From an uncultured delta proteobacterium (lineage in GTDB: Bacteria > Desulfobacterota > Syntrophorhabdia > Syntrophorhabdales > WCHB1-27): DNA of 64,000 bases. Below the pieces are notes generated by a model. That model had not been told where the DNA came from and did no database searches. It was given only the letters and a program-made list of their open reading frames with translations. Of the stretch, positions 1 to 64,000 are shown piece by piece. The stretch is from assembly GCA_963810935.1 (NCBI GenBank), contig CAWEPK010000003.1, positions 96,001 to 160,000 of the forward strand. The letters run 5' to 3'. A program made the position numbers and the translations under genes. Position 1 is the first letter of the stretch, and each line of letters begins with the position of its first letter.

Positions 1-1300
1 CGTTAAGAGCTTCCCCGGCGCCGTTTTCTGGTACGGCAGTTCTGCGGCAGGCAAGCGTAAGGCAGAGAGCTACTTCAGGGCGAGGGCGGAAAGGGCGCGC
101 CTTATACTGGGGAACAAAAGCTGTGTCTTTTTACCTGTTGCTGCAAACGGCCTCATTATAGTGGAGAGGCCGGAAGAGGACGAGTACCGCAACGAGGAGG
201 CGTTCAGGTTCAACGCGGTACGCCTCGCGCTGAAAAGGGCGCAGATCGAGGGCGTCCGCTGTGTAATCGGGAGCGCGGCCCCGCCTGTGGAGATTGCCAG
301 GTGGGCATCGGACGGCACCTTCGAGGCAAGGGAAGGAAAACCGTTTGATGCGCCCGGCATCGCCTGCTCGATCGGCGGCGACAGGGACGGGGAAGCGCCC
401 CTGCCCGGCGAAATCGTCCGGTCAATCGAGGAGACACTCGCACAAGGCGGAAAGGTAGCAGTCCACGTCCCTCGGCGGTCTTATGCGTCGGGCCTCTCCT
501 GCGCTGCCTGCGGGATGCAGATTGCCTGCCCTGGCTGCGGCGCGGCGGCGCTGTCCTATCAAAGACAGACGGAAAGCCTGCTTTGCGGCGCATGCAAGGG
601 CAGTTTCCCCTATGAGGAGCGCTGCCCGTACTGCGGGTCCGACCTTATCAAGTTCTTCGAGATAGGCGCCGAGTACCTGGAGGCCCGCATCAGGGAAGCC
701 TTTCCGGCGGCGACTGTCGCGCGGGTAACGGGCGAGGCGGATAAGCCTGCAGGCGGGCGGCAGCGACCGGGCGACGCCGGCATTATCGTAGGGACGAATA
801 TCCTATCCAAGCTCTACGGTCTCGATACTGCCCTTCTTATCCTTTACGGATGGGAAGATTTCCTGAAGATCGGCGGGTACAGGGCGATGGAGCGGATGTT
901 CCAGCTCCTTTCGAACCTCCGGGATGCCCTGCGCCCGGCCAGGCTCCTTTTCCATATGCGGAAAGACGCCTTCGACCCTGCCTTTTTTCTCGATAGCCAC
1001 AGGTTTTATAAAGACGAGCTCGAGAAAAGGCGCGCCGCCGAGTTCCCACCATTCATCCGATTTTTCGCAGTAAATATATTGAAGCGCAACAAAGAGGCGG
1101 GAGAGCGCGTCATCCGGGCAGTCGAGAGGCTCGCGCAGGAAGCAGGCCTTGCCGACCAGATGCTCGGGCCCATCCAGGTGAAAGGCGAATACGGATGGAA
1201 GGTCATATTCAAAGGCGACGGCGAGGCCCTTTCTCCGCTCCTTTCCTCCCTCTACCGCCTCCCCGGCGTCCACATCGAAGCCGACCCGTTGTCGGTATAG
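1..1300 (+). CDS. priA: Primosomal protein N' (PriA), 5'-truncated by window edge; helicase motifs degenerate
   Basis: Frame open from base 2; four CxxC pairs (CAAC, CPGC, CGAC, CPYC), GAEYLE and FPPF motifs, and C-terminal ADP typical of PriA. Confidence 0.85.
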   Translation, partial: VKSFPGAVFWYGSSAAGKRKAESYFRARAERARLILGNKSCVFLPVAANGLIIVERPEEDEYRNEEAFRFNAVRLALKRAQIEGVRCVIGSAAPPVEIARWASDGTFEAREGKPFDAPGIACSIGGDRDGEAPLPGEIVRSIEETLAQGGKVAVHVPRRSYASGLSCAACGMQIACPGCGAAALSYQRQTESLLCGACKGSFPYEERCPYCGSDLIKFFEIGAEYLEARIREAFPAATVARVTGEADKPAGGRQRPGDAGIIVGTNILSKLYGLDTALLILYGWEDFLKIGGYRAMERMFQLLSNLRDALRPARLLFHMRKDAFDPAFFLDSHRFYKDELEKRRAAEFPPFIRFFAVNILKRNKEAGERVIRAVERLAQEAGLADQMLGPIQVKGEYGWKVIFKGDGEALSPLLSSLYRLPGVHIEADPLSV

Positions 1301-1356
1301 CACGCCCCACCTTGAACAGAACGCTGATTGACATTAGGTTACACAAAGGCTAAGGC

Positions 1357-1881
1357 GTGAACAAACCGCTTCTCAAACGCATTTTCAACCGCCTGCTCCA
1401 CCTTTGTGCCCGCTTTCTGCCGGGCTGCACCACCCTGCGCCCTTTCCTGCACAGGGTTCGGGGCGTGCGGATTCACGGCAAAATCTTTATCGGCGAAGAA
1501 GTCTATATCGAGAACGAATATCCTGAGTGCATCGAGATCGGCGACGGCGTGCAGATCACCCTGCGGGCTACGATAATAGCCCACTTCCGGGGCTCCGGAA
1601 GGGTGGTGATCGGTCCGAACGTCTGGGTCGGCCCGCACAGCTTCATCGCTGCGTCGGCGCCCGGCCAGGTGCTGACGATAGGGGAGGGCGCAGTCCTCGC
1701 CGCAGGGTCGGTAGTGACGAAGGACGTCCCGGCCCGCACGTTCGTTGGCGGCGTCCCGGCCCGGCCCATCGCTATGGTGGGTGTACCCATGAGGCTTACG
1801 ACCAGTTATGAGGATTTTGAAAAGGGGCTCCTGCCGATTCCGCAGGAAGCGCGTATTGAAGGCGCCCCGGCCCCCGGCTGA
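1357..1881 (+). CDS. Hexapeptide-repeat (LbH) acyltransferase
   Basis: IGxxxxI hexapeptide repeats; C-terminal GSVVTKDVP...GGVPARPI. Confidence 0.85.
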   Translation: MNKPLLKRIFNRLLHLCARFLPGCTTLRPFLHRVRGVRIHGKIFIGEEVYIENEYPECIEIGDGVQITLRATIIAHFRGSGRVVIGPNVWVGPHSFIAASAPGQVLTIGEGAVLAAGSVVTKDVPARTFVGGVPARPIAMVGVPMRLTTSYEDFEKGLLPIPQEARIEGAPAPG

Positions 1882-1891
1882 TTGAGGCAGC

Positions 1892-3676
1892 GTGTCCGCG
1901 ATGGCAGCAACCGCCCGCGAGCTACTGATAATAAGGCTCGATCCACCCTCGGAGAATGATGCGGCCGTCAGTGCGATGGCCGACTTCCTCGGAATCGATG
2001 TCCGCTTCGCCGACCTTGCAGCGCTTCTTTCGGGTGGCCTATTCGCAAACGACGACAACGCCCCCCAGCCTGCCGCAATCGGCGCGCAGGCACTGGCAGC
2101 CGTGATATTGCACGGGCTTGACCAGCCGTTCCGGGCGTTTATGAAGAAACGCGTCTCGTCTCTGCTTGTCTACGGCGTCGAGCCTACCTTCTCCATTTCG
2201 AAGGGCCTGGCAATGATCACGGACGGGCTGGTGAGGCAGGCTATGCCAACCGGCGCCGGCCGCTACGCCTGCCATGTGTCGCCGGACTCGCCTGAGATTT
2301 GCGGGCAGCTTGCGGGCATATCGGCAGGCCAAATAGGCGGCGCGGAGGTCCATCTCCTCGATACGGTCAGCGGACCGGGCGTAACAAAGCTCATCACGCT
2401 GTCAGGCCGGCCCTTTTTCGTCTCTGCCGCGACGCAGGCCTGCCCGGTCTTCATCATTGCCGCGACTCGCGTGGCTGACGTCCGGACATTTGTAAGCACC
2501 CGTCCGGAAGCGGCATCCGGCTGCGCGCATCTCTTCCCTGCGGCCATGTACCTGAAATGGGCCTTCGGAAAAGCGGCCTGGCGCCAGGAGAAAAGCCGCG
2601 CCTGCCTTATCGTCGACGATCCGCTGCTGAAAGAGGGTTACGGCTTCCTGAACTTCCAAAACCTCGCAGACATGATGGACACCTGCGATTTTACCACGTC
2701 CATCGGCTTTATCCCGTGGAATTTCAGGCGGACCGGCCGCAAGACCGCCGACCTCTTCAGACAAAGGAAGGACCGCCTGTCGCTATGCGTGCACGGATGC
2801 GACCACACGCAGGGCGAGTTCGGCCTGTCAGACGCCGCGCGGCTCGGCTACATGGCGCGGACCGCGACGGAGAGAATGGAGCGCCACGCGAACGCGACGC
2901 AACTGCCCTTCGACAACGTTATGGTCTTTCCACAGGGCATCTTCTCGGTCCCCGCCATGCAGGCCCTGAAGGCGAACGGTTATATCGCAGCGATCAACTT
3001 CGATGTCTTTCCGGTCGATTCCGGGGATCAGATCGAGATGAAGGCTCTCCTGGAGCCGGCGGTGACCGACTTCGGCGGGTTTCCGCTCTTCCTGAGGCGG
3101 CGCCCGGAGGAGATCGCAGAGATCGCCTCGGACCTCTTCTGGGGCTGCCCCGCCTTTATAATGGCCCACCACGATTTCTTCAGGGACCGCCGGCGCGCGA
3201 TCGAAGCGGTAAAAAGGATCAACGCCATCGAGGGCGGGGTCGAATGGCGCAGCGCAGGAGAGATCGTCAGGCGGTCGCACCTTTTGAAGGAGGGACCGGA
3301 GGGTATGATGCAGGTTAAGGGATATGTCGCTGAAATGGTTATAGAGAACCCGGAGGCCTTCGAGAGGACCTGCGTTGTGACTAAAGCCGAGTCGTCGGCG
3401 TCACTGGCCGTCAGCCTCCAAAGCGGAAAGCCGATAGCGCGGCAGCATGCGGCGTCCGGCTTGCGCCTTTCCTTCACCATCGGGCCGCGGGCGCGCGAAT
3501 GCGTCGTAATAACGTACCCGCGCGACGCCTCCCGGCCGGCAGAGACCGCGGGGCTCGCCGCCGCGATAGGCGCGGGCGCCCGGCGCTACCTTTCGGAGAT
3601 ACGGGACAATTACATCAGCAGGAACGACACGCTGCTCTCTATCGCCGGGAAAATAAAAAACCGCCTGTTAACGTAA
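1892..3676 (+). CDS. Hypothetical protein with polysaccharide-deacetylase-like domain
   Basis: LIVDDP and VHGCDH motifs resembling a NodB/CE4-type metal site; 594 aa. Confidence 0.55.
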   Translation: MSAMAATARELLIIRLDPPSENDAAVSAMADFLGIDVRFADLAALLSGGLFANDDNAPQPAAIGAQALAAVILHGLDQPFRAFMKKRVSSLLVYGVEPTFSISKGLAMITDGLVRQAMPTGAGRYACHVSPDSPEICGQLAGISAGQIGGAEVHLLDTVSGPGVTKLITLSGRPFFVSAATQACPVFIIAATRVADVRTFVSTRPEAASGCAHLFPAAMYLKWAFGKAAWRQEKSRACLIVDDPLLKEGYGFLNFQNLADMMDTCDFTTSIGFIPWNFRRTGRKTADLFRQRKDRLSLCVHGCDHTQGEFGLSDAARLGYMARTATERMERHANATQLPFDNVMVFPQGIFSVPAMQALKANGYIAAINFDVFPVDSGDQIEMKALLEPAVTDFGGFPLFLRRRPEEIAEIASDLFWGCPAFIMAHHDFFRDRRRAIEAVKRINAIEGGVEWRSAGEIVRRSHLLKEGPEGMMQVKGYVAEMVIENPEAFERTCVVTKAESSASLAVSLQSGKPIARQHAASGLRLSFTIGPRARECVVITYPRDASRPAETAGLAAAIGAGARRYLSEIRDNYISRNDTLLSIAGKIKNRLLT

Positions 3677-3725
3677 ATCGGAAGACCGGATACAAATAAC
3701 GGGGGATCAGCGGATGCGAAAGGCC

Positions 3726-5159
3726 TTACTTCCGCCTCTTTGCCCTGAAATCGTACAGGCCGAGCTCGCGCAGCCTGGCGATGCCTACGAAGAACGTGTC
3801 CCTGTTTATGCCGAGCCGCTCCATGATGGTCCTCGGCTCAGGCACTTCCGCGTCCTTCCCCGCGACGCTTTCGAGCTTCATCAGGTGAAGGTAGAGGCGG
3901 TATTCGGCCGCAGTGAGCTTTGCGTCGATGAGGTAGTCGGTGATGACGTGCATCTCGCCGGACGCCTTTTCGATGCCGTTGTGCTTTATCTCTTCCGGGA
4001 CGTGCTCCACGCCGATAACGGAGTCTTCGCACATGATGTAGGCGCGCTCGAGCACGGATTCCAGTTGCCTGATATTGCCCGGCCACGAGTACGCCATCAT
4101 GGCCTGGAGGGCGTCGGTGGAAACGCTCTTCCTGCCGTTGTGCGATTCGTTCATTTTCTTCAGGAAGTGCTCGACGAGAATGGGGATGTCGGTCTTCTTG
4201 TCCCGCAGGGGCGGGATGGTGAAGGCTATGACGTTCAGCCTGTAATAAAGGTCTTCGCGGAAATTGCCCCTCGCGATCTCGTTTTCAAGCTTCTTGTTGG
4301 TGGCTGAGATGATGCGCACGTCGAGCGTCAATGTCTCCTTGCCGCCTACGCGCCTTATCTCTTTCTCCTGGATCGCCCTCAATATCTTCGCCTGCATGGC
4401 CAGGGTGAGGTCCCCTATCTCGTCTAAGAAAAGGGTGCTTCCGTTCGCCTGCTCGAAAAGACCCAAATGCCTGGTGAGTGCGCCTGTAAATGCGCCTTTC
4501 TCGTAGCCGAACAGCTCGCTTTCGAGGAGCGTCTCGGGAATAGAGGCGCAGTTTATGGCAAAGAACGGGCGGTTCTTCCTCGGGCTGTTGTAGTGGATGC
4601 TCTTGGCGAAGAGCTCTTTGCCCGTGCCGCTCTCCCCGTAGATAAGGACCGTGGAATCGGTCGGCGCCACCTTCCTCACTATGCCGAAAAGGGCCTTCAT
4701 GCTCCCGTGGTCGCCGATGATGTTGTCCAGGTGGAACTTGTCGAAAAGCTGGTCCTTCAGCATCAGGTTGTCTTTCAGGAGCTTCACCTGGTTGGCCGCG
4801 TTGTTCATGACCAGCAGGAGATGGTCTTTTTCGAGGGGTTTTTCAAGGTAGTGGAACGCGCCCAGCTTGGTCGCCTCTATTGCCGAAGGTATCGAGCCGT
4901 AAGCGGTCATGACTACGACATGGCACGGGATATTGTGGGACTTCACCTCTTTGAGGATCTCCGTGCCTTCGATATCGGGAAGGCGCAGATCGGTCAGGAC
5001 GCAGTCGAACGATATGTTCTTAACCAGCTCCAGGGCCTTCTTTCCCGTCCCGGCGTCCTCGACGTAAAAGCCGTCCTTCGCGAGTATCGTCTTTACGATA
5101 TCCCTCTGGAGCGCGTCGTCCTCGACGACAAGTATCGTGCCCTTAAGATGCTGTTGCAT
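3726..5159 (-). CDS. Sigma54-dependent response regulator (REC-AAA+) with atypical C-terminal DNA-binding domain
   Basis: VVEDD/TDLRLP receiver, GESGTGKE, GAFTGA, LFLDEIG, WPGNIRQL. Confidence 0.93.
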   Translation of the reverse strand: MQQHLKGTILVVEDDALQRDIVKTILAKDGFYVEDAGTGKKALELVKNISFDCVLTDLRLPDIEGTEILKEVKSHNIPCHVVVMTAYGSIPSAIEATKLGAFHYLEKPLEKDHLLLVMNNAANQVKLLKDNLMLKDQLFDKFHLDNIIGDHGSMKALFGIVRKVAPTDSTVLIYGESGTGKELFAKSIHYNSPRKNRPFFAINCASIPETLLESELFGYEKGAFTGALTRHLGLFEQANGSTLFLDEIGDLTLAMQAKILRAIQEKEIRRVGGKETLTLDVRIISATNKKLENEIARGNFREDLYYRLNVIAFTIPPLRDKKTDIPILVEHFLKKMNESHNGRKSVSTDALQAMMAYSWPGNIRQLESVLERAYIMCEDSVIGVEHVPEEIKHNGIEKASGEMHVITDYLIDAKLTAAEYRLYLHLMKLESVAGKDAEVPEPRTIMERLGINRDTFFVGIARLRELGLYDFRAKRRK

Positions 5160-6673
5160 CGGCCGGCACCCTTATAGTTACCACTGTGATCTCTCCTGCT
5201 CTGCTGTGTGCTGAAATCGTGCCTCCGTGCTCTTCGACCAGCCGCTTGGTGATCGTCAGCCCGAGGCCTATCCCCAGTTTTTTAGTCGAATAGTACGGCT
5301 CGAAAATCCTGTCGATCTCCCCCTCCATGCCTTTGCCGTTATCTGCGACCGATATGCACGCCATTCCGTCCTCGACCGTGCACTCTACAACGATCCTGCC
5401 CTTGTCCTCGATTGCCTGGGCGGAGTTGATTATGAGGTTCATGACGCACATCCGCATGTACTCCCTGTCGCAGTAAATGCGCATCGCCTTGTCTGCGCAT
5501 TGCGTGGCCACCTCTATGCCGTCCCTTATCTTGTCGTGGACCATGTAAAGGGCGTCGTCGAGGAGCATTTCGGCCGTCACCCAGCCCTTGTTAAGGGTGA
5601 TCGGCTTTCCCATGAAGAGGAAATTGTTTATCAGCTCGTTAACGCGGTAAAGCTCTTTCTTGAGGTTGTCGAGGAGGGCGGCGACGTCCTCGTGCGCAGC
5701 CGCGCCGTCTTCCGCGAGCCGCTCTTTTATGTGGCCTATCGAGAGGGAGAGGAAGTTGAGCGGGTTGCGCACCTCGTGGGCAATGCCGGAGGCGAGCTGC
5801 CCGATCATAGAGAGCTGCTCCGTCTTTTTCAGCTTCTCCTCCAGCTCCTTCCTCTCGGCTATCTTTTCCACCATCTCGTTGAAGCTCCGCACCAGCACGC
5901 CTATCTCGTCTTTGCGGTCCTTATCCTGGATTTTGACGAGCTTACCTTCAGCCACCTTCTTGGCCGCCCTGGCGATCTTCTTGATGGGGTCGGTGTACTG
6001 GTCCGCAAGGATCAGCGATACGATGATGCCTATGCCGAAGGCGAAAAGCGTGCTTAGTACCCTCTTGAGGTGGTTCTTTCTCTGGAGGTACTTGTAGTCG
6101 TCGAGGATCATGCTGATGTGGATGTAGCCTAAGTTCTGCCCCTTTATCGAAACGGGCATGATGACGTTGTAAAGGCGCTGGCCTTCTTTTCCGCTTTCCT
6201 CGCCGAGCCTTGCCGTAATAATGAGGTCCTTCTTGCCCGTCTTCTCCGCCGCCGTTATCTTCGGGTTCTCCCTGGTCCCGACCTTGCCGGGGTTGGAGGC
6301 TCGCTATTACCTGCGAGTCGTCACTTACTATCGATATCTCCTTTATGCCTTTCCTGTTGAGGAGGTTGACGTAGCTCTTGAGCCTCTGGCCGCTGTCTCC
6401 CCGGTAAGTCATCTCCTCGACGCTTATCTGTATCGCCTTGGTGATATCGTCTATATCGTGCGTCACCTTGTCGATGATCATCTCCTCGCTGCGCATCGAG
6501 ATGATAGTGAGGGAGCTTACGGAGATGGCGAGGACGACAAGCAGGATCAGAAGAAGTTGCGTCCGCAGGGAAAGACGCCGGAAGACGCTCTTGGTGCGCT
6601 CCAGGTTCGTGAAGGCGTTGAAAACCTTTTTCACGGCCGCTCCGCTTCTTTCAAGTATAGTATGTTTCGCCAT
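5143..6673 (-). CDS. Membrane sensor histidine kinase (TM-periplasmic-TM-HAMP-HisKA-HATPase); one +1 frameshift near 6298
   Basis: AHEVRNPL H-box, NLIINS, DNGKG and GLGL boxes; removing one G at 6298/6299 joins ORFs 5948-6673 and 5143-6159. Confidence 0.88.
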
Positions 6674-6689
6674 TGACGGGTTGAGACTT

Positions 6690-7157
6690 TTATTCGAGCA
6701 GGCAGACGGCGTAGCACTCGATCCCTTCTTTCCGGCCGGTAAACCCCATGCCCTCCGTCGTCTTGCCCTTTATGCTCACTTGGGTTGGGTCGATGGACAT
6801 GATGCGCGCGATGCCGGCCCTCATGGCCTCCCTATAGGGCTGGATCTTCGGCGTCTCGCAGACGACGACCGCGTCGACGTTGACGACGCGGAAGCCTTTT
6901 TGCCTCGCGATCTCGACCGAGCGCGCGAGGATGACCGAGCTTGCAATCCCTTCTATCGACTTGTCCGTATTCGGGAATAGGACGCCTATGTCGTCTGCGC
7001 CTGCCGCGCCGAGCACTGCGTCACTCAGCGCGTGGAGCAGGACGTCTCCGTCGGAATGACCGAGAAGCCCCCTGTCATGCTCGATGCGGAGCCCGCCGAG
7101 AAACAGGCTTCTGCCTTCCGCGAAGGCGTGCGCGTCGTAACCTATGCCGATCTTCAT
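6690..7157 (-). CDS. ispF: 2-C-methyl-D-erythritol 2,4-cyclodiphosphate synthase
   Basis: GIGYDAH, GHSDGDVLLHA, KGKTTEGMGFTGR. Confidence 0.97.
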   Translation of the reverse strand: MKIGIGYDAHAFAEGRSLFLGGLRIEHDRGLLGHSDGDVLLHALSDAVLGAAGADDIGVLFPNTDKSIEGIASSVILARSVEIARQKGFRVVNVDAVVVCETPKIQPYREAMRAGIARIMSIDPTQVSIKGKTTEGMGFTGRKEGIECYAVCLLE

Positions 7158-7852
7158 GCATGTCCCTTGAGCTGGGCGAGTATGCCCCTGGCGATGACCA
7201 GGTCTTCAGGGGTCGTTATCTTGATGTTGTAAGGCGAGCCCTCGACGACCTTGACCTTCTTGCCCAGGTATTCTATGAAGGACGCGTCGTCGTAGCCGCA
7301 GAGCTTCTTTCCCATTCCTTCCCTGTACGCCTTCGTTATCAGGTCGTACTTGAATGTCTGGGGCGTCTGGATCTGCCAGAGGGAATCCCTTTCGAGGGTC
7401 TTCATGACGAAGCCTTCCTTCGAAATCACCTTGATCGTGTCGCGCGCGGGTATCGCCGGGACGATCGCGTCGAACATCTCCATGAGGAATATCATTTTCT
7501 CTACGAAGGCGGGCGATATGAACGGACGGGCCGCGTCGTGGATTACGACTACGTCGCATGCCTCGTCGATCGACTCGAGCCCGTTCCGCACGGAGTCCTG
7601 CCTCAGGCGTCCCCCGATGACCACCTTCAATATCTTGCTGAAGTGGTAGGTCTCCAGTATCTCTTCCTGCACGAGCGGCAGGTCCTTGTGGCTGACGACC
7701 AGATAGATGCCGTCTACGGGCCTGCATTCCTGGAAGACCTGGAGCGTATGGACGAGAATAGGCTTGCTGTCGAGGAGAAGGAACTGCTTGCTCGTAGGCG
7801 AGCCCATGCGCTTGCCCGCCCCGCCGGCGAGGACTATAGCCAGCGTTCTCAT
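7154..7852 (-). CDS. ispD: 2-C-methyl-D-erythritol 4-phosphate cytidylyltransferase
   Basis: LAGGAGKRM, RQDSV, HDAARP, QTPQ, NIKITTPED. Confidence 0.97.
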   Translation of the reverse strand: MRTLAIVLAGGAGKRMGSPTSKQFLLLDSKPILVHTLQVFQECRPVDGIYLVVSHKDLPLVQEEILETYHFSKILKVVIGGRLRQDSVRNGLESIDEACDVVVIHDAARPFISPAFVEKMIFLMEMFDAIVPAIPARDTIKVISKEGFVMKTLERDSLWQIQTPQTFKYDLITKAYREGMGKKLCGYDDASFIEYLGKKVKVVEGSPYNIKITTPEDLVIARGILAQLKGHA

Positions 7853-7854
7853 GC

Positions 7855-8901
7855 CTACCTCACGCGCTCCTGGTATCCGTACTCTTCGGGATAGTCAAGC
7901 TCTTTATCCGCCTGCTCTTTCAGTCTCCCGAAGATCATACGGCCCGAAGTCGTCTGCAGCAGGCTCGTCACTACTATATCGACCGTTTTCCCGATGACCT
8001 TCCTCGAATCGTCCACAACCACCATGGTCCCGTCGTCGAGGTAGCCTATGCCTTGCCCCTGCTCCTTGCCCTCCTTAACGATCCTTATGTTGACCTGTTC
8101 ACCGGGGAGGATCACCGGCTTGAGCGCGGAGGCAAGCTCGTTCATGTTGAGCACCCTGATACCTTGTAACTCCGCAACTTTATTGAGGTTGAAGTCGTTA
8201 GTCACTATTTTCCCCTGAAGGCTTTTCGCCAGGGCTATCAGCTTCGAGTCGACTTCCTTGATTTTGGGGAAATCGATATCGACGATTTTTACTTTGACGT
8301 GCGTCTGTTTTTGCAGCCTGTGTAGTACGTCGAGCCCCCGCCTGCCCCGCGTTTTTCTTACGGGGTCCTGCAGGTCCGCTATGTGTTGAATCTCATAGAG
8401 GACGAACTGGGGAATGACGAATACGCCTTCGATGAACCCCGCCTCGCAGATATCTGCGATCCTGCCGTCTATAATCACGCTGGAGTCCAGGATCTTGTTG
8501 CCTTCGCTGCCCTCTATATTCCCGAAGAGGGGCAGCTTGGACAAATCGATGGTATGGCTTTTCTTCTCCCCGATGCGGAAGCCCAGATACCCCATGATCA
8601 CGTAAAGCAATATGTAGATCGGCAGGGTGATGGGCACGTCTTTGGCGTGAGTCAGAAGGAGCTTCGAGATGAAGAGGTTCGTCACGAAAAGACCCATTAT
8701 GACGCCCACAAGGGTCCCGATGATGATCTTTAGCGGTATCTCCTTCAGTTTCTCTTCGAGCTTGATGATGAGGTAGCCCAGGATGATGCCCGATGCGACC
8801 CCGATCAGGTCGAAAAGCGGGTTCGGAGAGATTTCATTAACAATGAAATAACCGGTAACGGCCGTTACCGCTATAAAGACAAGCTGTACGATAATGGCCA
8901 C
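7855..8901 (-). CDS. Membrane-anchored PIN/TRAM domain protein (YacL family)
   Basis: N-terminal TM helices, LDSSVIIDGRI, TNDFNLNKVA, GYLDDGTMVVV; lies next to ispD. Confidence 0.92.
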   Translation of the reverse strand: MAIIVQLVFIAVTAVTGYFIVNEISPNPLFDLIGVASGIILGYLIIKLEEKLKEIPLKIIIGTLVGVIMGLFVTNLFISKLLLTHAKDVPITLPIYILLYVIMGYLGFRIGEKKSHTIDLSKLPLFGNIEGSEGNKILDSSVIIDGRIADICEAGFIEGVFVIPQFVLYEIQHIADLQDPVRKTRGRRGLDVLHRLQKQTHVKVKIVDIDFPKIKEVDSKLIALAKSLQGKIVTNDFNLNKVAELQGIRVLNMNELASALKPVILPGEQVNIRIVKEGKEQGQGIGYLDDGTMVVVDDSRKVIGKTVDIVVTSLLQTTSGRMIFGRLKEQADKELDYPEEYGYQERVR

Positions 8902-8908
8902 AACTAAA

Positions 8909-9403
8909 CTAACCTTTTGGCGATTCCGCGAAAATGCTCTCTATGTCGGTAACGATATCTTCTTCGTTCTTGCGGAGGGCTATTGACAGCTCCTTCTTGA
9001 TGAGATTACGTGCGGTCTCGAACATCTTCCTTTCGCCGAACGACAGTTCTTTCCACATTCTCAGGCTGTAAAGCTCCCTCAACACCATAGCGATCTCGAA
9101 GATGGAGCCGCTCTTGATCCGCTCCATATACTCCTTATACCGCCTGTTCCACGGAGACGTATCATGGATGAATGTCCGGTCCTTCAGGATCTCGAACACC
9201 TTCAGCACCTGCTCGGGGTCTATCACGTAACGGAGGCCGGCGTGCTGGGCACTGTCGACAGGTATCATGATCGTCATGTCGGAGTCCAGGATACGCATGA
9301 TGTAGAAAGACTGCCTCGTACCCGAGATTAACTTCTCTTCGATCGATTCTATTCTCCCTACTCCATGGCCAGGATATACTGCAACTTCTCCAACTTTTAG
9401 CAT
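8909..9403 (-). CDS. carD: CarD family transcriptional regulator
   Basis: VYPGHGVG, WNRRY, LSFGERKM. Confidence 0.93.
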   Translation of the reverse strand: MLKVGEVAVYPGHGVGRIESIEEKLISGTRQSFYIMRILDSDMTIMIPVDSAQHAGLRYVIDPEQVLKVFEILKDRTFIHDTSPWNRRYKEYMERIKSGSIFEIAMVLRELYSLRMWKELSFGERKMFETARNLIKKELSIALRKNEEDIVTDIESIFAESPKG

Positions 9404-9441
9404 TTGACCTCCAATCTCGGGTTTAATCCCGTCTTGCCACT

Positions 9442-9470
9442 ATTATACCAGTTTAGAGAATCAAATTCAA
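9442..9470 (-). promoter_or_regulatory. Sigma70 promoter of carD operon
   Basis: TTGAAT-17 nt-TATAAT on minus strand, ~40 nt upstream of carD ATG. Confidence 0.65.
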
Positions 9471-9653
9471 TAAGGTGTCGTCATCACACTTGTTTTATTC
9501 GGGCGAAAAACAAGCTGAGCGAGGGCGTCCGCCCGGGGCCGGGGGTCTTGCGCCGGTTGACAAATATCAGGGCCATGCTTACGCTTCGAAGAGGCAAAAC
9601 GGGGCAGACGGGCTCGCGGCGGGCCTCATCCTTCTTTAAAAAGGGGCGAAAAT

Positions 9654-10180
9654 ATGGGCATCAGGGGTATCTTTGTCGTCGCGGCACTGGTATTGGCCGT
9701 CTGTCCTGCCGGGTGCACCAGGGGTGGGGACGCAAGGCAGTCGCCGCACCAGGACGTCGCGCGCAACCTTGTCCCCTCGAAGGCCGAGGCCAGGGGGCGC
9801 AGCTTCGTTATCGAGCTCGAGCGAGCTGAAGGTCACGATGAAGGTGAACCCCGCATCGAGCGAAATCACCCAGACGCCCAGGCTCCGGGGCCGCTACAGG
9901 ATCACCAATACGTCGCCAGGGGCAGTAGAAGTCCAGGGGGTGACCATAGAGTATATGGACGCCGGGGGAAACCCCATCGCCTTCGACGCGGCGGAGCACA
10001 TCACGCGCGCCCTCAAGCTCACGCAGATACTCCAGCCGGGGGAGGTCTCCGACAAGGCCCTGGAGCTCGACCATCCCGAAAGCGGCGGTGAAGGACCTGG
10101 CGGGGATCGGCATTAACCTTGTCTATGTGCCTTCCGAGCTGAAGACGGAAACCCTTAAGCTATCGGAGAGGATCGAATAG
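9654..10180 (+). CDS. Putative lipoprotein/exported protein; two +1 frameshifts (~9819, ~10069)
   Basis: Hydrophobic signal with Cys; three frames join into ~175 aa ending TETLKLSERIE* if G9819 and G10069 are removed. Confidence 0.55.
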
Positions 10181-10218
10181 GTAAGGGCGCGCAAAGCGCC
10201 GGATGGGGCAGTCCGCCC

Positions 10219-11619
10219 CTACCCATACCTGGTTATCCTATACTTCTTCATAAGTGCATAGAGCCTGGGCCTGGACAGCCCGGATATCCTGCAGGCTTCC
10301 CTTATGTTGCTGCCCGCTATGCTCATAAGGTCTTCAAGGTACTGCCTTTCCGCCTCTTGTAAGGCAGACTCCCTGAACCCCTTCAAAGGAGGAAGGGGTG
10401 AAGAAGGGGCACTCTCTTTAGCAGGCAGGTGGGTCTCTTTGGTCACAGACGCCCTTGCCAGGCTCACTCTTATATGGGTAGGCAGGTGCTTGGGGAACAA
10501 GGTAGGCTCATGCCTTGCCATGGTAAGGGCCCTTTCTATGGCATTTACCAGCTCCCGCACGTTCCCCGGCCACTCATAGGTAGACAGGGAGTCCAAAAAC
10601 TCAGGCGCAAACCCCTTGGTCCCTATGCCGTATCTCTCGGAGAGCTTTGCCATGTGGTACATGACAAGCTCCCTTATATCTTCCTTCCTCTCCCTTAGAG
10701 GGGGCAGGTCTATGGTAAAGGTCTGGAGACGGAAGAGAAGGTCCCTCCTGAAGTGGTGGGACTCGACCATCTCATCCAGGTTCCTGTTCGTAGCAGCCAC
10801 CAGCCTGAAGTCCGACTCTATCTCCTTCTTCGAGCCGACGGGCCTGAACCTGTGCTCCTGCAATACCCTTAAGAAGGCCTTCTGTATGACAGGGGGCAGC
10901 TCTCCCACCTCATCTAAGAAGAGGGTGCCCCCGTGCGCCTGCCTGACAAGGCCGTCCTGGTCCTTATCGGCCCCTGTGAAGGCCCCCTTCTCATAGCCGA
11001 ACAGGGTGCTCTCTACCAGTGTCTTAGGCAAGGCTGTGCAGTCTACGACAACGAAGTTCTTATTGGCCCTCGGGGAGTTCTCGTGTATGGCCCTGGCGAA
11101 CAACTCCTTGCCTGTGCCCGTCTCCCCTATGATTAAGACCGAGGCGTCGGAGTTTGCCGCCTGGGCTAAAACATCGAAGCAGCTTCGCATCCTGGGGGAG
11201 GAGCCTATGATGCCCTCCCACTTCAAGGCAACCGCAGGCTTCCTTGCCCTCTTTTCTTCCCTGTACTGCAATGCCCTTAAGAAGGGGAGCATCATCTCCT
11301 TTATCGATGACGGCTTCTCTATGTAGTCCCATGCCCCGTTCTTGATGGCAAGCTCCGCCCCGTCCGGGTCTCCATAGCCGGTCATTATGATAACCTCGGG
11401 AGGGGGGCTTATCTCTCTTATCTTGGGAAGGATGTCCAGGCCTGAGCCGTCAGGCATGCGGATATCGAGGAAGACTATGTCGAAGCTGTCTTTGGAAAGC
11501 TGCCTCATCCCGTCGGTCAGGGTATGCGCCGATTGGGCATCGTGACCTGTCCTATGCACCATGCTTGAGAGCATGTCGCACATGACCACATCGTCATCGA
11601 TGATCATTACGTGGGCCAT
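10219..11619 (-). CDS. Sigma54-dependent response regulator (REC-AAA+-Fis HTH), no adjacent kinase
   Basis: Start MAHVMIIDDD; GETGTGKE, GAFTGA, WPGNVREL; C-terminal HTH ACRISGLSRPRLY. Confidence 0.93.
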   Translation of the reverse strand: MAHVMIIDDDVVMCDMLSSMVHRTGHDAQSAHTLTDGMRQLSKDSFDIVFLDIRMPDGSGLDILPKIREISPPPEVIIMTGYGDPDGAELAIKNGAWDYIEKPSSIKEMMLPFLRALQYREEKRARKPAVALKWEGIIGSSPRMRSCFDVLAQAANSDASVLIIGETGTGKELFARAIHENSPRANKNFVVVDCTALPKTLVESTLFGYEKGAFTGADKDQDGLVRQAHGGTLFLDEVGELPPVIQKAFLRVLQEHRFRPVGSKKEIESDFRLVAATNRNLDEMVESHHFRRDLLFRLQTFTIDLPPLRERKEDIRELVMYHMAKLSERYGIGTKGFAPEFLDSLSTYEWPGNVRELVNAIERALTMARHEPTLFPKHLPTHIRVSLARASVTKETHLPAKESAPSSPLPPLKGFRESALQEAERQYLEDLMSIAGSNIREACRISGLSRPRLYALMKKYRITRYG

Positions 11620-11764
11620 AGTCTTGGGGTCAGGATTTCTGTCCGGTACTGCGTTACACTTAATTAGCGAAACGGAATAAGTATAATTGTATAGTAGTAT
11701 TGCGGTTCTGACAATGAGAATTTTGCGGTTGAGCGCGGGTTGCGCGCCGTTTGCCGGAGGGATA

Positions 11765-12673
11765 GTGAAGGTAAGCAACGAGAAGCGGCTCGTATGGGCC
11801 ATGGTCGTCACGTTCGTCGTGCTTTTCGCCGAGCTTGTCGGCGGCATGGTCGCCAACAGTCTGGCCTTGCTGGGAGACGCGGGCCACGTGCTCACCGACG
11901 TCCTTGCCCTGGCCTTAAGCCTCATTGCGGTGTACGTGGGCAAGCGGCCGTCCGACTACAGGGCCACGTACGGCTACCAGCGCATCGGGATACTTGCCGC
12001 CCTCATTAACGGATCGACCCTTGTGGTCATCTCGCTTTTTATCTTTATCGAGACATATAAGCGCTTCTTTGCTCCTCCGGCAGTCGATTCCGGGCTTATG
12101 CTCATTGTGGCGGTCACCGGCCTCGTGGGGAATTTCATCATGGCGCGCCTCATCGGGTCGGACCATGCCGACCTTAACATGAAAAGCGCCCGCCTCCACG
12201 TGATAGGCGACATGCTGACCTCCGTCGGCGTCATCGCGGCAGGAGTCGTGATCCATTTTACAGGCTGGCGCCTGGCCGACCCGATTGCCGGCGCGGTCGT
12301 CGGCGTCGTCATAATCTACGGGGGCTGGCGGGTCATCAAGGAGGCCCTGTGGGTCTTCCTCGAGCTTTCTCCCCTCGGGTTTCACGCGGAGGAGATATCG
12401 AAGGCGATCTGCGGGATGGAGCACGTCCTGGGCGTGCACGATATTCACATCTGGTCCATAGGGCACGGGGTGCCCGCCTTCTCCGCGCACGTTCTCTTGA
12501 ACGACAGGAAGATAAGCGAGACGGACGAAGTGAGGCGGGCGATCGAAGAGAAGCTCGCTTCCTTAGGGATCAGGCATACGGTCCTGCAGATGGAGTGCGC
12601 GGAATGCCAGACAAACGGCCTTTATTGCCAGATCGCGGGCCCGGAAGAGGTAGATCTACACCACCATAATTGA
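11765..12673 (+). CDS. Cation diffusion facilitator (CzcD/ZitB-like)
   Basis: SLALLGDAGHVLTD, LHVIGD, VHDIHIWS; GTG start after GGAGG; Cys/His-rich tail. Confidence 0.92.
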   Translation: MKVSNEKRLVWAMVVTFVVLFAELVGGMVANSLALLGDAGHVLTDVLALALSLIAVYVGKRPSDYRATYGYQRIGILAALINGSTLVVISLFIFIETYKRFFAPPAVDSGLMLIVAVTGLVGNFIMARLIGSDHADLNMKSARLHVIGDMLTSVGVIAAGVVIHFTGWRLADPIAGAVVGVVIIYGGWRVIKEALWVFLELSPLGFHAEEISKAICGMEHVLGVHDIHIWSIGHGVPAFSAHVLLNDRKISETDEVRRAIEEKLASLGIRHTVLQMECAECQTNGLYCQIAGPEEVDLHHHN

Positions 12674-12676
12674 AAT

Positions 12677-12838
12677 GGGGCGGGTTGGCCGGTCGGGTCG
12701 GGGCACTCGCTTTGCAGGCCGCGCTAAGCGGTCGCGAAGTGGGTCGCGCGCCTTTCGCGTCGTTTTCTCGGCGCGAGTCCTCACGTACCAACTACGTACG
12801 CTGCGGCTCGCCTCCCTCCGGCCGGCCAACCCGCCCAG
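12677..12838. repeat. Palindromic REP/MITE-like intergenic element, family 2 copy 1
   Basis: Terminal IR gggcgggttggccgg / ccggccaacccgccc; ~65 nt core shared with 37359-37425. Confidence 0.7.
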
Positions 12839-12925
12839 CACACCCTATCCGGCTTGACAATTGGCGCCGATTCGATAAAACTAGAATAGGGGAAATGCTT
12901 TGATGATGCAAAGCGAAGGTGAAAC

Positions 12926-13774
12926 ATGAACCAGGCAAAGACATTCCTGCTGATGGTCGTGCTGACCGTCATACTCGTGGGCCTCGGCAGCATGATCGGA
13001 GGAAATAACGGGGCGGCCCTGGCGTTCGTGGTTGCCCTCGGGATCAATATGGTCAGCTACTGGTTCAGCGACAGGATAGTGCTCGCCATGTACCACGCGC
13101 AGCAGGTCAGCGAAAGCGAGGCGCCCGAGCTGTACAATATCGTGGCGACTTTGGCGCAGCGCGCGTCGCTGCCGATGCCGAAGGTATATATAATCGATAG
13201 CGACAGCCCGAACGCCTTCGCGACGGGCAGGAACCCCGAGCACGCGGTGGTCGCGGTCACTACGGCCATTATGCGGGTCCTCAACAGGCAGGAGCTGGAA
13301 GGCGTGCTTGCCCATGAGCTGTCCCACGTGAAGAACCGGGACATATTGATATCGACTATTGCGGCGGCCCTCGCAGGCGCCATCACCATGCTCGCCAGTT
13401 GGGCAAGGTTCTCGCTCTTCTTCGGAGGCAGGGACGACGACGAAGGCGGCGGGAATATCGTGAGCGTAATTATCTTTTCCATAGTCGCGGCCTTCGCGGC
13501 AATGCTGATCCAGCTTGCCATTTCGAGGTCCAGGGAGTACATGGCCGATGCCGGCGGCGCGCACCTCGCGGGCAACCCGCTTTTCCTTGCGAACGCCCTG
13601 CGCCGCCTCGATAGCGCGGTGGCCCGCAGCCCCATGCCGGACGCCAACCCGTCCACGGCCCACATGTTTATCGTCAACCCCTTTTCCGCAAAAGGGATCG
13701 TCTCCCTTTTCAGCACGCATCCGCCCATGGAAGAACGGATAAAGCGGCTGGAGGAGATGGCCCATAGACGATAA
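12926..13774 (+). CDS. htpX: Zinc metalloprotease HtpX
   Basis: PNAFATG, HELSH, SRSREY.AD, FSTHPP. Confidence 0.95.
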
Positions 13775-13817
13775 TTTCCGCGCCGTCCGCTCCCTCTGCC
13801 TGAAGATCGTCAAAGAG

Positions 13818-15044
13818 GTGGAGGAAGGCAGCCTGCTCGACGAGGCCATCGACAGGAACTTTTTGCGCTCAGCCCCGCTCGCTACGTACAAGCCGCTGAT
13901 ATACGAGATCGCGTCCGGCGTTGTCCGGTGGAGGCTCTACCTCGACTGGGTGCTCTCCCGGCTTGCAAAGGAAGGCGTCAAAAAAGACGTCCGCCGGCTC
14001 CTGTGGATGGGCCTTTACCAGATCCTTTTCATGAAGAAGGCGGCCTACCACGTAGTCAACGAGACGGTGGAATACGCCAAGGCAGAGAAAGGCGCGGGCG
14101 TGGCCGGCTTCGTCAACGCAGTATTGAGGCGTGCGATAAGAGAGAAAGACGCGCTTGCCGCCGCCTTGCCGCCCGATCCCGTCGCACGCATGTCGATCGA
14201 ATACAGCTTCCCCGAATGGCTTGCGGCAAGATGGAACAAACGGTTCGGCACTGAGGCCGCCCGCGGCCTCCTCGCGAACCTGAATAAAAGTCCCTCGTTC
14301 GCGCTTCGGGTCGACGCGCGCAAAATCACCCGTGAAGAGGCGGCAGGCATGATCGCCGGCTTGGGGATAGTGGTCGAAAAGGGGCGCTTCGCCCCGCAGG
14401 CCCTTAGGATCGACAAAATCGGCCCGCTCATCGAAAGCGGCCTTCTCGAAAAGCACCTCTTCTGCGTGCAGGATGAGGCATCGCAACTGGCGGGGCTCGC
14501 AGTCGCGCCAGCCCCCGGCGACCTTGTCCTCGACGCATGCGCGGGGCAGGGGACGAAGACGGGCCAGATCAGGGAGGCATGGTCCGAGGCGCGCATCATT
14601 GCAATGGACATAGACGGCGCAAAGCTGCGCAGCGTACGGGAAACACGTTGTATCGTCCGGGGCGACGCGCTGAAAAGTCCCTTCAAAAAAGGCAGGTTTG
14701 ATAGTATACTCCTTGATGCCCCCTGCTCGTCTCTCGGGATCGTGAGGAAGCACCCGGAGGTGAAATGGAGGCGGACCGAAAAGGACATCGCCGCGTTCGG
14801 CAATCTCCAGGCGCGGATGCTGAAGGAAGCGCATGAGTTGCTTAAGGAAGGAGGCCGTCTCGTTTACAGCGTCTGCTCTTTTGAGCCGGAGGAAACGACG
14901 GACGTAATGGAGAAAGTGATAAAAGAAGGACTGTTTGCGCCGGAGCCGCCATTGCCCGAAATCAGCGGGGAGGCATATTTTGTGTCCCTGCCGCACGTGT
15001 CGGGGATGGACGGTTTTTTCATCGCGAGGCTCAGGAAAGCATGA
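13818..15044 (+). CDS. rsmB: 16S rRNA m5C967 methyltransferase RsmB/Sun (true start probably ~13764)
   Basis: NusB-like N-terminus, QDEASQL, DACAGQGTKT, DAPCS, YSVCS, DGFFIA. Confidence 0.9.
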   Translation: MEEGSLLDEAIDRNFLRSAPLATYKPLIYEIASGVVRWRLYLDWVLSRLAKEGVKKDVRRLLWMGLYQILFMKKAAYHVVNETVEYAKAEKGAGVAGFVNAVLRRAIREKDALAAALPPDPVARMSIEYSFPEWLAARWNKRFGTEAARGLLANLNKSPSFALRVDARKITREEAAGMIAGLGIVVEKGRFAPQALRIDKIGPLIESGLLEKHLFCVQDEASQLAGLAVAPAPGDLVLDACAGQGTKTGQIREAWSEARIIAMDIDGAKLRSVRETRCIVRGDALKSPFKKGRFDSILLDAPCSSLGIVRKHPEVKWRRTEKDIAAFGNLQARMLKEAHELLKEGGRLVYSVCSFEPEETTDVMEKVIKEGLFAPEPPLPEISGEAYFVSLPHVSGMDGFFIARLRKA

Positions 15045-15752
15045 GGCTCCTAACACTCCTGTTTTATGCAGCCGCCTGCGTGCTTGTATTCGTCCTTGCC
15101 GTCTCTTTCACCATAAGGCTCGTGCTCCTCGACGAGCGGACCATCACGTGCCCGGAGTCTGACCGGCCTGGATATAGAGGAGGCAAAGTCGGTGGCTGCC
15201 CAAAGCGGCCTTCCCCTCGTAGTCAGCAAGTATGAAAAAAGGAAGGACATCGCATACAACCGGGTCATACTCCAGAACCCCGACGCGGGCGTGCCCGTGA
15301 GGTCGGGAAGGACCGTGACTGTCCTCCTCGCGGACGGTCCGATGATGGCGATCATCCCCGCGTTCGTCGGCCTCTCCCTGGACGCAGCCGGGGCGGCACT
15401 TCAGCAGCAGGGCATGAAGCTCCGGAAGGTGATCTACGTGCCGAGCGGAGAGGCGAACCGCGTGCTGGCCCAGGTGCCGGAAAGCGGGGAAAACATCCTC
15501 GACCCGGACGGAATCGTGCTCGTCGTCGGCACAAAGGGCAAGCGCTTCTATGTTATGCCGGAGATCGCCCCCGGCGACTACGCGGCTGCTGTGAAGGAAT
15601 TGGACCTGAAACAGATCAGGCACGTGCAGGTGCCGACCGGGCGGCCGGACGGCCCGCCCGCCGGCCCTCTCAAGACGAACATCCTTCCCAAGACCATATT
15701 CAAAGACGACGACATGCTCGAATTGCTGCCGGGCAGCGGAGGACAAAAATGA
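15041..15752 (+). CDS. Membrane-anchored PASTA-domain protein; +1 frameshift near 15158
   Basis: N-terminal TM helix, then P.LTGLDIEEA...VILQNP.AG and IPAFVGLSL...VLAQVP PASTA repeats. Confidence 0.78.
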
Positions 15753-16411
15753 AAGTGTCTATAGCGCCTTCCATCCTCTCGGCCGATTTTGCAAGGTTAG
15801 GAGAGGAGATCAAGGCCGTGGAGGCAGCCGGCGCGGATGTAGTGCACATCGACGTGATGGACGGCCATTTCGTGCCGAACATTACGATAGGACCGGCGGT
15901 TGTCGGGGCGGCAAGGAGAGTCACCAGGTTAGCCCTCGACGTCCACCTCATGATCGAGCACCCTGAATCGTTCGTGGACGCCTTCGCGGACGCGGGGGCC
16001 GACATCATTACGGTGCACGTCGAGACGGGTTACCACCACCAGAGGACGCTCAGCCTGATACGCTCCCTCGGCAAGAAGGCGGGCCTTGCGCTCAACCCCG
16101 GCACCCCCCTTAGCGCAGTCACGGAGCTTCTGCCCGATATCGACCTCCTGCTCGTGATGTCGGTCAATCCCGGTTTCGGCGGCCAGGCGTATATCCCGTC
16201 GTCGACGAAGAAGATAGCGGCGGCCAGGCGCATGCTCAATGCCGCGAAATCGAAAGCCGTCCTCGAGGTTGACGGCGGCATAAAGGTGGACAACGCGCAA
16301 GTAGCCGCAAAGGCGGGCGCAACCATGCTCGTCATGGGAAGCGGCCTCTTCGAGAGCAAAGACTACAAAACGAGGATGCAGGAGGTGCGCAAGGTGCTTA
16401 AATGGAAATAG
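15749..16411 (+). CDS. rpe: Ribulose-phosphate 3-epimerase
   Basis: APSILSADF, HIDVMDGHFVPN, MSVNPGFGGQ, EVDGG. Confidence 0.97.
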   Translation: MKVSIAPSILSADFARLGEEIKAVEAAGADVVHIDVMDGHFVPNITIGPAVVGAARRVTRLALDVHLMIEHPESFVDAFADAGADIITVHVETGYHHQRTLSLIRSLGKKAGLALNPGTPLSAVTELLPDIDLLLVMSVNPGFGGQAYIPSSTKKIAAARRMLNAAKSKAVLEVDGGIKVDNAQVAAKAGATMLVMGSGLFESKDYKTRMQEVRKVLKWK

Positions 16412-17043
16412 CGCGGCAGAAGGCGTACCGCAAGACCTTCGACCTTGCATGCGCCACCCTCGCCGGGCTGCCCGTAGAAGAGCAGACGGCGAAGGCCGGC
16501 CTTTCCCTTTCCAAACAAGGCGACGCCTATGTCATATCCGTACCCTCTTTCGACGAGACCATAGAGCTTGCAGTGCCCGGTTTCTCGTTCACAAGCACGA
16601 AGGGCTCGAACATCACCCTAACGGCGAAGATCATTATCCTGCATTACCTGATCAACGCGTCGGGCATGCCCTTAGGGGCAGGGCTCGTGCCGTATGAAGA
16701 CGTCCGCGGCTGCCGCTCCTACCTGCCCGTCTTTGAGCGCAGGGTGGTCAAGCCGCTGCTTAACGCCTTCGGCTTCGCCAGAGACGCGTTCAATGATGCG
16801 GGCAGCGCGCTAGGCGGCAAGCAGGAAGAATACGGCAACGCCTCTTTCACGCTATCAGCCTTCCCAAGGCTCCCGATCACCTTCATCCTATGGGAAGGCG
16901 ACCAGGACTTCCCACCCGCCATAAAAGTACTTTTCGACAAATCGATCGACACCTACGTGCCCCTGGAAGACATAGTAGTGGTCTCGAAAATGGCGGCGAC
17001 GAGATTGTTGAAGAGTGCGCGCAAGGTGCTTGAGGCGGAGTAA
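16402..17043 (+). CDS. DUF3786 domain protein
   Basis: IIILHYL, FPRLP...LWEGDQDFP...LFD pattern. Confidence 0.8.
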   Translation: MEIARQKAYRKTFDLACATLAGLPVEEQTAKAGLSLSKQGDAYVISVPSFDETIELAVPGFSFTSTKGSNITLTAKIIILHYLINASGMPLGAGLVPYEDVRGCRSYLPVFERRVVKPLLNAFGFARDAFNDAGSALGGKQEEYGNASFTLSAFPRLPITFILWEGDQDFPPAIKVLFDKSIDTYVPLEDIVVVSKMAATRLLKSARKVLEAE

Positions 17044-17343
17044 AGTGTAAAAGCGTGCGTGGTGGGTGGCTGGACTGGCCGCATGAAGGATACGTCCCTA
17101 TGCGGCGCCCTGCTCGCCTTGCGCCCTCTGACTTACCACCCCCATGCACCGTGGTTCCTTTCAGCACTCCGGGAACGTAGGGGCACCCGGCAAACCTACT
17201 TTTAACTGATAGGCCCGGTCAGCAAGGCTCCCATTGCATCCGCATATGAAGCATCCTCCATGCGGCTCCTCCGGCCACGGCCGCCGCAACCGAATAAAGC
17301 GCATTTATAAGGCGGCGGCAAGAGCGGGCTGTACGACATCCAT
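17042..17343 (+). repeat. Modular intergenic repeat, family 1 copy A
   Basis: Aligns block-wise with reverse complement of 18353-18678 and with 21435-21597 (core gggcacccggcaaacctacttt.aactga). Confidence 0.8.
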
Positions 17344-17590
17344 GTTAGATTAGGCACTGCTAACACAAGTCAATTCAATCCGCTGTCCTGAATGATAGCA
17401 GATTGCCGATCGAAACAAAGAGCCGTTTTCCGTGCTTTTTTGTTGTTATTTCTCTTTGATGGGTCTATAGTGACAAAAAGGCCTAAAACCAGTGAACAAT
17501 AAAAGAAAAAGATAAATGGGGCCCAGTGTCATCGTCGCAGTTCTTCTTGGTGGTGAAGCCTTCTCGCCATAGTCGCAAATGGAGGGAGGA

Positions 17591-18211
17591 ATGGAAAAGT
17601 TCTTACAGCAAATTCTGGGAAAGCTGCTCAGACTTGAGGACGGCGAGAAGAGAAAGAGACTTGCCGCGCTTTACGCCAATGGTAAGACGTTAGATGTTGG
17701 CATGACTCAAAGTCCGAATGAACGTTTAACGGGGGATCATGTGGTCGGTTTGGACGTGGTGGTTCCAGCGCACCTCCCCAAAAACTATTCCAGGTTCATA
17801 CAAGGGGATTGCACACACCTCAACGCGGTGCTCCAAGGCGAAACGTTTGATACAATAATAGCATTGGAAGTGATTGAACATTTGCCCGATTGGGTCGAGT
17901 TTTTTAGGCAAGCGCATGAATGTCTTAACCTAAATGGGAAATTCATCGTTTCCACTCCCAGCCCCGTCTTATGGCGAACGGTCTTGGCGAATGGCCTTTT
18001 TCCAAAAGGAATATCCTTTAGCGGAAGGGGGGTTGACGGTAAAATAGCGTGCAAACCGTGGTATGGGCACGTAATATTGCATCAACCGCGTATCTTGAAC
18101 GCCGTAGCCCAAGAACTGGGATTCAAACTTCTGGAAGTACGAAATTCCTCCGAATCCTGCTCGCTTCCGTTCCTTCAAAAGAACCTGTTGTTTGCGTACG
18201 TAAAGCATTAA
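17591..18211 (+). CDS. Class I SAM-dependent methyltransferase, low-GC
   Basis: LDVG, VVGLD, IQGD, FDTIIALEVIEHL motifs; SD GGAGG before ATG 17591; visibly AT-richer than neighbours. Confidence 0.8.
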   Translation: MEKFLQQILGKLLRLEDGEKRKRLAALYANGKTLDVGMTQSPNERLTGDHVVGLDVVVPAHLPKNYSRFIQGDCTHLNAVLQGETFDTIIALEVIEHLPDWVEFFRQAHECLNLNGKFIVSTPSPVLWRTVLANGLFPKGISFSGRGVDGKIACKPWYGHVILHQPRILNAVAQELGFKLLEVRNSSESCSLPFLQKNLLFAYVKH

Positions 18212-18352
18212 CCTTTGTTCTTGTTGAATACGGCTCCAAATCTTCTAATTTTATGTGAAAGGCTATTTCATTTGTTTCAGGAAGGACTTCTTACATGACC
18301 CGACATTGTCCAATAGACTGAATATCTGCTCTTACGCTTTTAACGCATCACT

Positions 18353-18678
18353 ATGGATACGGTATCCCCTGCTCTTACCGCCGCCAAAGGGATGCGCAAC
18401 GTAGCTGCTCCGTTAGCGGCGGTCGCGGCCGGAGGAGCGCCTCAAGGGGTTGCGATATGTGGATGCCATGTGAAGTGCGTCGGCCGGAGGCATACGCATG
18501 TACGTCGTAGGGCACGCGCTGAGCAGGGCGCCGCATCCTTCATATCAGTCGAAAGTAGGTTTGCCGGGTGCCCGCACGGTCGAAAGCGTGTTGAAAAGGT
18601 ACCACCGTGCATGCGGGTGGTCCGCAGTAGGCGCGAGTCCAGCCGCCCGCGTTACTCCGCAGTTGCTTTTCGCCTTTT
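18353..18678 (-). repeat. Modular intergenic repeat, family 1 copy C (inverted relative to A)
   Basis: tatcagtcgaaagtaggtttgccgggtgccc at 18543-18573 is the near-exact reverse complement of the copy A core; further blocks align. Confidence 0.8.
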
Positions 18679-18728
18679 CCGCCGTTTGTCGCTGTCCGCC
18701 GTGGGTGTCGCCTGCCCGCCCGCCCGGC

Positions 18729-19280
18729 TCAGACCGCTGTCACCTCTACCGTGCTCGCTTGCGGGCCTTTCTCCCCCTCTTCTTCTGCAAAGCGGACCTC
18801 CGAGCCTGGTTTCAGCTTTTCGAACCCGCCCCCGAGGACGCTGTTCCTGTGAAAATAGACTTCCCTGCCTTCTCTCGTTACGATGAAGCCGTAGCCCTCC
18901 CTTTGGGAGAGGGTGTTCACCACGCCGCGCTCCGGCCGCAGATCGCGCTTGACGATCCCCTGGACCTCACGCGAGTATTCGACGAGCCTCCGTTCCATGG
19001 CGTCGAAGGCGTCCTCTATAGCGGCATAGACGTCCTCATGGGCGTGGTCGAGGAGCGGGTCCCGGTTTACGACCAACTCGGCACCTGGCACCGTAATATC
19101 GACCTGTGCCTGGAATATCTTGCCCTTTCTCTGGCGGCGCTGCGGCACGTCGATCACGACGCGGCCGCCTATGATCTCCGGGTGGAGGCGGTCGAGCTTA
19201 TCTGCGCGCTCCTTGATCTTCGACTCGACTGAATCGGAATGGTCCGTGTGACGGAACGTTATCTGGAGTGGAACCTTCAT
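18729..19280 (-). CDS. HPF/RaiA ribosome-associated domain fused to cold-shock domain
   Basis: QITFRH...DVYAAIEDAFDAMERRL, then GYGFI...EVYFHRNSV...KGPQAS. Confidence 0.88.
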   Translation of the reverse strand: MKVPLQITFRHTDHSDSVESKIKERADKLDRLHPEIIGGRVVIDVPQRRQRKGKIFQAQVDITVPGAELVVNRDPLLDHAHEDVYAAIEDAFDAMERRLVEYSREVQGIVKRDLRPERGVVNTLSQREGYGFIVTREGREVYFHRNSVLGGGFEKLKPGSEVRFAEEEGEKGPQASTVEVTAV

Positions 19281-19412
19281 CCTTGTTTACCACCTTTAAG
19301 AGATTTTAACTTGTAAGGAATATAATTCGGGGCAGACCGGGCGTCAACGAGGACTTTCGGACGGGTGATTCTGCCGCGCTGTATCTTTAAATACTGCGCT
19401 GGAAATGTTAGG

Positions 19413-21398
19413 ATGATGCCCATGCCCTTACAACAGGAAGACGAAAGTCTGATACAGCGGGCGCGCCATGTAGTGATCGGCAAGCCCCGCGACATCAGAG
19501 ATAGCTCCCTTTTCCACAAGCTGAGCCTCATCCCGCTGCTCGCGTGGATAGGCCTAGGCGCAGACGGCCTTTCTTCATCGTCTTACGGCCCGGAAGAGGC
19601 CTTCCGCACGCTCGGGTCTCACATCTACCTCGCGGTCTTCCTGGCGCTCGCCACTGCGGTTACCGTCTTCATCATCTCATATGCCTACTCGCGCATCATA
19701 GAGCATTTCCCCCACGGCGGCGGTGGATATATAGTTGCGACCCATACGATCGGCGAGAGGGCGGGCGTCATTTCCGGCTGCGCCCTTCTGGTAGACTACA
19801 TGCTGACCATCACCGTCTCCCTCGTCTCCTGCGCGGACGCCTTTTTCAGCTTTCTCCCGATGAGCCTGCATCATTACAAGATAGGCTTCGTCATCTTTCT
19901 CATCATCCTTCTCGTCGTGCTCAACGCGAGGGGCGTCAAGGAGTCGGTCCTTTTCCTCGCCCCCATATTCATGGTTTTCGTGCTCACCCACATCGTGCTG
20001 CTCGGTTACGGTATCCTTAGTCATACGGCGGACATCAAGCCTATTATGGGAGGGATGAGGGGGAGCCTGCACCATGACCTTGGCGCTGTCGGCCTGCTCG
20101 GCATCCTCGCTATTGTTTTGAGGGCCTATTCGATGGGCGCAGGAACGTACACGGGTATCGAAGCCGTCTCGAACGGCCTGCAGATCATGCGGGAGCCCAG
20201 GGTGCACACGGGCAAGCGCACTATGGCCTACATGGCCTCATCCCTTGCTATAACGGCAGGAGGTCTCTTTGTTTGTTATCTCCTGTGGGGAGTCAAGCCG
20301 GAAGAAGGCAGGACGCTCAACGCCATCCTCGCCGGCGCCATGTTCGGCAAGTGGCCCCTCGGTAATTTCCTTGCCCTTATCACCATCCTTTCGGAAGGCG
20401 CACTGCTCCTCGTAGCAGCGCAAACGGGTTTTATAGACGGCCCGAGGGTTATGGCGAATATGGCCATCGACTCCTGGCTGCCGAGACGCTTTTCGTCGCT
20501 CTCCGAACGATTCACCATGCAAAACGGGGTCATGCTCATGGGCATAGCGGCCCTGCTTCTCCTTATTTACACGCACGGCTCCATCTCGGCTCTGGTCGTC
20601 ATGTATTCCATCAACGTGTTCCTCACATTCTCCCTCTCGGAATTCGGCATGTCCCGCTTCTTTATCCGCAACAGGCGGAGGGAGAAAAAGTGGAAGCAGC
20701 ACCTTCCCGTCCATATGACGGGCTTCACGCTCTGCGTTACCATTCTCGGCGTCACCGTTTATGAGAAGTTCAGTGAGGGCGGCTGGGTGACGCTGCTTAT
20801 CACGACCGCAGTCATCGGGGTGTGCTACCTGGTCCGCTACCATTACACGAAGGTGCGAAAGAGCATCAGGCAGCTCGACGAGATACTCATGGGGATACCG
20901 GCCAACGAGGAGCCGAACATGGCGCCCCTCGACCCCGGTGCGCCGACGGCCGTCCTGCTCGCCCCTTCCTTCAACAGCTTCGGCCTCCATACCCTGCTGT
21001 CGGTAGTCCGCTGCTTCCCGCACCTCTACAAGAACTTCATTTTCGTGGGGGTTGCCGAAATCGATTCCGGCTCCTTCAAGGGAGCGGCCGAAGTGGAGGC
21101 CCTGAACGAAGCGACGAAGGAGTCCCTTGAGAAATACGTGAAGGTAACGCGGCGGCACGGCTTCCCGGCGGATTACAGGACGGAGACCTCGACGGACGTT
21201 CCGGGGACCGTCGTGGAGCTGTGCAGGTCAATTGTGCAGGATTATCCCCGTTCCACTGTTTTCACGGGCCAGCTCATGTTCCACAAAGAGACCTGGATCG
21301 ACAAGGTGCTCCACAACCAGACAGCGTTTGCGATCCAGCGGCGCCTTCAGTGGGAAGGCATACCAACGGTGATTATGCCGATCAAGGTTAAGATTTAG
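19413..21398 (+). CDS. APC-family permease (KimA/YdaO-like K+ or amino-acid transporter)
   Basis: About 12 TM helices; DGLSSSSYGPEE, GGGGY, TGIEAVSNG; cytoplasmic C-terminal domain. Confidence 0.85.
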   Translation: MMPMPLQQEDESLIQRARHVVIGKPRDIRDSSLFHKLSLIPLLAWIGLGADGLSSSSYGPEEAFRTLGSHIYLAVFLALATAVTVFIISYAYSRIIEHFPHGGGGYIVATHTIGERAGVISGCALLVDYMLTITVSLVSCADAFFSFLPMSLHHYKIGFVIFLIILLVVLNARGVKESVLFLAPIFMVFVLTHIVLLGYGILSHTADIKPIMGGMRGSLHHDLGAVGLLGILAIVLRAYSMGAGTYTGIEAVSNGLQIMREPRVHTGKRTMAYMASSLAITAGGLFVCYLLWGVKPEEGRTLNAILAGAMFGKWPLGNFLALITILSEGALLLVAAQTGFIDGPRVMANMAIDSWLPRRFSSLSERFTMQNGVMLMGIAALLLLIYTHGSISALVVMYSINVFLTFSLSEFGMSRFFIRNRRREKKWKQHLPVHMTGFTLCVTILGVTVYEKFSEGGWVTLLITTAVIGVCYLVRYHYTKVRKSIRQLDEILMGIPANEEPNMAPLDPGAPTAVLLAPSFNSFGLHTLLSVVRCFPHLYKNFIFVGVAEIDSGSFKGAAEVEALNEATKESLEKYVKVTRRHGFPADYRTETSTDVPGTVVELCRSIVQDYPRSTVFTGQLMFHKETWIDKVLHNQTAFAIQRRLQWEGIPTVIMPIKVKI

Positions 21399-21434
21399 CG
21401 CGCTGCGCTCAAGTCTTGCGGTCCTCGCGATAAT

Positions 21435-21597
21435 AAAGGCAAAGCGCATGTGTTGTACGGCCGGACTCGCGCCTGTGCTTCAGGACTTTTGTACCGTGGG
21501 GCATCCTGCAAACCTACTTTCAACTGACAAGCACGGTCAGCAAGGTTCCCGTTTCATCGATAATAGCGGGACACCTGCGGCAAGAACGGGCGGTACG
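21435..21597 (+). repeat. Modular intergenic repeat, family 1 copy B (short form)
   Basis: ggccggactcgcgcct, gcaaacctactttcaactga, ggtcagcaagg and gcggcaaga.cgggc.gtacg blocks shared with A/C. Confidence 0.75.
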
Positions 21598-21605
21598 TCT
21601 ACAGT

Positions 21606-21649
21606 TTGACTGTTGCGACAATTGGCGCTATAATATAGTCAAATGTCGC
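21606..21649 (+). promoter_or_regulatory. Sigma70 promoter with overlapping inverted-repeat operator of TA operon
   Basis: TTGACT-17-TATAAT (21606-21634); IR gcgacaattg (21615-24) / caaatgtcgc (21640-49). Confidence 0.7.
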
Positions 21650-21680
21650 CCACACCTTCAAGGAGACCATTATAGCCCAG

Positions 21681-22091
21681 ATGAATGTCGAAAACATTCT
21701 CGGTCTGAAAGTCAAGATCGAGAACCCTCTCGATTTAATCCACCTCGGGGCCAGGGGAGTATCAAAAAAACAGATCGGCAGGCTCTCCGAGGCGATGTGC
21801 CTGTCCATGGCAACCATCGCGAATTTGCTGGTAGTAAGCCTCAGAACGATACAACGGCAACCCAAAGGGAAAGTTTTCGATAAGAATGTGTCCGAACGCG
21901 CTATTAAGCTGGCTCAGCTTACGGCCCACGGCGTCAGCGTTTTTGGAGCCAGGGAAGAATTCTGCGTCTGGCTTCAGACGCCGGTCGTTGCCCTCGGAAA
22001 CAAAACTCCCATGAGCATACTCGACTCCACAATGGGCGTCGAGCTCGTCGACGATATCATCGGCAGGATAGAACACGGCGTCTTCTCGTGA
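21681..22091 (+). CDS. Xre/MbcA/ParS-family antitoxin
   Basis: HTH segment, SER..., VFG...WL.TP..ALG..TP, RIEHGVFS end; overlaps RES gene. Confidence 0.9.
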   Translation: MNVENILGLKVKIENPLDLIHLGARGVSKKQIGRLSEAMCLSMATIANLLVVSLRTIQRQPKGKVFDKNVSERAIKLAQLTAHGVSVFGAREEFCVWLQTPVVALGNKTPMSILDSTMGVELVDDIIGRIEHGVFS

Positions 22092-22546
22092 TCGTCTATC
22101 GAATCAGCTCACGCTTACACGCTCGAGACCTCTCCGGGGCGGGCGCCGGGCTTCACGGCGGCCGATGGAACCCTAAAGGGGTCAATGTAATATACGCGGC
22201 AGAGAGCAGGGCCCTCGCCGCCCTTGAGCTATATGCAAACCGTGCAAGGGCGACGGCGCTCTCAAACCTCAACCTTGTGTCTCGCGTTGTCCCCGATGGC
22301 GTCCCCGTAAAGAAGCTTCTCCCTGCCGACCTTCCTGCGGGGTGGAATGTCTATCCAGCGCCCGATGTCCTTGCCGACATAGGCGGGAGGTGGGCGATGT
22401 CGATGGAGACGCTCCTGTTGTGTGTTCCGTCAGCGCTCATGGAAAAAGAGTTCAACTACATCATCAACCCCGCCCATGCCGACATGACGAAGTTAACGAT
22501 TGGAGACATCGAAGAGTACAGCTTCGACCAACGGCTCCTCGAATAG
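22088..22546 (+). CDS. RES-domain toxin (NAD+ phosphorylase-type)
   Basis: YRI, GGRWN, ALELY, VPSA, NYIINP.H, FDQRL. Confidence 0.92.
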   Translation: MIVYRISSRLHARDLSGAGAGLHGGRWNPKGVNVIYAAESRALAALELYANRARATALSNLNLVSRVVPDGVPVKKLLPADLPAGWNVYPAPDVLADIGGRWAMSMETLLLCVPSALMEKEFNYIINPAHADMTKLTIGDIEEYSFDQRLLE

Positions 22547-22595
22547 GGCACGTGGCTGACTAACCTCTCCTGTGACAACAGGCCGCGATACGAGG

Positions 22596-23276
22596 TTAGT
22601 CCAGCCTGAACAGCTCGCCGTCTACCATGTTTAACCGCCGGTCGCCTGCTGCGCCTATCTCCGGGTCGTGGGTGACGAGGACTAGCGCCGAGCCGAGCTT
22701 CTTCCTTATTTCAAGGATATAACCCAGCACCTCTCTCCCCGTCTTCCTGTCGAGGTTGCCTGTCGGCTCGTCTGCAAGTATCAGCTCCGGCCGGTTGATG
22801 AGGGCCCTGGCGATTGCCACCCTCTGCTGCTCGCCGCCCGAGAGCTCGCCGGGCTTGTGGCCCCTGCGATGGGAAAGCCCCATTATCTCCAAGAATTCCT
22901 CTGCGGCAGCCTGGGCGTCGGCGGGCTTGGTGCGCTTTATCCACAAGGGAACCATGATGTTCTCGATGACGGAGAAGTCCTGCAAAAGGTGGTAGAACTG
23001 GAAGACGAAGCCGACCTTTTCGTTCCTGAAGCGGCATTGCTCGTCGCCGGTGAACAGGCCGATGTCCTTTCCCCTGTAAGCGATCTCGCCTCCCGTCGGA
23101 TGGTCGAGGGAGCCGACGAGGTGGAGGAAGGTGCTTTTCCCCGCGCCTGACGGACCCATGATCGTCACGAACTCGCCCTCCGCAACGTCGAAATCTATGC
23201 TGCGCAGTACGGTGACCTCGGCGCCGTCCTTATGGTAGCTCTTCTTCAGTCCCCTGGTCGCCAGCAGGCTACTCAT
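22596..23276 (-). CDS. lolD: Lipoprotein-releasing ABC ATPase LolD
   Basis: [36 protein letters not shown]; follows lolE. Confidence 0.9.
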
Positions 23277-24465
23277 ATCGAAGGGTCTCCACGGGGTCTA
23301 TAGTGGACGCCTTATAAGAAGGATAGAGCGTCGAGAGCAGGCACAGAAGTATGGTGACCGCCGCAATCAAAAAGACGTCCAGGTTGTCGATCTTCATGGG
23401 GAGCGTGCTGATGTAATAGACGTCGCTCGGCAGCTTGATGATTTGGAAATGGGTCTGGATCTCGAGGAGCGTATAGCCCACGATCGTGCCGAGGAGCGCG
23501 CCGACTACGCCTATCGCCAGCCCTTCGGCGACAAAGACGCGCATGATGCTCCTGTTCGTCGCGCCCATCGCCTTGAGTATGGCGATGTCCTTCTTTTTCT
23601 CCATCACGGTCATGACGAGGGCGCTGATAATGTTGAAGCTCGCGACGAGGATTATGAGGGCGAGGATGATGAACATGACGAGCTTCTCCAGCCTGAGCGC
23701 GGAAAGGAGGTTCCTGTTCTGTTCCATCCACGTCCTTCCGTAGAAGCCGGGACCGAGCTTCCTGACGATGCGGTCGCGCACCTCGCCCGCCGCATAGACG
23801 TCCTTCACCTTCACCTCGATGCCGGTGACGCTCGCCCCTAACGCAGACTGCACTTCCGCAAGCGGCATGATCGCAACCAGACTGTCGATATCGAACATGC
23901 CCGTCTCGAAGGCCCCGCCCATGCGGACGCGCAGGGTCTCCGTCGTTGCGCCTGCCGGGGAAAAGCCGCCGAAGGGGACGATGAGCGTGAACAGGTCGCC
24001 GGGCATGAGCCCAAGCTCCCTGGCAAGCTCTTTGCCGAGAAGGATCGTGTCTTTCCGGTTGAGGGCGTCGATGCTGCCCGTCTTCATCAGGCGGCCGAGA
24101 TAAGCCGCGTCCTTGGGCTCGATGCCCCTTACGAGCACCCCTGCCACGCGGCCCGGCCCCTGGGCCATGGCCTGGAACTCGATGAACGGGGCGGCGCTCG
24201 TAACGCCGTCTATGTGCTTCAGGCGCTCGACTACGGCCTGGGGGTCTCTCATCCCCCAGTCGGGGACGATGACGATATGGGGACGGATGCCTAACAGCCT
24301 GTCCCTGATCTCGTCCTGGAAACCCGTCATGACGGCGATGACGAGGATGATGGCCATTACGCCTATGGCAATGCCCGCTACCGCGATCCAGGTAGTAAAG
24401 GAGATGAACTTGTCCTTCCTCTTAGACCGAAGGTAGCGCAGGGCTATGGACGTCTCGTAGCGCAT
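23269..24465 (-). CDS. lolE: Lipoprotein-releasing ABC permease LolC/E
   Basis: ALRYL...FIS, VMTGF, EK..DIAILKAMGA, YYISTLP, P.ETLRYE. Confidence 0.9.
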   Translation of the reverse strand: MRYETSIALRYLRSKRKDKFISFTTWIAVAGIAIGVMAIILVIAVMTGFQDEIRDRLLGIRPHIVIVPDWGMRDPQAVVERLKHIDGVTSAAPFIEFQAMAQGPGRVAGVLVRGIEPKDAAYLGRLMKTGSIDALNRKDTILLGKELARELGLMPGDLFTLIVPFGGFSPAGATTETLRVRMGGAFETGMFDIDSLVAIMPLAEVQSALGASVTGIEVKVKDVYAAGEVRDRIVRKLGPGFYGRTWMEQNRNLLSALRLEKLVMFIILALIILVASFNIISALVMTVMEKKKDIAILKAMGATNRSIMRVFVAEGLAIGVVGALLGTIVGYTLLEIQTHFQIIKLPSDVYYISTLPMKIDNLDVFLIAAVTILLCLLSTLYPSYKASTIDPVETLRYE

Positions 24466-24480
24466 GGTCTCCTTTTTGAG

Positions 24481-25968
24481 CTATTCCCCATCATCTTTTA
24501 ATGGCGACGGCCGCAGGAGCGGGAAGAGAATGACTTCCCTGATCGACTGGCTGTCCGTCAGAAGCATCGTAAGGCGGTCTATGCCGATGCCCTCGCCCGC
24601 AGTCGGAGGCAGCCCGTATTCGAGGGCCATGATGTAGTCCTCGTCCATGGCCGCGCCCTCTTCCTTCTGCTTTATCTGCTCTAAGAACCTTGCCTTCTGG
24701 TCTTCCGGGTCGTTAAGCTCGTTGAAGCCGTTCGCTATCTCCATGCCGCTGACGTAAAGCTCGAAGCGCTCGGTGACCTCCGGCCTTTCCTTGGACCGCT
24801 TGGCGAGCGGCGACACCTCGACGGGGTAGCCCGTTATGAAAGTGGGCTGCACGAGCTTCTCCTCGCAGAGCTTCTCAAAGACCTCGGTTACGATCTTGCC
24901 CTTCGGCATATCCGCTGCGCCCTCTATGCCCAATTCCTGCCCCAGGGTCCGCAATTTCTCTGCGTCGGCGACTGAGGACGGATCGATGCCTCCGTAATCG
25001 ACAAGGGCCTGCTCCATCGTGACGCGCTTCCAGGGCCTGCCGAAATCGATGTTCTGCCCGTTGTAGACGACGCTCGTGCCGCCCGTAAGCGTCGAGACGA
25101 GGGATGAGACCATCTCTTCGGTCAGGTCCATCAGGTCCTCATATGTTGCATAGGCCTGGTAAAATTCGAGCATCGTGAATTCCGGGTTGTGCCTTACGGA
25201 GATACCCTCGTTCCTGAAGTTCCGGTTGATCTCGAAGACCCGCTCCAACCCTCCCACGATGAGCCTCTTTAAGTAAAGCTCGGGGGCAACCCTCAGGTAA
25301 AGGTCGAGACCGAGGGCGTTGTGGTGGGTTTTGAAGGGCTTCGCCGTCGCGCCGCCGGGCGTTACCTGCATCATCGGCGTCTCGACCTCGACGAAGGAGC
25401 GGCCTGTCAGGAAGGCCCGTATCAATTCAATGATCCGCGCCCGCCGCAGGAAGATCTCCCGCACGTTCTGATTGACGATAAGGTCTACGTAGCGCCTGCG
25501 GTACCGCTCCTCGACGTCGCGCAGGCCGTGCCATTTCTCGGGCAGGGGGCGCAGCGATTTCGTAAGCAGGCTCATGGTTTCAGCTACAATGGTCAGCTCG
25601 CCGGTTTTCGTCCTGAAAACCTTTCCCTCTACGGCCACTATGTCGCCCACATCGAATTTCTTGAAAAGCTCGTAGTCGGGGGACTTGAGCATATCTTTCC
25701 GGACGTACGCCTGGAGGCGCCCTTCCCGGTCCTGTATGTGAATGAAGCAGCTTTTGCCGAAGTCCCTGAAGGCGATCATGCGCCCCGCGTACGAGACGTG
25801 CGCGTTCTTCTCTTCGATCTGCTCCGCCGAAAGGCCCTCGAATTCCTTATGGAGGGAACCACTGCGGGCATACTCGCCCCTTATCTGCGGGTACGGGTCT
25901 ATCCCCGCCTGCCTGAGGTGTTCTTGCTTTTCTTTGCGGACGTTCAACAGCTCATTAATCGGCTCCAT
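24481..25968 (-). CDS. lysS: Lysine--tRNA ligase (class II)
   Basis: [41 protein letters not shown]. Confidence 0.98.
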
Positions 25969-27238
25969 CGGCCCCTCCGAACCTAACGACAACGTCGTAA
26001 TCGGTCGTCGCGGTTACGACGCCCTTTTTGATTTCGCCTACAGTGCATGCGCCCTTTATGAATGCGATGCCGTCGATATCGGGCGCCTGCAGGATGAGCC
26101 GCCCGGTCATGGAGTCCGCCTCACGTGCCTCGACCACGACGTCCAGCGTCCGTCCTTTAAGTCTGCCCAGCCGCTTTTTCGATATCTCCTTCTGCATCTC
26201 CATGAGCGTCGCGTACCGGTCCTTCTTTACCCCTTTTCGCACGTGCCCTTTCAGGCGCGCGGCCGGCGTGCCTTCCTCGCGGGAATAGGTGAACGCCCCC
26301 AGGTTGTCGAATTCCCACTCCGAGGCGAATGCGCACAATGCCCGGAAGTCGTCGGGCCCTTCTCCCGGATATCCTACCATAACCGTCGTGCGAAGCACAG
26401 AATCGGGCATGAGGCGCCTGATCTTTCCGAATATCAGCGCGAGGTCTTTCTTCGTATAGCCCCTGTTCATTGAGGCGAGGATCGCGTCCTCCGAGTGCTG
26501 TATCGGAACGTCCAGATACGGGACGATCCTTTCGTCGCCCGCGATGATGTCGAGGAGCGCGTCGTCGATGCCTTTCGGGTGGAGGTAGAGCAGCCTAAGG
26601 AAATAATTGCCTTTCACGCCGAGAAGACGCCTGAGGAGCGCCTTAGTGTCCGTGCCCGTGTCTTTGCCGTAGGCGGTCGTGTCCTGGCCGATAACGTTGA
26701 ACTCCCTGTAGCCCGATTCCAGGAGGCGCTCGAACTCGGCCTCTATCTCGTCTGCCGGCCTGCTTTTGAGCGGCCCCCTGATCGATGGTATCGTGCAGTA
26801 GCTGCACCGGTTGTTGCAGCCGTCCTGTATCCTCAGGTATGTTGTCGGCGCGGGCGTGAGCACCTTCCTCACCGAAGGGTCACATGCGCTGCTGCCGACG
26901 CCGAAGAAGCCCTTCCCCGAAACGATGCGTTCCGCGTCACCACAAGCGTCCCTGCCGAGGAAAAGATCGACTTCGGGGAGCAGCTCTTTAAGCTTCTCAC
27001 CGTAGCGGTCTACAAGGCAGCCCGTCACCACGATTCTTTTCCCGTCTGTCCTTTTTGCCTCGGCCAGTATCGTCTCGATTGATTCGCTGCATGCCTCCGC
27101 GATGAAGGCGCACGTGTTGACGACTACAAATGGGGCGTCTTCGGAAAGCTCGTGGCCCGCGGATTCGAGCTTGCCTGCGATGTATTCGGAATCGACGAGG
27201 TTCTTGGGGCAGCCCAGGCTTACGATTCTATATTTCAT
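25955..27238 (-). CDS. rimO: Ribosomal protein S12 methylthiotransferase RimO
   Basis: [32 protein letters not shown]. Confidence 0.95.
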
Positions 27239-28007
27239 GGAGCAGGCACCCACTAGTGCATTCCGGTTTTCTCGACCCCGAGCAGTGCGAGCCGATCCCG
27301 ACTACGTGGCAGAGGAAGAAATCGTACCTGAGCGGGTCTTCGGGGCAGAATTTTTTCAGCTCTTCGGTGATGCGGCAGGCCGTCTTCCAGGACTGCGCGT
27401 TCCGGTCCGTCCATCCGAGGCAGCGGCCGATCTTGAAAATGTTCGCATCGAGGGGGATGGTGAGGTCGGCAGGGCGCATGAAATGCCAGAGCCCGAAATC
27501 GATATCGTCTTTTCGCACCATCCAGCGGGCGTAAAGGCTCCACCGCTTGAAGGGGCTCGTCGGCGCATTGCGGGGGAAAAAGAAGAGCAGGTCGTGGGGG
27601 GACTCGATTATGTCATCGTGGGCCCTCCAGACTGCATGCCTCAAGTCGCCCTCATAGAAGTGCTCGACCATCGCCCCGATGCCGCCCCACCGCTCCACGA
27701 CTTTTCTCAGCACTGTGAAAAGCCGTACGATCTCAGCGCCGCTCTGGTAACGGTAGCGCGCGTCACTGAGGCTCGAAAGGTTGCCCGACGCGATGAACGC
27801 GTAAGGGCTCGGGGCCATGCGCGGAAGGAACTCGCCGAGGAAACGCGTTATCTGCTGCACCCGGCCGTATGCGAACTGGGAGGCTATGAAGCCCACCATC
27901 TCGATGTCGCGCGGGTCTTCGTACTTATGCACGAAGGAAACAGGGTCGTTTGCTACGAGCGGCCTGATCCTATCTTTTTCTCTTTGATATATGCGCTCCA
28001 GATCGAT
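27228..28007 (-). CDS. TIGR02757-family protein (start uncertain)
   Basis: DPVSFVH...DIE..GF.AS.FAYG, KRW.LY.RWMVRKD.ID.GLW, PLD, DPLRYDF; frame open upstream to 28007. Confidence 0.85.
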   Translation of the reverse strand: MDLERIYQREKDRIRPLVANDPVSFVHKYEDPRDIEMVGFIASQFAYGRVQQITRFLGEFLPRMAPSPYAFIASGNLSSLSDARYRYQSGAEIVRLFTVLRKVVERWGGIGAMVEHFYEGDLRHAVWRAHDDIIESPHDLLFFFPRNAPTSPFKRWSLYARWMVRKDDIDFGLWHFMRPADLTIPLDANIFKIGRCLGWTDRNAQSWKTACRITEELKKFCPEDPLRYDFFLCHVVGIGSHCSGSRKPECTSGCLLHEI

Positions 28008-28050
28008 AACGGTTCCTTTCTCGCTCTTTTAGTATTGTTTTTCGAAAAAG

Positions 28051-28596
28051 CTATTTGGAGGCGTTTTCAGCCCTGTCTTTCCATTCCCGCAGACGCCTGT
28101 CGAGAGAGCGGCCCGTCTCCCGCACGGCCTCCTTCCACTCGTCCCACTCTTCGATGTTGGGCTCTACGCTGCCTCCCTTTATGCCCATGTCGGAAAGGCG
28201 GCCGATAACGGCCTTCCTGACGTTGGCCGCGCTTGCGGCAAGCTCCGCGCGGAATACGTCGCCGAGCGCCCTCGCGTCCCGGCCGAGCGTGCCGCCCGCC
28301 TGGTCGCCCACGATCTGCATCAGCTCGAAGAGCCTCTCTTTGTCTGCGGACGAACCGAACTCCTCTATGAGCAAGTCGAGGAGAACGCCTATTTTGTCAC
28401 GCCGCCCTCCTTGCACGCGCCCATATTCAGCAAGGAATTCCTCGGGCCCGATGATCCCCTCCAGGAACCTGCGGCCGACCGCCTTGAGCCTTTCGGTAAC
28501 GCCCCTGCGGGCGAACTCACGCTTTTCTTCCTCGCCCATTACTAGGTTTTTGGTCCGTTCCATGGCGAGCTCTATAGCGCTTTTTATTTCAGCCAT
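28051..28596 (-). CDS. Conserved hypothetical helical protein
   Basis: MAEIKSAIELAMERTK N-terminus and G.KGGSVEPN motif; in operon. Confidence 0.7.
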   Translation of the reverse strand: MAEIKSAIELAMERTKNLVMGEEEKREFARRGVTERLKAVGRRFLEGIIGPEEFLAEYGRVQGGRRDKIGVLLDLLIEEFGSSADKERLFELMQIVGDQAGGTLGRDARALGDVFRAELAASAANVRKAVIGRLSDMGIKGGSVEPNIEEWDEWKEAVRETGRSLDRRLREWKDRAENASK

Positions 28597-28605
28597 ATAA
28601 AAACC

Positions 28606-29004
28606 TTATTCCGATTCGATGTCCGGCCGAAAGGCGTCGTTCGTTGCGTAGACCTGAGGACTATATTCTACAACAGATGCTTCTTCTACGCTATAGAAGA
28701 CATGCCAGCAGCGGGGGCTCACGCGCAGCTTGTCGCCCTTGGCGAGCACTGCTTCCAACCGCTCGCCCGTATCCATATCGATAAAGACCGCCCTTATTCT
28801 GCCGGCCACAACGTAGAACGTCTCGTCTTTTTTCTCGTGATAATGCCTGCCCCTCCAGAAACCTTGCCTGATCGTGAAAAAGGCTATGTGGCGGGCCTCC
28901 TCCGCGTAGCAGATCTGGGCGAACTCGCCCTTCTCCTCTGCCCATCGCTTGGCGCGCTCGCCCTCGTTCGTCTCCGGGAGCTTTTCCAGAAAGACCTTGT
29001 CCAT
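28606..29004 (-). CDS. Cupin-domain protein
   Basis: RGRHYHEKKDETFYV...PRCWH cupin motifs. Confidence 0.8.
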   Translation of the reverse strand: MDKVFLEKLPETNEGERAKRWAEEKGEFAQICYAEEARHIAFFTIRQGFWRGRHYHEKKDETFYVVAGRIRAVFIDMDTGERLEAVLAKGDKLRVSPRCWHVFYSVEEASVVEYSPQVYATNDAFRPDIESE

Positions 29005-29006
29005 CG

Positions 29007-29495
29007 CTACCTTGCGCAGTCGGTGGGATCGCCCTTCACTTTTTCGAGGGCGTGGGGTATGGCCGCCTCTATAAAAGAGAGGCATTCGGATGCCGCTTTC
29101 GGGCTGCCCGGCAGGTTGATAATGATCGACTGCCCCCTGACGCCGCAGACAGCGCGCGATATCAGGGCGAAGGGCGTGATCGCGAAGCTCTTCATGCGCA
29201 TCGCCTCCGCGAACCCCGGCAGCTCCTTATCGATGACCAAGCGCGTCGCCTCAGGGGTAACGTCCCTCGGGCCTACGCCCGTGCCGCCTGTCGTTACGAC
29301 GAGGTCGAAGCCGTGCCTGTCGATCTGGTCCTTTATGGTCTGTGAGATCACGGGGGCCTCGTCTGGCACTATTATAACGTCAGCCACGTCGTACGTCTTT
29401 GCAAGCATCTGCTTAAGGCCTGGGCCGCTCGTATCAACCCTCTGGCCAACCGAGCCCTTGTCGCTGATCGTTATGACAACCGCCCTGTACTTCAT
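29007..29495 (-). CDS. mog: Molybdopterin adenylyltransferase MogA/MoaB
   Basis: ITISD, DTSG, TTGGTG.GPRDVTPEA, NLPGSPK. Confidence 0.92.
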   Translation of the reverse strand: MKYRAVVITISDKGSVGQRVDTSGPGLKQMLAKTYDVADVIIVPDEAPVISQTIKDQIDRHGFDLVVTTGGTGVGPRDVTPEATRLVIDKELPGFAEAMRMKSFAITPFALISRAVCGVRGQSIIINLPGSPKAASECLSFIEAAIPHALEKVKGDPTDCAR

Positions 29496-29929
29496 TGAAG
29501 GACCTCTATCTCGTCCCCGACGCGGATTTCGCCGCCTTCGAGGACCTCCGTGAATATCCCTTCCGTCGGCATGACGCAGTCGCCCACCTGTTGGAAAATG
29601 GCGCACCGCGCATGGCACTCCTTGCCTATCTGCGTCACCCGCATGAGCACCCTGCCACCCACGAGGAGCTTCGTCCCGATGGGCAGGACGGGGAGGTCAA
29701 TGCCTTCTGTCGTAAGGTTCTCCGCGAAATCGCCCGGCTTCACGTCGAGCCCCATCTTTTTTATCTTATCTATGCTTTCGGCTGCGAGGAGGCTGACCTG
29801 CCTGTGCCAGGGGCCCGCATGGGCGTCCTCTTCGAGGCCGTGCCCTTCGCGCAGCGTGCATTGTCCGATATTGTGCTTCTTTTCGCCTTTCTCGTCGCTG
29901 ACGTTTACCGAGATTACTTTTGCTTTCAT
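29492..29929 (-). CDS. MOSC-domain protein
   Basis: DAHAG.WHRQVSLL, GDFAENL, QIGKECH..C.I....GDCVMP.EG. Confidence 0.9.
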   Translation of the reverse strand: MKAKVISVNVSDEKGEKKHNIGQCTLREGHGLEEDAHAGPWHRQVSLLAAESIDKIKKMGLDVKPGDFAENLTTEGIDLPVLPIGTKLLVGGRVLMRVTQIGKECHARCAIFQQVGDCVMPTEGIFTEVLEGGEIRVGDEIEVLQ

Positions 29930-29970
29930 CTCACCCTTTGATATGAACACCCTGCTGTTTGCGGCGCATC

Positions 29971-30039
29971 CGTCATACCGGCGAAAGCCGGTATCCAGAG
30001 AAGTGCCGAACTGGATGCCGGATCAAGTCCGGCATGACG
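29971..30039. repeat. REP-like palindromic element
   Basis: cgtcataccggcgaaagccggtatccag...ctggatgccggatcaagtccggcatgacg: two hairpins inside an outer IR. Confidence 0.8.
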
Positions 30040-30071
30040 AAGGGCAGTAATACCCTGCTCCTGCAGCAAGG

Positions 30072-30551
30072 TCATTTATTCTTCCTTTTGAAGATCCCGC
30101 TCTTGCCCCCGCTTTTTTCGAGCAGGTAGAACGGCCCGAGCTCTATCGATTTATCGATGGCCTTGCACATGTCGTATACCGTAAGGGCGGTCACCATCAC
30201 TGCCGCTATCGCCTCCATCTCAACGCCTGTCTGCCCCTGCACCCGGACGGTGGAGGTAATCTCTACGACGGGCTCGCCGGCCATGAACGTATATTCGATA
30301 TCGACGAACGTGATGGGAAGCGGGTGGCACAGGGGGACGAGCTCGGATGTCTTCTTGGCGGCCATGATGCCCGCGACCTTCGCTACGGTAAAGACGTCGC
30401 CTTTCGGCCCCTGCCCCTTGCGCACGATGTCGTACGCCTCTTCCGACATCCGCACCCGGCCGAAGGCCCGCGCCTCGCGTGCAGTCTCGGTTTTTCCTCC
30501 GACATCGACCATCCGCGCCTTTCCACTTTTATCTACATGGCTTAGCTTCAA
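30072..30551 (-). CDS. moaC: Cyclic pyranopterin monophosphate synthase MoaC
   Basis: ARMVDV, AAKKTS.L.PLCH, TGVEMEA, YDMCKA, KSGGKSG. Confidence 0.97.
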   Translation of the reverse strand: MKLSHVDKSGKARMVDVGGKTETAREARAFGRVRMSEEAYDIVRKGQGPKGDVFTVAKVAGIMAAKKTSELVPLCHPLPITFVDIEYTFMAGEPVVEITSTVRVQGQTGVEMEAIAAVMVTALTVYDMCKAIDKSIELGPFYLLEKSGGKSGIFKRKNK

Positions 30552-31526
30552 TTATCCTCCGATACCGCGCATGCTCCTCTGGCACTTCCTTACGGAGCCT
30601 TCTTCGACTTTCCTCTCCGGCTTTGCCTTCACCGTCCCTACCACGAAGTCGGCCAGCTCCTCGTCGCTCGCGCCCCTGCGCAAGAGCGCCTTCACGTCGT
30701 ATTCGACGTTCGAGAAGAGGCAGGGCCTGATCTTGCCGTCGGACGTAAGCCTTATCCTGTTGCACTCGTGGCAGATGTGCGTTGACATGGGGCTGATGAA
30801 GCCCACCTGGCCCGACCCGCCGTCGAGGTAGAACATTCTTGCCGGCCCCCTGCCGGGGCCGCCTGCGGGATGCAGGTCATAGACCCGGCGGATCATCTCT
30901 TCGAGCCGGGCGGAAGTCAGGATGCGCGAGCGGTCCCATAGGCTTTCCCGGCCGAAAGGCATAAACTCGATGAACCTAACCTGCACCGAGCGCTCCCTGG
31001 CGAAATCGGCAAAATCGATCGCCTCGTCATCGTTGAAGCCCTTTATCATGACTGTATTAATCTTAACCGGGTCAAGCCCTGCCGACGAGGCTTTCTCTAT
31101 GCTCTTCATAACCTTGTCGAATGCGTCAACCCCCGTGATATAGGCGAAGCGCTCGGGCTTGAGCGAGTCGAGGCTGATATTGACCCGCCGCAGCCCGCAG
31201 GCGCGCAGCTCGTCCACTGCGTCCGCCAGCTCTACGCCGTTCGTCGTCAGGCTTATGTCCTCTATGAGGCCCAGGGAGTCGATCTCTTTTATAAGGAAGG
31301 CAAGCCCCCTTCGCTGTAAGGGCTCTCCGCCGGTAAGCCTCACTTTGCGTACGCCCAATGAGGCGGCGACGCGCACGAACCTGAGGATTTCCTCGTATCT
31401 CAGGATCTCGTCGTGGGGAATGAAAGGGACGATGCTCTCCGTGCAGTACCTGCATCGGAGGTTGCACCTGTCCGTGATCGACACCCTCAGGTAGTTGATG
31501 ACACGGTTGAAATTATCCTTGAGCAT
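30552..31526 (-). CDS. moaA: GTP 3',8-cyclase MoaA
   Basis: YLRVSITDRCNLRCRYC, CHECNRIRLT, C-terminal GG. Confidence 0.97.
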   Translation of the reverse strand: MLKDNFNRVINYLRVSITDRCNLRCRYCTESIVPFIPHDEILRYEEILRFVRVAASLGVRKVRLTGGEPLQRRGLAFLIKEIDSLGLIEDISLTTNGVELADAVDELRACGLRRVNISLDSLKPERFAYITGVDAFDKVMKSIEKASSAGLDPVKINTVMIKGFNDDEAIDFADFARERSVQVRFIEFMPFGRESLWDRSRILTSARLEEMIRRVYDLHPAGGPGRGPARMFYLDGGSGQVGFISPMSTHICHECNRIRLTSDGKIRPCLFSNVEYDVKALLRRGASDEELADFVVGTVKAKPERKVEEGSVRKCQRSMRGIGG

Positions 31527-33423
31527 ACTTGACCTTACCGCTCTCTTCCGTATTGTAGCCGCCCAGCGCCCCGAGTCTCGACGCAAACTCCGGCGAGGCG
31601 ATGAGCTCGATCAGTATATCGAACTTCGGGTCCGCCCTGAAATCTTCAGTCACCAGCAGGTCGTATTCCTCTTCCATGATGGGGATGAAATCGAGACCGA
31701 ACGTGCGGGAGACGGCATGGATTGCGAGGCTGGTGTCTGCGATCCCCTCTTTGACTAGGATGGCGGCCGCCGTATGGGTCGCCTCCTCCCGGTCGTACCC
31801 GTGGATCGATCTCGGGTCGATCCCTTTTTCCTTAAGCATCATGTCGAGCAGTATCCGCGTGCCCGACCCTGACTGCCGGTTGACGAACCTTACATCGCTT
31901 CGGTTCAGGTCAGCTACGCCCGTTATGGCCTTCGGGTTCCCCTTTGCGATGAGAAGCCCCTGCATCCTTCTGGCTACGTGGATGAGGGCAACGGGCCTGC
32001 CCGGCAGATACTTCTTTATTGCAGGTATATTATATACCTTTTCCTGCTCATCGAGTATATGGGTGGTGACCAGGTCCGTCACCCCCTTCTGCATGGCCAT
32101 GATCCCGCTCAGGCTGCCCACGTGCGCGGATACGAGGTCGAGGGCGGGGAAGCGGGTCTTTATCATGTCCCGGAGCACGTCGAGCGAGAGGTCGTGGCTC
32201 CCCACGATGTTGATCCTGCGTCCGAGCTCGTCTTCCGGCCGCAGCAGCTCCGCCCGGACGGTTGCGCCCGCGTTGTAACCTTCCACGTTCTCCGGTATCG
32301 TAACCAGCGCATCCGCGCGGGAAAGCGACGAAAAGACTCCCGCGCCGCGCGGCAGCACGTACGCGTAGTACCGGTTGTCCTTGGCTACGAGCCTTACCCT
32401 CAAAATCTCCTCTACGCCTATGGCGGACGGCAGGTGGTACGGGGTGGTGCACTCGACGGACCATTGGGACGTGTATGCGCCGCACAGCTTCTCATAGACC
32501 GCGCCTAAAAACGTCTTGAAGCTCACTACTGCGGAGACCGGGTAACCCGGTATGCCGAAAACGGGTTTCCCGCCGATCAGGCCGAACATGGCGGCTTTAC
32601 CCGGCATCATTGCCACGCCATGGAAGACAAGGGTGCCGAACTCGCGGATCAGGGTCTCCGTAAAATCTTCAGTGCCTGCGCTCGAGCCCGCGTTTATGAC
32701 GAGCACGTCGCTTCCTGGGAGGTTGGCGTTAAGGATGGCCCGGAGGTGCGCCTTGTCCTTCGCGATCTCCGTCTTCGTCACCTGGAAGCCCATCTCCTCG
32801 CCCAGCGCCGTGAGCGTATAGGAGTTGAAGTCGATCAGCTTGTGGGGCAGGAGTGCGCTTGCATCCTGCGAGTAGATATCGACCAGCTCGTTCCCGGTAG
32901 GGATGATAAGGAGCCTTGGCTTTGTCCTGACGGGCAGCTCTTTTATGCCCGCGGCGAGGAGAAGGCCGATGTCCAGGATGCCGAGCCTGTAATTCACGGG
33001 GAAGAGCATGTCGCCTTCGATGATGTCTTCGCCGGTCAGCCTTACGTGCTGCCAGAGGGAGGCCGCCTTCCTTATAGTGATCTGCCCGCCTTTTTCCTCG
33101 ACGTCTTCCACCATGACGACGGCGTTCGTGCCCTGCGGCATGGGGTCCCCGGTATTGACGAGCACCGCCGATTTGCCCAAATGCAGGCTTACCGGGGTCG
33201 TAAGGTCCGCGTCCAGCGTCTCCTCGAAGGAGACCGCATAGCCGTCCATGGCAGCGGAGGTAAACGGGGGGTTCGACCGGGCCGCTATCACGGGCTCCGA
33301 TGTCACCCTGCCTGCGGCCGCAGGCGCCGGGACGTCTTCCTCTGCGGCCATAGGCTTTATTTCGGCCAGGACCCTGCGGAGCGCCTCTTTCTTATCGATG
33401 GTCGCGAGATATCTCTTAGCCAA
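31513..33423 (-). CDS. MoeA fused to C-terminal periplasmic-binding-protein-like domain
   Basis: AAMDGYA, GSSAG.ED, PGYPVS, then GSHD, VGSLSG, NRQ.GSGTR. Confidence 0.9.
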   Translation of the reverse strand: MAKRYLATIDKKEALRRVLAEIKPMAAEEDVPAPAAAGRVTSEPVIAARSNPPFTSAAMDGYAVSFEETLDADLTTPVSLHLGKSAVLVNTGDPMPQGTNAVVMVEDVEEKGGQITIRKAASLWQHVRLTGEDIIEGDMLFPVNYRLGILDIGLLLAAGIKELPVRTKPRLLIIPTGNELVDIYSQDASALLPHKLIDFNSYTLTALGEEMGFQVTKTEIAKDKAHLRAILNANLPGSDVLVINAGSSAGTEDFTETLIREFGTLVFHGVAMMPGKAAMFGLIGGKPVFGIPGYPVSAVVSFKTFLGAVYEKLCGAYTSQWSVECTTPYHLPSAIGVEEILRVRLVAKDNRYYAYVLPRGAGVFSSLSRADALVTIPENVEGYNAGATVRAELLRPEDELGRRINIVGSHDLSLDVLRDMIKTRFPALDLVSAHVGSLSGIMAMQKGVTDLVTTHILDEQEKVYNIPAIKKYLPGRPVALIHVARRMQGLLIAKGNPKAITGVADLNRSDVRFVNRQSGSGTRILLDMMLKEKGIDPRSIHGYDREEATHTAAAILVKEGIADTSLAIHAVSRTFGLDFIPIMEEEYDLLVTEDFRADPKFDILIELIASPEFASRLGALGGYNTEESGKVKYAQG

Positions 33424-34639
33424 AAGGGAGCACCTCTACCTCTTCGCCTACCTCAAGCCCTTCCTTCCCTTCGGGGATTACCACGTAGCCGTCCGCCATC
33501 GAAAGGGTCGATATAACGGCGGATTTCGCGAAGATCGGCTCTACCGTCACGCCGTCCGGCCCGGAAACCACGTTGACCCTCACGTATTCCTCTATGCCAT
33601 AGGTTGACGGGACGTTGGTCGCGAGCCGCCCGGTGACGCTCCATCGCGGCCCTCGCGACTTTTCTCCTTTGAGCCGCGAAAGGAAGGGAAGCACGAAGCG
33701 GATGACGACCATGGCGCACGAGACGGGGTGGCCCGGAAGGCCGAAGACTGCTTTGTCCCATAACCGGGCGAAGATCGTCGGCTTACCCGGCCTTACGTTG
33801 AGACCGTGGAAGAGTATCGTGCCGCCCAATTGCTCGACTGCGGCAGTCATGAAATCCGCCTGCCCCTTCGAGCTGCCGCCGGACAGAAGGATGGCGTCGC
33901 ACTCTTTCAGGGAAGAGAGCTTCTCCGCGAGAGCATCGACAGTATCTTTCGCGATACCGGCGAACCGCACCAGGCAGCCGCTCGATTGTATCAACCCGGA
34001 TATCGTATGCGTATTTATGTCGCGCACCTGGCCCGGACCCGGCGCCTCATCAGCAGCCACGATCTCGTCTCCTGAAGAGATGAGGCCGCATTCCGGCTGC
34101 CTGAATACGGGAACGCACGTGACCCCCAGGGCGGCCAGAAGACCCAAATCGAAGGGGGAGATTATGCGCCCCTTTTCGAGCACGGCCTGTCCCGCCTTTA
34201 CGTCCTCCCCGGCGAAGCAGACGTTCTCTCCTTTCCGGACTGTGCGGGTAATCTCCACACCGTCGCCTGCTGCCCTGGAATATTCGTCCATGACTACGCC
34301 GTCCGAGCCCTCAGGAAGCATGGCGCCTGTCGCCACATAGACCGCGTCGCCGTCGCCGACCCGGACGTCGGCCGCCCTGCCGACACCGACCTGCCCGATC
34401 ATGCGGAAAAACGCGGGCGTGCCCTCCCGTGCGCCGTAGGTATCCTTGGCTTTTACAGCATAGCCGTCAACGAGGGACCTTCGAAAAGAAGGTATGTCCT
34501 CCCCGGCCGTTATATCCGAGGCGAGCACCCGGCAGACTGCGCGCTCGAAAGGCGCAACCTCGGCTTGCAGCGGGGCAACAGGAAAAGACGCGATAAGCCG
34601 TGCAGCTTCCGCTGCTGTAGTAGAAGTTAGAAATTCCAA
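33416..34639 (-). CDS. moeA: Molybdopterin molybdotransferase MoeA
   Basis: SLVDGYAV, SGDE, SGGSS.G..D, RPGKP, GLPGHPVS. Confidence 0.93.
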   Translation of the reverse strand: MEFLTSTTAAEAARLIASFPVAPLQAEVAPFERAVCRVLASDITAGEDIPSFRRSLVDGYAVKAKDTYGAREGTPAFFRMIGQVGVGRAADVRVGDGDAVYVATGAMLPEGSDGVVMDEYSRAAGDGVEITRTVRKGENVCFAGEDVKAGQAVLEKGRIISPFDLGLLAALGVTCVPVFRQPECGLISSGDEIVAADEAPGPGQVRDINTHTISGLIQSSGCLVRFAGIAKDTVDALAEKLSSLKECDAILLSGGSSKGQADFMTAAVEQLGGTILFHGLNVRPGKPTIFARLWDKAVFGLPGHPVSCAMVVIRFVLPFLSRLKGEKSRGPRWSVTGRLATNVPSTYGIEEYVRVNVVSGPDGVTVEPIFAKSAVISTLSMADGYVVIPEGKEGLEVGEEVEVLPFG

Positions 34640-34665
34640 GGGACAGGATCACCAATAATGGTGAA

Positions 34666-34694
34666 ATATTACAGCCGGGGCCGATTATTGTCAA
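34666..34694 (-). promoter_or_regulatory. Sigma70 promoter upstream of moeA
   Basis: TTGACA-17-TAATAT on minus strand, overlapping the yqeC 3' end. Confidence 0.55.
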
Positions 34695-35454
34695 TGATTG
34701 GCGTGGGGCCGTGGTCCCCTGTAACATCGTAGAATAGACCCTTACGGATAGAGCCGACGAGAACGCGGCAGGCCCCCGTCTGCCGGAGGATGGAAACAGC
34801 AAGCCCCGGCACGGCCTCTTTGCTGCGGCAGGCGTCGTACTTGTTGAGGAAAACGACACAGCGGCCTGCGTCGATGCCCTTCATGAGCGCGTCTTTCTCG
34901 AAGAGCCGCTGGAAGACGGCAGGCGTGATCCGGGCCTCGCCGGAGACCCCGGCTGCCTCAATAAAAAGCTGCCACCTGAATACCTGCTCCGCGATTCGCG
35001 CACCCAAGGCGTCGAGCCCGGCAACGACGACGGTAAGGTCGGAGAAGGGGGGGATCACCGGCTCATATTCCGCCGGATACTTGAGGGGGAGCCTTTTTGC
35101 GCCGTCCGCCTCTACGAGGACATAATCGTACGTCCGGCCGAGACTTGCCACTTCATCGACGGTAAGGCCCGTGAGCTTTACCCCTTCGACGGACTTGCCG
35201 ACCCTTGCGAACCGCCCGTCCGGCGCGCCGGCCGCCGTATTCTGGTCGTCGAAAAGGAGATAGGGTTTTTCCGCCTGTATTTTGGTTGTAGTAGTAAAGA
35301 CTGCCCGCTTCCCGCTGCCTGCGGCAGCGCGTCCGAGGAATTCGCAGAGCGACGTTTTTCCGCCGCCCCCCACGAAGCTTATGAACTTACCGCAAAGAAG
35401 GAGCGGGAGGGGATCGATCCGCTCAAGGCTCGGCATGGGGAAGGTTTTTGACAC
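34669..35454 (-). CDS. yqeC: YqeC-like protein (selenium-dependent Mo-hydroxylase accessory)
   Basis: VGGGGKTS, TTTTKI, LVEADGAKRLPLK.P..YEPVIP. Confidence 0.85.
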   Translation of the reverse strand: MSKTFPMPSLERIDPLPLLLCGKFISFVGGGGKTSLCEFLGRAAAGSGKRAVFTTTTKIQAEKPYLLFDDQNTAAGAPDGRFARVGKSVEGVKLTGLTVDEVASLGRTYDYVLVEADGAKRLPLKYPAEYEPVIPPFSDLTVVVAGLDALGARIAEQVFRWQLFIEAAGVSGEARITPAVFQRLFEKDALMKGIDAGRCVVFLNKYDACRSKEAVPGLAVSILRQTGACRVLVGSIRKGLFYDVTGDHGPTPIIDNNRPRL

Positions 35455-35665
35455 GGGTGACTATGGCCATGACACGCGCCTCATCCTTCTGCCTCACGAA
35501 CAGAGAGGCATAGCCCTTCTGGAGGATGAAAAGGCCGTCGTACGCCGTGTCTTTGTGCTCCTTCATCACGTACTCGATCGATTCCCCCCGGAGCGCTTCC
35601 TTAAGCAGGTCCATCTCGAAAATGTTTTCGACCGTATGGACCTTGACCCACTTATCCGGACTCAT
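35423..35665 (-). CDS. Small DUF2007-like putative signal-transducing protein
   Basis: W.KV.T.EN.FE..LL...L..E.I pattern; overlaps neighbours in operon. Confidence 0.65.
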   Translation of the reverse strand: MSPDKWVKVHTVENIFEMDLLKEALRGESIEYVMKEHKDTAYDGLFILQKGYASLFVRQKDEARVMAIVTRVKNLPHAEP

Positions 35666-36123
35666 TGGTCCTTATGCTGGGCAGAAGGCGCGGGCTGCAC
35701 CCGGTCCACCGGGCCTACCCATATCTCGACCTGCGTCGTAAAGGCGTCCCTCGACGTCCTGATGTTCGATGCCCGGTCTTCCTTCATAAAGTTCAGGATC
35801 ATGTCGCCGTATTTGTAGCTGTTTATGAGGCGCCACCCGTTCTTCGCCATGTTGGTCCTGAAGTATGTCTCCAGCGAAGGAACGTCGACGTTGCCGGAGA
35901 GCACGAGCACGCCCGCCTTCACGGAAGGCGTCTCATAGACGAAGCTCTTTTCCCTCAGGAGGTTCAGCTCCCTGGGCACAGGGATGTCGGGGAACGTGTA
36001 GAAAACAACATTGGGGGCGTCCTTTTTGGCCGTGGGCGACGGGTCCTGGGCCGCCGGCGGCCGTGCCGAGCATCCCCAAACGAATAGAACCATTGCCGCA
36101 AAAACCAACATCCCTTTCTTCAT
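35662..36123 (-). CDS. Hypothetical lipoprotein
   Basis: MKK + hydrophobic stretch + WGC lipobox; FPDIPVP, M.KNGW. Confidence 0.75.
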   Translation of the reverse strand: MKKGMLVFAAMVLFVWGCSARPPAAQDPSPTAKKDAPNVVFYTFPDIPVPRELNLLREKSFVYETPSVKAGVLVLSGNVDVPSLETYFRTNMAKNGWRLINSYKYGDMILNFMKEDRASNIRTSRDAFTTQVEIWVGPVDRVQPAPSAQHKDQ

Positions 36124-36911
36124 ACCTTCCCTCCCTCGTTTTTTCTTTCCAGGTATGCATAGGCGCTGTGGTTGTGAATGCTCTCGAAGTTTTCCGCCTC
36201 TACCACAAAATGGGTAACGTTCGACTCATTGCCCAGCTTCTCGGCAACGTCTCTCGCAACGTCTTCGACGAACTTCGGGTTTTCGAAGGCCTTTTCAGTC
36301 ACGAATTTCTCGTCCTGCCTTTTGAGCACGGAGAAGACGTCGCAGCTCGAACAGCCTTCCACTAGGGCTATCAGGTCTTCCAGCCAGAAGAAGCGCTTGA
36401 ATTGCACAGAGACGGTCACTATGCCCCTCTGGTTGTGCGCCCCGTAGTCGCTTATCTCCTTCGAGCAGGGGCAGAGGGTCGTCACGGGCACGGAGACGAA
36501 CACGGTAAAATCCCTCATCCTGTTGGCGCTGTCCATGTGGCCCGAGAACCCGCACATATACTCCAGGTAGCCGGGCGTGCCCGTTACAGGGGCGTCCTTC
36601 CTGATGAAGTACGGAAAGCGTACCTCCATGTGGGCGGTCTCGGCTTTCAGCCTCCCCTTCATCTCCCTCAGGACGCCGGGGAAGTCCCGCATGTTGATCA
36701 TATTCTTGTGCGCATGGAGGATCTCGACGAAGCGGCTCATGTGCGTGCCCTTGAACTCGTGTGGAAGGCTCACGTACATGCTGATCTCGGCAATGGTGTG
36801 CTGGGAGCCGTTCACCTTGTCGAGCACAACGATCGGGTACTTGACCCTTCTCACGCCAACCTTGTCTATCTCGATGTTCCGGGAGTCGTGCATATTCTGT
36901 ACGTCTTTCAT
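36120..36911 (-). CDS. folE2: GTP cyclohydrolase IB FolE2
   Basis: KGTHMSRF, TTLCPCSK, GAHNQR, NPKFVED, ESIHNH. Confidence 0.96.
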   Translation of the reverse strand: MKDVQNMHDSRNIEIDKVGVRRVKYPIVVLDKVNGSQHTIAEISMYVSLPHEFKGTHMSRFVEILHAHKNMINMRDFPGVLREMKGRLKAETAHMEVRFPYFIRKDAPVTGTPGYLEYMCGFSGHMDSANRMRDFTVFVSVPVTTLCPCSKEISDYGAHNQRGIVTVSVQFKRFFWLEDLIALVEGCSSCDVFSVLKRQDEKFVTEKAFENPKFVEDVARDVAEKLGNESNVTHFVVEAENFESIHNHSAYAYLERKNEGGKV

Positions 36912-36917
36912 GCTGTC

Positions 36918-37287
36918 CTACTCCCTGTATGCGGCGTAAGCGTTGTCCGATTCCCACACCCGCACTTCTTTGACCGCCACGGCGTGCCCTTCGAGCCTGC
37001 TCCTTAAGCCGGCCGTAGAAGTAGACGGCGAGCCACTCCGAAGAGCTTGCCCTTTCCTTGAAGAAGGGGATGTCGTTTATGTATTTGTGGTCGAGGTCGG
37101 CGACTATCGTCCGGAGGTGAGATTTGAGGATGGCGAAATCGACCACCATGCCGTCAGCGCCGACCTGCCCGCCCTCGAAAAGCGCCTCAACCCTGAAGTT
37201 ATGGCCGTGCAAATCCTCGCATTTACCATGGTACATCTCGATCCTGTGTGCCGCGGCAAACGTCTCCCGAATGCATAAGGTAAACAT
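36918..37287 (-). CDS. queD: 6-carboxytetrahydropterin synthase QueD; +1 frameshift at ~36996
   Basis: FAAAH, CEDLHGHN, LDHKYIND; shifted frame gives VKEVRVWES. Confidence 0.9.
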
Positions 37288-37330
37288 GCAGTAATCTATA
37301 ATGGGGCGGGATTATTGTCAATACAGTGAT

Positions 37331-37470
37331 TGGGGCCGGGTGGGGGCCGGGATCTTTCCGCGCCTTTCGTGTCGTTTTTCTCGGGCGCGAGTCCTCACAT
37401 ACAAATTACGTATGCTGCGGCTCGCTTGGTCGAAAAACAACACGAAATCCATCGAAAATCTCCCGGCCCC
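37331..37470. repeat. Palindromic REP/MITE-like element, family 2 copy 2
   Basis: Outer IR ggggccggga / tcccggcccc, inner stem ttcgtgtcgtttttc / gaaaaacaacacgaa; core shared with 12747-12811. Confidence 0.7.
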
Positions 37471-37689
37471 TTTCCTGGGTGTGCTAGGATTCATATGTTT
37501 GTAGGATTGGAACCTTAGCTGTTGGACAGCGTTCGGGCAAGAAAGGCCATACCGGATATTTCTCTGCGTTGACAAATCTGGTTTTTTTTGTTGAAATCAC
37601 TTCGTCGAAGTGGTAGGTCGTAATAGGGGCAGGGGATTCACGCGGTAGAGTACAGACAGACCGTTGTCACCAAGCCTTCGGAGGAGAAT

Positions 37690-38457
37690 ATGGCCGACCA
37701 TGATAAGATGCTCAAGCTTTTGGCAGGGAAAGATACGCCGACCCCTGATGACTTCAAAGCCTTAGTGACAGGCATTGACAGCCACGAGGTTCTTGCGAAG
37801 GTCTTCCTTCTTGAAGGTGTTCCGTTCGTTTTCAAGGACAGTCCAATGAAATATGTGATTTTCCGTGAACAGGTAGCTGAGCGTTTCGGAGTTGGTTCTC
37901 ATGACGTCTGCATCGTTGGAAGCGCGAAACTGGGATTCAGCCCTTCGCCATACAAGTTTGGCACCTCATTTTCGACTACCTCCGACGTTGATGTCGTGGT
38001 GGTTTCTGAATCCCTTTTCTATAGGGGCTCACGGGAATTGTTGGGTGTTCTCGAACGGCTAGAGCCTGCCCTTTATAAGATAAGAAACCCAGGCCCCACC
38101 CCACCCGTCGTTTCTCTTCAAGATTGGAGGAGCGTTAAGGAAGCTGTGCGCAACTTCGTCTATCGGAATTTCAATCCCGGGCTGTTGCCTTTTGACCACG
38201 CCCTAAGGATTGATATCTTTAGTAAGATCAGCAGTACTGCGGGCCTATTTCTCGCTCTTGAACCGCAGGTCTTTGTTTCAACGATTCGATGTCGAATCTT
38301 CTGCGATTGGAAGGCAGCCGAGGATTACTACGCCAATACCTTACGGCAAGCTAAAGAACAGTTTACCAAGGGTACTCAGAGCGAAGCCGATATCGATGAA
38401 GAAGGAGTAACTTTAGAAACGGCGAGCTCGGTTGAGACAGGCAGAGAGGGCGGGTAA
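37690..38457 (+). CDS. Orphan Pol-beta-superfamily nucleotidyltransferase-like protein, low-GC
   Basis: IVGSAKLGFS...SDVDVVVV (hG[GS]...DhD) motif; SD GGAG; composition differs from neighbours. Confidence 0.7.
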   Translation: MADHDKMLKLLAGKDTPTPDDFKALVTGIDSHEVLAKVFLLEGVPFVFKDSPMKYVIFREQVAERFGVGSHDVCIVGSAKLGFSPSPYKFGTSFSTTSDVDVVVVSESLFYRGSRELLGVLERLEPALYKIRNPGPTPPVVSLQDWRSVKEAVRNFVYRNFNPGLLPFDHALRIDIFSKISSTAGLFLALEPQVFVSTIRCRIFCDWKAAEDYYANTLRQAKEQFTKGTQSEADIDEEGVTLETASSVETGREGG

Positions 38458-38683
38458 CGCTACCTTCCGCCGGAGCGCTTGTAATGTAGGTGAACCCTCT
38501 GCTCTTTCGATTGGCAATTGTCACACTTGAAGACAATCTGTAATGCTGGAGTTGCACGTATTATCACCACCCACCCCGCTTGCTCTCCCAACGCCCCAAA
38601 TGTCGGGTTCCGGCTTTCACAAATCATTAATACAAGGCGTCTCTCTGCTCTGAGTACCCCTTCCGTCATAACGGCAGGTTGTC

Positions 38684-38712
38684 TTGACTTCCCCCGGTTA
38701 TTATGAGATAAT
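38684..38712 (+). promoter_or_regulatory. Sigma70 promoter of cold-shock gene
   Basis: TTGACT-17-GATAAT with extended TG. Confidence 0.65.
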
Positions 38713-38824
38713 ACATCTATAAAGTTTACGTTTTTGCCGTATGAAGGCCGCAAAGACTCTTGAGCTTTGTGGCCCTTTTTATTGCGTTTCGTAACCTTTC
38801 AATCTACGAAAGGAGTATCTGAGC

Positions 38825-39025
38825 ATGACAAAGGGAACTGTTAAATGGTTTAACGAGTCCAAGGGTTTTGGATTCATCGCCCGTGAAGACGGCGAAGACG
38901 TTTTTGTCCACCATACGTCGATCAGCGGTGGCGGCTTCAAGTCTCTGACCGAAGGTCAGGCTGTCACGTTTGACGTCGAGAAGACGCCAAAAGGCCCCAG
39001 GGCCACAAACGTCGTAGCCGGCTAA
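38825..39025 (+). CDS. Cold-shock protein
   Basis: [19 protein letters not shown]. Confidence 0.97.
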
Positions 39026-39042
39026 CTTATCGGCTGAATACG

Positions 39043-39075
39043 CAAAAAGGCCCCTTTCCGGGGCCTTTTTTATTT
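39043..39075 (+). terminator. Intrinsic terminator
   Basis: aaaaaggccc-ctttcc-gggccttttttattt. Confidence 0.85.
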
Positions 39076-39135
39076 GTTTCTTCACTACAGGGTTGCGCCC
39101 GGACCCTGCCTCAAGTTATAAATGAGGTTTCTCCT

Positions 39136-41052
39136 ATGCCGTTACTCCAGCTCAACGATATTTCATTATCCTTTGGCGGCCCACCGCTGCTGGATAACGT
39201 CACCCTCCAAATCGAGGCCGGTGAAAGGATCGGACTCGTCGGGCGAAACGGCTCCGGCAAGTCTACCCTCATCAGCCTGCTCACAGGCGACGTTGCCCCT
39301 GATGCAGGCGCCGTTGCGCGAAACGGCGACGTGGTGGTCGCCGTGCTCCCCCAGGATGTCCCCGACGGTTTGGCGGGAAGGGTCTACGACGTGGTCGCTT
39401 CCGGCTGCCGGGAACATACGGAACTGCTGCGGGAATACCACGAGTTGACTGTTCAAATCGGCAGTAGCGGCGCACCGGGTCTGCTCGAAAGTCTGGGGCA
39501 GGTACAGCGGCGGATAGAGACATCGGGCGCATGGCACCATCACCAGCGGATTAAGACGGTGATCGCAAGGACGGACCTGGATGAGAATGCCGAATTCCGC
39601 ATGCTGTCCGCAGGTATGAAGCGAAGGGTTTTTTTGGCCAGGGCGCTGGCGAGTGAGCCCGACGTGCTCCTCCTCGACGAGCCGACCAACCATCTCGACA
39701 TCACGACTATCCTCTGGCTCGAAAAATTCCTGCTGAAGTATGAAAAGACATTCATGTTCGTGACCCACGACCGCGCGTTTCTCGCGCGCCTGGCAACGCG
39801 CATAGTCGAAATCGACAGGGGACGCCTCTTTTCCTTTAGCTGTAGTTACGGTACCTATCTCGAGCGACGCCAGGCCCTCCTGGAATCCGAAGAAAGGCAG
39901 GCCCAGGAATTCGATAAAAAGCTCGCCAGGGAAGAGACGTGGATCAGGAAAGGGGTAAGGGCACGCCGTACGCGCAACGAGGGCAGGGCGCGCGCATTGA
40001 TGCAGATGCGCGAGGAGCGCGGGCGCAGGCAGGAGCAGGCAGGCGTCTCGCGACTGGTCATCCGGGAAGCGGAACGGAGCGGCCGGATGGTCGTCGATGC
40101 GGAGGGGATTTTCTTTTCGCGGGGCGACAAAAAGATAGTGAAACAGTTCTCTACGACTATCGTCCGGGGAGACAGGGTCGGCATCATAGGACCCAACGGC
40201 TGCGGCAAGACGACCCTTCTCAAGTTACTGCTCGGCGACATCGAGCCTGCCAGGGGAAAGGTCCGCCTGGGCAGCGGGGTCAAAATCGCCTACTTTGACC
40301 AGCTCCGCGAACAACTGGACGAGAACAAGACGCTCAGGGAAAACATTGCCGACGGCAACGATACCATCATCACGGGGGACGGCTCGCTCCACGTGGTAGG
40401 TTACCTTCAGGATTTCCTTTTTTCGCCCAGCCGGATCATGTCGCCCGTCCGTACCCTATCAGGCGGCGAGCGCAATCGCCTGCTGCTCGCGAAGCTCTTC
40501 GCCGTCCCATCGAACGTGCTCGTCCTTGACGAGCCGACGAACGACCTTGACGCGGAAACGCTCGAGCTGCTCGAAGACCGGCTCCTACTCTACAAAGGCA
40601 CAATCCTGCTGGTCAGTCACGACCGTGAGTTTCTCAATAATGTGGTGACCTCTACGATTGTTTTTGAAGGCGACGGGCGGCTGCAGGAGTATGTGGGTGG
40701 TTACGACGACTGGCTCAGGCAGGCCCAGCCCCCGGTTGAGCCGTCGAAACCGCCTGCACCGAAGGACCGGGACGAGAAGAGGGGAAAGCCGCCGAAGGAG
40801 AAACAAAAACTATCCTATAAAGAGAGCCGGGAGCTGGAAGCGCTCCCTGAGACAATCGAATCCATGGAAGAGGAGAAGCGGCGCCTGGTCGCGACCCTGA
40901 ACTCCTCTGAATTCTATGCGAGTTACGACGCCGCGAAGTTGAAGGGAGTCAACGACCGGCTTGAGGCGCTGGAAAGGGGGCTGGACGAGGCCTATCACCG
41001 GTGGGACGAGCTGGAAACTTTGGTCGTAAAATTCAGCGAAGACCAGAGATGA
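39136..41052 (+). CDS. uup: ABC-F family ATPase (Uup-like)
   Basis: Two ABC domains, WIRKGVRARRTRNEGR linker, C-terminal KLSYKE.REL coiled coil. Confidence 0.92.
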   Translation: MPLLQLNDISLSFGGPPLLDNVTLQIEAGERIGLVGRNGSGKSTLISLLTGDVAPDAGAVARNGDVVVAVLPQDVPDGLAGRVYDVVASGCREHTELLREYHELTVQIGSSGAPGLLESLGQVQRRIETSGAWHHHQRIKTVIARTDLDENAEFRMLSAGMKRRVFLARALASEPDVLLLDEPTNHLDITTILWLEKFLLKYEKTFMFVTHDRAFLARLATRIVEIDRGRLFSFSCSYGTYLERRQALLESEERQAQEFDKKLAREETWIRKGVRARRTRNEGRARALMQMREERGRRQEQAGVSRLVIREAERSGRMVVDAEGIFFSRGDKKIVKQFSTTIVRGDRVGIIGPNGCGKTTLLKLLLGDIEPARGKVRLGSGVKIAYFDQLREQLDENKTLRENIADGNDTIITGDGSLHVVGYLQDFLFSPSRIMSPVRTLSGGERNRLLLAKLFAVPSNVLVLDEPTNDLDAETLELLEDRLLLYKGTILLVSHDREFLNNVVTSTIVFEGDGRLQEYVGGYDDWLRQAQPPVEPSKPPAPKDRDEKRGKPPKEKQKLSYKESRELEALPETIESMEEEKRRLVATLNSSEFYASYDAAKLKGVNDRLEALERGLDEAYHRWDELETLVVKFSEDQR

Positions 41053-41134
41053 TAAAGAGACGCACCCGCGGGAGCCTTAAGAAATCGCTCCGGCAATGGA
41101 AGCTTGATATATAATACTGAAGAAAGGATGCCGC

Positions 41135-41692
41135 TTGATCAACATTTATGTAGATGCCGATTCCAGTCCCGTTAAGAACGAGACCGTCAGGGTGGCCAAA
41201 CGCTATGGACTTAAGGTCTATTTCGTTTCCAACAACCCCAGGATGAGGGTCCCTGAATACAAATTGGGTGAAGTGGTAGCGGTTAATGACGATTTAGACG
41301 CAGCGGACGACTGGATCGTAGAGCATATTACCGCGAACGACGTGGTGATATCGGCTGATATTCCCCTGGTTGCGCGGTGCATCAAAAAGGAAGCACGAGT
41401 CCTCGATCCCAGGGGACGCGTCTTCACCGAAGAGTCGATAGGAGACGTGCTGTCACGCAGGGACATTATGACTTTCCTGCGGGACACGGGGAACCGGGAC
41501 ACGGTCAGCCGGGCGCCTGCCTACGATAAGAACGACCGCTCCCGTTTCCTGCAACGCCTGGACGATCTGATCCAGGCAATCCGTAGAGAAAGGGGAAACG
41601 ACACCGGCAACCAACCGTCGGATACCCCCAATCAAGAAGTCGGGGAGAACACGTCAAAAGGTAAGGCCGGCAGCGCAGTCGAGGAATGCTGA
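41135..41692 (+). CDS. YaiI/YqxD (UPF0178) family protein
   Basis: IYVDADSSPVK, DAADDWI, SADIPL. Confidence 0.88.
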   Translation: MINIYVDADSSPVKNETVRVAKRYGLKVYFVSNNPRMRVPEYKLGEVVAVNDDLDAADDWIVEHITANDVVISADIPLVARCIKKEARVLDPRGRVFTEESIGDVLSRRDIMTFLRDTGNRDTVSRAPAYDKNDRSRFLQRLDDLIQAIRRERGNDTGNQPSDTPNQEVGENTSKGKAGSAVEEC

Positions 41693-41806
41693 TCGGCGCC
41701 CTCTTTCAGGTCCCCAAATCATTACACAAACCGTGCTTTTGCTCTGCCCCGGCCGCCCGGCCCGATTGCCACTTGTAAACGGTTCCCCTTTTATTTACAA
41801 TAGCGT

Positions 41807-42418
41807 ATGTTCGTGACCGACGGGGAATCGAATTACGATAAGGTCTGCGCGGAGCTGCTCGTTCTGGTCGATAAAGAGGGCGCGGCTGCGAACGCGCCGG
41901 CGCTCGACGGGAGCCTGCACGAAGGCTTTGCCGCCATGCCGCTGTTCGGCCGTGACTGCATCGTCCGTCCGGACGGAGTATACATGAACGGGCAGAAGGT
42001 AGACTTTATGGGCGCCATCCTTATTGCGCGCTACCTGCTGCAGGCAGGCAAAGAGCCCGTCGGCCAAACATGGCTGCCGTATAGGGACTTAAAGGACGGC
42101 GGCCAGTTCTCTTCATTCATAAAGGCTAATATTGAGGACAAGATAGCGCGGATGTTCGGCGGTAACCGAGGGCTCCTGCACGTGCGCCTGAGCGCCCTCG
42201 GGGCAGTGGCGGCGCCGGACGGCATACGCGGAGACATCGCCCTGGTGCTCCATCCTCTGCCCCTTTTGCCCGTGCTCTGCCTGTTCTGGGACTCAGACGA
42301 GGAGTTCCCCGCTTCGTTCCAGTTCCTTTTCGACAAATCCGCCTCGTCGTACCTCGACCTGGAATCGCTCGCAGTAACGCTTCAATATATCTACCTGAAG
42401 GTTACCGGGGAAGCATGA
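41807..42418 (+). CDS. DUF3786 domain protein
   Basis: ARYLL, W.PYRDLKDG, PLP.LP..C.FWDSDEEFPA...FLFD. Confidence 0.78.
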   Translation: MFVTDGESNYDKVCAELLVLVDKEGAAANAPALDGSLHEGFAAMPLFGRDCIVRPDGVYMNGQKVDFMGAILIARYLLQAGKEPVGQTWLPYRDLKDGGQFSSFIKANIEDKIARMFGGNRGLLHVRLSALGAVAAPDGIRGDIALVLHPLPLLPVLCLFWDSDEEFPASFQFLFDKSASSYLDLESLAVTLQYIYLKVTGEA

Positions 42419-43668
42419 TAAAGGTCCTTATCATCGATGACGAGCATGCCATCCGCGAGAGCCTTTCCTCTATATTGAGCGACGAAGGGTTCGATGTCTT
42501 ATCGGCCCGCGACGGCAAAGAGGGACTTGCCCTTTTCGAGAAGGAGAAGCCCCGCGTAGTCCTCCTCGATATCTGGATGCCGGAAATGGACGGGCTTGAG
42601 GTGTTGAAGCTCGTCCGCGAGATGGACCACGAGGCGGTAGTTATCGTCATATCAGGCCACGGCACGATCTCGACGGCAGTAGAGGCAGTCAAGATGGGCG
42701 CCACCGATTTCCTCGAAAAGCCGCTATCGATCGACAAGGTCCTCGAAGTGATCAACAGGGGCCTTGCAGGAAAAGGGAACGGCAGAGAGAAGACGGGCGG
42801 CAAGGTGCGGATCGAGATCGCAAAGGGCCGCCAGGCATGCAGGCAGAAAACGGTCGGCAAAAGCATCGTCATGTACGGGATGGGCCTCTTCTCCGGCGTA
42901 AAGACGGGCATTATCCTCCTTCCCATGCCGCCGGACACGGGTATTATCTTCGAGCAGGTGCCGGAGGGCGAGCGCATACCTGCCTTCATCGATTACGTCT
43001 ATTCGTCGGGAAACGCCTCCTCGATAAGGGGGAAAAGCTGCACCATACGGACCATCGAGCACTTGATGGCTGCCTGTCACATGTACGGCATCACGAACCT
43101 CCTCGTCAAGGTGAGTGATGAAGTGCCCATATTCGACGGGTCTGCCCGCGAGATTTGCACCAATATAGAAGAAGCGGGCATAACGGAGCAGAACCAGGGC
43201 ATAGAGCCGCTCGTGGTCGGCGAGCGCGTCGAGCTTCCGAACCTGCCGGGCGACAAGTACCTCTCGATAGAGCCGGCCGAGGAGTTCGAGATCGACTATA
43301 CCCTGGACCAGCCGCGCCCCATAGGCAAGCAGAGGTACGTATTCAAAGGGGGCAAAGAGGCCTTCCTTCGGGAGATAGCGCCTGCCCGCACTTTCGGCTC
43401 GATAAAGGATTTCGAGAGGCTCGAAAAGATGGGCCTTGCGGCGGGGAGCCGCGTCAGCAGCGTCATGAGTAACGTCATTCTCCTCAACAACGAGGAGGTG
43501 ATCAATACGGAGTCGAGGTTTGCCGACGAGTTCGTGAGGCACAAGATCCTCGACTTGATCGGAGACCTCTACCTTGCCGCCCGCCCCGTGATAGGCAAGG
43601 TAATTGCCCGCCAGACGGGGCACCTCGAAAACATCGCCCTCGTAAAACGGCTGAAAGCCGGTTACTGA
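42415..43668 (+). CDS. lpxC: Receiver domain fused to UDP-3-O-acyl-GlcNAc deacetylase LpxC
   Basis: REC (IIDDE, LDIWMP, SGHG, EKP) followed in frame by LpxC motifs QKT..GMGLFSG, TIEHLMAA, PIFDGSA, ARTFG, HKILDLIGDL, GH. Confidence 0.9.
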   Translation: MIKVLIIDDEHAIRESLSSILSDEGFDVLSARDGKEGLALFEKEKPRVVLLDIWMPEMDGLEVLKLVREMDHEAVVIVISGHGTISTAVEAVKMGATDFLEKPLSIDKVLEVINRGLAGKGNGREKTGGKVRIEIAKGRQACRQKTVGKSIVMYGMGLFSGVKTGIILLPMPPDTGIIFEQVPEGERIPAFIDYVYSSGNASSIRGKSCTIRTIEHLMAACHMYGITNLLVKVSDEVPIFDGSAREICTNIEEAGITEQNQGIEPLVVGERVELPNLPGDKYLSIEPAEEFEIDYTLDQPRPIGKQRYVFKGGKEAFLREIAPARTFGSIKDFERLEKMGLAAGSRVSSVMSNVILLNNEEVINTESRFADEFVRHKILDLIGDLYLAARPVIGKVIARQTGHLENIALVKRLKAGY

Positions 43669-43679
43669 CACTGATTTTT

Positions 43680-43819
43680 TGTCTCGCGCGACGATAAGAC
43701 CTGTCTCGCGCGAAGAGACAAATATCTCTCTTCGCAAGACGGTCACAAAACACCTTTCCCTGTAAAACCCCGTCCTGACTTAAGCGCCCCGCCCGGCAGC
43801 CTATGGCACACTTATTGTA
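43680..43819 (+). promoter_or_regulatory. Putative sigma54 promoter with upstream tandem enhancer-like sites
   Basis: TGGCAC-ACTTA-TTGTA at 43804-43819; perfect TGTCTC-N7-GAGACA at 43702-43720 with degenerate copies at 43680 and 43723. Confidence 0.6.
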
Positions 43820-43862
43820 ATATCCTCAGTTTCAACCACAATCTTTTAATAGAGGTAAGTAC

Positions 43863-44507
43863 ATGAAAAAACGGGTAATTCTTGTCGTCTGTCTTTGCCT
43901 GCCGCTGGTGCTTCTCTGCGGCCGCGTCTTCGGCGACGGGCCGGGGAAGGACGGATGTGGACCCTTCCTGCCGCAAGGGGAGGCGCACAATCTGCTCAAA
44001 GGTACACTCAGCGAAATGCGCCTGACCGCAGGCAAGCCTGCAATGAATGAGACGGCAGGCGCCTACTATCTGGCGGTAATGATCCCCTATTATGAGGCAT
44101 GCATACGGCTGGAGCAGCAGGCGGCCCGCTTCAGCGGCGATACCGGCCTCGTAGCCGCTGCCCTCGACAAATCGCTTGCGGACGAGTTGCTCCTCGGGCG
44201 CCTGAAGACGTGGGGGCAGGCGGGTTCGTACGACACGAAACTCAGCGGCAGCTCGGCCGGCTCCTTTATGGACCTGATGAGGGAGATAAGGGAGACTGCG
44301 TGGGATGATATGTCTCCCGCCCTGTCCGACAGGAGCGCCGAGCGCTCCTTTATAACGGTCATGATTGCCTATGCCCAGGGGGCCGCCGATATGGCGAAGG
44401 TGGTGATGATCTTCGAGTCCGACGACGAGCTGCGCTCAATCGCGCAGCATGCGATCACGCTCCAGCAGGCAGGCGTCCGCTTGATGCAGTCATATCTGAA
44501 AAAGTAG
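43863..44507 (+). CDS. Exported DUF305-like (ferritin-like helical) protein
   Basis: Signal peptide; two repeats resembling F...MI.HH.GA..MA, with the His residues replaced by YY/YA. Confidence 0.55.
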   Translation: MKKRVILVVCLCLPLVLLCGRVFGDGPGKDGCGPFLPQGEAHNLLKGTLSEMRLTAGKPAMNETAGAYYLAVMIPYYEACIRLEQQAARFSGDTGLVAAALDKSLADELLLGRLKTWGQAGSYDTKLSGSSAGSFMDLMREIRETAWDDMSPALSDRSAERSFITVMIAYAQGAADMAKVVMIFESDDELRSIAQHAITLQQAGVRLMQSYLKK

Positions 44508-44523
44508 GACAGGATCCCATCCC

Positions 44524-45129
44524 CTAGGACCCTTTTTTTCGCTTCTTTGCCTTTCCCGGCCCTACGTAGGGGTCCATGCCCTGGCAGCCGAGGCATGAAT
44601 CTCCGTCCGCTGCCGGGTAGCTCTCGCCGCAGACGGGACAGACGGCGAACGTCCCCCTGTGGTTCTTTTCCAGTAAGCTGACCGGAACTTCTATAGCGCG
44701 CACTCCGCAGATATCCCCCGCCGCCTCGCCGATCTCTTTGAGGAGCAGACCGAAGTCCTGTTCCTTCTTCGACTTGGTCTTGAAGAACCAGCCCTTGATC
44801 TCCGGCCACTTATCGAGCCTGGCCGGGTCTATGAAGACGCGGACGCCAATGCCTGTCGATTTCTCGTACATGCTCAGGGCGTAGCGCCCCAGGTTGATGA
44901 TGGCGAGCCAGCCGTTCCCGATCGTGCAGGGGGTGAGGAGCTGAACGGCGTCGGGCAGGCACTTCGGCGTCTCGCACAGGGCGTTATAAAGTTGCTTATC
45001 CGGCAGGTGCCGGTACGCGAGGTCCACCATGTAGCCGCCGATAAGCACCCCCGGCGCAGGGTAACTATGGAACTCGCGGACACGCTCTATAAATTCGTCA
45101 TATGTATACGAACGGATTTTCTCTGTCAT
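44524..45129 (-). CDS. FmdE-family protein with C-terminal Zn finger
   Basis: FH.YPAPG, CET..CLPDAVQLLTPCT.GNG, CPVCGE...CLGC. Confidence 0.85.
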   Translation of the reverse strand: MTEKIRSYTYDEFIERVREFHSYPAPGVLIGGYMVDLAYRHLPDKQLYNALCETPKCLPDAVQLLTPCTIGNGWLAIINLGRYALSMYEKSTGIGVRVFIDPARLDKWPEIKGWFFKTKSKKEQDFGLLLKEIGEAAGDICGVRAIEVPVSLLEKNHRGTFAVCPVCGESYPAADGDSCLGCQGMDPYVGPGKAKKRKKGS

Positions 45130-45195
45130 GGCAGACTATTCTAACGCCGATTGACCACGGGTGCAATAACCCCGCGATAGCAGCCTGACGCAGTC

Positions 45196-48100
45196 CTATC
45201 TGCACGAGACGAAGCGGATCTCGTTGGCGGAAGACGAGAGGACGTCGCCGATCAGTCCCACAGCTTCCGCTATCTGCTCGTCCGTATTGCCTAGCCCTAA
45301 GGAGAAGCGCAGCGAGCAGTGGGCCTCTTCCTCGGTCATGCCCATCGCGACAAGGACGTGGGACGGCTCGGGTGAGCCAGATTTGCATGCCGAGCCGGAG
45401 GAGAAGAAGACGCCCCTGGCATCGAGGGCAAGTAGGAGCGATTCTCCGCGGACGCCCGGCAGGGTCACGTTAAGCGTATTGGGCAGCCTTCTTTCAGGAT
45501 GGCCGTTCAGCCTGGCGCCGGGGACTATCTTTTGGATGCCGTCAAAAAGGGCATCCCGCATCCCGGCTACGCGGCCGCCCATCTGCGAAAGGCGCTCCGA
45601 TGCAAGCAGCGCCGCCCTACCGGCGGCCACGATGGCCGGCGTATTCTCGGTCCCTCCCCTCAGTCCGCCCTCCTGTTTGCCTCCGTGGATCAGTGCCTCG
45701 CCCCCATCGACCCCTTTCCGCACGTAGACCGCCCCGACCCCTTTCGGGCCGTAAAACTTATGGGCCGAAAGGGTGAGGAAGTCGACGCTCCATCGGGCCG
45801 CATCGACTTCTATCCTGCCTGCCGCCTGCACGGCGTCCGTGTGGAAGAGCACGCCCTTTTGGCGGGCTATGCGGGCCAGCTCCGCAATGGGCTGGAGCGT
45901 ACCCGTCTCGTTGTTCGCCGCCATGATGCTCACAAGGCACGTCCTTTCGGTGATCGCCCTACTGAGGGCCTCCGGTGCGACCAGGCCGTATGCGTCAACG
46001 GGCAGGTACGTTACTTCGAGGCCGATCTTTTCAAGGAAGCGGCAGGCGGCCAGCACGGAGGGGTGCTCGACCTTTGATGTGATAAGGTGGTTTTTTGCAG
46101 GGGCTGACGCGAGGGCAACGCCCTTGATGACGAAATTATTGGCCTCGGAACCGCCGCTCGTAAAAACGAGTCTTCGGGGCGTGCAGCCCGCGAGAATGGA
46201 AAGGCTTCTGCGCGCCTGCTCGATTGCCCCGTGCGCCTCCCTGCCCGCTGAATAGATGGCCGATGCATTGCCGTAGCGCCCCAGGGCCTCTACCATCACT
46301 TCTTTCACGGAGGCGTCCATCGGGGTCGTCGCATTGTGGTCGAGGTATATCGGCTCGCGCACCTGCGCAGCGGGGCCTGATGCGCCGCCCGTCTCGTATT
46401 CCCCGGTCCCGACCGTTTGCCGCCCGCCTGCGCCTGCGCGTTCCACTTCGCAGAGGAGCGCCTTGTACGCGGGGAAGCCGGAAATAGGGTCGAAGTTGTC
46501 GAGGTCCGTCAATTCGTTGACACAAGCGGCACGCCAATCGTCCGAGCCGAGGGCGCCGCCACCTGCCCCGCTCGCCTCGACCGCCCCTTCCACGATATCG
46601 TCCGTCACCCGCGCGTACATCTCAACGCGGCCTCGGCAGGTGCGCAGGACGACCCTCTCCCCGTCGGCTATGCCCCTGCTTGCAGCGTCTTTGCTGTTGA
46701 TCGCCACGGACGGCGCCCGCAGCTCCTTGCCGAGGCCGGGGATGGAATGATGGAGGGAGTGGAGGTCCGCATTGTGGTGCGCGCCGGAATTGAAGACAAG
46801 GGGGTGGCGGGCCGCGAGGTCCGGCCTCGATGCCGGACTCTCGGTCGGCTCGACATAGCGCGGCAGGGGGTCGTAGCCGTATTCTTCGAGGAGCGTTGAG
46901 GCGATCTCGAACTTGCCCGTAGGCGTCTCGAAACCGGGTTTGCCGTCTTCCCTGAGCAGGCCCTTTTCCCATTTGCGATACTCCATCATCACGGGGGGCG
47001 CCTGAACGCTTCCGCCCGCGTTCCGCACGGCCCGTGGCGTGAAGCCAGAGCCGTCAAGCACGTAGGCCAACAGGCTTTCCGTATCCTGCGGAAAGAGATG
47101 GCCGTATCCCAGACGGGCAGCAAGCTCCGCGAGGATAAGAAAGTCGTACCGTGCATCGTTGACGGGCGCAGCGAGCTGCTCGCGTATGCGAAACACGGAG
47201 TCGTAGACCATGTATGATTCCGTCTCGTAGTAAGTGCATGCGGGAAGGACTATATCGGCGTAGGCCATATCGGCCGTCCACTGGCGGTCGACGCAGACGA
47301 AGAAATCGAGGCCGGCCAGGGTCTTGCGCCAGACTTGCGATGCCGGCCAGGACGTAATGAGCGACGCGCCGAGGCTGAATAATGCCCGTATGCGGTAAGG
47401 GTCCGAGTGGAGCACGGCCTGCGGCAGGGCTATCGCATGGAACTCGCCCCGATAACGCGTGTAGACAGGGAACCTGTTGTGGCCGGCCGCCTTCGAGGCG
47501 TTCGGGTTGGCGAGCAGGCCGGCGCGGTTTATGGGGAACATCGAGCCATTCATTTTAAAGCACTGTCCGCCCGGCACGTCCAGGTTGCCGGAGAGGGCGA
47601 GCAGGGTAAAGACCGCGCGCACCGTCTGGACGCCGTTCCCGTTGTATTCAAGGCCCGCGTACATAACGGGCGCTACGCCGTCTGCAGCCGCCAGGCGCCG
47701 CGCGCAGGACCTGACCGTCTCCGCAGATACGCCCGTGATGCCCTCTACGTAGTCGGGCCTGAAGTGCTGCACGTACTCGCTGAACGCATCGAAGCCCGTA
47801 GTCCAGTTACGGGCGAACGCCTCATCGTACAACTCTTCCTCGATGAGGACGTTGCACATGCCGAGGGCCAGCGCGCAATCCGTACCTGGCCTCGGGTGTA
47901 TCCATGAGGTGCCGGGCCAGCGTGCTAGGGAGGTCTTCCTGGGGTCGATGACGATTATTTCGGCCCCGCGCCTGCGGGCGGCCTCGATCTTGGGCAAGTC
48001 GTCCGGCGGGCAGTGGGCGGCCGGGTTCTTGCCCCATATCAGGACGAGCCGGGCGCGGTCGATTTCGGCGAACATGTCGATATACATGCGGCCCATCGTT

Positions 48101-48585
48101 ACATGGGGGGCGATCATGGCGAAGGCGACGTAGCAGAGGGCGCCGACGCCCAGGGTATTGGGCGAGCCGTAAGGAAAAAGCACGCTCGAGGCCGACGAGA
48201 CCGCGACTCCGGCAGGCTGGAAGACGTCGCAGAGCGCCCGGTCGAAGCTGCCGCTGCCCGTATAGACGGCCGCAGCCTCCGGACCCGATTCCTCGCGTAT
48301 CCGAAAGAGCTTTCCGGCGATCTCATCGTACGCCTCGTCCCAGGAGATCTTCTTGAAGTCGTAGGAGCCTTTCGGCCCCACCCTCCTTAACGGATGGGCG
48401 ATTCTGTGGTCGGAATAGACGATCTCGGGCGAGTGCTCCCCGACCTTGCAGATCATGCCGAACGGCGAAGTCTCGTCCGCCCGCACTGCGCTTATCCTGC
48501 CCGCCTGATCGTAGGAGACGATCACCCCGCAACCTGCCGAGCAGATGCCGCATATGCCTGCTTTCTCGTTCCTGCGCGTTGCCAT
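45196..48585 (-). CDS. Molybdopterin oxidoreductase (acetylene-hydratase-like) / cysteine desulfurase fusion; probable metallopterin-dependent ergothioneine synthase
   Basis: N-terminal CGICSAGC..C Fe-S motif and bis-MGD motifs; C-terminal YLDHNATTP, SAHKFYGPKG, SSGSAC; ends FVSCR; adjacent to egtD-like gene. Confidence 0.88.
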   Translation of the reverse strand: MATRRNEKAGICGICSAGCGVIVSYDQAGRISAVRADETSPFGMICKVGEHSPEIVYSDHRIAHPLRRVGPKGSYDFKKISWDEAYDEIAGKLFRIREESGPEAAAVYTGSGSFDRALCDVFQPAGVAVSSASSVLFPYGSPNTLGVGALCYVAFAMIAPHVTMGRMYIDMFAEIDRARLVLIWGKNPAAHCPPDDLPKIEAARRRGAEIIVIDPRKTSLARWPGTSWIHPRPGTDCALALGMCNVLIEEELYDEAFARNWTTGFDAFSEYVQHFRPDYVEGITGVSAETVRSCARRLAAADGVAPVMYAGLEYNGNGVQTVRAVFTLLALSGNLDVPGGQCFKMNGSMFPINRAGLLANPNASKAAGHNRFPVYTRYRGEFHAIALPQAVLHSDPYRIRALFSLGASLITSWPASQVWRKTLAGLDFFVCVDRQWTADMAYADIVLPACTYYETESYMVYDSVFRIREQLAAPVNDARYDFLILAELAARLGYGHLFPQDTESLLAYVLDGSGFTPRAVRNAGGSVQAPPVMMEYRKWEKGLLREDGKPGFETPTGKFEIASTLLEEYGYDPLPRYVEPTESPASRPDLAARHPLVFNSGAHHNADLHSLHHSIPGLGKELRAPSVAINSKDAASRGIADGERVVLRTCRGRVEMYARVTDDIVEGAVEASGAGGGALGSDDWRAACVNELTDLDNFDPISGFPAYKALLCEVERAGAGGRQTVGTGEYETGGASGPAAQVREPIYLDHNATTPMDASVKEVMVEALGRYGNASAIYSAGREAHGAIEQARRSLSILAGCTPRRLVFTSGGSEANNFVIKGVALASAPAKNHLITSKVEHPSVLAACRFLEKIGLEVTYLPVDAYGLVAPEALSRAITERTCLVSIMAANNETGTLQPIAELARIARQKGVLFHTDAVQAAGRIEVDAARWSVDFLTLSAHKFYGPKGVGAVYVRKGVDGGEALIHGGKQEGGLRGGTENTPAIVAAGRAALLASERLSQMGGRVAGMRDALFDGIQKIVPGARLNGHPERRLPNTLNVTLPGVRGESLLLALDARGVFFSSGSACKSGSPEPSHVLVAMGMTEEEAHCSLRFSLGLGNTDEQIAEAVGLIGDVLSSSANEIRFVSCR

Positions 48586-48655
48586 TGTTCACCTTCTCCT
48601 GGGTATTGCGAATCGAAAAAGCGCCCTGCCTTGCACCAAGGGCGCAAAACAAGCG

Positions 48656-49701
48656 TCAGGGCCCGCCGCCGTTGCGGGGCACGGACGTCCGGTGCGCTCC
48701 ATCCTTGACATAGAGACCGACAGCGAAATAGGATGCCCCGTCCTTCCAGACGTCGAGGGCGCGGAAGCCTGCCCTGCCTGCCGTCTCCGCGAACCCTTCA
48801 ACCGTGTATTTGTAAGAGTTCTCAGTGTGCAGCCGCTCAAGGGCATCGAAGAAGACCGCCTCGTTCGCTACCGTAACGCGCTGGGCGGCAAGGCTCTCCA
48901 GGTACATCTCCACACGCCCCATGCCTTCATTGCAGACGGCCACGTGCCGGAACTTCGCCAGATCGAAGTCGGCGCTCAACTCCCTGTTGAGACGGGCGAG
49001 CAGGTTCAGGTTGAAAGAGGCGGTCACACCTTCGGGATCATCGTAAGCGCGGCTTAGAACGCCGCCGTCCTTCCGGAGGTCGTAGCCGATCAGAAGGCAG
49101 TCGCCTTCGTCCAGGAAGTCGTGGAAGCGGGTGAGGAGCCGGACCGCCTCAAACGGGTCGAGGTTGCCGATGCTTGAGCCGGGGAAGAGGATCAGGCGCC
49201 TTCCGGCCGGCGGCACGATGGGTTTGATCGGGTCGAGCCCCTCCATGAAGTCCATTGCAACCGCGTGAACGGCAACGCCGGGAAAGGTGCGGGCGATATC
49301 TGCGGCCCTGTCGCGCAGGTATTCGCCGGATATATCCAGCGGGACGAAGGACGACACCCGGCCCGTAGCGAGCAGGGTACGCGGACCTTGGCGCAGGCGC
49401 CTGCACCCGGCTCTATAATGCACAAGCGGCTCCCCAGCGGCTCCAGCATGGCGGCTGCGTAGCGCTCCAGAATGGACGTCTCGGCGCGGGTAACGTAATA
49501 GGCGGGCAGCTCGCAAATGAGGTCGAAGAGCCTCGACCCCTCAACATCGTAGAGGTATTTCGGCGGGATCGCCTTCGGCGTCTTCCTGAGGCCCTCGAGC
49601 ACCTCTTCCTCCATGGGCCGCGTGCCGGCCTCCATCTGCGTGAAGCGCGTGCGCACGCCGCGTCCCACGGCCCCTGTCAGCTCCGCTCGGTTTGCCTCCA
49701 T
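48656..49701 (-). CDS. egtD: L-histidine N-alpha-methyltransferase (EgtD-like); frameshift near 49380
   Basis: PKYLYD.EGS.LFD.IC.LP.YY.TRAE, FPGSSIGN, AYDD.EGVTA.FNLN.L, HTENSYKY; SD AAGGAGG before ATG 49701. Confidence 0.88.
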
Positions 49702-49813
49702 GGCCGGTCCCTCCTTCAAAGGAGCAATATAATCACTCGGTTCTGCCATGTATACCCGTGCAAGGCTTTATACGCGAAGGCGCCGGCCCTAGCCGCGTTA
49801 GCCTGCGCCGCTA

Positions 49814-49842
49814 TTGACTTTTCCCAACGATCGTCGTATAAA
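49814..49842 (+). promoter_or_regulatory. Sigma70 promoter upstream of metal efflux locus
   Basis: TTGACT-17-TATAAA. Confidence 0.55.
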
Positions 49843-49869
49843 TCTAGTCGGCTTAGTAAGGGGAGAGCA

Positions 49870-50157
49870 ATGAACGGGAAAAAGACTTTGAAGACTATCG
49901 TCGTACTACTTGGGATAGTCTTCCTTCTCAGCATCCTGACGGTTGAGTCCCATGCCCGCGAGCAGGGCGGGCTGGCAGCCAAACTGCCCACCATCATCGA
50001 CGGCACCATCGAGTTTGCGGTCGCAATTAACGACAAAGTCGAGTTTGACGTATTCAGACCCATAGAGTACCTCCCCCTTTCCCAAGAGATGTTTTTCGTC
50101 GTTAAATCCAGTACGCCTCCCCAGGTGTACAGGGGTCCTCCGCCCCCCGCAATTTAG
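49870..50157 (+). CDS. Small signal-peptide protein ending in RGPP motif
   Basis: SD GGGAG; hydrophobic N-terminus; C-terminus VYRGPPPPAI*. Confidence 0.6.
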   Translation: MNGKKTLKTIVVLLGIVFLLSILTVESHAREQGGLAAKLPTIIDGTIEFAVAINDKVEFDVFRPIEYLPLSQEMFFVVKSSTPPQVYRGPPPPAI

Positions 50158-50271
50158 CCCGATCATTTTCCCTGGAAACACAAAATGTTTTGTACATACT
50201 TTTGGGTCTCGCCGCTTGATGTAAAGGCGACAGACGGGGTGTTAACGGCAATCCGTTGGGGGGAACGGAAG

Positions 50272-50565
50272 ATGAAGAAAGCGCTTGCCCTTGCCGCAGT
50301 TGTGCTCATTCTCCTCACCGTGGGGGGGACGGCTTCGGCCCGTGGCGGCCATGGTGGCGGTGGCCACGGCGGCGGGCACGCCCACCACGGCGGCGGCCAT
50401 TGGGGAGGCCGGGCTTATGCAGGCGGGACGGCATTCGGCCACCCGTATTACGGTTACTACGGGGCATACCCCTATTCGACGTGGGTGCCCGGATACTGGA
50501 CGGAAATGTGTACACCGGAATATTGCGAGCGCGTTTGGGTGCCCGGCTACTGGCGGCGCTGGTAA
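50272..50565 (+). CDS. Small secreted Gly/His-rich protein with WVPGYW repeats
   Basis: MKK signal peptide, GGHGGGGH tract, two WVPGYW motifs. Confidence 0.7.
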   Translation: MKKALALAAVVLILLTVGGTASARGGHGGGGHGGGHAHHGGGHWGGRAYAGGTAFGHPYYGYYGAYPYSTWVPGYWTEMCTPEYCERVWVPGYWRRW

Positions 50566-50621
50566 AAGGTGTTTTGTGCATAATTCTTGCAAGATGGCTT
50601 ATCGTGAGTAAGGAGATGCCC

Positions 50622-51893
50622 ATGAAAACAAGGCTTTTTTTGCCCGGCTTTTTTATGATGCTTCTTCTTTTCGGCGTTGCGTCGTTTTCGGAAGCCGCAG
50701 GGCCGGTTACCTGGCAGCAGGTCAGGGACAGGTTCATCAGCACCAACCCAACCCTCCTCGCGGCACGCATGGGCATCGAAGAGGCCAAGGCGCAGGAGAT
50801 CACCGCCTACATGCGCCCTAACCCGCAATTCACGGCCGCGACCGACTACATCCATCCCTTCAGGTCGAACGGCGCCCTCCAGGACGCCCAGCCCTCGATT
50901 GCGCTCTCGTATCTCATCGAGAGGATGAACAAGCGGGGCCTCAGGCTGGAGACGGCGCGGAAGGGGACATCGGTCGCCGTATCACAGCTTGCCGACCAGG
51001 AGCGGACGCTCCTGTTCGCACTGCGGAGCGCCTTTATACAGGTCTTGCAGCAGAAGGCCATCCTGGCCCTTGCACTGGACAACCTCGCCTATTACGACCA
51101 TGTGATCGACGTCGGCAATGAGCGGTTCAGGGTGGGGGACATATCAAGGGTCGAGCTCGACCGCCTCCAGCTCCAGCGGGTCACCTACGAGTCGGATTTA
51201 CAGACGGCGACCGTCAATCTACGGACAGCCAAGATCCAGCTTCTCATGCTCACGAACGACCGGACCCCCGTCGACCAGTTTGACGTGACCGGACCCTTCG
51301 ATTTCAGCGAGGCGGTCCTGCCCCTTTCCGATTTGCGGCAGACCGCCCTGGATACGAGGCCGGACCTTAAGGCTGCGGCCCTCTCCATCGAGCAGGCAAA
51401 AAGCGCCTACAGCCTCGCAAGGGCGAATGCATCGACGGACCCGACCGTCTCGCTCGACGGCGGCCGCCTGGGGCAAAACACCGGGGGGGCGTACGGCTAC
51501 AGCTACGCGGGCTTTTCGATCAGCATTCCCCTGCGCATCTTCGACCGTAACCAGGGCGAGATACTCCGCACGAAGCTGGACATCACCCGCAGCGAAAGGC
51601 TGCTCAACGCGACGGAAGCGCAGCTTTACGGCGACGTCGATTCGGCTTACGCGATCTTTACGAGCACCATCGCGCTGCTCAAGCCCTATAAGGCCCGGTA
51701 TCTCCAACAGGCGGCCACGGTCAGGGAGACGGTGACGTTCTCCTACGAGCGCGGCGGGGCCTCCCTGCTCGAATTTCTGGACGCGACGCGCGATTACAGG
51801 TCCGTGCAGACGGCCTATCTCAACCTGGTCGGCTCTTATTTGGCGGCCGCCGCACAGATGAACCTGGCGGTAGGCCGGGAGGTTATTGAATGA
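50622..51893 (+). CDS. TolC-family outer membrane efflux protein (CzcC-like)
   Basis: NP.L, RPDL, SIPLRIFDRNQG, YERGGASLLEFLDA. Confidence 0.9.
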   Translation: MKTRLFLPGFFMMLLLFGVASFSEAAGPVTWQQVRDRFISTNPTLLAARMGIEEAKAQEITAYMRPNPQFTAATDYIHPFRSNGALQDAQPSIALSYLIERMNKRGLRLETARKGTSVAVSQLADQERTLLFALRSAFIQVLQQKAILALALDNLAYYDHVIDVGNERFRVGDISRVELDRLQLQRVTYESDLQTATVNLRTAKIQLLMLTNDRTPVDQFDVTGPFDFSEAVLPLSDLRQTALDTRPDLKAAALSIEQAKSAYSLARANASTDPTVSLDGGRLGQNTGGAYGYSYAGFSISIPLRIFDRNQGEILRTKLDITRSERLLNATEAQLYGDVDSAYAIFTSTIALLKPYKARYLQQAATVRETVTFSYERGGASLLEFLDATRDYRSVQTAYLNLVGSYLAAAAQMNLAVGREVIE

Positions 51894-53026
51894 AACGTAT
51901 GGTTCTCGCGGCATTCCCCTGCCTGGTTCTGCTCCTTTTCCTCGCCTCGTGCGGCCGGAAAGGGGAAGCAGACCTCGGTGCGCCTCCTCCGGCCCAGGTC
52001 GAGCGCGAGCAGGACTCTACTGTATTCAAGGTGGCCCGTCCGGAGCAGTTCCCCCTTGCTACGGCGGGTGAGCATAAGGCTGCGCCGGAGCTGACCGTCA
52101 CCGGCGTTGTCACCCCCGACGTCGCCCGCTCGGTCCCGGCCATATCGCTGGCCTCCGGCCGCGCCCTTGAGGTGAAGGCGCGACTGGGCGACACCGTGCA
52201 GAAGGGACAGCTCCTTATGCGGGTAAAAAGCAACGATGTTGCGGCAGCCTACGCGGCCTACCGGAACGCGACATGCAGCGAGCAGCTCTCCAAGCTCCAG
52301 GTCGAGCGCGCGAGGCTGCTTTTCGAAAAAGGCGCTATTGCAAAAAAGGACCTGGAAATAGCCGAGCAGGTGGAAGAGTCTAACCTCGTCGTCCTCGACG
52401 CCGCCGTCCAGGCGTTGCGCATCCTCGGCGTGTCTGACCTGAAAAACCACCCGAACGGGGTCGTCGACGTCTACGCGCCCATATCGGGCGTCATCATAGA
52501 GCAGAACGTTACAGCAGGCGCCGGCGTGAAGACGCTCGACAACTCGCCGAACCTCTTCACCATCGCAAACCTGGACAACGTCTGGCTCATGTGCGACGTT
52601 TACGAGAACAACCTTTCCTTCGTCCGCCTCGGCGACTACGCGGACGTCCGCCTCAACGCATTTCCCGACAAGGTTTATAAGGGAAGGGTCAGCAATATAG
52701 GGCCCATCCTCGACCCTAACATCCGCACGGCGAAGGTCCGGCTGGAGATGCCCAACCCCGTCCGCCAGATGAGTATAGGCATGTTCGTTACGGCCACGTT
52801 CTACGGGCAGCAGGAGGAGACGTTCACGACGGTCCCCGCGTCCGCAGTCCTCCACCTGCACGACCGCGACTGGGTCTACGTCCCGGCGGAGGCCGGCCAG
52901 TTCAGGCGCGTCGAGGTGCGGGGCAGGAAGATGCTTGCAGGCAACGTGCAGGAAGTGACGGGGATAAGCCCGGGCCAGAAGGTGGTTGTTAACGCGCTGT
53001 CGCTCCAGGCGACGGCGGAGCAGTAA
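51890..53026 (+). CDS. RND membrane fusion protein (CzcB-like)
   Basis: Lipobox LASC, GDTVQKGQ.L, APISGV, LDP.IRT.KVR. Confidence 0.9.
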   Translation: MKRMVLAAFPCLVLLLFLASCGRKGEADLGAPPPAQVEREQDSTVFKVARPEQFPLATAGEHKAAPELTVTGVVTPDVARSVPAISLASGRALEVKARLGDTVQKGQLLMRVKSNDVAAAYAAYRNATCSEQLSKLQVERARLLFEKGAIAKKDLEIAEQVEESNLVVLDAAVQALRILGVSDLKNHPNGVVDVYAPISGVIIEQNVTAGAGVKTLDNSPNLFTIANLDNVWLMCDVYENNLSFVRLGDYADVRLNAFPDKVYKGRVSNIGPILDPNIRTAKVRLEMPNPVRQMSIGMFVTATFYGQQEETFTTVPASAVLHLHDRDWVYVPAEAGQFRRVEVRGRKMLAGNVQEVTGISPGQKVVVNALSLQATAEQ

Positions 53027-53028
53027 AG

Positions 53029-56000
53029 ATGATATCGGCTGTAGTCGATTTCGCCCTGAGCACAAGTGGTTCATGGTCCTCGCCTTCGCCGTTTTCCTGT
53101 TCTTGGCATAGGGGTCGTGCAGTTCCAGCACCTCTCCATCGAGGCCTATCCAGACGTGGCCAACAACTATGCCTGGATCATCACGCAGTGGCCCGGCAGA
53201 GCCGCCGAGGAGGTGGAACAGCAGGTAACCATCCCCATTGAAAACACCATGAACGGCATACCCTACCGCACGTACCTGAGGTCCGTGTCGATTGCCGGAT
53301 TATCGGTCGTCATCATAACGTTCGAGGATAACTCGGACAATTTCCAGAACCGGCAGAGGGTGCTTGAGCGCATCTCGATGGTGACGCTGCCTTCCGGCCT
53401 CCAGCCGAATATCGGTCCCGACTTCAGCCCCGTGGGGCAAATCTATTTCTTCACGCTCCGCAGCTCCAACCCGGCTTATGACGCCATGGAGCTGAAGACC
53501 CTGATGGACTGGACCCTCGTGAAGCAGTTCAAGTCGGTGCCGAACGTGGTGGACGTCGCGCCCTTCGGCGCGCCGACGCGCGAGTACCAGGTGCGGGTGG
53601 ACCCCGATAAGCTCGTCTCCTACGGCCTCTCCATCGGCCAGGTGGAGCAGCAGCTCACGAACAACAACGTTAATGCGGGCGGCAGCTTCATCGAGGCGGG
53701 CATGCAGCAGATCAACGTGCGCGTGGTCGGCCTCGTGCACAGCGTACAGGACATCGAGGATACGGTCATCACGGCGAAAAACGGCACTCCGGTGCGCATC
53801 AAGGACATCGCCGTAGTGGCGCAGGGCCCCAAGATCAGGCTGGGCCAGTTCGGCAGGGCAATCCACCGGGCGGACGGCAAGATCATCGACAACGACGACG
53901 TCGCCTCCGGCATAGTCCTCATGCGGAAAGGGGCGCCTTTCGACGAGACTATCGTCGGTGTCGAGAAAAAGGTCAAGGAGCTGAACAACGGGATACTGCC
54001 GCCTGGCGTGAAGGTCGTCCCCTTCAACGACCGTGGAGACCTCGTCCATTACACGACCCACACGGTGCTACACAACCTGACGGAAGGCTTCATCCTCGTC
54101 ACGATCGTCCTCCTCCTCTTTTTGGGGAGCGTCAGGGGTGCTATCGTCGTCGCCTTGACCATCCCATTCGCCCTCTTCTTCGCTGCAAGCTGCCTGCACC
54201 TCAGCAGGATACCCGCAAACCTCCTCTCGCTGGGCGCGCTCGACTTCGGCATGGTGGTAGACGGCGCGATCGTGATGGTAGAGAATATCATCCGCCACAT
54301 AGGCCATAAGGACCCCGGCGTCTCGCTGCCCGACAGGATCAGGGCCGCAGCCCACGAGGTGCAAAGGCCCGTCTTCTACGCCATCCTCATCATCATCACC
54401 GCCTACCTCCCCATTTACACGCTCCAGAGCGTCGAGGGGCGTCTTTTCAAGCCGATGGCCCTGACGGTCGGGTTTGCCCTCCTGGGCGCCATGATATTCT
54501 CAGTAACGCTCGCCCCCATACTGTTGAGCTTCCTGTTCCGCAAAGAGACCCCGGAATGGCATAACCCGGTGGTTACGCACGTCACCCGGCTCTACCGATT
54601 ATCTCTCACCTGGTCCATCCATCACCGCAAAGCGATGATCGCCGTTGCGGTATTGACGCTGTGCGGCAGCGTCTACCTGGTCGAGAGCGGCGTTATCGGC
54701 TCCGAGTTCCTGCCCCATCTCGACGAAGGCTCCATCTGGGTGCGCGGGACGCTCGCGCCCAGCACAGGGCCGAACGAGTCGATTCGGGTGGCAGACCGAA
54801 CCAGGATCGCGCTTGCCGGTTTCCCGGAAGCCACCCAGGTGACGAGCCAAGCGGGGCGGGACGACGCCGGGCAGGACTTCACTGGGTTCTTCAACACGGA
54901 ATACTGTGTTAACCTTAAGCCCAAGAACAAATGGCGCCCTGTCTTCCACCAGGATAAAGACAAACTGATCTCCGCGATGAACCGGGAGCTGCAAAAGATA
55001 CCCGGCGTGATCTGGAACTTTTCCCAGCCGATCCAGGACAACATGGAAGAGGCCGTAAGCGGCGTCAAGGGGCAGCTCGCGACGAAAATCTATGGCGACG
55101 ACCTCCGGGTGCTGGAGGAAAAAGGCGAAGAGATCGTAAAGATAATGAGGCAGCGTGAAAGGAATCAAGGACCTGGGCCTTTTCCGGGTCGTCGGCCAGC
55201 CGAACCTGAATTTCGTCGTCGACCGCGAGCAAGCCGCCCGTTACCAGATAAACGTCGCCGACGTTCAGGACGCTATCCAGACCGCAGCCGGAGGCAACGC
55301 ACTCACCCAGGTGCTCCAGGGCGAGCAGCGCTACGATCTCGTTATGCGCTACCTTCCGGCCTACCGCGATACGAAGGAGGCGCTTGAAAAAATCCGCCTC
55401 CTCAGCCCTTCCGGCGAGAGGGTTTCCCTCGCCCAGCTTTGCAAGATCGAGACGAAAGACGGCGCCGCACAGATCTACCGTGAAGGGAACAGGCGCTACG
55501 TCGCAGTCAAGTACAGCGTCAGGGGGCGGGACCTCGGCAGCACGGTCGAGGAGGCGATGGAAAAGGTGCAGAAGCAGGTGAAGCTGCCTTACGGATATAC
55601 GATAAGCTGGATGGGCGAGTACGAGAGCCAGAAGCGCGCCGAGGCACGCCTGCTCATCATCGTGCCCGTCACGATCTTCTTCATATTCATGATTATTTAC
55701 GGCGCTTTCGGGTCGGCAAAGTGGGCTTGTCTCCACATGGTCAACGTGGCGGTGGCGCGCATAGGCGGGCTTCTGGCTCTCCTAGTGACGGGCACCCATT
55801 TCAGCGTCTCCTCGGGGGTGGGGTTCATGGCCTTATTTGGCTGCTCCGTCCAGACAGGCGTCGTTATGGTGGAGTATATCAACCAGCTCCGCTCAAGGGG
55901 CTATTCGATCACGGATGCGGCCGTGGAAGGGGCGACACGCCGCTTGAGGCCCATCATGATGACGATGCTCGTGGCGACGCTTGGGCTCCTGCCGGCCGCG

Positions 56001-56168
56001 ATGTCGCATGCCGATAGGGTCCGACTCGCAGCGGCCTTTCGCCATAGTCATCGTTGGGGGGCTGATCGCCGACCTTTTTATCGAGCATTTACCTGCTACC
56101 CACTTTTTACGTCTGGTGGGCGCGCCCGACCGACCACCTGCCGAAGAAGGAAGAGTCTATGCCTGTAG
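53029..56168 (+). CDS. Heavy-metal RND permease (CzcA-type); about 5 frameshifts, 3' end approximate
   Basis: EAYPDV, LGALDFGMVVDGAIVMVEN, RLRPIMMT; frame breaks near 53059, 53103, 55151, 56013, 56083. Confidence 0.88.
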
Positions 56169-56343
56169 ACAAGACCGGACGACGACGCCTAAAAAGGCCG
56201 GTCGCGCCACACTGCCCGATTATTTCGATTGCTTGTCGTCGGCATATGGACCCTGAAGGCACTAAAAGGGTCATTTGTCTGCCAACGAGACAGATTTCTA
56301 TTTTAAATATTGCTGCACCGCTGTAGAATTAGTGCGTGAAAAG

Positions 56344-56934
56344 ATGATCGAGGATGTGCTCTTAGTCATAAGGGCCTGCCTTTCGGCTGACGCCGCCGCC
56401 TGGAAGGTTTTTTTCACCGAATACGCGCCCGTTGCTATTAACATCCTGAGCAGGGCGATCCCGGATTTGTCCGCCCACGAAAAAGAAGACATAGCTCAGA
56501 ACACGTTTTCCAAGCTCCTCAAAGGGGGCCTCCGGAACTTCCGCGGCTCTACCAGATACGAATTCCTCGCCTATCTAAAGCAGATCGTTCTCAATGAGGC
56601 GCGCACGTATCTTAAGTCGGAAAAGGATTGGAGGGGTAGATTATCTTTCGACGAGGAGGCGGACCGCGGCCGGCTGGGCTCCTCCGAGGAAGTAACGGAC
56701 GGGAATGCGGAGCCCTACAGCGTGACGAAGCGGGAAGAGCAGATGCAGATAATAAACACAGTGCTCGAAGGCTCGCCCCTCGAAACCAGGCAGGTGCTCC
56801 TTATGAAGATGGAGGGATATAAAGACAGGGAGATCGCGGATATCCTTGGTATCTCCCTGGGCACGGTTGCCTCGCGGTATGCACGCGTAAAAGAAAGGAT
56901 CAAGGTATACTCGGTAGGGAAGACGGAACCCTAG
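56344..56934 (+). CDS. ECF-type RNA polymerase sigma factor
   Basis: EDIAQNTF.K region 2; GY..REIA..LGISLGTVASR region 4. Confidence 0.88.
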   Translation: MIEDVLLVIRACLSADAAAWKVFFTEYAPVAINILSRAIPDLSAHEKEDIAQNTFSKLLKGGLRNFRGSTRYEFLAYLKQIVLNEARTYLKSEKDWRGRLSFDEEADRGRLGSSEEVTDGNAEPYSVTKREEQMQIINTVLEGSPLETRQVLLMKMEGYKDREIADILGISLGTVASRYARVKERIKVYSVGKTEP

Positions 56935-56937
56935 TTC

Positions 56938-58408
56938 TTACCGCCCGATCAGCCGCCGCAACATCTCCGCGGAGCCCGCGTCGAGCGCCTTTAGCCTGTC
57001 GTATGCCGCCATCGCCTTCTTTTTGTTGCCCTGCGCGAGGCTGGGCAAGGCCTATCTGGTACTGGGCCTCGGCGTCCTTCGGGTTCGCGCCTACGATCTT
57101 TTCGTATTTCCCGATTGCAGCGTTGTATTCACCCTTCATTTGCAGGCACATTGCAAAGCTGAAGAGGGCGTCGGCGTTCTCGGGCTCGATTTTCAGCGCC
57201 TCCTCATATTCCGCTGCCTCGAGCTCGGGCAGCCCTTTCTTATAATACGCGTAGGCTAGCTCCATGCGGGCGCCAAAAAGGTTCGGGTTTTGCGAGAGCG
57301 CCTTCTTCAGGCAATCGATCGCCTCGTCCCACAGCTCGGCATCACGCGCCAGGATGCCTTTCATGTAGAGGTCCAAAGCTTCCTGTGAGAATTTCATGTC
57401 CTTCAGCTCGGCTACCGGGATGGCCCTGCCTTCCGCAGCTATCTGCCCCGCGTCTCCGACCGGTACGGCCAGGTTTATGCTCTTCTCCCCGGTAGTGACG
57501 AGGCCCACCAGTCTCCCCTGTTTGTCTATGATGGCCCCACGCGAGCCCTTCTCACGGAGCGTGACGAGCTGGATATAGCGCATCGGCCGGTCGCTGCGCC
57601 TGCCGGGCATGGCGCTGACTGCGCGCACGGCCGATTCCCGCACCCGCCCGTCCGCCGGGAACCGGTCGGTGACGAGAAACACCGTCTCCCCTACGGCCAC
57701 CCGGCTTATGTCCGCAACGGGCATGGAGGGGAGCGATTCGTTGTCTATCTTCATCACGGCGAGGTCCCTGTCCTCGTCCCGCCACACATTCGCGGTTTGA
57801 AACGTCCTTCCGTCGCTTAAGGTGATCCGGATGGTGCTTGCGCCGGCCAGGAAATGGAGGCTTGACGCAATGAGCCCGGCCGGGTTAACTACCACGCCGT
57901 TCGTGGCTCCCATTACGCCCCCTGCATCGTCCAGGGCCTGCACGCGGACGAAGGAGCGGGCATCGATGAGGGGGATGCCGGAAGGGGTGGACGGCTTAAG
58001 GAAGACATAAAGGCAGATTATAACTACGCATGAGGCGATCAGGCCGACGGCCCCGTACCTCCATCGCCCGGACAGGGTTGCAGCAAGGGCCTTCAGGCTG
58101 GCGACGAGCTGTAATCCGCGACGGCGTTTCGGCTTCTTCTTCCGCTCCTCCGGGCACAGCCTTTTTAGCCTGCCGTAAAACCTCAGAGGAAGCTTCATCG
58201 GGAGCCGCTCGTAATAGAGCATCTCCATCATGTCGTTGAGCTGCTTTACGCAGTACGGACATGCGAGCAAATGGCTCGATGCGGCCTGCCTTTCCTGCGG
58301 CCGCAGCTTCCCTTCCGCGAATAGGCCGAGGGTGGCAGGATCGAGGCAATCCTCTCCCCTGAATCCATCGATCCCCGGTAGTCCTCTCGTTGTCCCGGAT
58401 GTGGTCAT
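56938..58408 (-). CDS. Zinc-finger anti-sigma domain - TM - trypsin-like domain - TPR protein; +1 frameshift near 57040
   Basis: C...HLLACPYC (zf-HC2), TM helix, HtrA-like fold (LH, DLAV.KI), several TPRs; corrected frame ends LRRLIGR* at 56938. Confidence 0.78.
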
Positions 58409-58585
58409 TTTAGCGCCGATACTATATATAAGACTCGGATTTTGCTGTTTTTCTTCCTTGATTTCAAAAAAATTTCATCATTCATCCAATCGGGCGGGGA
58501 TTAGTGCCTTTTTTGGAAGCGGGGCGCGGGCAAGGGAAGAATATGGTTACGCCCGGTCGAACGGGATTGATTTGTGCAAAATGGC

Positions 58586-59044
58586 TTACTGCAGCCAGGG
58601 CCTTAGTTGACTCAGGTAGGTCTCGGGGAGGCCGCATTCCTTGGCGGCCGAGAGGATCTGTTCGAGGTAGCCGGGCCTGGGCTTCCCAGGCTTGCTGTCT
58701 GCCGCCACGTAAACGAGGGCATTCACCTTGTTGCCGTCCGGCATCTGCACGTCGACGTATTCCCGCCGGTAGGCGCCGCTTTCAACGCCCTCGTAACGGT
58801 CAAGGGAGCGCTCGTCGCTATCGGAGATTTGCCAGAGGAGGCCGAGCACGGCCGAAGACCGGTCCGGCACCACAGTGGCGACACCGTGCGAGTTGATTAT
58901 AAACTTGTGGAAGGCAAGCGTAGCGGTGCCGACCGTTGCCGCGCGCTCGCACCGGGTGCTCATCTGCACAAGGTCCATATTCGAGCCGTAAGCGAAGTAG
59001 AGGACCAATAGCAGACTCCAGGATATGCAGGCGCGATTTCCCAT
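58586..59044 (-). CDS. Gamma-glutamylcyclotransferase family protein
   Basis: LYFAYGSNM, LDRYEG, Y.R, P...YL. Confidence 0.88.
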   Translation of the reverse strand: MGNRACISWSLLLVLYFAYGSNMDLVQMSTRCERAATVGTATLAFHKFIINSHGVATVVPDRSSAVLGLLWQISDSDERSLDRYEGVESGAYRREYVDVQMPDGNKVNALVYVAADSKPGKPRPGYLEQILSAAKECGLPETYLSQLRPWLQ

Positions 59045-59078
59045 CTTATGAGCACGGCCGAACCCGCGCGTCGCGAGC

Positions 59079-59447
59079 TTAGTATTCGGGGGTCTCCTCG
59101 TCGACCTCGTCGCCAGGCTCGATGTCGCCCTTTAGGACCCCGTCCATCCAGTCGGCCTGCATCTTGCCGAGATACGAATCATCGAGCAAATACCTCGCCT
59201 CGTGGTCTGGGTGGGCCTCACGCTCCGGGTCGTCCCACATCACCTTGTACGCATTGAAGCGGTTGGCGAAGCGCGCCCAGAACCGGGGCGCGATCTCGTT
59301 GTCGATCCGGTCCCTGTCATGCCGCATGAGCGCCGTCTGGTACTCCTCGCTCAAGAGCGTCAGCAGCTCGTCGTCCGGTCTCTGCTCGTCCGAAACGGGC
59401 AGCATCGCGTTTACGTCTAATTTGTTTTTGCGGGCTTTTCTTGCCAT
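59079..59447 (-). CDS. Hypothetical acidic protein
   Basis: SD AGAGG, host-like codon usage; no family recognised. Confidence 0.55.
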   Translation of the reverse strand: MARKARKNKLDVNAMLPVSDEQRPDDELLTLLSEEYQTALMRHDRDRIDNEIAPRFWARFANRFNAYKVMWDDPEREAHPDHEARYLLDDSYLGKMQADWMDGVLKGDIEPGDEVDEETPEY

Positions 59448-59844
59448 GTGCCTCTAAATCAAAAGGTAAGATAGACCTAGGGCCATGTCAACGAGCGTTC
59501 TAGTCGATACGGGCACGCCCGGTTTGGAGAACCGGTGAGGAAAGGCACGGAGTCGACCTCGGTGTTGAACTGGGTTGTGTGTCTGCGGTCGACCCCGCAC
59601 CTTGAGCAAGGGGAAAGACGTGGGACGCTTGCGAGTTGTTCAGTCCTCTTCTCCATTGCGCGATCTTCCTGATGTCGAAGAGCATCGGGATCGCGAAGAA
59701 GAGGGACTGGCGGAATATCCAAGCCTGCTGCACTTGACACAAAACGTTAAAAATCCTGGCCATTCCGGAGGTGGCGAACAGGTTGATTACCGGGGAATAT
59801 CTTTTTTCAGTCACAATCACTTTGCACTCTTCGACTTTAACTAA

Positions 59845-59860
59845 AGCAATGGCCGTGCCA
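59845..59860 (-). promoter_or_regulatory. Sigma54 (-24/-12) promoter
   Basis: Minus strand TGGCACGGCCATTGCT matches the TGGCACG-N4-TTGCW consensus. Confidence 0.75.
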
Positions 59861-60037
59861 AAAGCGAAGATATCGTGGAAGAGGCGAAGATTACAGGCGA
59901 AACCGGGCCCCCACACCGGGTGAGGGCCTGTCAGGGCGGGAAAGAAATGTCGAAAGCGACATTTCTTATCGACACTACTGTCGATAACGGTTATCGTGGC
60001 ATACAGGCATCCCGGCGTTGGCGAAAAAGACAGGCAG

Positions 60038-60829
60038 CTATTTAATCATCGGCCAATAGCGCCCCTTTTTCTCGATCGACTCGACGGAGACTCCGTACAG
60101 GCCTTTCAGGGTTTTGGACGTGAGGATCGCCCCGGTCTCCCCCCTGGCCGCCACCCTGCCGTCCGACAGGGCCAGGGTATGGGTGAAAATCGGGAGGATT
60201 TCCTCGGGGTGGTGGGTTACGTATACGAGCGCCGGGAGGCTGCTCTTCTTGCCGAGGGACGACAGGGCGGCCAGCAACTTTTCCCTCGCGCCCAGGTCCA
60301 TGCCCGCGCACGGCTCGTCTAGTATGAGCAGGTAGGGCCGGGCCATAAGGGAGCGACAGATAAGCACTTTTTGCTGTTCCCCTTGCGATAGGCTGCCGAA
60401 TGTCTGCCTGGCAAGGCGGATGCAGCCGAGCGCCGAAAGGCGCCTGCGTGCCTCGGCCGCATCGCGGGCCGTAGGTTTCTCACCGGGGAGCGCCCAGAGT
60501 CCGAGCTGCGCGTATTTGCCCGAAATGACTGTTTCAAGGACGGTCTCGCGTACCGGTATATCTGCCTGGAGGCTCGACGTTACCCAGCCGATGCTTCTGC
60601 GCAAGGCCCCCATGTCGCTCGACGATTCCCCGTTCCGGTAGACCTTTCCGCCGGCGTTCGGCCAGAGGTATCCGCAGACGATCTTGAGGAGGGTGGTCTT
60701 CCCCGCCCCGTTCGGCCCGAGGATTGCCCAGTGCTCTCCGCGCTTTACAGCCCACGAGACGTTATCCAGGATCCTTTTCCCGTTGAGCGCGTGGCTCACG
60801 TTGCTGACATGCAGTAAAGGGGCGCCCAT
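60038..60829 (-). CDS. ABC transporter ATP-binding protein (ModF/YlmA-like)
   Basis: GEHWAILGPNGAGKTT, LSQGEQ, LDEP..G.D, VTHH.EEI. Confidence 0.85.
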   Translation of the reverse strand: MGAPLLHVSNVSHALNGKRILDNVSWAVKRGEHWAILGPNGAGKTTLLKIVCGYLWPNAGGKVYRNGESSSDMGALRRSIGWVTSSLQADIPVRETVLETVISGKYAQLGLWALPGEKPTARDAAEARRRLSALGCIRLARQTFGSLSQGEQQKVLICRSLMARPYLLILDEPCAGMDLGAREKLLAALSSLGKKSSLPALVYVTHHPEEILPIFTHTLALSDGRVAARGETGAILTSKTLKGLYGVSVESIEKKGRYWPMIK

Positions 60830-61068
60830 TAACTCTCCGTCTCTCCTGCCCCTGCCTTTTGCGTAACCAGGGGCAGCATGATTTAACACAAAAACCCCGG
60901 GTGTTTCAACAGGAGCGCTTCGAGGCGGGCCGTATAGTTGCAATCGATGGTTCTACAAAAATATACCTCGCCCCCCTGCTTTTGTTCTATAATATAGGTA
61001 ATCGGCAGCGACGCCCGGCCTTGTCAGGCGTCCGCAGATCGCATGATTTCTCTTCAGGAGCGCCTTTA

Positions 61069-62418
61069 ATGGGGAAGTTATTCGGCACTGACGGCATAAG
61101 GGGAGAAGCGAACCGCTATCCGATGAAATCGGAGATCGCCTTCGGAGTCGGGCAGGCGGTCGCCCACCTTTTGAGAAAGCAGCACCATCGGACCAGGATA
61201 GTCATAGGCAAAGATACGCGCATCTCCGGATATATGCTGGAAAGCTCGCTGGAGGCAGGCATAACCTCCATGGGCGGCCACCCCTATCTGGTCGGTGTCC
61301 TTCCCACGCCGGGTATCGCGTTTATCACTCAGAGCATGAGGGCCGATGCGGGCATAGTGATCTCCGCCTCCCACAACCCTTACGAGGACAACGGGATAAA
61401 AATATTCAGCGGCAGCGGCTTCAAGCTGAGCGACGACGAAGAGACCGCCCTGGAGGACCTTATCTTCAGCGGCGAACTCGACCGCATGCTGCCGCCCGCG
61501 CAGGAGATGGGGCAGGCATTCCGTATGGAAGACGTGAACGGCCGCTACATCGTTTTCCTGAAAAACACCTTTCCCCGCGATCTCTCAATGGAGGGGATGA
61601 AAATAGTGCTGGACGTCGCCAACGGTGCTACCTACAAGGTCGCCCCCATCTCCTTCACGGAGCTGGGCGCGCACGTCGAGGTCATCCATAACAATCCCAA
61701 CGGCCTGAATATAAACGAGTATTGCGGCTCCCAGGACACGCGCGCTTTGAGCAGGAAGGTCATTGAGACGGGCGCCGCCGTGGGGCTGGCCTTCGACGGC
61801 GACGGCGACCGCCTGATAGCCGTGGACGAAAAGGGCGATACCCTGACCGGGGATCAGATACTCTTCATCTGCGGCTTTGTCATGAAGCAGCAGGGCCTGC
61901 TGAAGAGTAACCTTATAGTAAGCACGATTATGAGCAACCTGGGCCTGAAGGCGGCATGCCGCAAGCACGGTATCGACCTTCACGCAGCCAATGTCGGCGA
62001 CCGGTACGTGCTCGAAGAGATGATCCGTCTCGGGGGCGCAGTCGGCGGCGAGGAATCGGGGCATACGATCTTCCTCGACCACCACACGACCGGGGACGGC
62101 ATCATTACGGCCATGCAGGTGGTCGCAGCAATGGCGAGGACGGGCAAGCCCCTGTCGGAGCTCGCTGCAATGATGGAAGTTTTCCCTCAGAAGCTGATCA
62201 ATATAAACGTGAAAAGCAAGCCGAGCCTCGATTCCGTGCCGGAGATCGGCCGGGCAATCCGGCAGGTCGAAAAGGAGCTTGGCGACGACGGCCGGGTACT
62301 CGTACGGTATTCGGGCACGCAAAACATGTGCCGGGTTATGGTAGAGGGGCCTTCGTCGGAGATGACGGAGAAGTATTGCAGCGGTCTGGCCGAGGTGGTC
62401 GAGGCTGCCATTGGCTGA
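61069..62418 (+). CDS. glmM: Phosphoglucosamine mutase
   Basis: LFGTDGIRG, GKDTRISGYM, SASHNP, DGDGDR, GGEESGH. Confidence 0.96.
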   Translation: MGKLFGTDGIRGEANRYPMKSEIAFGVGQAVAHLLRKQHHRTRIVIGKDTRISGYMLESSLEAGITSMGGHPYLVGVLPTPGIAFITQSMRADAGIVISASHNPYEDNGIKIFSGSGFKLSDDEETALEDLIFSGELDRMLPPAQEMGQAFRMEDVNGRYIVFLKNTFPRDLSMEGMKIVLDVANGATYKVAPISFTELGAHVEVIHNNPNGLNINEYCGSQDTRALSRKVIETGAAVGLAFDGDGDRLIAVDEKGDTLTGDQILFICGFVMKQQGLLKSNLIVSTIMSNLGLKAACRKHGIDLHAANVGDRYVLEEMIRLGGAVGGEESGHTIFLDHHTTGDGIITAMQVVAAMARTGKPLSELAAMMEVFPQKLININVKSKPSLDSVPEIGRAIRQVEKELGDDGRVLVRYSGTQNMCRVMVEGPSSEMTEKYCSGLAEVVEAAIG

Positions 62419-62537
62419 CGGTGGTTTTCCCCTGGTCGGCCGCCGCTTTTTCCGGGTTGTGACGCTCCCCCTGCATGCCTGATCCTGCCGCTAATTTACG
62501 AGCTTGTAAATACTATGACGGGCCGAGCGGTTTTGTC

Positions 62538-62596
62538 TTGACATAGTATTCTGTTGCGGATAAAATCTGCTCTTAGTTTTGTTACAATTTTCACAA
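62538..62596 (+). promoter_or_regulatory. Sigma70 promoter plus Rex-like operator
   Basis: TTGACA-17-TAAAAT (62538-62566); TTGTTACAATTTTCACAA (62579-62596). Confidence 0.6.
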
Positions 62597-62617
62597 AGTC
62601 AAAAAAGAGAGGTTCCC

Positions 62618-63370
62618 ATGAAGCTGGAAGGTAAGAACGCTGTAGTAACCGGCGGCGGGAGGGGTGTGGGCCGCGCAATCTCTTTGGCGTTTGCGCGGGA
62701 AGGCGCAAACGTGGTTGTGAATTACGCGGGTAACGAGAAAGCTGCTAAGGAAGTAGTCGGGATGATTGAGGCGATGGGCAGGAAGGCCGTCGCAGTCCAG
62801 GGCGACGTGTCTAAGTGGGAGGATGCACAGAAAATCGTCGATGCATGCGTGCAGAACTTCGGCTCGGTGCACATCGTTATCAACAACGCGGGCATATCGA
62901 AGCCGGCCATGCTTCACAAGCTGTCCGACGAGCTGTGGGACGAGGTAGTCGACATACAGATGAAAGGTCCCTGGCACTGCATCAAGGCAGCGTCCAAGTA
63001 TTTCATGGAGCAGAAGTACGGCCGGATCGTCAATGTCACGTCTGTTGCGGGCATCGTCGGGACGACGGGTCAGATCCATTACGCGGCTGCAAAAGGCGGG
63101 GTGGTAACGCTCACCAAGTCGGCCGCGCGGGAGCTTGCCCGCTATAACGTCACGGCGAATGTTATCTCCCTCGGCATCGTTACGACGGAAATGACGAGCA
63201 CCCTGCAGAGCGACGAGAAGATGAAGGAGATCTATATGCGGCGGATCCTCCTGAACAAATACGCGGAGCCTGAAGACGTTGCTCCCGCGTTCGTCTTTCT
63301 CGCTTCCGACGACGCGCGGTACATCACCGGCCAGCTCCTGTGCGTAGACGGCGGCTACGGGATGACGTAG
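62618..63370 (+). CDS. Short-chain dehydrogenase/reductase (FabG-like)
   Basis: TGGGRGVG, NNAG, YAAAK, ITGQ.L.VDGG. Confidence 0.92.
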   Translation: MKLEGKNAVVTGGGRGVGRAISLAFAREGANVVVNYAGNEKAAKEVVGMIEAMGRKAVAVQGDVSKWEDAQKIVDACVQNFGSVHIVINNAGISKPAMLHKLSDELWDEVVDIQMKGPWHCIKAASKYFMEQKYGRIVNVTSVAGIVGTTGQIHYAAAKGGVVTLTKSAARELARYNVTANVISLGIVTTEMTSTLQSDEKMKEIYMRRILLNKYAEPEDVAPAFVFLASDDARYITGQLLCVDGGYGMT

Positions 63371-63426
63371 GATTGGGGATCGCGGGGCACACGGAGTCGA
63401 AGTAAAAATAATTAGGAGGTGTTGGA

Positions 63427-64000
63427 ATGGCCGATGTACCAGGTTCAATCAAGACATGGCAAATGGTGAACCCGACCTCTAAGAACAGAGAGACGGGCGA
63501 AGTCACTGCCGGCAAGCTGCAGAAGACCGAGATACCCGTACCGGCCCTGAAAGAAGGCGAGGTGCTGGTGGAAGTCGCCGGCTGCGGGGTCTGCCACACA
63601 GACCTCGGCTACTTCTATGATGGCGTCCCTACCGTCAACAAGCCGCCGCTGACGCTGGGACACGAGATCAGCGGGACGGTCGTGGCGGGCGACGCCGCGT
63701 GGATCGGGAAAGAGGTCATAATACCTGCCGTTATGCCGTGCAGGCAGTGCATCCTTTGCAAGACGGGCAGGGGCAACAGGTGCCTCGTCCAGAAAATGCC
63801 CGGCAACAGCCTGGGCATCTACGGCGGTTTTTCCAGCCACATACCCGTACCATCGATCGACCTTTGCCTGGTCGCCGATAAGATGGGGTACAAGCTGGAG
63901 CAGCTTTCCGTTATAGCGGACGCAGTGACCACGCCTTACCAGGCGTCGAAGAGGGCCGACCTCCAGTTCGGCGACAACGTCATCGTCATAGGCGCGACGG
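63427..64000 (+). CDS. had: 6-hydroxycyclohex-1-ene-1-carbonyl-CoA dehydrogenase (benzoyl-CoA pathway), 3'-truncated; absent from ORF track
   Basis: Own translation: MADVPGSIKTWQMV...GCGVCHTDLGYFYDGV...LGHEISG...PAVMPC..C..C..GRGNRC..QKMPGN; SD AGGAGG. Confidence 0.85.
   Translation, partial: MADVPGSIKTWQMVNPTSKNRETGEVTAGKLQKTEIPVPALKEGEVLVEVAGCGVCHTDLGYFYDGVPTVNKPPLTLGHEISGTVVAGDAAWIGKEVIIPAVMPCRQCILCKTGRGNRCLVQKMPGNSLGIYGGFSSHIPVPSIDLCLVADKMGYKLEQLSVIADAVTTPYQASKRADLQFGDNVIVIGAT

Follow-up and report, generated by a model that had tools for sequence, protein, structure and literature searches.

An NtrX-type receiver domain fused to the LpxC deacetylase may place lipid A synthesis under His-Asp control

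The gene at positions 42415..43668 (+ strand) of the 64,000-nucleotide stretch of DNA that was analyzed (the window) encodes a fusion of a phospho-receiver (REC) domain with LpxC, and appears to be the remnant of an ancient fusion of the σ54 activator NtrX with its target enzyme. Before this event, the membrane kinase NtrY would have acted on NtrX and NtrX on lpxC from a σ54 promoter. Afterwards, the transcription parts (GAFTGA, Walker B, and arginine finger) would have decayed and later been dropped, the receiver and LpxC staying intact while the AAA+ and HTH domains were lost. Sequence comparison thus suggests a shift of control, from transcription of lpxC to the LpxC protein, and we put at roughly 60% the probability that NtrY sets the phosphorylation of the receiver and directly tunes LpxC activity.

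The frame comprises 417 codons without an internal stop, as a preliminary description of this DNA had claimed, and specifies a protein of 417 amino acids. Its N-terminal part is an NtrX-type receiver (residues 4–113, 42424..42753, +; Pfam PF00072 Response_reg, E 3.5e-31), which is followed by a variable linker of low pLDDT and low identity (residues 119–142, 42769..42840, +) and by the LpxC deacetylase domain (residues 144–414, 42844..43656, +; Pfam PF03331, E 1.2e-73; TIGR00325). The same description had reported an intact receiver and a full LpxC with its catalytic and Zn residues, and both hold. D8, D9, the phospho-acceptor D52 within LDIWMP (codon 42568-42570), W54, S80, F99, and K102-P103 are all in place, which completes the set of a phosphorylatable receiver (acidic pair, phospho-Asp, Ser/Thr, aromatic switch, and Lys-Pro). 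On the enzyme side, the fusion exceeds the cut-off of the NCBIfam lpxC model TIGR00325 (213.6 vs 187.25), agrees with the HKxxD and RTF motifs, and retains E215-H216, H376-K377, D380, D384, and H403, of which H216, H376, and D380 are the Zn ligands and E215 and H403 the catalytic residues. These seven residues align with E78, H79, H238, K239, D242, D246, and H265 of E. coli LpxC, respectively (E78, H79, and the H19 mentioned below were counted from the alignment, and the other numbers are those that we take to be in use). By fold, cut-off, and motifs this part of the protein is LpxC, and deacetylase activity is predicted for it. A profile search of the genome (93.5% complete, 7% contaminated) produced no second LpxC match, which answers the earlier question of whether this is the only lpxC; lpxB and lpxK are both in the genome. 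The linker had been called basic and about 25 amino acids long. A linker is there, but it is mixed-charge rather than basic, variable (32% identity within the order vs 0.77 for REC and 0.72 for LpxC), and disordered in the structural model (pLDDT <50 at residues 121–139). At this position longer members of the family carry a decayed AAA+ and/or a Fis-type HTH domain, both of which are absent from the 417-residue protein of the window.

The DUF3786 gene (41807..42418, +; Pfam PF12654) overlaps the start of the REC-LpxC gene by ATGA, as previously described. It is a neighbor of the fusion in 17 of the 39 loci of the order, all of them in a single family (f1), and DUF3786 was for this reason rejected as a part of the system. 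A scan for σ70 promoters and terminators around the REC-LpxC gene gave chance-level results only. Elsewhere in the window, a 1129-residue protein (45196-48585, −) combines a molybdopterin oxidoreductase domain with a class V aminotransferase (cysteine desulfurase-like) domain according to Pfam, and lies beside an EgtD-like methyltransferase (48656-49749, apparently in 2 frames) and an FmdE gene. A 255-residue ORF without a Pfam match (37690-38457, +) occupies a lower-GC patch; by sight, its stretch SDVDVVVV resembles a nucleotidyltransferase motif.

Misassembly or chance read-through was rejected as the origin of the fusion. We screened 60 relatives, which represent 4 families of Syntrophorhabdales, the order to which the source names of the close homologs also belong. 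The full-length fusion was present in 51 of them, and in another 4 the contigs are broken but still cross the junction, so that 55/60 relatives are fused rather than encoding the domains separately; 1 is undetermined, and the last 4 (66–95% complete) gave receiver matches only, with no match on the LpxC side. A contig of sequencing run X2 covers 42734-43004, thereby crossing the linker, and is identical to the window there; neither joints nor indels are listed in the 4 runs compared (X1–X3 are one study, possibly the source of the window, and X5 and X6 contribute small shares only). Hence neither the misjoin, nor the internal stop, nor the separate domains in relatives that the preliminary description had named as arguments against a genuine fusion were found. 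At 43513-43514, two bases look swapped relative to the contigs of the 4 runs, which gives Ser for Leu at codon 367; Leu is found there in the contigs of all 4 runs and in 120/121 homologs, and the Ser is probably an assembly slip or a strain difference.

Judged by its sequence, the receiver is derived from NtrX, as its earlier assignment to the NtrX type implied. NtrX is its best NCBIfam match, the whole-protein NtrX score of the fusion staying below the cut-off (131.5 vs 600 bits). In a tree of only 116 columns, the inner order of which is unsure, 38 fused and 22 free NtrX receivers were separated from 26 other receivers of the genome by a split with 98/98 support. Scored with a profile built from 32 free NtrX receivers, the fusion came out on top among the genome's 82 receiver domains, with 149 bits vs 115 for the next, and no other NtrX-type receiver was found in the window's genome. 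The genome also contains 3 copies of a σ54-type regulator with identical receivers (C2:1-1443, C3:4171-5625, and C3:106222-107943 of G000, the last at about 10222-11943 of the window), which are either a recent duplication or an assembly repeat. To follow NtrX across the phylum we used an even draw of 301 genomes, in which membership of the fused clade was defined by an LpxC match of E 1e-66 or better; 82 genomes carry an LpxC of this clade. Free NtrX occurs in only 1 of these 82 (G313, which also has an ordinary lpxC) vs 189 of the 219 others. This search scored 5 candidates per genome, and the best NtrX-family E-values per genome were bimodal with a gap from 1e-126 to 1e-136; 30/219 unfused genomes likewise have no strong NtrX match.

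The preliminary description had confined the fusion to one lineage. This proved too narrow, because the gene belongs to a family that spans several lineages and goes back to an NtrX::LpxC fusion. The 82 loci comprise 59 REC-LpxC and 21 REC-AAA+-LpxC forms, 1 locus cut by a contig end, and 1 with a stop in the receiver. Long forms match NtrX across nearly the whole NtrX length, their source names include Nitrospinota, and intermediate fusions retain only the HTH or only the AAA+ domain. Among cultured species, Syntrophorhabdus aromaticivorans has the fusion (WP_198017737.1), annotated only as LpxC, and databases label the fusion proteins plain LpxC. A comparison of 35 distinct long fusions, which come from few families (one broken row was dropped), showed that 35/35 retain the phospho-Asp as well as the glycines and the lysine of Walker A. 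The GAFTGA Phe, the Walker B Glu, and the arginine finger are present in 0/35 vs 32/32 free NtrX, and the sensor II Arg is Lys in 34/35. Because GAFTGA, Walker B, and the arginine finger are lost, the established rules for bEBPs imply that the long fusions cannot be working σ54 activators; the dead AAA+ (e.g., in L103:6513-8699 and L091:6780-8978), which lies between receiver and LpxC, could possibly be a pseudo-ATPase that still binds nucleotide. The receiver is interrupted in 3 long fusions, by an in-frame stop in one (L232:2908-2910) and by frame breaks in two (L151 and L154), through either errors or real splits.

Fused and unfused LpxC domains were divided by a single branch in a tree with 61 vs 30 rows (SH-aLRT 99) and in a second one with 29 vs 10 rows (100/97), the rows being chosen to span families and one row being skipped. 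A single origin of the short form as one clade was rejected (p-AU 0.012, 39 rows). We read this as one fusion event followed by several losses of the middle part. The order from long to short is drawn from the decay of the AAA+ domain and not from the root, because the earliest-branching fused rows are short forms. Because the genomes are related, the counts make the cases look more independent than they are; the fusion itself arose once. Three genomes (G089, G212, and G313; loci L094, L234, L097, L049, and L038) have an ordinary lpxC adjoining ntrY as well as a fused copy, and family f30 includes genomes with the fused gene only, with the ordinary gene only, and with both. The double genomes may represent replacement in progress, transfer, or bin contamination.

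Unfused loci provide a candidate picture of the ancestral arrangement. Clusters of lpxC, ntrY, and ntrX were found in 7 of 18 unfused loci inspected, 3 of them tightly coupled, and no HD-GYP gene lies between ntrY and ntrX in these 18 loci. Searching the 400 nt before each gene, we detected a σ54 −24/−12 motif in front of 18/33 unfused lpxC genes (0.3 expected by shuffling), mostly 41–96 nt upstream, in a set made up of the best Pfam scorers plus the cluster loci and not a random draw. The motif precedes 2/103 fused genes (0.9 expected), and was absent before DUF3786 (0/17), before ntrY ahead of fusions (0/21), before orphan ntrY genes (0/29), and from 4 further unfused loci. Published work, as far as the accessible parts of these papers go, contains related circuits. 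Desulfovibrio vulgaris has a σ54 regulator with lpxC as its sole target (PMC3333781), loss of the kinase raises lpxC in D. alaskensis (PMC4045070), and in S. fumaroxidans lpxC lies directly upstream of an operon orthologous to that of Desulfovibrio (PMC3333781; PMC4641369). In Rhodobacter sphaeroides, loss of NtrYX increases lpxC 8.8-fold and LPS twofold, an effect that the authors consider indirect (PMC7240162), and the NtrY of Caulobacter is described as mainly a phosphatase (10.1101/2021.04.17.440287). No link between DVU2934 and NtrX was found in the accessible text of the literature searched for DVU2934.

The absence of an adjacent kinase, also pointed out in the preliminary description, is confirmed at the locus, with no kinase gene adjoining REC-LpxC in the window, and does not extend to the genome as a whole, where a likely partner is present on contig C10. 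This orphan gene (G000 C10:342359-344557) encodes an NtrY-type kinase of 733 amino acids and was identified by homology to the kinases located directly upstream of fusions, which share the helix HE[IV]KNPLTPI. It is their single full-length homolog in the genome (E 1e-107 to 1e-120, the next best being 1e-31), with 31% identity over about 735 residues, and consists of 4 membrane helices, HAMP, PAS, HisKA, and HATPase domains with intact H, N, G1, F, and G2 boxes. The Pfam NtrY_N model matches the full-length homologs at L103 and L241 but not the C10 kinase at E 0.001. The gene sits between a PgeF-like gene and smpB (neighbors named by sight). Adjacency of kinase and fusion varies: among the 76 loci for which 1 kb or more of upstream sequence was available, ntrY immediately precedes the fusion in 21 and is not adjacent in the other 55, and it adjoins the fusion in 0/39 loci of this order. 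By presence, NtrY-type kinases were found in 56/61 genomes of the order and, at a threshold of E 1e-55, in 276/301 phylum genomes including 82/82 of the fused clade (of the 25 misses, 20 were listed and 5 read from gaps in the table).

Two groups of genomes bear on how closely LpxC, NtrX, and NtrY travel together. In 9/10 genomes of family f29, NtrX is present but no NtrY match reaches E 1e-55, which counts against a strict triad. In family f40, 8 genomes that are 99–100% complete (G131, G191, G220, G249, G275, G298, G320, and G342) have no LpxC, free NtrX, or NtrY match, and G096 of the same family keeps all 3; the 8 may reflect one shared loss, in which the lineage lost lipid A together with its regulator. 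The genome of the window encodes some 40 kinases by a crude count, and another kinase or acetyl phosphate might phosphorylate the receiver, the orphan NtrY then serving a different regulator. We give little credence to this alternative, because the genome has no other NtrX-type receiver, no receiver gene was seen near the C10 kinase or within 1.5 kb of ntrY in any of the 30 loci inspected in the order, and the orphan kinase has a DHp helix matching the one found in the fusion-adjacent kinases.

The residues required for phosphotransfer and for catalysis are both conserved. In 136 aligned fusions, D8 is kept in 134, D9 in 136, D52 in 135, S80 in 136, and K102 in 136, while E215, H216, H376, K377, D380, D384, and H403 are kept in 136/136. 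The receiver is as conserved as LpxC, both within the order (0.77 vs 0.72) and among 34 distant rows (0.43 vs 0.46). This conservation bears on the idea that the receiver is a frozen relic, needed for folding or dimerization, whose phosphorylation has no regulatory effect. Fusions of neighboring genes can be neutral, the AAA+ and HTH domains did decay, and the loss of the C-terminal tail described below may expose a surface that the receiver covers. A structural passenger, however, would need none of the 5 near-invariant receiver residues, which persist at 43% receiver identity, and a kinase with intact boxes has been kept in 82/82 genomes though free NtrX is gone from 81 of them. A mere relic therefore seems to us very improbable.

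The LpxC domain of the fusions has features of its own that point to where the receiver might act. An AlphaFold model based on the 136-row alignment had a mean pLDDT of 88.7 and, in spite of the disordered linker, a pTM of 0.88, which is above the value of about 0.65 that we estimate for an undocked two-domain chain. In a Foldseek search the best structural matches were solved LpxC structures (TM 0.84–0.93 by target), and none of the best 60 sequence matches was a solved chain covering both domains. The fold from the single sequence reached a pLDDT of only 36, and with REC (1–120) and LpxC (140–417) as separate chains the complex scored 0.02 vs a mark of 0.32, a value obtained with no folded controls that counts neither for nor against a contact. 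V152, G165, and K232 are fixed, being present in 123/123 fused LpxC domains, whereas few or none of the 38 unfused domains have them and these sites are mostly Ser/Arg, Asn, and Glu; position 167 is hydrophobic in the fused domains. In the model, the 3 fixed residues sit on 3 strands of domain I, and probably on its outward face. Together with the pTM of 0.88 they point to a contact between receiver and enzyme; they may also be plain clade markers. Two substitutions occur in a sub-lineage. Phe159 (42889-42891) replaces the equivalent of E. coli H19 in 13/39 loci of the order, a position at which His is kept in 38/38 unfused LpxC, and Ser329 (43399-43401) replaces the equivalent of Phe194 in 11/39. 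The E. coli H19Y change is probably the weak envA1/lpxC101 allele, and the sub-lineage with F159 may accordingly have a tuned-down or altered active site.

Only 14 residues follow H403 in the fusion, which lacks the long tail found at the C-terminus of unfused LpxC (median 16 residues in fused vs 45 in unfused domains, about 29 shorter). In the genome (93.5% complete) there is no match to the YejM/PbgA family (PF11893), and the LapB ribbon match is a 68-residue frame, LapB family matches being found in Gram-positive controls too. With neither a C-terminal degron region nor PF11893, the protein does not fall among the E. coli-type LpxC enzymes controlled by FtsH/LapB/YejM. The lost tail and missing YejM/PbgA make a substitute control of turnover plausible, and NtrY might act on the receiver and yet alter the amount or place of LpxC, with the receiver serving as a switchable degradation tag or as a tether to NtrY at the inner membrane. 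Such a role would agree with the loss of the tail in all fused LpxC, with the flexibility of the linker in the model, and with the fact that other bacteria control LpxC through proteolysis or membrane recruitment, as summarized in the accessible text of a 2025 review (PMC12444477). We nevertheless consider it unlikely, since the fixed residues on neighboring LpxC strands and the high pTM fit direct contact better and no adaptor or protease gene linked to the fusion was seen in the loci inspected.

For direct control of activity, we favor the following mechanism. NtrY (C10:342359-344557) would set the phosphorylation of D52 on the enzyme, and this state would alter LpxC output post-translationally. 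In the likeliest mode, the receiver would pack on the family-specific surface of LpxC domain I and restrain the enzyme, phosphorylation would lift the restraint in a CheB-like manner, and NtrY would apply the brake through its phosphatase activity. NtrC-type activators are active when phosphorylated, so that in the ancestral logic phosphate means more LpxC, and we expect this logic to have been kept; phosphorylation is probably the "on" state, which makes up perhaps two thirds of the direct-control reading. We infer the partnership with NtrY, the phosphorylation of D52, the effect on activity, its direction, and the interface. The enzyme-level His-Asp control proposed in the preliminary description thus gains strong comparative support from the sole LpxC, the conserved phospho-site, the NtrX origin of the receiver, the retained NtrY, and the loss of free NtrX and of the σ54 motif; its further suggestion, that LPS flux may be gated in this way, stays a conjecture. 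A bolder version, to which we give somewhat less than even odds, is that a Gram-negative branch swapped transcriptional control of lipid A for a direct phospho-switch on LpxC, with NtrY as envelope sensor and the receiver docked on a new surface, and that the genomes preserve every step: the σ54 cluster, the full fusion with a dead AAA+ that keeps its P-loop and perhaps senses nucleotide, REC-HTH-LpxC, and REC-LpxC.

A receiver carried by LpxC would add to the ways in which bacteria outside the enterics may set the activity of this enzyme. The signal of NtrYX is disputed, and the fusion would link NtrYX to a single output of its own. It also belongs to a series, of a kind rarely available, in which what was a transcription factor has become a regulatory part of the very enzyme that it targeted. 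If the phospho-switch is true, sensing the demand for LPS would prove to be the conserved function of NtrYX that has long been sought, and a drug-target enzyme would turn out to have an allosteric site. The literature searched yielded no paper describing a REC-LpxC fusion; supplementary domain tables or response-regulator censuses might list the architecture. In the accessible text of the 2025 review of lipid A regulation, which covers proteolysis, MurA binding, membrane recruitment, and transcription, the words "fusion," "fused," and "Desulfovibrio" do not occur (PMC12444477), and in that of 10.1101/2021.11.05.467447 lpxC is mentioned only for the Desulfovibrio operon.

Compared with NtrY/NtrX of R. 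sphaeroides, Caulobacter, and Brucella, the system shares the NtrX-type receiver with its DxWxP motif, the kinase with 4 membrane helices, HAMP, PAS, HisKA (HEIKNPLTPI), and HATPase, and the link to lpxC and the envelope. It differs in that the fusion has no AAA+ or DNA-binding domain, its output is LpxC in the same chain, and the fusion and kinase genes are unlinked here, whereas the NtrYX systems described so far work through transcription of lpxC, in R. sphaeroides by an indirect route. The Desulfovibrio pair DVU2931/DVU2934 (Dde_3000/Dde_3003), from the same phylum, is likewise a kinase and regulator devoted to LpxC; with its GAFTGA regulator and σ54 promoter it resembles the unfused state and is a candidate counterpart of NtrY/NtrX, but unlike the fusion it works on transcription. 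The LpxC enzymes of E. coli, P. aeruginosa, and Aquifex have the same fold and all the Zn and catalytic residues, and differ from the fusion in its N-terminal receiver, its lack of the C-terminal tail (the FtsH degron region of E. coli), its fixed V152/G165/K232, and, in its sub-lineage, Phe at the His19 and Ser at the Phe194 position. The known controls of LpxC are FtsH/LapB/YejM, MurA binding, Ght, and transcription. Response regulators with enzymatic outputs include CheB, PleD/WspR, RpfG, and REC-PP2C proteins, in all of which, as in the fusion, the receiver lies in cis to an enzyme. The outputs of these CheB-type regulators are signaling enzymes, whereas that of the fusion is a single-copy, normally essential biosynthetic enzyme.
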